32,000 bases of DNA from contig NZ_JAYKGW010000071.1 of assembly GCF_035285525.1 (NCBI RefSeq), positions 1 to 32,000 of the forward strand, in the 5' to 3' direction. The notes under the pieces were generated by a model that had not been told where the DNA came from, made no database searches, and saw only the letters and a list, made by a program, of their open reading frames with translations. The DNA comes from Okeania sp. GTDB taxonomy: Bacteria; Cyanobacteriota; Cyanobacteriia; Cyanobacteriales; Microcoleaceae. Each line of letters opens with the position of its first letter. Within the stretch, counting starts at the first letter, position 1. Below, piece by piece: positions 1-32,000 of this stretch. A program made the translations under genes and the position numbers.

Positions 1-119
1 TTCTGGGTCAATTGATTGCAGTAATGTGGCCACTAATTTTGATGATGATATTTTTGGCGTCATGGGTAATATTTTACCATACTAGCTGCACTTTTTCTCT
101 TCTTACCCCAATTTATTGA
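1..119 (+). CDS. 3' end of an upstream gene (hydrophobic C-terminal segment), truncated by the window edge
   Basis: Frame 3 is open from the window edge to TGA at 117-119. It reads LGQLIAVMWPLILMMIFLASWVIFYHTS..., which looks like a transmembrane segment. No start codon lies in the window. Confidence 0.3.
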   Translation, partial: LGQLIAVMWPLILMMIFLASWVIFYHTSCTFSLLTPIY

Positions 120-296
120 GCGGATACAATATTTAGTCGATCAAGTAATATGAATAATTTCCAACCTTGGGCTTTCCTGTTAGGCAGAATATTCCTCTGG
201 TATCCTTTGTCTAAACCCAAGCATGTTTTTAAGTCATATTACTTCTTCCTTCTTACTTCTTCCTTCTTCCTTCCTAACTTAATCTACTAAAAAAAT

Positions 297-1145
297 ATGA
301 AAACACAATGGGAAAATTTTATCCAAAATCTTGGTGAATGGCACGGTTCATTTACTAAAATTTCTGCCACAGGAGAAATACTAAAAGACACACCTAGTAT
401 TCTGATTTTAGAAAGTCTTGATGACCAGAATAAAACAGTACGTTTAACACTAAGTCGTTATAACTCTTTCACCAAAACTCCGGAGTCAAAAGTTGATGAA
501 TTAGTAACAGAATATCAGACTCTAGGTAGAAATCTTTTATTTTTTGAAAGTGGCGCTTTTTCTAAAGGAACAATACAAATAGCACCTTTTTCAATTAATG
601 GTGCTGAGTTTGGTTTAGTTACTAAAAATCGTCGTCTACGTTTAGTCGAATTATTTAACAAAGATGGTGATTTTGATTCATTAACATTAATTCGAGAAAA
701 ACAAGCTGGAATAGACACTCCTGAAAATCCTCCTTTAACAGTAGATGCTTTATTAGGAAAATGGCAGGGAGAAGCTATTACTATGTATCCCGATCTGCGA
801 GAACCGAATATTTATCCAACTCAAATGGAATTAAATATTGATAATACAGGTCGATTAGTTCAGGAAATTAATTTTGGTAATACTAATCCAAAAACTTTCA
901 CTTCTAGCGCTAAAATTGAAGGTTCAATTTTACACTTTGACCAAAGTTCTCAACCCGTAAAAGTCTTGTTACTTCCTGGTGGTGCATCTGCTACTTTTCC
1001 TGTCAAAATTGAGTTGAGAAAATCTTTATTTTTTGAACTTGGTTGGTTAGTTGAACCGGAACTTCGTCAACGAATTATTCGTAGTTATAATGACAAAGGA
1101 GAATGGGAAAGTTCAACCTTAGTTACTGAGCATAAAATTAGATAG
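297..1145 (+). CDS. DUF3598-family protein (conserved cyanobacterial/plant-lineage protein of unknown function)
   Basis: 282-aa ORF. The N-terminus MKTQWENFIQNLGEWHGSFTKIS...GEILKDTPSIL matches my memory of the DUF3598 family start. The antisense ORF 515..718 is a shadow. Confidence 0.7.
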   Translation: MKTQWENFIQNLGEWHGSFTKISATGEILKDTPSILILESLDDQNKTVRLTLSRYNSFTKTPESKVDELVTEYQTLGRNLLFFESGAFSKGTIQIAPFSINGAEFGLVTKNRRLRLVELFNKDGDFDSLTLIREKQAGIDTPENPPLTVDALLGKWQGEAITMYPDLREPNIYPTQMELNIDNTGRLVQEINFGNTNPKTFTSSAKIEGSILHFDQSSQPVKVLLLPGGASATFPVKIELRKSLFFELGWLVEPELRQRIIRSYNDKGEWESSTLVTEHKIR

Positions 1146-1808
1146 ATAATTTCTATAGCGCTGCACGCAGGGAACAGGGAACACAGAAGGTGGGAACAGG
1201 GAGACTGAATGGCCGATAATATAAGGTTTTAGCTATTGGACAGCTCCTGCAATTTGTAAATATACCAGCGCTCATTGCTATATTTTTTCAACTACTTCCT
1301 CTGTAACTCTCCTAAATCCTTACTCTTAACTACTCCCTACTCCCTAATTCATAGTTTGTAGAGGGTTTGAAGACCAAACCCCTAGGATATTGAATCATAT
1401 TAATACTATTGGATTTGATATTACAACCTATTTAGGATTGCTATAGGTCTTTTTTTGAGGTAGGAAATAGGTAGTAGGAAGTAGTTAAAAATCAAGATGA
1501 ATAGACAATTGTAGAAGAGAGAATTGTTGATAATAACCCCCCTTGATTTTTTTACCATTTTCACCTTTAAATACTCACTTTTTTTGCCTAAAAACCCTAT
1601 TTTTTTTTTATTGATAAATCATTTTAAATTTAATCAGCAAATCTAACTAATTTAACGAAGTTTAAAATTATTTTTCATAATTTAACTATGATAAAAAAAA
1701 TTATTATCACCGCTAACTTCACTTACTATAACAACTACATTTGATACATTTAATTTATCAGGTTAAAACATCTATAAAAGTTATAAACATTATGAATGCG
1801 AGCAAAAT

Positions 1809-1814
1809 AAGGAG
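1809..1814 (+). promoter_or_regulatory. Shine-Dalgarno-like AAGGAG, 8 nt upstream of the ATG at 1823
   Basis: AAGGAG read directly at 1809-1814, at canonical spacing from the start codon. Confidence 0.5.
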
Positions 1815-1822
1815 AAATAAAA

Positions 1823-2206
1823 ATGAAGAAAAGTCATCTGATTACCACTTTAATTTTAGGATGTGTGTTAGCTATTACAGGAATTGAACAAGCTAATAGT
1901 CAGACATCACGATTGCCCTACTGTTCCGCTGCTTCTAACCAAGGAGGTGCTTGGTGGACTTGGACTCAATCTAGTATTCCAGAATCTTGCTATACTGCTT
2001 ACTCTAAGTTAATTGGTTGGAACCAAAAAATTGATTGGCATTATAAAGGATATTACCGCTCTAATGGTTTAAATAAAGGAAAAATTTTGTGTAATCAAGG
2101 TAAGAGCGAAAAAAAGGTGATTGGTACTGGAAAAGACATCTTTGAAAATGGAATTAATATGGGTAATCAATTAGGATGGAAAGGATGTGTAATTATTGTT
2201 GAATAA
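1823..2206 (+). CDS. small secreted Cys/Trp-rich protein, unknown function
   Basis: 127-aa ORF with a good RBS. It has an N-terminal signal-peptide-like segment (MKKSHLITTLILGCVLAITGIEQANSQ), five Cys and a GGAWWTWTQ motif. I recognise no family. Confidence 0.6.
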   Translation: MKKSHLITTLILGCVLAITGIEQANSQTSRLPYCSAASNQGGAWWTWTQSSIPESCYTAYSKLIGWNQKIDWHYKGYYRSNGLNKGKILCNQGKSEKKVIGTGKDIFENGINMGNQLGWKGCVIIVE

Positions 2207-2330
2207 TAACTACATTAGCTGTGTCGGTCTAGTAATAGAATTAGGACAAGGAAACCTGGTTTATAGGAAAAAACCGGGTTTCTGAGTTCAGTAAAGAAGC
2301 AGCTATTATTTATCTATAGGAATACTAAAA

Positions 2331-3314
2331 ATGTCATTATCTATCAGAATAATTCTGATAATTACTACAACACTATATCAAGCGATCGCTGTCCAGATTG
2401 AAAATCAAAAACAACCCCCTGGTCAACTATTTGATATTGGCGGTTATCGTCTACATTTGTACACTGTAGGAGAAGGTAATCCCACAATTATTTTAGACCA
2501 TAGTTTAGGTGGAATAGAAGGGTATTTCCTAGTAGAAAAACTGGCAAAATTTGGGCGAGTATGTATTTATGATCGAGCTGGATATGGATGGAGTGAGCAT
2601 AGTCCTCATCCTAGAACTAGCAGTCAAATTGTAGAAGAATTAGATACCCTACTTACTCAAGCTGAAATTAAACCACCTTACATCTTAGTAGGAAATTCCT
2701 TTGGTAGTTATAATGTTAGATTATATGCTCATTATTTCCCTGAAAAAATTATGGGAATGGTACTCACAGATGGACTCCATGAGACAGGAATGCTGAAAAT
2801 GCCTATTCAATTACAAGCTTTGAAACTATTCTTTATGTCGGGCTTTGTTATGTCTACTTTCGGCTCAATATTAGGAATTATTCAGCTATTAAGAAAATGT
2901 GGAATATTTGAATTGATTAAACCTGAATTACGAGATTTTTCTCAAGAGTCTAGAAATTTAGTAAAACGTTCTTTTTGTCGTTCTAAACACTGGATTACAA
3001 TGTGTCGAGAAATGCTAAATCTAAATAATAGTGGAAATCAGGTTACTATTGCTAATCAATTTGGTTCAATGCCAATAGTTAGTATCAAAGCTAATTCTTT
3101 TTTTCAACCTTCTTGGTGGAGTTTTTTAACTCCTCTAAAAGCAGCTAACAACTTACGGGAGCAAATGCACAAAAATTTCTCTAATCTATCAACAAATTTT
3201 GTTCAACTTCAAGCTGATAAAAGTGGTCATTTTGTCTGGATAGACCAACCTGATGTAATTGTTGATGCTGTAAAAATTGTATTAGATAAATTATGTAATG
3301 AAGTCAGAAGTTAG
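2331..3314 (+). CDS. alpha/beta-fold hydrolase
   Basis: 327 aa. Nucleophile elbow GNSFGS (G-x-S-x-G), HSLGG oxyanion-type region and a C-terminal GHF segment providing the His. The N-terminus is hydrophobic. Confidence 0.8.
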   Translation: MSLSIRIILIITTTLYQAIAVQIENQKQPPGQLFDIGGYRLHLYTVGEGNPTIILDHSLGGIEGYFLVEKLAKFGRVCIYDRAGYGWSEHSPHPRTSSQIVEELDTLLTQAEIKPPYILVGNSFGSYNVRLYAHYFPEKIMGMVLTDGLHETGMLKMPIQLQALKLFFMSGFVMSTFGSILGIIQLLRKCGIFELIKPELRDFSQESRNLVKRSFCRSKHWITMCREMLNLNNSGNQVTIANQFGSMPIVSIKANSFFQPSWWSFLTPLKAANNLREQMHKNFSNLSTNFVQLQADKSGHFVWIDQPDVIVDAVKIVLDKLCNEVRS

Positions 3315-3420
3315 AAGTTATTTTTGTAACGGGAATCTCTGAAGTCCGCAGTTAAATTATTACTTTGTGGTTATGATAAAATTAGAAAAAATATTTAACT
3401 GATAACTTACCTACTCGCTC

Positions 3421-4002
3421 TTAAATTAAAGTGCATCTACGACTTAATGCCAATTTCAAAAGTGCTTTATATTTTTTATCCGTGATACTATAAGCTCCAA
3501 ATCTTTCCAGATGGGGATTATTCATCTGAGCATCAAAAAAAACAAACTCTCGTTCTCGGAGTCGCTCCACCAACTTTACCATCGCTACCTTCGAGCCTTC
3601 TGGAATATTGTAAAACATTGACTCCCCAATAAAACCCCCACCAATCACAATACCTAAAATTCCACCAGCAAGATCATCTCCTTGCCAAGTCTCAAAACTA
3701 TAAGCATATCCTACTTCATATAAAGCTTTATAAATTTGCTTCAGTTCCTGAGATATCCAAGTTGTTTCTCGATCTGCACAACCCTCAACCACAGCTTCAA
3801 AAGCTCGATTAATAGCAACGGTAAAACGATTTTGATTAATTACACGACGCAACGACCGTGGATAACGAAATCTTTCATCTAAAGGAATCAATGCCCGCTT
3901 ACGACTACCGTACCACCCCAAACTATTTTTCCCATCATTGGCCATGAGAAAGTAGCCTTGAGCATATCCTTGTATGATTGACTTAATATCATATTCTGTC
4001 AT
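3421..4002 (-). CDS. aat: leucyl/phenylalanyl-tRNA--protein transferase
   Basis: 193 aa. Aligns by eye with E. coli Aat: [27 protein letters not shown]...GESMF. Confidence 0.85.
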
Positions 4003-4042
4003 GGGACTACCACTAACAATTTTTAATATAAACTTTAGAATT

Positions 4043-4372
4043 ATGGCTAAACCAATCCAAGCAATTACTTTACCAACAGCACAAAATCCCCAAGAAGAGG
4101 GCCAATGGTTGCAAGCTTCTCTACATAAATGGCTTAATCAAGAGTTTCTTCCCGAAAGAGTGAATGAAGATATTGCCAATAGGGCAGCCCAAATTTTTGT
4201 TCGCCATCGCATGGAAGGAGAAAATGATTTAGGCTCATTAGTAATTGCCATTGTTACAGAAATGCAGGCTTTTGACTTTTCCCAGAGCTTTTATGGAGAG
4301 TTTGCGATCGCCAATGCGGTTAGTGACTTACTATTAGATAGTCTGGGAATAGAGCGTTGTTGTGGACAATAG
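4043..4372 (+). CDS. conserved hypothetical protein
   Basis: The track ORF starts at 3974 and overlaps the aat start. The internal ATG at 4043 ([11 protein letters not shown]...) removes the overlap and is the more plausible start. The gene is divergent from aat. I am not confident of any family. Confidence 0.55.
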
Positions 4373-4467
4373 ATATCTCTGGAAAAGAGGGAGTAGGGAG
4401 TAGAGAGTAGAAATAAAAAAGAGAAAGAATTGATGATTTTTGTGGTGTGGCTAATGTTACTTTAAAT

Positions 4468-4569
4468 AGGACTTACACCGGAGAAACCCGGTTTCTAGGA
4501 GAAATCGTTGTTTTGAACAGTAATAATCTACGATCAACCGGGTTTCTGAGTTCGCCTGGCTTTAGTCCT
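4468..4569. mobile_element. MITE-like element, AGGACTTAC / AAACCGGGTTT family
   Basis: Terminal inverted repeats AGGACTTAC...TTTAGTCCT. Internal GAAACCCGGTTTC and AACCGGGTTTC motifs are shared with copies at 5249, 17533, 20084, 29395, 29481 and 31085. Confidence 0.6.
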
Positions 4570-4662
4570 GTTTAATTATTAGTAAGTAGTTTCTTTCTAC
4601 CCTTCCCACACTTCTAACCCTTCTCCCCCACTGCCTACTCCCCAACTCCCCACATTTCTCCT

Positions 4663-4965
4663 CTACCAGCTAGACTTCACAACTCCTGGCAATAAACCTT
4701 CATGGGCCATTTCTCGGATAACATTACGAGATAGTCCAAAATCCCGATAATACCCTCTAGGCCGTCCAGTTAACCAACAACGATTCCTCACACGGTTAGG
4801 AGCGCTATTACGAGGTAATCTCTGAAGTTTACGATGGAGTTCTATTTTCTCCTCTAAATCTTCTGCCTCCATGAATTGCTGTTTTAGTTCTTCACGTTTT
4901 TCAGCATATTTTTCTACTAATCTTTTGCGTTTTTTCTCACGCTCGATCATGCTTTTTTTAGCCAT
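4663..4965 (-). CDS. rpsN: 30S ribosomal protein S14
   Basis: 100 aa, from [20 protein letters not shown] to [41 protein letters not shown]. This is the canonical long-form S14. Confidence 0.95.
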
Positions 4966-5248
4966 GATTAATTATTTTATTCCTCCAAAGTAGATAAATA
5001 TAGCAGTTCTTTAAATCAATCAGGTACTGTTTTATATCCCCTCTCTCTGCCCCCTTTGTCAGGAGGGGAAGCCTTGAAAACCCATCTTTCTCAGTGGAAA
5101 GCCTTCAAAGTCTCCCTGAGAAAGGGATACTATAAATACACTTCATAACTGTGGGAATTGCTATAGTTGGTATCTTTAATTTTAAGTTATTTGACCAATC
5201 TCATAGGATACCACAAATCTCAATATAAATCAAACTTTTATCAACTAT

Positions 5249-5348
5249 AGGAATTACACAAAACCGGGTTAATCGACGAAATTTCCTGGTTTAAACAATA
5301 ATATTAGGTCAATAAACCCAGTTTCTTGGTCGCGCGTGCGTAAGTCCT
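5249..5348. mobile_element. MITE-like element, AGGACTTAC / AAACCGGGTT family
   Basis: AGGAATTAC...GCGTAAGTCCT termini with an internal AAACCGGGTT...TTTCCTGGTTTAAACAA core, as in the copy at 17533-17633. Confidence 0.6.
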
Positions 5349-5388
5349 GAATCATTTATTGATAATTAAATATAGTTTTCATTATCAA

Positions 5389-6060
5389 TTATCCATTATC
5401 CATTAATAAATTTGCTACAGAAGGACATAAATCACTCAATAGACATTTATCACAAGCAGGATTTTTAGCTTTACAGATTGCCCGACCATGATAAATTAAT
5501 CTAATAGACCAATTTTCCCAATCAGGCTGAGGTATCAATTGCATTAAATCTTGCTCAATTTTAATTGGGTCAGAATGTTGGGTTAAACCCAACCTTTGAC
5601 TCAACCTTTTAACGTGGGTATCTACCGTCACCCCAACAATAATTCCGTAGGCATGAGCTAAGACAACATTAGCTGTTTTTCTTGCTACTCCAGGTAATTT
5701 CACAAGTTCTTCCATTTGCTTGGGAACTTGAGAATTGAACTTATCAATAATCATTTGGCAAGCAGCTTTTATATTTTTAGCTTTATTGCGGTAAAATCCT
5801 GTGGAACGGACTAAATTTTCTAGTTCTTCAATATCTACATTTGCCAGCGCTAAAGCATTCGGGAATTTTGCAAATAGAGCGGGTGTTACTTTATTGACTC
5901 GTTCATCAGTACATTGAGCAGAAAGAATAGTAGCTACAAGTAATTGAACGGGGGTTTCATAAGTCAGAGTACAAGTAGCATCTGGATAGAGATACTTCAG
6001 ACGCAGAAGTAACTCTCGCGATCGCTGTCGCGTCAGTGAAAATTTACGAGTTATCACCAT
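5389..6060 (-). CDS. nth: endonuclease III (DNA-(apurinic/apyrimidinic site) lyase)
   Basis: 223 aa. HhH-GPD region (LPGVARKTANVVL) and a C-terminal 4Fe-4S ligand pattern, CKAKNPACDKCLLSDLC (C-x6-C-x2-C-x5-C). Confidence 0.9.
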   Translation of the reverse strand: MVITRKFSLTRQRSRELLLRLKYLYPDATCTLTYETPVQLLVATILSAQCTDERVNKVTPALFAKFPNALALANVDIEELENLVRSTGFYRNKAKNIKAACQMIIDKFNSQVPKQMEELVKLPGVARKTANVVLAHAYGIIVGVTVDTHVKRLSQRLGLTQHSDPIKIEQDLMQLIPQPDWENWSIRLIYHGRAICKAKNPACDKCLLSDLCPSVANLLMDNG

Positions 6061-6100
6061 TTTTAAGAAAGAAGAAAGAAGAAGGAAGAAGGAACACTTA

Positions 6101-6455
6101 GGGGCGGGTTTATGTACACCTTAGAGTAACCATGAAAATTTCTGCTCAAACCTGCCCCTACCCCATGCACCATTTTTTGTAGGGGCGGGTTTCATTATTA
6201 AGTTAACGAGTCTTCACCGATAACTAGGCTAAACCCGCCCCCTATAATACCACGCACTCTCTAACGGGGCGGGTTTATGTACACCTTAGAGTAACCATGG
6301 AAATTTCTGCTCAAACCTGCCCCTACCCTATGCACCATTTTTTGTAGGGGCGGGTTACGGTTCCCGAAAAATCATAACGAAAGTTAAGGAGTATTCACCG
6401 ATAAGTAGGTTAAACTCTCCCCCATAATACCACTCACCCTCTAACGGGGCAGGTT
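6101..6455. repeat. cluster of GGGGCGGGTTT...AAACCCGCCCC hairpin elements, present as a ~165-180 bp tandem duplication
   Basis: Composite units start at 6101 and 6266, and a partial third starts at 6446. Each unit holds two small elements bounded by inverted GGGGCGGGTTT / AAACC(C/T)GCCCC termini. Confidence 0.8.
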
Positions 6456-6672
6456 GATAATAATTAACAATTAATAATTAATAATTACCTCTAGTTACAA
6501 CTAAGAGATAGTAGACAAGGAGTGGAAATTTGATTTCATTACTCATTATTCATTAATTTCTAACCCGCCCCGCACCATTTAAGGTGTGTCGGTCTACTAC
6601 AGTTATTTCAGTTATCAGTAAAAATTACTTTTGACTGTTGAATGCATGACTTTTGACTTGAAGTTTCCCAAC

Positions 6673-7767
6673 TTATCTCTGAAAAATAGAACGCACCCCT
6701 TCCAAATTAGCGGTATCCCGAATAATCAGGAACACCCCTAAACCTAATAACAATACCAAACCTGTCTGCATGACATTTTCTTGAACCCGAAGTGGTAATG
6801 GTTTACCCCTAACACCCTCGATCGCTAAAAATGCTAACTGACCACCATCTAAAGCGGGCAATGGCAAAATATTAATCACTGCCAAATTAATACTAATTAA
6901 TGCAGCAAACCTAAATAGTTCAGTCACATTATTCTCAGCAATTTTTGCTCCCATGTCTACAATAGCTACAGGTCCTGCTAATTTCCCTGCGGTCTGACCG
7001 AAATTAGTAATAAGCTGCCAAAAACCCTGAAGTGTTAAGAAAACAATTTTTTGAAATTCTTCAGCACCAATACTCAAAGCTTCAAATATATTACTAGGAC
7101 GATTTATGACTACTTCTCCATTGGAAATTAATTGCACACCGATGCGACCTTTGCCATCATCTCCTAATTCTGGTGTTACTTCCAGAAATAAATTTCTCCC
7201 ATCACGCTGAATTTTCATGCTCAAAGTTTTATTAGCATTATTTTGAATGGTTGTGACTAAAGTGCTAATAGCTTCTTGGTTAGCGCCTAATTGTTTGTTT
7301 CCCACCGACAAAATAATATCATTGGCTTTAATACCTGCTTCAGCAGCAGCAGAACTAACATTTGTCGCAACTTCTGGAACTTTGATACCAGGAGCGTAGT
7401 TAAAATCTGCTACACCAACAATACCTACTTGAGCAACTAACAAAAAATAAGCAAAGATGAGGTTCGCAATGACTCCAGCACTGAGAACGATCGCTCGGTC
7501 TAGAATGGGGCGGTTCCGTAATAGATCTGGATCGTTTTTAGGAATTGTGCTATCTGGGTCATCATCAGGAAAACCGACAAAACCCCCCAAGGGAAAACCT
7601 CGAAGTGCATATTCAGTTTGTGGCCCTTGGTATTTCCAAATTATCGGGCCAAAGCCGATGGAAAAACGGTTCACATGGATATTTTGGAGTCGAGCTGCCA
7701 TAAAGTGGCCTAACTCGTGAACTACAATCAACATACCTAAAACTGCGATCGCTAAAAATACGGACAT
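6673..7767 (-). CDS. rseP: RIP (site-2) zinc metalloprotease, RseP family
   Basis: 364 aa. HELGH zinc motif at the N-terminus, a central PDZ-like segment, multiple TM segments and an LPALDGG motif near the C-terminus. Confidence 0.85.
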   Translation of the reverse strand: MSVFLAIAVLGMLIVVHELGHFMAARLQNIHVNRFSIGFGPIIWKYQGPQTEYALRGFPLGGFVGFPDDDPDSTIPKNDPDLLRNRPILDRAIVLSAGVIANLIFAYFLLVAQVGIVGVADFNYAPGIKVPEVATNVSSAAAEAGIKANDIILSVGNKQLGANQEAISTLVTTIQNNANKTLSMKIQRDGRNLFLEVTPELGDDGKGRIGVQLISNGEVVINRPSNIFEALSIGAEEFQKIVFLTLQGFWQLITNFGQTAGKLAGPVAIVDMGAKIAENNVTELFRFAALISINLAVINILPLPALDGGQLAFLAIEGVRGKPLPLRVQENVMQTGLVLLLGLGVFLIIRDTANLEGVRSIFQR

Positions 7768-7925
7768 AAGTTGTTCCTATTAAATTTCCTATTATAAACA
7801 GTCAAATTTCTATTATAAATCAATTTTTATCAAATATAGCAATTCTATTTGATTCGTGTTAGGTATGGAGGGAATAGGGAACAGGGAACAGGGAACAGGT
7901 TTAGGCGCATCATTGAGCAAAAAAA

Positions 7926-9116
7926 TTACTCCCCTACTCCCCTACTCCTTTTTTGACCTAACAATAATGAACCTGGCATTGCTTTTTTAATCCAATCTGT
8001 AATTAAGATTTGTTCGCGATCGCATGACTCAACTACTTCACCATTTAAGTTCCGAAATACTATTTCTGTTGGAATTTCTATTTCTTCCCCAGTGGGTACA
8101 ATAATTTTCTCTATTTGAGCAATGGTAAAAGGTCGCAAACTTTGAAATACAACATAATTTCCACTTTCTCCAGCTAAAACCTCAGCTAAACCTATTTCTT
8201 GTCGATATGCAGCTAACTTATGTTTAGACTTCATTCGAGAAAATATAGAGGTAGTGCGGTTAGCATTGAAAAAAGGTGATCGTGTTGGTCTCGCCCAGTT
8301 TTTCCGCAAAGAAACAGGGTCAGTTAAAATTTGAGAACAAATTTTGTCAATATCTACTGCCACATCACCATCTTTTCCCAAATGTCGTAAGTCTAAACAG
8401 ACTGTATCTAAACCAGCCCTTTGTAAACCTTCCAGTTTATCCAAAATAAATTGATCTTTATCCAAAAACATAAATGTTCCGTGCGCTGTTTCCCAAGTTG
8501 GGAAAGGTCGGTTATTGCTATCCTCCGATGACACAGTAGTTTGCAAAGGAAATTTTGCTTCTGAATCAGAGTCTAATAAATGTGGAGACAATAGGGAACG
8601 TGGGGAATAAAACAACAAAATTTGCCCTACTCCCAAAACTTCGCAAGCAACAGGAAGTGTTTGACAATATTCAATTAATTTTTGTTCTGGCAGTTCGATA
8701 GATAAAATCAAACGTTCCAAAGAATCAGCAAAAATCTCACACCAACCCCGCAACCCTTCTATATTGTGATTACCTGTTTCTACAATTAACTGTAGTGGTA
8801 TATGAGGATGATGAATTTTCAACCACCAAGCTGCTCCTGGGTCAGCAACTCGCACTGCTGCAAATTTGCTCATATCCCACTGAGTCAGTTGTTCACAAAT
8901 TTGGTTCATAACTTGTTCTGGCATCAAAATATCCCACACTAAGACTGGACGCAAACCATATTCTGTGGCGGTTGATGCTAATGAGTGTGTTTGTGGTGGC
9001 GAGAGTTGTCCTTGTTTGGCAAGGAGAGTTGGTTGTACTAAAACTTCTTGTAAGTTAGGAGCGCTGACGCACCTGTTTAAATCATTGATGGATGAGACAA
9101 AAGTGTTAAATTGCAT
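7926..9116 (-). CDS. conserved protein, probably a U32-family peptidase-like protein
   Basis: 396-aa ORF. By-eye pattern resemblance to U32 peptidases (VLVWDILMPE..., AAVRVADPGA, LQLIVETGNHN, ERLILSIELP, EVLGVGQILLFYSPRSLL). The classic U32 Cys signature was not seen. The last codons (GVGE-stop) are encoded by a GGAGTAGG short tandem repeat. Confidence 0.5.
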   Translation of the reverse strand: MQFNTFVSSINDLNRCVSAPNLQEVLVQPTLLAKQGQLSPPQTHSLASTATEYGLRPVLVWDILMPEQVMNQICEQLTQWDMSKFAAVRVADPGAAWWLKIHHPHIPLQLIVETGNHNIEGLRGWCEIFADSLERLILSIELPEQKLIEYCQTLPVACEVLGVGQILLFYSPRSLLSPHLLDSDSEAKFPLQTTVSSEDSNNRPFPTWETAHGTFMFLDKDQFILDKLEGLQRAGLDTVCLDLRHLGKDGDVAVDIDKICSQILTDPVSLRKNWARPTRSPFFNANRTTSIFSRMKSKHKLAAYRQEIGLAEVLAGESGNYVVFQSLRPFTIAQIEKIIVPTGEEIEIPTEIVFRNLNGEVVESCDREQILITDWIKKAMPGSLLLGQKRSRGVGE

Positions 9117-9128
9117 TATATCCTAACT

Positions 9129-9212
9129 ACTGCGTAAGTCCTGATTTTATCTCTTTACCAAGACTTACGCAGGGGAACCCAGAAAGTCGGTTTTTTTTTG
9201 CGTAAGTCCCGA
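9129..9212. mobile_element. GCGTAAGTCC-type MITE fragments (one solo end plus a ~50 bp mini-element)
   Basis: Three GTAAGTCC/GGACTTAC-type motifs at about 9132, 9161 and 9200. The element abuts and truncates the Rpn-like pseudogene. Confidence 0.5.
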
Positions 9213-9224
9213 TCTATATATTAT

Positions 9225-9444
9225 ATAGATTTTCTCCTCTTTCTGAAATTGTACCTCCGTAAAATAAATTGGTTGGTCAATATCTTGAGGTAAAAATACC
9301 CCATCTATTCTAAAGGCGGTCTGTTTTAATTCTACCGAATCAAAAGGATAATCATTGAGTTTTTTTTGGTACTTCTCCCCACAAAGAAAAGAAGGTTTCG
9401 GGTAAGTCTTGGAAAATTCGAGCAAATATATGGTCGGTTTTCAT
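9225..9444 (-). pseudogene. Rpn/DUF2887-like (PD-(D/E)XK recombination-promoting nuclease / putative transposase) pseudogene
   Basis: ATG at 9444 gives MKTDHIFARIFQDLPETFFSLWGEVPKKTQ-stop. The family continues in another frame (the track ORF 9165..9425: ...YPFDSVELKQTAFRIDGVFLPQDIDQPIYFTEVQFQKEEKIY) after a frameshift in an A8 run near 9360-9367. It then runs into MITE sequence and is truncated. Confidence 0.7.
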
Positions 9445-9506
9445 TTGATCTAAGGATTAATTATTAACCTCTATTTCTTCATTTCTTCATCAAGATGCAA
9501 GGGGTT

Positions 9507-9941
9507 TTATAATGATAACAACTGAGCTTGTTGAATCCATTTTTGCACTAAATCTACTGTCGGACAAAGGTCACGACGTTGCATAGTTGATACCTGTAAT
9601 TTTAGTATTTGTTGGTGTAATCTATGAACAGGTATTTGAGATAATTGAGAAACTGAAGCAATACCACCATGAAGCAGAAGTCCACAGTATTCATAACCAA
9701 CGGTAGGAATTCTCGCTAAGTCTGCTAATGCTACCCATTTTTTGATATATTGAGGATGAATTTTTAATTTACTTGCTAATATTAATTTTTGTTGGGAAGT
9801 ATGGGTAATTTCCAAAATTTTTCTAGTAGAAGTAATGCCATATTTTGTTAGTAATTCTTGATGTTCTTTGCTTAAACCAGGCAATTTATCAATAGACCAG
9901 TTTTGAGATTTTATTGATGAAATTTTTGTAATTTTTTTCAT
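9507..9941 (-). CDS. DUF4332 domain-containing protein
   Basis: The track ORF extends to 9971, into the repeat array. The ATG at 9941 (MKKITKISSIKSQNWSIDKLPGLSKEHQELLTKYGITST...) fits the usual DUF4332 N-terminus (helix-hairpin-helix-like). Confidence 0.7.
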   Translation of the reverse strand: MKKITKISSIKSQNWSIDKLPGLSKEHQELLTKYGITSTRKILEITHTSQQKLILASKLKIHPQYIKKWVALADLARIPTVGYEYCGLLLHGGIASVSQLSQIPVHRLHQQILKLQVSTMQRRDLCPTVDLVQKWIQQAQLLSL

Positions 9942-9962
9942 GGTTTTATTTAGTAATAAGTG

Positions 9963-10852
9963 GTAACACAACCTTCCAGGTTGTTACAGCCTCGAAGGCT
10001 GTGTTACAAATTACTATGTAACATAACCTTCCAGGTTGTTACAGCCTCGAAGGCTTACAAATCACTATGTAACACAACCTTCCAGGTTGTTACAGCCTTG
10101 AAAGCTGTGTTACAAATTACTTAACACAACCTTCCAGGTTGTTACAGCTACCGAAGGCCGTATTATAAATTAATATGTAACACAAGCATCTTGCTTGTTA
10201 CAGCCTAGACTGCGATATTACAAATTATTATGTAACACAAACATTCTACTTGTTAAATCCTAGAAGGATGTGTTACAAGCACTATGTAACACAAGTATCC
10301 TGATTATTACAGCCTCGAAGGCTGTGTTTCAATTGATAGAAACAAGGTTCCTGATTATTACAGCCTCGAAGGCTGTGTTTCAATTGATAGAAACAAGGTT
10401 CCTGATTATTACAGCCTCGAAAGCTGTGTTACAATGGATAGAAACAAGTATCCTGCTTATTACAGCCTCGAAGGCTGTGTTTCAATTGATAGAAACAAGG
10501 TTCCTGATTATTACAGCCTCGAAAGCTGTATTACAATGGATAGAAACAAGGTTCCTGATTATTACAGCCTCGAAGGCTGTGTTTCAATTGATAGAAACAA
10601 GGTTCCTGATTATTACAGCCTCGAAAGCTGTATTACAATGGATAGAAACAAGGTTCCTGCTTATTACAGCCTCGAAAGCTGTGTTTCAATTGATAGAAAC
10701 AAGGTTCCTGATTATTACAGCCTCGAAAGCTGTGTTACAATGGATAGAAACAAGGTTCCTGCTTATTACAGCCTCGAAAGCTGTGTTACAATGGATAGAA
10801 ACAAGTATCCTGCTTATTACAGCCTCGAAAGCTGTGTTACAATGGATAGAAA
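9963..10852. repeat. tandem array of ~17 hairpin-forming units (six diverged 51-56 bp units, one 53 bp transition unit, ten exact 51 bp units, then a truncated end)
   Basis: Unit starts, read directly, are at 9963, 10018, 10069, ~10121, 10177, 10232 and 10286. From 10339 they recur every 51 bp up to 10798, and the array ends at about 10852. Two unit variants (CAATTGATA type and ACAATGGATA type) are interleaved. Confidence 0.95.
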
Positions 10853-10913
10853 TTAATCTTCATCTGCACTATCCAAAATTATTAATTATTAATTATTAAT
10901 TATCTTTGCTACT

Positions 10914-12095
10914 TTAACGTAAAATTCCTATCTTTTTCAGTCGCTCATCTAATTGTCTCAAAAACTTTAAATCTATCTTTGGTAAATACCCCTTATTGTC
11001 TTTTTCTAAAAAACTAAAAGCTTGTCTAAACTCATTACCACTTGCCTGAATAGGTACATCAAAATGACAGGAAATAACTTGCTGAAAATTCCAACTTGCC
11101 ACCTTTTCAACCCACTCCATGACCTGGTGGGGATCGCGATTTAAAATCAGAGTTTGCAGTATAGGCGCTACTAACAACCGACCATCCTGGCGTAATTCTG
11201 TAAAAGCACGCTGCCAGTCTGAGTTCCATCGCCACGGTAAGAGACCAAAATATGCACGCTTTGAGCGATCGCTTGCTTTCCCAACATTCTTAAACATTTC
11301 CCCAGTCGGAACTACATCTAAAGCATCCACCTGAAAATATAATGCAAACAAACATATTTTTTGCCACCCTATACACCTATTTCCTGGAGTATCTTCTACC
11401 ACATCAAACACATTATCTTTGGCATGAAATAATAATGGATAAGGGTCTAAATTTAAAATCTCCGGCGGTTCAGCAGGAAGAGATAACACAGTGTCAACCG
11501 CCAGTAAAGTTTTGGATACACTATGCCAAAATGCCACTTCCGCAAAAGGTCGAAAACCAATATCAAGAGGTCCCAAGGTTGCGTAGTCAAATTCCGCTGC
11601 AAAAGGTGCATCGCCACTATTCACAGGAAGTAAGTAAGTACGGTTTCTGGGCAAACCCAACCAACTCAAGGGTAAATTTAGAGGAAAACTCCATTGGTTG
11701 GGGGTGACAAAAACTTCCGCTGTGGGAAATTTTCTGGCAAATGGTCCTACATATACTTTATGTTCTAAACCAGAAATAGTTGGTAAAATAATGTAGCGAA
11801 CTTCTCCATATTTTTCTACCAATTCATTCACCAGGCGAACACATTCCCACGTTGGTGCTATGGGAGCGTAGACAAATAAACCCCCTCCTATCATTCTCAC
11901 TACTGTCATTCTAATTGGTACAGTAACATAAAAGATACCCTGGAGTTGGTCAAAAGTCCAGATTGTATCTTTAACTATTTCTTTTCTTAATGTCCGCCGT
12001 TGACCATAAGGATATAGGGGTAAAATTGGCCATAGTGGCCATGACCAATCCCTAGAATTAAAATTTGGTTGTTGTTTTTGTTTCCCTGAAAGCAC
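10914..12095 (-). CDS. DUF4336 domain-containing protein
   Basis: 393 aa. WSWPLWPILPLYPYGQRRTLRKEIVKDTIWTFDQLQGIFYVTVPIRMTVV... matches my memory of the cyanobacterial/plant DUF4336 family. The ORFs at 11119..11334 and 11342..11707 are antisense shadows. Confidence 0.7.
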   Translation of the reverse strand: MLSGKQKQQPNFNSRDWSWPLWPILPLYPYGQRRTLRKEIVKDTIWTFDQLQGIFYVTVPIRMTVVRMIGGGLFVYAPIAPTWECVRLVNELVEKYGEVRYIILPTISGLEHKVYVGPFARKFPTAEVFVTPNQWSFPLNLPLSWLGLPRNRTYLLPVNSGDAPFAAEFDYATLGPLDIGFRPFAEVAFWHSVSKTLLAVDTVLSLPAEPPEILNLDPYPLLFHAKDNVFDVVEDTPGNRCIGWQKICLFALYFQVDALDVVPTGEMFKNVGKASDRSKRAYFGLLPWRWNSDWQRAFTELRQDGRLLVAPILQTLILNRDPHQVMEWVEKVASWNFQQVISCHFDVPIQASGNEFRQAFSFLEKDNKGYLPKIDLKFLRQLDERLKKIGILR

Positions 12096-12297
12096 CTTTA
12101 ATGCAGTTATTGACTACAATTATTAATTTATCAGAAAGTTGCCAGAAGACCCCACCATAATTTTAAATTTGGTCTTGCAGAGTAAGGTTGGGAGAATTTC
12201 AAAATATGAAGTATTGACTTAATTACAATTACACATACTACATATTCCTCAAAAACTTGGAAGAGTTTTGGTTATTTCACAAGTCATTTTCTAATGA

Positions 12298-12981
12298 TTA
12301 TTTTTCACTAACTGTTCCTGAAATTTTTAAATCATTTAAGGTGGCATTCCAGAAAACCAAATTAAGTTTAGTTAAATTAGATGGTAATTTAAAAGTAACA
12401 TTACCATCTCTTGCATTGATAAATTTATTCCCCAAATTACGAGTAATACTATTAGAATTTTCTTCCGGTTCTAAAGGTCGATCATTTGCTTCAAGACGAA
12501 ACATTTTATCATTATCAAAAGTAGAATTTCCTGAACCTTCGATAGTTAAAGTTAAATTTTTTCCAGCAAAAGGAAGTATATTTCCGCCTATTTCTCCCGT
12601 AACGTAACCGGCTGCTTTTGGAAAAGTGCCATTGAGAATAATATATTGTTCCTCTTGATTTTTTGTGACTTTTATCCTCATTTCTGACTCATTTTCTATC
12701 TGATTATCGTATTTATACCAACCTCCTGCTGCAATCAGAAAAGGATTTACTTTATTCACAGGCGTAGGTTTAAATTTAGATTCGTTAAGTTCGGAATTAT
12801 AATTTTCATTTTTACCTTCATCAAGATTTCTTTGAAATTGTATGCCACCCCAAAAAACAGACGACAGCAATATTAATGCAACAATAATAGGATGACTTCC
12901 CATTACATATAATAAGCGTTTAAAAAAAGTTTTTAAGCTTTGAAAAAAATTTGTGTTAGGATGGCTTGGTTGATTACTCAT
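12298..12981 (-). CDS. hypothetical membrane-anchored protein
   Basis: 227-aa ORF with one N-terminal TM segment (HPIIVALILLSSVFWGGI) followed by an Asn/Glu-rich soluble part. No family recognised. The + strand ORF 12257..12607 is a shadow. Confidence 0.55.
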   Translation of the reverse strand: MSNQPSHPNTNFFQSLKTFFKRLLYVMGSHPIIVALILLSSVFWGGIQFQRNLDEGKNENYNSELNESKFKPTPVNKVNPFLIAAGGWYKYDNQIENESEMRIKVTKNQEEQYIILNGTFPKAAGYVTGEIGGNILPFAGKNLTLTIEGSGNSTFDNDKMFRLEANDRPLEPEENSNSITRNLGNKFINARDGNVTFKLPSNLTKLNLVFWNATLNDLKISGTVSEK

Positions 12982-13281
12982 AACAAATACCTCAACTTTT
13001 AACTACTAACTAATAATTCTCGCTTGCTGATTAAATCTCAAAGCATTGACAAATAGGTTTTAGCTTTTTTGGATATTTTAAAAAGTGCTAGATTTTCGAT
13101 ATCTAGAGGTAAAAAAGGTTAGCATTTTGGGTAAGACAAGGGCAGAAGAATCTTGATCGGCAGTTTCTGACTCACTCCTCTTCCCAGTTTTTTCAGACTC
13201 TGCTTTTTCCAGCTAACCCTAATTCATTACCTCTATTATACTTATCAATAACTTTCACTGCTATTTAACGATACAATTCTT

Positions 13282-15648
13282 TTAAATTGGCAACTCGACT
13301 GTAAAAGTTGTCCAACCATTACTGCTAGTAGCAATCATATTACCATTTAACTGTTCTACTAATTTTTTGACTAGAGCCAGACCTAAACCTGTTCCCCCTT
13401 GTTTCCAAGGGTCTGCATTAGGAACTCGATAAAATTTATCAAATATTTTAGGTAATTCTGATTCGGGAATTTCTGATGGGTTACTAACTATAAATTGAAT
13501 AAAATAAGGAATTTCTGAGGAATTTTTTTTATGGTTATATTCAATTGCAAACATGATTTCTCCACCATCTTTAGTATACTTACAAGCATTATTTAGAAGT
13601 TCTGCTAAAATCCTGCCCAAATTATTAGGATTAGAACGAATTATCGGCAATTCTTCAGGATATTTATTGTTGAGAATTTGTTGCCTTTCTTTCACCCTGG
13701 AGTTAAAAGGTTCTATGATATTAGGCAACCAATTTGTTAATTCTATTACCTCTAAATTAATAGATTCTCTACCTGCTTCTAAACGTTGTAAATCTAATAA
13801 ATCGCTGATTAATTCAATTTCTCTTTTACACTCTGTATCTAAAATTTTTAAATATTGTTGAACCTTTTCTGGAATCGGATATACTTTCAACATATGAATA
13901 GCCATTTTCATATTTGATAGAGGTGTTCTTAATTCATGGGAAACAGTGCTTAAAAAATCATCTTTGAGAATATTAAGTTGTTCTAATTCTTGCACTTTTT
14001 GTTCTAATTGCGCAGTGCGCTCTTTTACTTGTTTTTCTAAGTCCGTATTGAGAGTTTGTACTTGTTGATAAAGTTGAGCTTGTTGAATAGCGATCGCTAA
14101 CTGAGTAGCTAATTGTTGCAATAAATCAATTTCCGATGGTTGCCACTCTCGAATCCCTGAATATTCTTGGGTACACATAATTCCCCATAATTGCCGACCT
14201 TGAGACATGGGTACTATCAAGAAAGATTTTACCTGCTTTTGTTGCAAACTCGTAATTTGTTCTGTAGTTAAATCTGATTGCTCAATATCTGCAACTGCTT
14301 GAATCTGATTTTTCTTGATTTTTAAATTTGACATTAAGCACTCATATAAAGTTTGCTCCTCCATCCAAGAATTGCAATTATCATCTACTGACTCAGCAAC
14401 TATCTTAGTTAATTTGGAAGATTTTACTTGAAATAAAACTACTCGATCTGCCTTCAAAAATTGCTGCACTTCTGTAACTGCTGCATTAATTATTTCATTG
14501 ATATTCAGAGACTGATGAATCCTCAGAGCAATTTGAGCCAGGAGGCGATCGCGTTCCAACTGTGCCTGTATTTCTGCGGTTCGTGCTTGAACTTCTTTTT
14601 CTAATTCTGCATTTCGAGTCCGTAATAACTCAAATTTTTCTGCTTGTAATTGACTCACATCAGCTCGTAATTTTCTAACCAAACTAAACATAACTGTTGG
14701 GTCTAATACTTGCAATAAACTTGTCTGATTCACTGTTCCTATTAACTCTCCTTGCTTACCAGATACTATCAAAAGTTGCACCTGTTCCTGCAACATTTTT
14801 CTATGAGCATCCCATAAAGAATTGTTTGCTTTCAGACAATTTATTTGAGTTTTCATTACTGTATTTACAGGTATTTTTGCGAAATCTAAATTCAGAAAAT
14901 ATGCTTGGGCAATCTCTTTATTAGAAATTATGCCAATTGGTTTTTCGATACTTTGGGTTTTAACTTTTTTATTCTGTGTAACAATGACACTATTCACTTT
15001 ATTTTCTACCATTAATTGACTTACTTTCAACAATGATGCTGTTCCTGAAATTGTCACTGTCATATTATCATTTTTGACTTCATTTACTCGTCTTAACCTC
15101 AGAATATTAGAAGGTTGCAATACTTGACAAATTTTTTCTGGTGTCATCACACCAACTATTTTACCTTGATTATTTAGCACTGGTAGATGGCTAATTCTAT
15201 GTTTTCGGAATAAAGACAAAGCTGTAAATAAATCTTGTTCGTCTGATTCTCGCAGAGTAATAACATTAGATGTCATTACATCCCTAATCAGTAAATCTTC
15301 TGATAAATTTTGGAGATTCTTAATTTTATCGTTAGCTATTAATTTAACAATATCAGTAGCAGTAAATATTCCTAATAAGGAAGATTGTGCACTATCTTTT
15401 TGTTCTGGTTCTATAGGGATATTTTGAACTATTAAAACACTTGTATCTTTTTGGTGGTTTGATATTTTTGATTCCTCAACCTGTTCATTTTCAGAGATAT
15501 TTACATTAGGTAAAGCACTACTATTATTTGACTGACTCATTAATTTGAGAACATCTACCAGAGGAGTTTCTGGACTCACAGTTAAAGGATGACGGTCAAT
15601 AGCTTGTTGTAGAGGTGATGAATAACTAAATTGAGCAACCATAATCAT
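13282..15648 (-). CDS. sensor histidine kinase with N-terminal CBS-type repeats, a GAF-like domain and a HisKA/HATPase core
   Basis: 788 aa. H-box STVSHELRTPLSNM, N-box ELLNNACKYT and G-box GGTGLGLALVKKLV. Coiled-coil linkers flank a GAF-like segment (about aa 370-520). CBS-like repeats include RDVMTSNVITL and ISHLPVLNNQGKIVGVMT. There is no adjacent response regulator. Confidence 0.85.
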   Translation of the reverse strand: MIMVAQFSYSSPLQQAIDRHPLTVSPETPLVDVLKLMSQSNNSSALPNVNISENEQVEESKISNHQKDTSVLIVQNIPIEPEQKDSAQSSLLGIFTATDIVKLIANDKIKNLQNLSEDLLIRDVMTSNVITLRESDEQDLFTALSLFRKHRISHLPVLNNQGKIVGVMTPEKICQVLQPSNILRLRRVNEVKNDNMTVTISGTASLLKVSQLMVENKVNSVIVTQNKKVKTQSIEKPIGIISNKEIAQAYFLNLDFAKIPVNTVMKTQINCLKANNSLWDAHRKMLQEQVQLLIVSGKQGELIGTVNQTSLLQVLDPTVMFSLVRKLRADVSQLQAEKFELLRTRNAELEKEVQARTAEIQAQLERDRLLAQIALRIHQSLNINEIINAAVTEVQQFLKADRVVLFQVKSSKLTKIVAESVDDNCNSWMEEQTLYECLMSNLKIKKNQIQAVADIEQSDLTTEQITSLQQKQVKSFLIVPMSQGRQLWGIMCTQEYSGIREWQPSEIDLLQQLATQLAIAIQQAQLYQQVQTLNTDLEKQVKERTAQLEQKVQELEQLNILKDDFLSTVSHELRTPLSNMKMAIHMLKVYPIPEKVQQYLKILDTECKREIELISDLLDLQRLEAGRESINLEVIELTNWLPNIIEPFNSRVKERQQILNNKYPEELPIIRSNPNNLGRILAELLNNACKYTKDGGEIMFAIEYNHKKNSSEIPYFIQFIVSNPSEIPESELPKIFDKFYRVPNADPWKQGGTGLGLALVKKLVEQLNGNMIATSSNGWTTFTVELPI

Positions 15649-16325
15649 ATTTCCTCATTTTGCTAGATTAGAAAGAAGGGAGAAGTCAAAGGAAAGAAGA
15701 GAAAAACACCCTGAAAGAGAGAAAGCTTTTTGATTACCGATTATTTATATTGAAATTGTGCTATACGGATGTTTTTTGTTAGCCATAATCCTAATTCCAG
15801 GTGTGACAGGCTAGGTCATGTTTAGCAAGTATTATTTTTTGCTAATTATTCCAGTGCAGTTCAGTTTTAAATCTTAGTAACATAAAACAAACAATTAGAA
15901 ATTATCAATACGTTATAGCAGATTATGGGCAACGATATCTTCCCATCTCCCCATCTCCCCATCCCCTACTTAATTTTATAAATCCGGTTAGGAGTTCTAT
16001 ATATATCATAGTACTTTTCCGTAAGTCCTGTAAACCTGATTTTGGCTAAACATTATGTTCGGAGAATAAGAATCTGATCAAAAAACTTTCTCCTTTCTCA
16101 CCTTTTTTTCCTTCTGTCTTCTAGTTTTTGCCTTTCTTCCTCCTAAATCTTAGTAGAACTTACCCATAGACCATAGATATAGCGCTCAAAACTATAGTCC
16201 TATAGTTTTTTAAGTCTATATTATATAGTACCTTTGCTTAAGTTCAACTGGACATGATATAACATCCTAATGATAGAATTATCTATTGTATTATTAAGTA
16301 ATAATACCATTATTGAAGAAAATCT

Positions 16326-17426
16326 ATGAACTTAGGGATTAAATTAAAGCACCAATATCTTCGTTTTTTCACTTTAGCCATACTATTGTTTGTAACTGCT
16401 TGTAAAGGTGGAGAAATAAAAACAGAATCTACTGAGACTCCCTCCGCAGTAGCAACTCCAGAAGAAGAAGAAGCGAGAAATTATATTCTAGTTGATGGTT
16501 CCAGTACCATTTTTCCTATCTCAGACACAATAGCTCAAAGTTTTATGGAGGATAATCCTAATATTCAGGTAATTGTAGGAATATCTAGTTCTGGTGCTGG
16601 ACTGAAAAAGTTTTGTATTGGGGATATAGATATAGGAAATGCTTCCCGTGCTATGAAAAAGTCTGAGATCGATCTTTGTCAGAAAAACGAAATAGAGTTT
16701 GTGGAAATTCCCATTGCCTTTGATGCTATTGCCGTCCTTGGCCACATTTATAATGAATGGTCAGACTGTCTAACTCTAGAAGAACTAAAAAAAATCTGGC
16801 AGCCTAATGATGATGCTGCTGAAAATATCACTCAATGGAAACAAATTCGTGAAGACTTTCCTGAACAACCCCTGAATCTTTATGCTCCCAACACTGACTC
16901 TGGTACTTATGATTACTTTACTGATGCTGTTCTGGGAACACCAGGTAAAAGCCGAAAGGACTTCAAGAGTAGTGATGATGATAATATCATTATTCAGGAC
17001 ATCGAATCTGACCAAGGTAGTTTGGGTTTCCTGAGTTTTGCCTACTACCAACAAAATAAGGATTTTTTGAAGTTAATTGCTATTGATAATGGTAGTGGTC
17101 AATGTATCGAACCAAGTCAGGAGATAGTCGCCAACGGTAATTATAGTCCTCTATCTCGTCCATTATTTTTATATGTAAATAAAAATTCCCTAGAAAAAAT
17201 GCCTGCTGTTAAAGCTCTTGTTGATTACCAAATGGATGCGACTAATAAAAAGGTAATTTCTGAAGCAGGTTATGTTCCTATTTCAGGTGCATTAGAAGTC
17301 AAGTTAAAAGAGCGCGTTCAAGAATTGACTACTGGCTCAGTTTTTGAAGGAGAATCTGCCGTTGGCGTTAAGCTCATTGATAAATATTTTTCTGAAAAAG
17401 AAAGAAAGAAGATGGGTGATAGTTAA
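16326..17426 (+). CDS. pstS: PstS-family phosphate-binding lipoprotein (ABC transporter substrate-binding protein)
   Basis: 366 aa. Lipobox-like LFVTAC, VDGSSTIFPISD, GISSSGAGLKKF and GNASRAMKKSE are typical of PBP-like-2/PstS proteins. No pstCAB genes lie in the window. Confidence 0.75.
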   Translation: MNLGIKLKHQYLRFFTLAILLFVTACKGGEIKTESTETPSAVATPEEEEARNYILVDGSSTIFPISDTIAQSFMEDNPNIQVIVGISSSGAGLKKFCIGDIDIGNASRAMKKSEIDLCQKNEIEFVEIPIAFDAIAVLGHIYNEWSDCLTLEELKKIWQPNDDAAENITQWKQIREDFPEQPLNLYAPNTDSGTYDYFTDAVLGTPGKSRKDFKSSDDDNIIIQDIESDQGSLGFLSFAYYQQNKDFLKLIAIDNGSGQCIEPSQEIVANGNYSPLSRPLFLYVNKNSLEKMPAVKALVDYQMDATNKKVISEAGYVPISGALEVKLKERVQELTTGSVFEGESAVGVKLIDKYFSEKERKKMGDS

Positions 17427-17432
17427 AAAAAC

Positions 17433-17521
17433 AGGACTTACCCATGAACCCTGTTGGTAGGGTGCGTTAGCGGTAGCGTAACGCACCGATACTCCATATC
17501 TAGTGCCTTTCCGTAAGTCCT
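17433..17521. mobile_element. MITE-like element (AGGACTTACCCATGAAC... type)
   Basis: AGGACTTAC...GTAAGTCCT termini with an internal GGTGCGTTAGCGGTAGCGTAACGCACC hairpin. It sits directly after the pstS-like stop codon. Confidence 0.6.
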
Positions 17522-17532
17522 AGTCAAAAGTC

Positions 17533-17633
17533 AAGGATTTTTTGGGGATTGATCAACTAAATTTCCTGGTTTAAACAACAATATCATAATAAACCGGGTT
17601 GATTGGTTGCTTGGCGTCAGTCCTGATCTAATT
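17533..17633. mobile_element. MITE-like element, AAACCGGGTT family
   Basis: Shares the TTTCCTGGTTTAAACAACAATAT...AATAAACCGGGTT core with the copy at 5249-5348. The track ORF 17531..17716 lies inside it and is judged spurious. Confidence 0.55.
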
Positions 17634-17728
17634 AGGGTTTGTTGAATAAATATAAAAGTGTTTGCTGGTAAAGATTTCACCATTTGCAGAAAAAGGCTAA
17701 AATTTTTACCTATCAAAGTATTGATATT

Positions 17729-17886
17729 AGGACTTACCCATGAACGCTATCTGTAGTAAGGTGCGTTTTGCGTTCCGCAAAGCTCCGCTTTATATGTCGG
17801 CTCAAGCGCCGAAACGCTACGCGACATGTAAAGCACACAACGCACAACGCACCAATACCCTATATCTACTGCCTTTGCGTAAGTCC
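17729..17886. mobile_element. MITE-like element (longer relative of 17433-17521)
   Basis: Begins AGGACTTACCCATGAACGC and ends TTTGCGTAAGTCCT. The GC-rich interior generates the spurious track ORFs 17740..17970 and 17768..17992. Confidence 0.6.
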
Positions 17887-17999
17887 TGGATATATAAAAA
17901 TTATCAAATTTTTAGGTCGGGAAAAAGTACCAGGTTTTTGGTTGACTTTGGCAGAAAAATTAAGGGATAATTATTCCTACTGTCTTCTGTAAATTCCTG

Positions 18000-18028
18000 T
18001 AGGGACGCCCTTATGCAACGTTCCTACA
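18000..18028. repeat. GTAGGGACG...CGT(T/C)CCTAC hairpin repeat, possibly the terminator of the FAD oxidoreductase gene
   Basis: GTAGGGACGCCCTTATGCAACGTTCCTAC lies 49 nt beyond the stop at 18077. Related copies are at 19510-19537 and 31234-31259. Confidence 0.5.
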
Positions 18029-18076
18029 TCTCCTGACTCCTCCCCCCACCTATCAGACTTTTTCAGTAAGCCCTAA

Positions 18077-19435
18077 TTATCCATTATTAATCCACCCTTT
18101 CATTTTCCCAGGATTTAATAATCCATAAGGATCTACTTTTTGTTTAAATTCTAATTGTTCAATATCTGTAGTTTTCATGCCTCCATCTTCCAAAATATAG
18201 GTATGAGGATTAAAAATATTTACTCCATTTTTTTCGTGATCTTCAATAATTTCATTCAGTCGTTCTTCTGAAGAATAACGGACGATTTGTAATCCCACCG
18301 GTGTAGTTGTACCATTCATTCGGACAAATTCTAAGTGCATAATTACTTCATCACCAAAATACCGATACATTTTTTCTACAAGTGCTAAATTTCTATCAGT
18401 TGGAAAACCACTTTGTAAATAAGTTAAGTTTGTATCTACACTCCGAGCGTGTAAGGTTGTATGATTCCAAGTAAACTCATATATTGGTGTACTTTTACTT
18501 GCCTCTTGAGCAGTTTTTTCATAACAAATTTCACCATTAAATTCTTTAACTAAATCTTGAAAAGATGCCAAACTATATTCAGATATCATCAAAAAAGCAC
18601 AATGTTTTCCTTCAATAATTGAACTTTTTAAACCAACAAAAAAACTAGGTATCGGCCAAGCAAAAATTGTTATTAATTTTTTGACAATTCCATCACTATC
18701 TCCCAATGCTTGAGCAAATTTAGCACAGGTCATAAAATCATCAAAAGCTACTATTAATTCTGCCCAAGGATAAGTAGGAGCTAAAGGTATTTCTAATTGA
18801 GTAATAATCCCATTAGTTCCATAAGCATGATTAACTTTTTGTACCTCATCACCCCGCAATTCTAAAACTCTTGGTTCGTCTTCCATTGTCACAACTCGGA
18901 CAGCAGAAACATTACCACGATCTCTCAATCCACCATAATTAATTGAGCCTATTCCACTACTACCACCACCGATAAATCCGCCAATTGTTGCAGTGCGATA
19001 AGTTGAGGGAAACATTCTGATTTCCCAACCAATTTCTCTGGCTTTTTTATCTAAGTTTACTAATTTTACTCCTGGTTCCACGCAAGATAAACCAGGTTTA
19101 ATCCAGTTAATATTATTCATTTTTGTAGTGTCGAGAACTACTCCTCCTGCTAAAGGAATACATTGCCCATAATTACCAGTTCCCGCACCTCTAATTGTTA
19201 AAGGTGCTTGATATTTAACGCAGGTTTGAGCTATTTGTAAAACTTCTGCTTCGTTGCTGGGGCGAACAATTAAATTAGCTTTTTTATCTTTTAATTTAGA
19301 TTCTAAAATAGGGCTAAAATGATAATAGTCTAAAGAGAGTTTAATGACTTGATTTGGCTCGGTAATAATTTCGATATTTGTGAGTTCTGATGTTAGAGCA
19401 TCCCAATTTATTTCTTTGGTATTAGTTGTTGTCAT
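18077..19435 (-). CDS. FAD-binding oxidoreductase (FAD_binding_4 / GlcD-like)
   Basis: 452 aa. The N-terminal PCMH-type FAD-binding region reads IVRPSNEAEVLQIAQTCVKYQAPLTIRGAGTGNYGQCIPLAGGVVLDTTKMNNI. Confidence 0.8.
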   Translation of the reverse strand: MTTTNTKEINWDALTSELTNIEIITEPNQVIKLSLDYYHFSPILESKLKDKKANLIVRPSNEAEVLQIAQTCVKYQAPLTIRGAGTGNYGQCIPLAGGVVLDTTKMNNINWIKPGLSCVEPGVKLVNLDKKAREIGWEIRMFPSTYRTATIGGFIGGGSSGIGSINYGGLRDRGNVSAVRVVTMEDEPRVLELRGDEVQKVNHAYGTNGIITQLEIPLAPTYPWAELIVAFDDFMTCAKFAQALGDSDGIVKKLITIFAWPIPSFFVGLKSSIIEGKHCAFLMISEYSLASFQDLVKEFNGEICYEKTAQEASKSTPIYEFTWNHTTLHARSVDTNLTYLQSGFPTDRNLALVEKMYRYFGDEVIMHLEFVRMNGTTTPVGLQIVRYSSEERLNEIIEDHEKNGVNIFNPHTYILEDGGMKTTDIEQLEFKQKVDPYGLLNPGKMKGWINNG

Positions 19436-19509
19436 TGGTATTTTGAGTAAAAAGTTATTTTAACATTTTTTTATTCAATCAGATTCTATATGATAACCAA
19501 AAAACTTGC

Positions 19510-19537
19510 TAGGGACGTTGCATAAGGGCGTCCCTAC
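19510..19537. repeat. TAGGGACG...CGTCCCTAC hairpin repeat (inverted copy of 18000-18028)
   Basis: TAGGGACGTTGCATAAGGGCGTCCCTAC, read directly, lies 75 nt upstream of the FAD oxidoreductase start. Confidence 0.5.
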
Positions 19538-19580
19538 TGTGGCGAAATGAAAATCGCTGTAATATCCAAAAAGTAAAACA

Positions 19581-19614
19581 AAAAAAACAGGCAGATATAA
19601 CTACCTGTTTTTTT
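19581..19614. terminator. orphan bidirectional terminator-like hairpin
   Basis: AAAAAAACAGG-cagatataacta-CCTGTTTTTTT is an 11 bp stem flanked by an A-run and a T-run. No annotated gene ends here. Confidence 0.35.
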
Positions 19615-20083
19615 CATTTATTAAAGGCGATCGCTAATTAACTTCATATTGTTTTCTACCACCAGCAAAGTAACCCAAAAGTTCTGAACAATTGCTTGAT
19701 TTAACAATTATTCATAAATTAACCAGGACTTTAATCTACAACTTTCTTGAATAATCTTTTATATTAGCATAGTAATGGTAGAAAAAAAGAATAGCTGGAG
19801 CAGGAGCAAGATGCTGTCACTGCTATAATCCCTAACCAACAAAATTTATAAGCCAAATCAATTACATATAGAGTCTTGCTCAGTTACTCTACCGCTAACA
19901 CACCCTGCTGGACTGTTTCACCTAAAATAGTGCATTAGGGAGTAGTGGAGTAGGGGAGAAAAGATTTTTGTTCTTGTTTCGTACCTCAACCCAACCTACA
20001 TCTATTGCATCATTTAAGATGAAATAGTTCACTACCAATAGCGTTTATGCGTAAGTCTTACTCTTTTCTCTCTCAACTGGATC

Positions 20084-20184
20084 AGGACTTACCCACCCGC
20101 GACCAATAAAGGGGGTTTATTACTGCGATCTTGTTGTTCAAACCAGGAAATTTTTTTGATAAACCCCATTTCTGCGTAAGTCCT
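20084..20184. mobile_element. MITE-like element, AGGACTTAC / AAACCAGGAAA family
   Basis: The sequence AGGACTTACCCACCCGCGACC...GTTCAAACCAGGAAATTTT...CTGCGTAAGTCCT is the inverted orientation of the 29395/29481 copies. Confidence 0.6.
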
Positions 20185-20580
20185 TTTCATAATTGATTTT
20201 GTTTTTGATGATGGGAAATTTCTCAATACTAATTAGCGATCGCATGGCTTCCCTATAACTTAAAAAATACTAAATAAATTTAATTAATAGTTTTAGTCCC
20301 TAATTCTAGCATTCATTAAAAATAGGGCAATTCCTATCTATATCCCTCTTTTTTTACTCTATTCTGTTGGACATTAAAAAACCATTTATTCTTAAGAAAA
20401 AATAAAAAAAACAATTTGTACAAAACAAATTAATAATCAAGAAAGATTTTCAAGTCAATAATTTAATCAAAACTGGGGAACTAACAGAAACTTTAATTTA
20501 GCTAAGAGAAGTTCAAGTAGCGATCGCGTGGTGCAGTTACAGACAAACTAAGAGGTCTTGTAATTTTCTATCAAAACCAA

Positions 20581-21303
20581 ATGCCAACTAATCAAATCAA
20601 ACACCTTAACTTTTCTAGTGGGTACATAGACGCTAAGTATGTGGAGAATGTGGAAAATTATCATATTCAAAACCGTACTATTGTGGTCAACCCCGAAGAT
20701 TCAGAAGCTTTCCTAGATGAAACTAATCGCAGCATTATTCCAGCTTTTTCATCGACTATCCTCAGTGATACAGTCGTAAAAGAAGCAAAATCCTTAATTT
20801 TCCTGGAGGTTGTAGAAACCAAAAACATTGGTAAGATTATTTTTGAGAGTGGGTGGGATATATTAGGAAACTTAATTGACTTTCCTAAAGATGTACCCCT
20901 CTGGAAATCTCCTCAAGATGAAGCAGCCATCATAAAAGTCGATCCATATTTTATGGCAAGACAATCAACAACACCTAATCAGCAAGAAAAATTTGCTCTC
21001 AAGGTCAACCTCTGGTATGCTCCTTCCCATACTGATTGTGCAATCAATAATGAACATGACTTTTTAGAGATTCATACCCAAGTCTTTGGACAAGGACGAA
21101 TGCAAAAATTCAAAGCCGAAAATTTTGATACTCTCTATGAAGATTTGATTATGGCAGAGGGATATACTCAGATTGTTCCTTTCTGTCAAGTAAATGAAAA
21201 TCAGAAATATACTTATCCGTGGCATCAGTATTGCTCTGACACAGATTGCATCTGGATGGCAATAGAATATCACCCGAAAAAAAATTCTAACTACGGAGAA
21301 TAG
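20581..21303 (+). CDS. hypothetical protein, unknown family (possibly a metal-binding beta-barrel)
   Basis: 240-aa ORF that looks coding (balanced composition, no internal repeats). A His/Cys-rich C-terminal half includes SHTDCAINNEHDFLEIHTQ and PWHQYCSDTDC. ORF 21064..21273 is a shadow. Confidence 0.6.
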   Translation: MPTNQIKHLNFSSGYIDAKYVENVENYHIQNRTIVVNPEDSEAFLDETNRSIIPAFSSTILSDTVVKEAKSLIFLEVVETKNIGKIIFESGWDILGNLIDFPKDVPLWKSPQDEAAIIKVDPYFMARQSTTPNQQEKFALKVNLWYAPSHTDCAINNEHDFLEIHTQVFGQGRMQKFKAENFDTLYEDLIMAEGYTQIVPFCQVNENQKYTYPWHQYCSDTDCIWMAIEYHPKKNSNYGE

Positions 21304-21319
21304 CTAAATTATGTCTAGC

Positions 21320-21353
21320 GAAATTTATAAGTGCGATCGCGCTTATAAATTTC
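21320..21353 (+). terminator. long AT-rich palindrome centred on a HIP1 site, 17 nt after the stop of the 20581..21303 gene
   Basis: GAAATTTATAAG-tgcgatcgcg-CTTATAAATTTC has perfect 12 bp arms. No clear U-tract follows. Confidence 0.4.
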
Positions 21354-21365
21354 TCAAAGTAGAAG

Positions 21366-21823
21366 AATAGAGTTGTTGGGAAATAACTTAGGTTAGGGAA
21401 AATGAAAACTTAAACCTAGGAATTTTGGGAGCGTGACTTTGCTATTTATGCTACCATCAGGTACAAGTTCCATAACCCAGTTGCTGTTAACATTAATTTA
21501 TCATCAAAATCATTCTTGTGATTACAGTAAATCTGATTGACAGCACCATAACGTTTGACGCCCGCACAGGCGTTTTCGCATATCACCCTAGATTGACTTA
21601 ATTTTCGATTTTCGTGATGCTGCTGTTCAGTTAATTCTCGGCCTTTTGGTTTTTTATGGGGTACCTGAATAAAGGTTGAGAGCAAGGATTGAAATGCTTT
21701 ATGATTTAAGGAATGTTAATGCTATGAGTAACCTATCTTGTTTTAAAGCCCGTTTAATATTTAGCATTCAAGTTGGTCAATTTTTTCTTAACTTATTTTA
21801 CCTTATTTCCCAACAACTCTATT
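21366..21823 (-). mobile_element. internally deleted IS element (IS5-superfamily-like) with perfect 21 bp terminal inverted repeats
   Basis: AATAGAGTTGTTGGGAAATAA at 21366-21386 has its exact reverse complement at 21803-21823. Between them lie only the last 79 codons of a DDE transposase. Confidence 0.75.
21446..21685 (-). pseudogene. C-terminal fragment of a DDE transposase (IS5/DDE_Tnp_1-4 type)
   Basis: ...KKPKGRELTEQQHHENRKLSQSRVICENACAGVKRYGAVNQIY...LTATGLWNLY is the typical C-terminal block, carrying the catalytic E. The N-terminal ~75 percent is missing. Confidence 0.7.
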
Positions 21824-22128
21824 GTCTTTGATGGGATACCAGAGCAAGTCACCAGCGACAAATGCATTAGACATCTCCTCCAAATGAGGGAACAGGGAAA
21901 ACTAGATATGTGGGAACAGGAAGAAATAATTGATAATTTATGGATAAGAATTGATTTAATTTTTTATTTTTGGAGATGTCTATTAGGAACTTCAGCAAAT
22001 AAAATTTCCAGGTTTTCTTTTATAGTGACGATCCAGCAAAACTGTTTTGTATTATCTGCCATTGGTTGACCATCGCTATCTGGGTGAATAATTTCTGGTT
22101 TTGTATCAGTAGTTAATTCTTTTACCAT
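21824..22128 (-). pseudogene. Uma2-family (DUF820) endonuclease pseudogene, split by a MITE and truncated by the IS remnant
   Basis: ATG at 22128 gives MVKELTTDTKPEIIHPDSDGQPMADNTKQFCWIVTIKENLEILFAEVP. After the 111 bp insertion the frame resumes as NNAFVAGDLLWYPIKDN, then hits the IS terminal repeat at 21823. The + strand track ORF 21773..22069 is spurious. Confidence 0.75.
21870..21980. mobile_element. 111 bp MITE with TA target-site duplication (IS630/Tc1-mariner style)
   Basis: GACATCTCC...GGAGATGTC termini are flanked by TA at 21868-21869 and 21981-21982. Removing the element plus one TA restores the Uma2 frame. One end is repeated at 31006-31040. Confidence 0.7.
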
Positions 22129-22163
22129 ATTATATTATTTCTAATTCAAAATAATCAGTGGAC

Positions 22164-22243
22164 TGTAGGTTGGGTTGAGGCGCGAAACCCAACAACAAAT
22201 ATAGACATCTGTTGGATTCAAGATACGCTTAACCCAACCTACA
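22164..22243. mobile_element. MITE, TGTAGGTTGGGTT...AACCCAACCTACA family (copy 1)
   Basis: The inverted termini TGTAGGTTGGGTT and AACCCAACCTACA were read directly. Confidence 0.75.
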
Positions 22244-22248
22244 TTTGT

Positions 22249-22375
22249 CATCTAATTCACAATAATCAGGTAAAGTTGTATTAATAACTCTGCCATTTAT
22301 TAATACTACTCTATCATATTGAGACTGTAATCAAAGTTCGCTAAAATTCCTACCTTTAAATAGAATTAAATCCCT
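22249..22375 (-). pseudogene. ghost duplicate of the last ~42 codons of the amidohydrolase gene
   Basis: By-eye alignment with 22633-22760 shows only about a dozen mismatches. The stretch is bracketed by MITE copies. Confidence 0.7.
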
Positions 22376-22389
22376 AGGAATCTGAGAAT

Positions 22390-22508
22390 TGTAGGTTGGG
22401 TTTCGTACCTCAACCCAAAAACTATAAATATAACCATCTGTTGGGTTCGCTATCGCTTTTTCCTACCGAATGCTACACAAACATGTTCGTAGCAAAACCC
22501 AACCTACA
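22390..22508. mobile_element. MITE, TGTAGGTTGGGTT family (copy 2)
   Basis: Same termini as copies 1 and 3. The interior is nearly identical to copy 3 apart from a short insertion. Confidence 0.75.
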
Positions 22509-22529
22509 TCTTATCATCTAATTCATAAT

Positions 22530-22628
22530 TGTAGGTTGGGTTTCGTGCCTCAACCCAACAACCACAAATATAAGCATCTGTTGGCTTCGCTATCGCTTTT
22601 CATGTTGCGTAGCAAAACCCAACCTACA
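22530..22628. mobile_element. MITE, TGTAGGTTGGGTT family (copy 3), which supplies the last 12 codons and the stop of the amidohydrolase ORF
   Basis: The ORF ends ...DYCELDD-R-CRLGFATQHEKR-stop. The CRLGFATQHEKR part is a translation of the MITE. Confidence 0.75.
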
Positions 22629-23954
22629 TCTATCATCTAATTCACAATAATCAGGTAAAGTTGTATCAATAACTCGACCATTTCTTAATACTATTCTATC
22701 ATGTTGAGACCGTGATAAAAGTTCACTAAAATTCCTACCTTTAAACAGAATTAAATCGGCAGGTAATCCAACTCTAATTCTACCAATATTAGGCAAACCA
22801 ATTAAATCCCCAGGAGTTTTCGTCACAGCACCAGGCCAATCTCCATAAGGCATATCTAAATGAGCAATTCTCACTGACATATTAAACACTTCTAAAACAT
22901 CATGGTCGCCAAATCCAAAAAACGGGTCGCGACAATTATCACTAGCGATCGCTACAGAAATCCCCTGTTTTTTCAACTCATGTAATAAAGTCACACCCCG
23001 CCATCTTGGAGTATAATTATCTTGCCGATTTTGGAGATAAAGATTACACATTGGTAGACTGACAATACTAATACCAGATTCCTGAACTAATTTCAGAGTT
23101 TCTGTTACTTTGTCCGGAGTTTGTACAGCCAAACTACAACAATGTCCGCAGATAATTTTGCCAGTAAATTGATGATTAATTGCCTGCTCTGCAACCTTAT
23201 GTAAAACCCTAGAATTAGGGTCTCCATTTTCATCAATATGTAAGTCTAAATCTAATTGACGTTCTTTTGCCAAACTAAATAATTTATCTAACTGATTATC
23301 CACATCTGAACTCATAAAAGGAACAGCTCCTAATATGCCACCAATATCAGCTATTTTATCAGCTAATTTTTCTCCAGCTTGAGTCAGAAAATAATCTCCA
23401 GTCACCAAAGAAACAGGTTGTAATATTAATCTATCTTCCCACTCTTTTTGTAATGTTTGAAATACCTGCAAACTAATATTTTCCTGTTCTCCAAAACAGT
23501 CAATATGAGTTCTAATAGCTTTTGTTCCATGAGCATAACTACATTTGAGACCAAACTCCATTCGACGGTAAACATCTTCAGCATTCCAATATTTTTCCGC
23601 ATCCCTAGCGCCCGCATCCAAAGCGCCATTAAAACTACCATCTGGGTTAGGCGATCGCTCCCAAATATGTCCTTTATCTAGATGGGTGTGCATATCTACA
23701 AAACATGGCCACACCATTCCACCTTTGAGGTCAATAGTAGGAATATCTTCAGTTGTCAGAGAAGGCAAATCTGCTGAGGAATGGATAATTTGGGTGATGA
23801 TTCCCTGTTTAATTTCTATATTTATTAATGACAAACTTTCCTTAGTTTGACTTGGTATTTCGGAGTCAGTTTCTATCAGACAGACAGGTACATGAGCATT
23901 TTTTAACCAATAGTTAGAAGTATTAGAGATGACTGAAAATTGTTGATTATTCAT
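22590..23954 (-). CDS. cytosine deaminase-like amidohydrolase
   Basis: 454 aa. Aligns by eye with E. coli CodA: FVDMHTHLDKG (HxHLD), AIRTHIDC, DLHIDENGD and ASDNCRDPF. The ORFs at 23426..23641 and 23457..23681 are shadows. Confidence 0.75.
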   Translation of the reverse strand: MNNQQFSVISNTSNYWLKNAHVPVCLIETDSEIPSQTKESLSLINIEIKQGIITQIIHSSADLPSLTTEDIPTIDLKGGMVWPCFVDMHTHLDKGHIWERSPNPDGSFNGALDAGARDAEKYWNAEDVYRRMEFGLKCSYAHGTKAIRTHIDCFGEQENISLQVFQTLQKEWEDRLILQPVSLVTGDYFLTQAGEKLADKIADIGGILGAVPFMSSDVDNQLDKLFSLAKERQLDLDLHIDENGDPNSRVLHKVAEQAINHQFTGKIICGHCCSLAVQTPDKVTETLKLVQESGISIVSLPMCNLYLQNRQDNYTPRWRGVTLLHELKKQGISVAIASDNCRDPFFGFGDHDVLEVFNMSVRIAHLDMPYGDWPGAVTKTPGDLIGLPNIGRIRVGLPADLILFKGRNFSELLSRSQHDRIVLRNGRVIDTTLPDYCELDDRCRLGFATQHEKR

Positions 23955-23977
23955 AATTATAGATATATAGCCATAAG

Positions 23978-24464
23978 AGGGGGCAGGTTTATTAGACGAT
24001 AACTGACATCATTGGGGGCGGGTTTAGTTAACTTAATAGGTACTCGTTAACTAACTTATGAAACCCGCTCCTACAGTTGATGAAAAATAGTGTAGGGGCG
24101 GGTTTGACCAGAGATTTTTATGGTTCACCTCAAATTTATATAAACCCGCCCCATTAGACGATACCTGACATCATTGGGGGCGGGTTTAAGGGGCGGGTTT
24201 GACCAGAGATTTTCATGGTTCACCTCAAATTTATGTAAACCCGCCCCGTTATAGGTACTCGTTAACTTTCCTGATGATTTTTCGGGAACTGTAACCCGCT
24301 CCTACAGTTGATGAAAAATAGTGTAGGGGCGGGTTTGACCAGAGATTTTCATGGTTCACCTCAAATTTATATAAACCCGCCCCGTTAGACGATACCTGAC
24401 ATCATTGGGGGCGGGTTTAGTTGACTTAATAGGTACTCCTTAACTAACTTATGAAACCCGCCCC
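23978..24464. repeat. cluster of GGGGCGGGTTT...AAACCCGCCCC hairpin elements, in inverted orientation relative to 6101-6455
   Basis: Holds at least seven small elements. The sub-element GGGGCGGGTTTGACCAGAGATTTT.ATGGTTCACCTCAAATTTAT.TAAACCCGCCCC occurs three times, and it matches the reverse complement of the 6101-6158 element. Confidence 0.8.
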
Positions 24465-24481
24465 TACTAAAATTAAAAAAT

Positions 24482-26416
24482 CTAAAGATTAATTATTTCT
24501 ATCTCCTCTAAATCATCAGCAAGTGTAAATCCAAATACACGAGAATAAAAATAAAATTCTCCATCCAAAGCGCGTTTAATATTTTCCGAACGGCGAAAAC
24601 CATGTTGTTCTCCTGGAAAAGCAACATAAGCTACTGGTAATCCTTTTTCTTGCAAAACTTCTACCATTTTTTCAGCTTGATTTGGGGGAACAATTTGATC
24701 TTCTAAACCTTGGAAAAAAATTACCGGGCAAGACAAACTTTCTTTAAAATTAATCGGCGATCGCTGTTGATAAATTTCTTTTTCTTCAGGATAAAGTCCG
24801 ATTAATCCATCTAAATAACGAGATTCAAATTTATGAGTATCTGTTGCTAAAGCCTCCAAATCGCTAACTCCATAATAACTTGCTCCAGCTTTAAATACAT
24901 CCTTAAAAGTTAAAGCACATAAAGTTGTATAACCTCCCGCACTACCACCAGAAATAGTCATCCGATTACCATCTACTAATCCCTGTTCAGCTAAATATTG
25001 AGCGCCATTTACACAATCATCAACATCAACAATACCCCAATTATTTTTGAGTCTTTGCTGATACTCTCTTCCATAGCCAGTGCTACCTCCATAATTAACA
25101 TCAAGTAAAGCAAAACCCCGACTCGTCCAATATTGAATTTTTAAATTTAAACTACTAGAAGTTGCTGCCGTCGGACCTCCATGACTCTTCACTAAAAGAG
25201 GTGGTTTTTCTCCTACAGGTGCAGTGTAATCTTTATTAGTTGGCGGGTAAAAGAAACCATAAGCAGTCTGACCATTTTCTGTGGGAAATTCTATAGTTTG
25301 AGGAATAGATAAATAACCAGAATCAATTTCTAAATCTGTAGAACGTTTTAAAACATTAATATCACCTGTAGACAGATTTATTTTAATAACTGAACTAGGT
25401 TCCGTAGGAGAACTTCCCAGAAAACAAATTTGGTTTTCTTTTGCTTTTAAACAACTAATAGAAGTATAAGGCATTTCTATTTCCTGTAAATGTTTTTTCG
25501 TAGTATTAAGAGTTGCTAAATGCCAAATTCCATTCTGAGAAAAAGTGCAGAGAATTTTGTTAGCTGCGGTGAAACCATAAGTAGACATTCCAAACACCCA
25601 TTGTGGCATTCCAAACTCAGCATCCAAAGGATACAATGGGTCTACATTTTCCGCCTTAGTAACTCCAGGCACCCGATAAAGATTCCACCATTTAGAGCGA
25701 TCGCTGACAAAACATAACATTCCATTTGGAGACCACTGGGGTTGAAAAATTGATTCTGCTTTCCCTCCAGCAACCAACTTCATTTCACCCAATGAACCAT
25801 CCGTATTCACCTGAGCTACCCACAACTCCGTACCATCCCAAGGCATATTTGGATGATTCCAACTAATCCAGCAAAGTTGGGAACCATCGTGACTGAGAGT
25901 CAGTGAAGCATAAAAATCATAACCCTCTGCTAATATCTGGATATCCTCTCCATTTTTGAAATTGATGCTAACTATCCTATTAACAGGTTCCCCACCTCCA
26001 GTATGATCTTCCTGAATACAAATCAAGCGATCGCGCAATTTATCTATTACACCATCAGCATAACGTAGATTTGCCTCCGGAGTTAAAGGTAGGGGTTCCG
26101 TACCTGGTGTTTGACTGTAGAGACGTTGATCTGCAAAATTAGAAAAATATATTGTACCATTCGCTACCAAAAAAGCTGCACCGCCGTATTCATGGACACG
26201 GGTGCGTACATTAAAAGGAGGAGGGGTAATGTCAGTAGTCTGTCCATCGGGAGTGTGACGGACAATTACATTTCGTCCACCTTCCGAAGGTCGTCCTTCA
26301 ATCCAGTAGACATCATCACCATCAATGGTAATACTACTGAGTCCAATTGTTCCGGCCACAATTAAATCGGTAGTTATAGGGGATTTCCAAGAACCTAATG
26401 GTGCTATTTGTGTCAT
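24482..26416 (-). CDS. S9-family serine peptidase (prolyl oligopeptidase / acylaminoacyl-peptidase type)
   Basis: The track ORF runs to 26470. The ATG at 26416 (MTQIAPLGSWKSPITTDLIV) fits the family N-terminus. The protein has a beta-propeller N-terminal half, nucleophile GGSAGGY and a C-terminal EQHGF providing the His. The ORFs at 25520..25717 and 26111..26365 are shadows. Confidence 0.85.
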   Translation of the reverse strand: MTQIAPLGSWKSPITTDLIVAGTIGLSSITIDGDDVYWIEGRPSEGGRNVIVRHTPDGQTTDITPPPFNVRTRVHEYGGAAFLVANGTIYFSNFADQRLYSQTPGTEPLPLTPEANLRYADGVIDKLRDRLICIQEDHTGGGEPVNRIVSINFKNGEDIQILAEGYDFYASLTLSHDGSQLCWISWNHPNMPWDGTELWVAQVNTDGSLGEMKLVAGGKAESIFQPQWSPNGMLCFVSDRSKWWNLYRVPGVTKAENVDPLYPLDAEFGMPQWVFGMSTYGFTAANKILCTFSQNGIWHLATLNTTKKHLQEIEMPYTSISCLKAKENQICFLGSSPTEPSSVIKINLSTGDINVLKRSTDLEIDSGYLSIPQTIEFPTENGQTAYGFFYPPTNKDYTAPVGEKPPLLVKSHGGPTAATSSSLNLKIQYWTSRGFALLDVNYGGSTGYGREYQQRLKNNWGIVDVDDCVNGAQYLAEQGLVDGNRMTISGGSAGGYTTLCALTFKDVFKAGASYYGVSDLEALATDTHKFESRYLDGLIGLYPEEKEIYQQRSPINFKESLSCPVIFFQGLEDQIVPPNQAEKMVEVLQEKGLPVAYVAFPGEQHGFRRSENIKRALDGEFYFYSRVFGFTLADDLEEIEIINL

Positions 26417-26536
26417 AATTTTAGATTGATAGATAGAATAATGTTTACTATTTAATTTTGTTATTGTCAATTCCGAAATTCTGAATATTCTGTTTGATAT
26501 TTTTAATATAAACTATAAAAAAAGATTGTAGTTAAT

Positions 26537-26965
26537 TAATGAATAATGAATCATTAAGTAGTAGGTTGGATTTCGTTCTGATACCCAACAAAAATATTTC
26601 TCCCGTAAAGACGTTGCATGGGTACGGACGTTATCAAGGAAAAGCTTGAAACTTCTAGGAATTAATGATCAATTATCAATTGCTAAAATGAATAATGAAT
26701 AATTAAGTAGTAGGTTGGGTTGAGGAACGAAGCAAAGGCAAAAATCTTTCTCAAGACGTTCCATGGGTATGGACGTTATCAAGGAAAAGCTTTAAACTTG
26801 TAGGAATTAATGATCAATTATCAATTGCTAAAATGAATAATGAATAATTAAGTAGTAGGTTGGGTTTCGTTCTGATACCCAACAAAAATCTTTCTCAAGA
26901 CGTTCCATGGGTATGGACGTTATCAAGGAGGAATTAAGGAATTAATTATCAATTACTAAAAAGAG
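26537..26965. repeat. three tandem copies of a ~145-149 bp unit in the divergent promoter region
   Basis: The anchor GTAGTAGGTTGG occurs at 26558, 26707 and 26852. Each unit contains half of a GTAGGTTGGGTT MITE, GACGTT(C/G)CATGGGTA(T/C)GGACGTTATCAAGG and AGGAATTAATGATCAATTATCAATTGCTAAA. Confidence 0.85.
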
Positions 26966-26972
26966 AAAAATT

Positions 26973-27860
26973 ATGTCAATTATCAAATTAGTCGATGACC
27001 TACCCACAGATGGGATTACAGTTTCTGCATTACGCGCCTTAGATTTCGTAGTTCCCGGTGAATGGAATAATTTAGTAGGTTTTAAAAAGACGGTTCGTGA
27101 AATTACTGGGGAATCAGAATCTGAAAAAATCCAACACATTAGCGAACGTGCTTTGTGGATATATAACGACCAATCTCAAGGATATCAGGATGCTATCTGG
27201 GTTTACCAAAGTCTAGACAAAGCTGATGTTGCTTTAGGTGCAGCAGCAATGGCAAATAAAGTTGGTGAAAAAATCTCTTTCTTGGGTTTCTTCAATAAGT
27301 TGACTCCATCAGCAGATACAACTCAAGCATTAGATTTATCCATCAAAATAGTAGCAGAGTTAGTTGCTTTCTGTAAATTGAACGGAATGCCAACTATGGA
27401 TAGTTTAGGGGATTTTTCCGCAGCGTTAGCAGAAGAATATAGTGGTCCAGCTTTAATGCGCATGGTTGCCTTAGTCTGTTTCGATGGATTGATTCCCCTC
27501 GGACCTGATTTTCTCGATCGCGTCGGCGATATTATTGGGGGAATGAGTTCTGCTGGTTTGGCACGAAATCCATTATTTCAAAAGGTAAATGATTTGATTC
27601 CTGGTGATGGTACTCAGGGTAAACTTGATTTTATTGGTAATAGTTTTGATTCAGTTCGGGGGTGGATGAGCGATTTAGTTTCATCACGAGGATTAGATCC
27701 TGAAATGATTACTAATAGTTTGCAAAATTTTGTAGATATTGCTGACGATAAGTTAGATTATTTAGCAGCATTTATTGATATGACGACTAATTATTTTGAA
27801 CATACTGGGATTCAAACTGTAGCTCGTCGTCTAATTTTGCAAGCAGCAGAAGAAGTTTAA
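26973..27860 (+). CDS. conserved hypothetical protein
   Basis: 295-aa ORF with coding-like composition, acidic and predicted helical. No family recognised. ORF 26942..27139 is a shadow. Confidence 0.6.
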   Translation: MSIIKLVDDLPTDGITVSALRALDFVVPGEWNNLVGFKKTVREITGESESEKIQHISERALWIYNDQSQGYQDAIWVYQSLDKADVALGAAAMANKVGEKISFLGFFNKLTPSADTTQALDLSIKIVAELVAFCKLNGMPTMDSLGDFSAALAEEYSGPALMRMVALVCFDGLIPLGPDFLDRVGDIIGGMSSAGLARNPLFQKVNDLIPGDGTQGKLDFIGNSFDSVRGWMSDLVSSRGLDPEMITNSLQNFVDIADDKLDYLAAFIDMTTNYFEHTGIQTVARRLILQAAEEV

Positions 27861-27873
27861 AGGAAATTATGAA

Positions 27874-27928
27874 TTTAGGTTGGGTTGTGCTGGATATTTT
27901 CATGTTTGGGAGCAAAACTCAACCTAAA
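27874..27928. repeat. short TTTAGGTTGGGTT...CTCAACCTAAA hairpin (mini-member of the GTAGGTTGGGTT family), possibly a terminator
   Basis: Imperfect inverted termini begin 14 nt after the stop at 27860. Confidence 0.45.
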
Positions 27929-28109
27929 ATATGAAGTTACGCGATCGCGTAACTTTTGTATTCTAATGAGTCTATTAATTCGTCACTTGATGGTAGGTCG
28001 AGTAATTGATTTTAGTTTACCATAATAATTTGATTGTGACATTTGAACTGTTTAATTTTAGCAAATGAATGATATAGTAGGAAATAGCTAACTTAAAAAC
28101 AAAAAAACT

Positions 28110-28211
28110 ATGATTACTATTAATTTAAAACCAGAAATTGAAGCTCAGATTCGAGAAAAAGCTAAATTATTAGACTTATCAATTGAACAATATATTGAAA
28201 ATTTAATATAA
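28110..28211 (+). CDS. possible 33-aa ORF (MITINLKPEIEAQIREKAKLLDLSIEQYIENLI), antitoxin/RHH-like flavour
   Basis: ATG at 28110 and TAA at 28209-28211. Too short for the ORF track. The resemblance to small cyanobacterial antitoxin-like peptides is from memory only. Confidence 0.3.
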   Translation: MITINLKPEIEAQIREKAKLLDLSIEQYIENLI

Positions 28212-28218
28212 ATAACAG

Positions 28219-28438
28219 GTAAGCATTCAGCCGTCAGCTATCAGCTATCAGAAGAGTGATTTTAATCTTTGATAAAAGCTTTATTAATTGAGCCAAAAAA
28301 ATCTTACTAAAAAAGTCATTCCACTTGATATTAGAGTCTATATTCGTTGAAATAATCTCCTTAAAAACAGGATTTCTTTGCTGTTAACGAAGTTCCGACC
28401 CAGGAGACTGGCTGAGGTGCTAATAGCTGAATGCTTAC
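28219..28438. mobile_element. 220 bp MITE with perfect 13 bp terminal inverted repeats and a perfect 8 bp target-site duplication
   Basis: GTAAGCATTCAGC at 28219-28231 and GCTGAATGCTTAC at 28426-28438 are flanked by AATAACAG at 28211-28218 and 28439-28446. Confidence 0.85.
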
Positions 28439-28571
28439 AATAACAGCTTTTAGATTTTATAGTAAATTGGTATGGGGGAAATTTCAGTAAAGTAAGCAAA
28501 CATCAACCTAATTAGGAGTTTAATTTATGAATTATATTGACAAGACTACACAAATATATCGGACAAATGAA

Positions 28572-28977
28572 ATGACTAATCTTTATGAAACTGATTTTGT
28601 GGAGTGGACTGTTCAACAAGTTCAAGCATTAAATAATCGTAATCTAAAAGCACTTGATTGGAATAATTTAAAGGAGGAAATAGAAGACTTGGGAAAAGAA
28701 CAAATTCATGCTGTTAGTAGTTTTATCAAAAGGTTAATTGAATACAAACTTAAACTAGACTATTCCTCCGATATTTATCCTCGCAACCACTGGTAAATTG
28801 AAGTTAATAATTTTCAAGATGAAATTGAGAGAAGACTAACTAAAACTTTGTTAAATAAGGTGGATATAAATAAAGAATATGAAAGAGCTAAAAGATTAGT
28901 TTTCAGTGAATCTAAAATTAGACCTTCCTGATAAATGTCCTTATAGTTTTGCTGATTTAATGGAAAGATTACTATAA
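28572..28977 (+). pseudogene. DUF29-family pseudogene (in-frame stop plus a +1 frameshift)
   Basis: MTNLYETDFVEWTVQQVQALNNRNLKALDWNNLKEEIEDLGKEQIHAV... is a typical DUF29 N-terminus. There is a TAA at 28794-28796. The frame stays coherent to the TGA at 28929. The family C-terminus LPDKCPYSFADLMERLL is in the +1 frame and ends at 28977. Confidence 0.75.
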
Positions 28978-28989
28978 AATTGACCCAAA

Positions 28990-29185
28990 TTTCTACAAAC
29001 TTCGATTCTGTGCATAATTTATATTTTTTGGGTTAGTTCATTTTTTTTGTCTGAGGTACGACATAATATTTACCTGATTTTCAAAGTTTTCTGCAAACTG
29101 CCATTCTGTGCATAATTTATATGTTTGGATTAGTTCATTTGTTTGTCCGAGATATGACATAATATTTACCTGATTTTCAAGGCTT
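28990..29185. repeat. two tandem copies of a 98 bp unit
   Basis: ATTCTGTGCATAATTTATAT occurs at 29005 and 29103. Both copies end in ACATAATATTTACCTGATTTTCAA. Confidence 0.8.
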
Positions 29186-29394
29186 TCAATTTGAATTAAT
29201 TATGCAAGATTTATGAATAATTTATGCAGGCTAACCCAGAAACCTGGTTTCTGATGGATGTTTATTCTTGAAAACAATCATTTCTCCTATAAACCGGGTT
29301 TTTTTGTCTAATTATTGTTATTATAAAAATTGTTAAAACTAATTTCTGATTGCTATAATAAAAAAATTTAATAAATAACTACACAGGAGTTATG

Positions 29395-29569
29395 CAAAGT
29401 AACTAAGAAACCGGGTTTATTGCCACGATATTGTTGTTCAAACCAAGATATTTCATCAACCCGATTTCTGCGTAAGTTCTACTAAAAGTAACTAAGAAAC
29501 CGGGTTTATTGCCACGATATTGTTGTTCAAACCAAGATATTTCATAAACCCGGTTTCTGTGTAAGTCCT
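29395..29569. mobile_element. two tandem copies (~86-89 bp) of the AAACCGGGTTT / GTAAGTCCT MITE
   Basis: AAGTAACTAAGAAACCGGGTTTATTGCCACGATATTGTTGTTCAAACCAAGATATTTCAT is repeated almost exactly at about 29408 and 29486. Confidence 0.8.
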
Positions 29570-29603
29570 ATTAGATTAATGTTAGTTAGATAAGGGTGTA
29601 TGG

Positions 29604-30773
29604 ATGGAAAAAAGCGACTTAACGCTGGAAGATTTACAGAATGCTAATAATTTAGAGGGAATAGGAAATGTTTTTCGGAAACTTGGCTACAACACAACTG
29701 TAGAACTACTTAAGTCTAGAAGAGTTGGAGTTACCAACTAAAAGTTTTGAAGCTGTGATAGATGCTTATATTATTGCAGATATAGGTAGTGGAAATTTAC
29801 AAATATTGTTATTTCAGTTAACAGCTCAAGAGTTGAGTTCTGAGAATACAGCTAAGAGTAAAATGAAGGCGATCGCTGAAAGTTTATGTCAACGTCCTTC
29901 TAAATTTTTATGACTGGCAACTAAAGATTATCAACAACTTTTATTAGGCAGTCCTCAGCAAACTTTAGATGATAATTAGAAGCTAAAAGTTAATATCAAG
30001 TTTTGTTATATAGACTTTACTAATCCTAATTTTCAGCAACTAAAGACATTCAAAAAAATTGCACTTTTTCACCAAGAAACGAAAACTCTTCATCAAAATC
30101 AGTACCAAGCTTTAGATGATATTAAGCTTTTTCAACCAACAGGTAAAAATAATAAAAAGGAAGTCGTGAAAGAATTAGGCAAATTCAGGCAAAAGCTCTG
30201 AGGAAACTGATCTATAAAAATTTTGAAAGCTTTTTTGTAAATTATCTTTGCTCTAAAGAAGTTAATATTAATCCGGAAAAACATTTGATATTTGAACATC
30301 TTTATCTTCAAGCTATTAAAAAAAGTGTTAATTTTAATGTTCAACCTGTACCCAATAATAATCTTGAAAAAATCAACTCAAAAAGAGGTTTAGATGATAC
30401 TATTTTTAATGTTTTAGAAAGAGCAGTATAGAATTTACTTAAAGATTTTAAACGGCAGCAAACTAGCAGTAAATTTAGACCTAAACTAAATAAATTATAG
30501 CAGAAAATTTACTTGTTTTTGGAACAGCAAACTAAGGATGTATTAGACTTAGAATATCGAGAGACTATCGAACGGGTTCTGGAAGTAATTGCTACAGAAA
30601 ATCTGCGGAGTATTGAAAGAGAAATTAAGCAAATATGGCAGCAATATATTGATATTAATAGTTTCGTCTCTGACTTACATGAAATTTTTGTTGATGCAGA
30701 ACTTTATTATCAACTTGAAGAGGAGAAAAAATCAAACCCATTAGACATGATAAAAGCTGAAGATATTCAATGA
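29604..30773 (+). pseudogene. heavily decayed ~390-codon gene of unidentified family
   Basis: There are three frame segments: 29604-29738 in frame 0, about 29716-30201 in frame 1, and 30198-30773 in frame 0. Protein-like translation continues straight across the in-frame stops at 29911, 29977, 30199, 30429 and 30498. The track ORFs 29725..29913 and 30513..30773 are surviving pieces. Confidence 0.6.
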
Positions 30774-30857
30774 ATTTGTTATCAGTTGTTTAAACCTTTT
30801 CACGGAATTAAAAAGCAAGATTTTATCACCTCCAAACTTTAACCCTATATTCAGCAA

Positions 30858-30999
30858 TTAATAATTAATAATTACCCCTTCTTTAAAGAAGGGGATTGAC
30901 TAATCATGAAGATTTATCCCCAATCCTTGGGTAGGCTTCCATGTGTGAATTCTTGAATGAATAATTATTGACTATCAACTCTTAATTATTAATTATTAA
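30858..30999. repeat. perfect 17 bp inverted heptamer-repeat arms (TTAATAATTAATAATTA) enclosing a perfect 20 bp palindrome
   Basis: The arms are at 30858-30874 and 30983-30999. CCCCTTCTTTAAAGAAGGGG lies at 30875-30894. Confidence 0.7.
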
Positions 31000-31108
31000 C
31001 TATTAGACATCTCCAAAAATAAAAAATTAAATCAATTATCGGACAGAAATCATCTATTCTTTTCCCCTACTCCCTACTCCCTCTTTTCTGAAGAAACCGG
31101 GTTTCTAG

Positions 31109-31392
31109 GGTGTGTCATCAATTAGATGTTAGAAGCTTGATCAACAAAAGTAGTGGACTGACAAAGCTCAAACTGTTCATTACATCATTGGGGGGGTGGG
31201 TTTATCTAACTCACTTTGAAAATTGTTCATTGCACGGACGTTGCATGCAACGTCCCTACAGAGGAACCCGCCCCTACCGACCGCACAATTTCAGGTATGC
31301 GCTCGCTGTATCTGAACCTACCCAACTGCGATCGCCATTTTTACATAACAGAGAATAGCTTTTTTGTCAACTTATTTAATTGATGACACGCC
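31109..31392. mobile_element. 284 bp MITE nested inside an AAACCGGGTTT-family MITE
   Basis: The TIR GGTGTGTCATCAATTA at 31109-31124 matches the reverse complement of 31377-31392 at 15 of 16 positions. The element is flanked by CTAG (31105-31108) and CTAA (31393-31396). The host MITE halves lie at about 31085-31108 and 31393-31465. Track ORF 31110..31358 is inside the element and judged spurious. Confidence 0.75.
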
Positions 31393-31534
31393 CTAAGATA
31401 AATCGTTATTTTTATAACAGATATCTAGAAAAAAACCGGTTTCTGGGTTTGTCTGCGTAAGTCCAGTTAATGTCACAAAGATTTATCACGGTTAGCATTA
31501 GTTCGCCAAATCTATTGTAAAATCACGGAATTAG

Positions 31535-32000
<466 letters not shown>

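Follow-up and report, generated by a model that had tools for sequence, protein, structure and literature searches.

Why is the spacer between two neighbouring genes of an Okeania genome filled with hairpin-forming repeats, and are these hairpins maintained by selection or generated by the way in which the repeats themselves grew? The spacer separates the DUF4336 and DUF4332 genes (9942-10913, 972 bp) within the 32,000 nucleotides of DNA that we analyzed, hereafter the window. A sequence-only reading of this DNA had described the spacer as almost filled by 17 repeat units, composed of six diverged copies, a 53-bp transition copy and ten copies of exactly 51 bp. By anchoring the unit borders on TTACAGC we recovered the same architecture: the 17 hairpin-forming units span 9963-10852 (890 bp), lie wholly inside the spacer and fill 92% of it. 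The host had been taken for a member of the Nostocales, while it is Okeania (Oscillatoriales). The locus is organized as follows.

9507-9941, minus strand: DUF4332 gene, 144 aa, with its ATG 21 nt past the final array unit
9963-10285, no strand assigned: six old diverged units, u01-u06, of 55, 51, 52, 56, 55 and 54 bp (from the unit table and alignment)
10286-10338, no strand assigned: transition unit u07, 53 bp, its left half resembling the old units and its right half, with TGTTTC...GAAACA, the young ones
10339-10852, no strand assigned: ten young units of 51 bp each, plus 4 nt, with only seven variable columns
10877-10903, no strand assigned: AATTATT heptamer repeated 3.9 times, located between the array and the stop codon of DUF4336
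10914-12095, minus strand: DUF4336 gene, 393 aa, intact (Pfam E = 6e-144), located upstream of the array, towards which it is transcribed

The first seven units start at 9963, 10018, 10069, 10121, 10177, 10232 and 10286, and the remaining ten follow with an exact spacing of 51 bp from 10339 to 10848. Tandem Repeats Finder, run on the window, reported 10291-10852 with a period of 51, 11.0 copies, 92% matches and a score of 942. The core 19-mer of the array occurs 14 times in the window, every time within the array, with 0 occurrences expected. Each old unit is built from two paralogous hairpin modules of 17 nt, H1 (ACAACCT-tcc-AGGTTGT) and H2 (ACAGCCT-cga-AGGCTGT), which are identical at 12 of the 17 positions, and from a spacer whose ends pair with the following unit to form H3. 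An age gradient runs across the array: units on the left differ from each other at 4-20 positions, those on the right at 0-7, and some right units are identical. The young units are of two alternating variants, which produce a partial period of 102 bp. A-type units carry GGCTGTGTTTCAATTG and B-type units carry AGCTGTRTTACAATGG; the alternation runs through 10339-10700, and the final three units are all B-type.

The array could be an artifact of assembly, or could encode a protein repeat of 17 residues. A contig assembled independently from short reads (SRR19514071) matches the window exactly up to 10823 and ends 30 nt into unit 17. It supports the right junction of the array, not its copy number, and argues against an artifact; its break inside the array is what a true repeat would produce. 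The unit length is a multiple of three (51 = 3 x 17), and the young units are open in two plus-strand frames, with an ORF of 209 aa at 10270-10899 on the plus strand. However, the left units break the frame, the variable sites comprise 2 synonymous and 5 non-synonymous ones, no homologue of the ORF was found among 5.8 billion proteins, and Pfam gave sub-threshold matches only, with zero significant stretches. We find either explanation, artifact or coding repeat, hardly credible. A CRISPR array was also rejected: the entire 51-bp unit is repeated, there are no unique spacers and no cas domain in the window, and the only match to Rfam CRISPR-DR reached 19 bits against a threshold of 37. ARAGORN identified no tRNA and no tmRNA.

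The array folds better than shuffled sequence on both strands, with z-scores of -8.9 (plus strand) and -11.5 (minus strand) in the left part, and of -5.6 and -8.6, respectively, in the right part. A folding advantage over shuffled sequence is also seen in two further tandem arrays of the window (z around -4 to -6). The hairpins to which we refer below are the following.

9968-9984, no strand assigned: H1 of unit 1, ACAACCT-TCC-AGGTTGT, 7-bp stem, 3-nt loop, -6.4 kcal/mol on either strand
9986-10002, no strand assigned: H2 of unit 1, ACAGCCT-CGA-AGGCTGT, 7-bp stem, 3-nt loop, -8.8 kcal/mol, the best-kept hairpin of the array
10001-10024, no strand assigned: H3 bridging units 1 and 2, GTGTTAC-aaattactat-GTAACAT
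10177-10231, no strand assigned: unit 5, with H1 rewritten as the perfect palindrome ACAAGCA-TCT-TGCTTGT and H2 destroyed

According to the hairpin energies of the single units, H1 is stable in five of the 17 (solely u01-u05), H2 in 15 and H3 in seven. Every left unit had been thought to form all three hairpins, which are stable together in unit 1 only. The stems decay in the young units: all ten of the youngest lack H1, and six of the ten lack H3. The paired arms TGTTTC/GAAACA, previously attributed to the 51-bp units as a whole, are present in four of the ten and in unit 7, and the other six carry an A.A mismatch instead. Five of the seven variable columns of the young units fall in stems, and none of these changes is compensated.

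Constraint on structure had been proposed on the basis of three compensatory pairs. All three are present, and we detected a fourth (alignment columns 13 and 17, T:A to A:T). Since none of the collections that we searched contains an orthologous array, covariation could be measured only among paralogous units. On a simple tree of these units, four independent compensated events are found against 0.49 expected (P-value = 0.0009), which indicates that the complementarity of the stems has been kept non-randomly. Broken pairs are 18, compared to 26.6 expected. When pairs with double changes are counted, which is the robust measure, the observed value is equal to the shuffle mean (3 and 3.3, respectively).

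The changes themselves have a distinctive form. All four compensations are double transversions, three of which are flips from X:Y to Y:X, and none is of the transition type that passes through G.U. Two of the four compensations, together with four of the six substitutions of one branch of the tree, cluster in a single hairpin, and in the H1 of unit 5 two pairs have flipped, one from C:G to G:C and one from T:A to A:T, to give a perfect palindrome. Template switching in quasi-palindromes produces clustered paired changes within one hairpin (Ripley 1982; Montinnen and Loytynoja 2022, PMC8794818), and the clustering in the array would be exactly the footprint predicted in PMC8794818. The sequence-only reading had itself offered template switching as an alternative, and the clustering that this alternative predicts is what we see. 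The resemblance extends to changes that match between the two arms of a hairpin and to perfect stems kept with no wobble intermediates. Template switching is a mutational mechanism and not an element family, and we infer it for the array from the pattern of changes alone. The proposed constraint on structure thus stands in part: complementarity exceeds chance, but selection on a three-stem architecture is unsupported given the loss of H1 and H3 and the uncompensated changes of the young units, and the evidence for a functional structure under constraint is weak. Selection on a hairpin would account just as well for the surplus of compensated pairs (P-value about 9e-4) and for the presence of H2 in 15 of the 17 units.

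To place the array in evolution, we looked at the corresponding loci of related cyanobacteria. The orthologues of DUF4336 share 88-92% identity over their full length, and the array is absent from every orthologous DUF4336-side or DUF4332-side locus examined in Okeania, Dapis and Trichodesmium, including those that are 92% identical. Among these relatives, DUF4336 and DUF4332 are adjacent in this genome alone. Because the host is Okeania and no relative examined shares the adjacency, the suggestion to test synteny across other Nostocales no longer applies. With a covariance model and the 19-mer, no second copy of the array was found in the remaining 31 kb or so of the window, nor in 131 kb of related loci; the array is therefore single-locus with respect to around 32 kb of the source genome and the loci of the relatives only.

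Broader searches returned no relative of the array, in agreement with the earlier claim that it matches no described element. The exact 19-mer core had one match, unrelated and at chance level, in 185,579 GTDB representative genomes (a Bacillota MAG). In metagenomes, the matches listed for the pattern TGTAACA-N12-14-TGTTACA-N12-14-TGTTACA are only unrelated satellites, some of them beside telomere-like repeats. Scanning of viral contigs for the array gave isolated unrelated matches only, among them an identity of 26 nt in a RuvC-like ORF of three related contigs, which we judged to be a coincidence. BLAST of the array region matched nothing in phages and no array relative in plasmids, where only the DUF4336 gene was found, in a Kovacikia record. 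In Rfam 15 there are no matches at gathering thresholds, and matches with E up to 10 are only spurious miRNAs and snoRNAs.

These results bear on the possibility that the array is a cluster of a dispersed mobile family of palindromes (REP/BIME, REPIN or MITE), with many copies elsewhere in the genome. Clustered tandem expansion is a feature of BIME-2. As in the REP/BIME of enterobacteria, the array is extragenic (H1-H3 all lie in the 972-bp spacer), consists of stem-loop-forming imperfect palindromes of around 17-35 nt with local tandem duplication and compensatory stem changes, and is flanked by co-directional genes with which it is probably co-transcribed. Other hairpin repeats within the window and a truncated DUF2887 gene nearby, related to recombination nucleases, also fit a mobile family. 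On the other hand, dispersed copies are missing from the 32-kb window and from the 131 kb of related loci, the sole exact match of the core in representative genomes is unrelated, and no Y1-transposase or RAYT-like gene is found in the window. In addition, the array has no sequence similarity to REP/BIME, each of its modules is a palindrome by itself, where BIMEs alternate inverted Y/Z REPs, and its 17 units exceed the size of typical BIMEs. Membership in a dispersed family thus appears quite improbable.

DUF4336 and DUF4332 both lie on the minus strand, where the stretch 9400-11400 contains no terminator-like site. Given the position of its ATG, 21 nt beyond the last unit, the leader of DUF4332 must contain array sequence. 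Taken together, co-directional genes, lack of a minus-strand terminator-like site in the spacer and the short distance to the start codon make it likely that the array is transcribed on the minus strand. The pairing of the units shows a strand asymmetry in the same direction. A G-to-A variant in H2 results in a C.A mismatch on the plus strand and in a G.U wobble on the minus strand; at the H2 pair 29-36, the minus strand has six CG and six UG pairs, while the plus strand has seven unpaired. Over all cells, pairing reaches 90.3% on the minus strand and 84.2% on the plus strand. This asymmetry would slightly favor the minus strand as the transcribed one, but derives from a handful of independent events, too few for a strand assignment.

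The same features would be expected from a selected cis-acting RNA structure, in which a train of stem-loops on the minus strand would act as an intercistronic element or leader and control how stable the DUF4336-DUF4332 transcript is, where it terminates or how it is translated, with the hairpins kept by selection. The shared orientation of the genes, the distance of the array from the DUF4332 ATG, the one-sided G-to-A changes that form wobbles on the minus strand only, and the excess of compensated pairs all speak for it. However, relatives with 92% identity express the same genes without the array, most young units have neither H1 nor H3, the wobble asymmetry amounts to few independent events, and none of the four double changes is a transition through G.U. 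Overall, we consider a selected cis-acting structure unlikely.

Signals that resemble those of transcription are present within the array itself. Generic sigma-70-like promoter matches occur in every unit on both strands; on the plus strand, six of them are in B-type units, and five terminator-like sites are in A-type units and in unit 7, with the two types alternating over 10339-10700. This layout could correspond to tandem small-RNA genes on the plus strand, similar to NsiR1, in which each 102-bp block would produce an RNA of around 45-50 nt. Transcription would start from the extended -10 promoter of a B-type unit (ATTACA-16-TGtTACAAT) and end at the terminator-like H2 hairpin of the next A-type unit, followed by UUUCAAUU. 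Against this, the matches amount to one chance hit that the repetition has copied, promoter-like sites of the same quality occur in all units on the minus strand, the U-tract is poor and the final three units are all B-type. The DIF1 (TCCGGA), NtcA (GTA-N8-TAC), HLR1, DnaA-box and parS motifs are all absent.

NsiR1 had been cited as a precedent for the array. It is described in PMC6596454, with reference to Ionescu et al. 2010, as an sRNA array of tandem repeats that lies upstream of hetF in heterocystous cyanobacteria. The array shares with it a hairpin and promoter-like hexamers in each unit, but Okeania is non-heterocystous, the neighbors are DUF4336 and DUF4332 instead of hetF, and the units (51-55 bp) are too short to host promoter, sRNA and terminator. 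Membership in the NsiR1 family was rejected, on the basis of the missing Rfam 15 match, the wrong host and neighbors, and the absence from the relatives examined, congeners included. We leave only a small chance to small-RNA genes of this type. A more general version, in which each 51-bp or 102-bp block is a self-contained promoter-hairpin unit with hairpins under selection, is improbable as well; such a module might fire towards DUF4332, with tandem promoters and the H2 palindrome as a spacer, or in the opposite direction as a gene for an sRNA of around 45-50 nt, and we put forward this choice of directions with similarly little confidence.

The second precedent that had been invoked, the sopC centromere, suggests an iteron-like array where a dimeric DNA-binding protein nucleates a nucleoprotein complex. 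Candidate binding sites would be the inverted heptamers TGTAACA/TGTTACA of the left units, spaced by 20, 20 and 15 bp, or TGTTTCA...GAAACA in the right units. Like sopC and parS, the array has tandem units of around 50 bp that each carry an inverted repeat; conservation among the left units is highest in the heptamer columns, and the H3 arms of the right units resemble the half-sites of parS (TGTTTCA/TGAAACA). Nevertheless, the ten young units carry changes in two of the three heptamers, six of these units have lost the inverted repeat, and the H3 dyad is stable in seven of 17 units. Even with up to three mismatches allowed there is no parS match, since the dyad, which also differs at its center, is interrupted by an insertion of 3 nt. 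The neighborhood is chromosomal: the 32 kb consist of housekeeping genes and include neither parA or parB nor rep. We rejected membership in sopC/parS, also in view of the lack of plasmid matches. The relatives also have no array, and an array of protein-binding sites seems very improbable.

Since close relatives lack the array and nothing shows a dedicated function, the most likely explanation is that it is a young palindromic minisatellite, lineage-specific and non-coding, with REP/BIME-like effects and probably co-transcribed on the minus strand. We assign to this reading a probability of around 0.55. The promoter-like matches on both strands and the terminator-like hairpins of the A-type units on the plus strand count against it, and could reflect a function.

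The formation of such a minisatellite may have started from a hairpin of around 17 nt (ACARCCT-nnn-AGGYTGT), whose duplication would have given a 55-bp unit that combined H1 and H2 with a spacer. This unit may then have been amplified in tandem through slipped-strand replication or unequal recombination, at what would be the point of a gene-order rearrangement in this Okeania lineage. The left units would be the old ones, and one decayed variant would have lately multiplied at the right end, giving rise to the 51-bp units and the 102-bp blocks. Complementarity would be upheld mainly at the DNA level, by template switching or arm-to-arm copying in the quasi-palindrome, where a change in one arm leads to a matched change in the other. 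The RNA of the array would probably be an intercistronic or leader RNA of the minus strand with a train of stem-loops. By analogy with REP/BIME, any effect of this RNA might be to block 3' exonucleases or to uncouple the expression of the two genes.

The sister genus offers a possible parallel. PMC6596454, referring to Pfreundt et al. 2014, reports abundant sRNAs associated with repeats in Trichodesmium erythraeum, where repeats of 736-973 bp give transcripts of around 250 nt. The likeness lies in transcribed tandem arrays within a repeat-rich genome of low coding density. These repeats have no sequence relation to the array, and the Trichodesmium loci examined do not contain it. Abundant repeat-derived RNAs with no assigned function are already known in the Trichodesmium/Okeania clade.

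If the array is a minisatellite, it represents a clean natural example of how a short palindrome grows into a nested minisatellite, and flags a site of recent rearrangement in the genome of an Okeania, where short-read assemblies break because of the array. It would also indicate that matched, apparently compensatory changes in hairpins can build up without demonstrable selection, which calls for caution when a functional RNA is inferred from covariation among paralogous repeats. If, instead, each unit gave rise to one discrete transcript, the repeat-rich Trichodesmium/Okeania clade would gain a novel kind of array made of tandem sRNA genes or promoters; as a transcription module, the array would be a new and very compact analogue of NsiR1 in a non-heterocystous marine cyanobacterium.

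The 17-unit array is a new sequence family. We read it, at a probability of about 0.55, as a lineage-specific palindromic minisatellite that is probably carried on a minus-strand transcript. It contains by far the strongest repeat of the window (10291-10852, period 51, 11.0 copies, 92% matches, score 942 in Tandem Repeats Finder). By anchoring on the conserved TTACAGC to set the unit boundaries, we obtained 17 units and reproduced the coordinates of the sequence-only reading. The array takes up 890 bp of the 972-bp spacer between two genes:

9507-9941, minus strand, DUF4332 gene (Pfam E = 5e-35)
9963, 10018, 10069, 10121, 10177 and 10232, starts of the six diverged (old) units, of 55, 51, 52, 56, 55 and 54 bp
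10286, start of the transition unit, 53 bp
10339-10848, ten (young) units of exactly 51 bp, then 4 extra bases
10914-12095, minus strand, DUF4336 gene (Pfam E = 6e-144)

The window contains 14 copies of the core 19-mer TTACAGCCTCGAARGCTGT, each of them within the array, and shuffles contain 0. Only 7 columns vary among the young units, several of which are identical. They come in two variants, A-type with GGCTGTGTTTCAATTG and B-type with AGCTGTRTTACAATGG, which alternate with a partial 102-bp period. In an independent short-read assembly of SRR19514071, a contig with a 100% identical DUF4336 matches the window exactly to 10823, which shows that the right junction of the array is real; since this contig stops 30 nt into unit 17, the sequence acts as a repeat for the assembler. 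The array is therefore a real observation, with its copy number of 17 coming from the window assembly alone. The terminal GGATAG of the last unit pairs with CTATCC, which lies 19 nt away in the unique flank (10844-10874), so that the right boundary itself lies within a small inverted repeat.

Folding of the array exceeds that of every control intergenic region of the window. The left part reaches -115.8 kcal/mol on the plus strand (z = -8.9) and -132.9 kcal/mol on the minus strand (z = -11.5), and the right part has z-scores of -5.6 and -8.6, respectively. Three stems had been proposed for each left-hand unit. These stems do exist, but per-unit energies support the complete set in unit 1 only: H1, with 7 bp in the stem and 3 nt in the loop (ACAACCT-TCC-AGGTTGT), is stable in units 1-5 only, H2 is present in 15 of the 17 units and weak in units 4 and 5, and H3, which bridges to the next unit, is stable in 7 of 17. 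As paralogous 17-mers, H1 and H2 agree at 12 of 17 positions and differ by an A:T versus a G:C pair, which indicates that a smaller palindromic module underlies the 55-bp unit. Since each module is complementary to itself, minimum-energy folds favour long inter-unit hairpins over local stems.

All three compensatory pairs cited in the sequence-only reading are found in the array, together with one more (T:A to A:T, columns 13/17), which strengthens the original observation. When the observed number of substitutions was placed randomly on a simple unit tree (ancestor to u02, u03, u04 and X; X to u05, u06 and u07), the four compensated events compared with 0.49 expected (P = 0.0009). On a star tree, 18 pairs were broken versus 26.6 expected (P = 0.005). 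This excess and this deficit together imply that complementarity has been non-randomly maintained in the old units, and to this extent the sequence-only interpretation is supported. Selection on the three-stem structure is, however, not clearly indicated, for several reasons. By the robust measure of count_structure_pairs, 3 pairs have double changes against a shuffle mean of 3.3, and only relatedness-sensitive scores surpass shuffles. The four events are without exception double transversions (C:G to G:C, T:A to A:T, G:C to T:A and A:T to T:A), and none is a transition through a G.U intermediate, by which compensation usually proceeds when selection acts on the RNA (established knowledge, summarised in PMC8794818). 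One hairpin of unit 5 holds, within 9 nt, two of these events and 4 of the 6 substitutions of that branch, which yield a perfect palindrome there; H2 is destroyed in this unit. Clustered, matched multi-base changes are the footprint of template switching (PMC8794818). The most recently amplified units show structural decay: they lack H1, an A.A mismatch interrupts H3 in 6 of 10, and of their seven variable columns five are in stems, with 0 compensated. Selection explains the non-random maintenance of the hairpins no better than a mutational mechanism does. A selected cis-acting minus-strand RNA, with the anatomy of the minisatellite and selection added to it, is rather unlikely.

Pairing is slightly higher in minus-strand than in plus-strand RNA (90.3% versus 84.2% of paired cells), and recurrent G-to-A changes produce a C.A mismatch on the plus strand and a G.U wobble on the minus strand. 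This preference, which comes from only a handful of independent events, is at most suggestive. Both DUF4336 and DUF4332 are encoded on the minus strand, and the stretch between the two genes yielded no terminator-like site on that strand. The last unit before the DUF4332 ATG lies 21 nt from it, and hence a portion of the array should be in the DUF4332 transcript if this gene is expressed. Abundant transcription of repeat arrays is known from the sister genus Trichodesmium; the repeats transcribed there, of 736-973 bp, are unrelated in sequence to ours (PMC6596454).

A plus-strand array of sRNAs would draw on a promoter-like match in B-type units (ATTACA-16-TACAAT plus upstream TG) and on a terminator-like H2 followed by TTTCAATT in A-type units. 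Attractive as this pattern is, we consider the sRNA array distinctly unlikely, as the pattern is a single match multiplied by repetition, every unit has equally good promoter-like matches on the minus strand, the array ends in three B-type units and the U-tract is poor. NsiR1, proposed as a precedent, differs in family match, host, neighbours and motifs. An array of putative protein-binding sites is highly improbable: column conservation in the old units is highest at the heptamers TGTAACA/TGTTACA, but the young units carry altered versions of these, consensus motifs for parS, DnaA, NtcA and HLR1 are all absent, and the window has no par genes. The other suggested precedent, sopC/parS, fits neither in context nor in site. 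The array is not a CRISPR, as it has neither unique spacers nor cas genes.

The host, Okeania sp., belongs to Oscillatoriales, Microcoleaceae, and not to Nostocales as previously assumed. At orthologous loci, the array is found downstream of DUF4336 in none of the relatives: small ORFs are found there in Dapis, a response regulator in two other Okeania, a pyridine-nucleotide oxidoreductase in Trichodesmium and Pmp3 in three contigs with a 92%-identical DUF4336. The sequence upstream of DUF4332 orthologues is likewise unrelated in Okeania KiyG1, a Cyanobacteria MAG, Trichodesmium and a 92%-identical metagenomic contig. Given these differing neighbours on both sides, the adjacency of the two genes, across which conserved synteny was to be checked, is unique to this genome among the loci examined, and the array lies at a rearrangement point. 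Just downstream of DUF4332, an 86-aa ORF (9165-9425, minus strand) matches only positions 23-74 of the 200-position DUF2887 profile and is probably a gene fragment, which fits local rearrangement. Near the DUF4336 neighbourhood of Dapis sp. BLCC M229, a 137-aa ORF with a Cas12f1-like TNB (TnpB-type) domain (L003, 1323-1736) points to activity of the IS200/IS605 type within the clade.

A covariance model of the unit detected no copy in the rest of the window (best outside match E = 0.19, within a gene) or in 131 kb of related loci. Within this sequence, units scattered at many loci were not observed, and we regard a cluster of a dispersed mobile family, with its other copies elsewhere in the genome, as quite improbable. 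The core 19-mer had only a chance site in 185,579 representative genomes, and BLAST of the array against plasmids and phages returned nothing; in such occurrence searches short-read assemblies break at these arrays, and the source genome was covered within the 32-kb window. A search of 5.8 billion predicted proteins with the translated open frame of the array turned up no relative, which counts against coding and also against similar arrays mistranslated elsewhere. Coding sequence or assembly artefact is barely credible. A 26-nt exact identity, TTATTACAGCCTCGAAAGCTGTGTTT, 7 nt longer than the 19-mer that found it, connects the H2 region with an ORF that codes for a RuvC-like resolvase in three IMG/VR viral contigs related to one another (L128, 8227-8252; also L129 and L130). 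It is read in the frame that is open in the array (ITASKAVF) and is probably a coincidence.

Long-period tandem repeats are frequent in the intergenic DNA of this genome:

6099-6356, intergenic, 81 bp x 3.1 copies; in every unit a T-run comes after a long inverted repeat (TAGGGGCGGGTTT...AAACCTGCCCCTA), and folding is stronger than in shuffles (z = -5.7, plus strand)
26538-26929, tandem duplication, 145 bp x 2.7
28990-29187, tandem duplication, 96 bp x 2, not hairpin-rich
29396-29570, tandem duplication, 89 bp x 2, hairpin-rich (z about -4)

Two of these duplications fall within 27861-32000, about 4 kb without an ORF of at least 100 aa (largest 89 aa) and with GC down to 28-31%, which looks like a long non-coding stretch. 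Such stretches are reported for the Trichodesmium clade. Many STRR-like heptamer and octamer runs are also intergenic (CTTCTTC, AGGGAAC, TACTCCCC, AATTATT, ATCTCCCC; for example at 242-273, 1168-1202, 4388-4410, 7869-7899, 7927-7948, 10877-10903 and 15937-15963). They are a possible cause of the ends of Logan short-read contigs of the same sample, about 40-75 nt from gene boundaries.

In the minisatellite reading, a hairpin module would have duplicated to form the 55-bp unit, which was then presumably amplified in tandem, and one decayed variant may have expanded recently at the right end; arm-to-arm templated mutation suffices for the matched stem changes. The closest architecture is that of REP/BIME-2 clusters, although the dispersed copies that define them were not found for the array in the window and 131 kb of related loci, and the window has no RAYT gene. 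In enterobacterial operons, REP/BIME elements protect upstream mRNA or uncouple genes. The array is probably part of the minus-strand transcript of DUF4336 and DUF4332, in which it would form a series of stem-loops, and any effect would be REP/BIME-like, by protecting the upstream mRNA or uncoupling the two genes.
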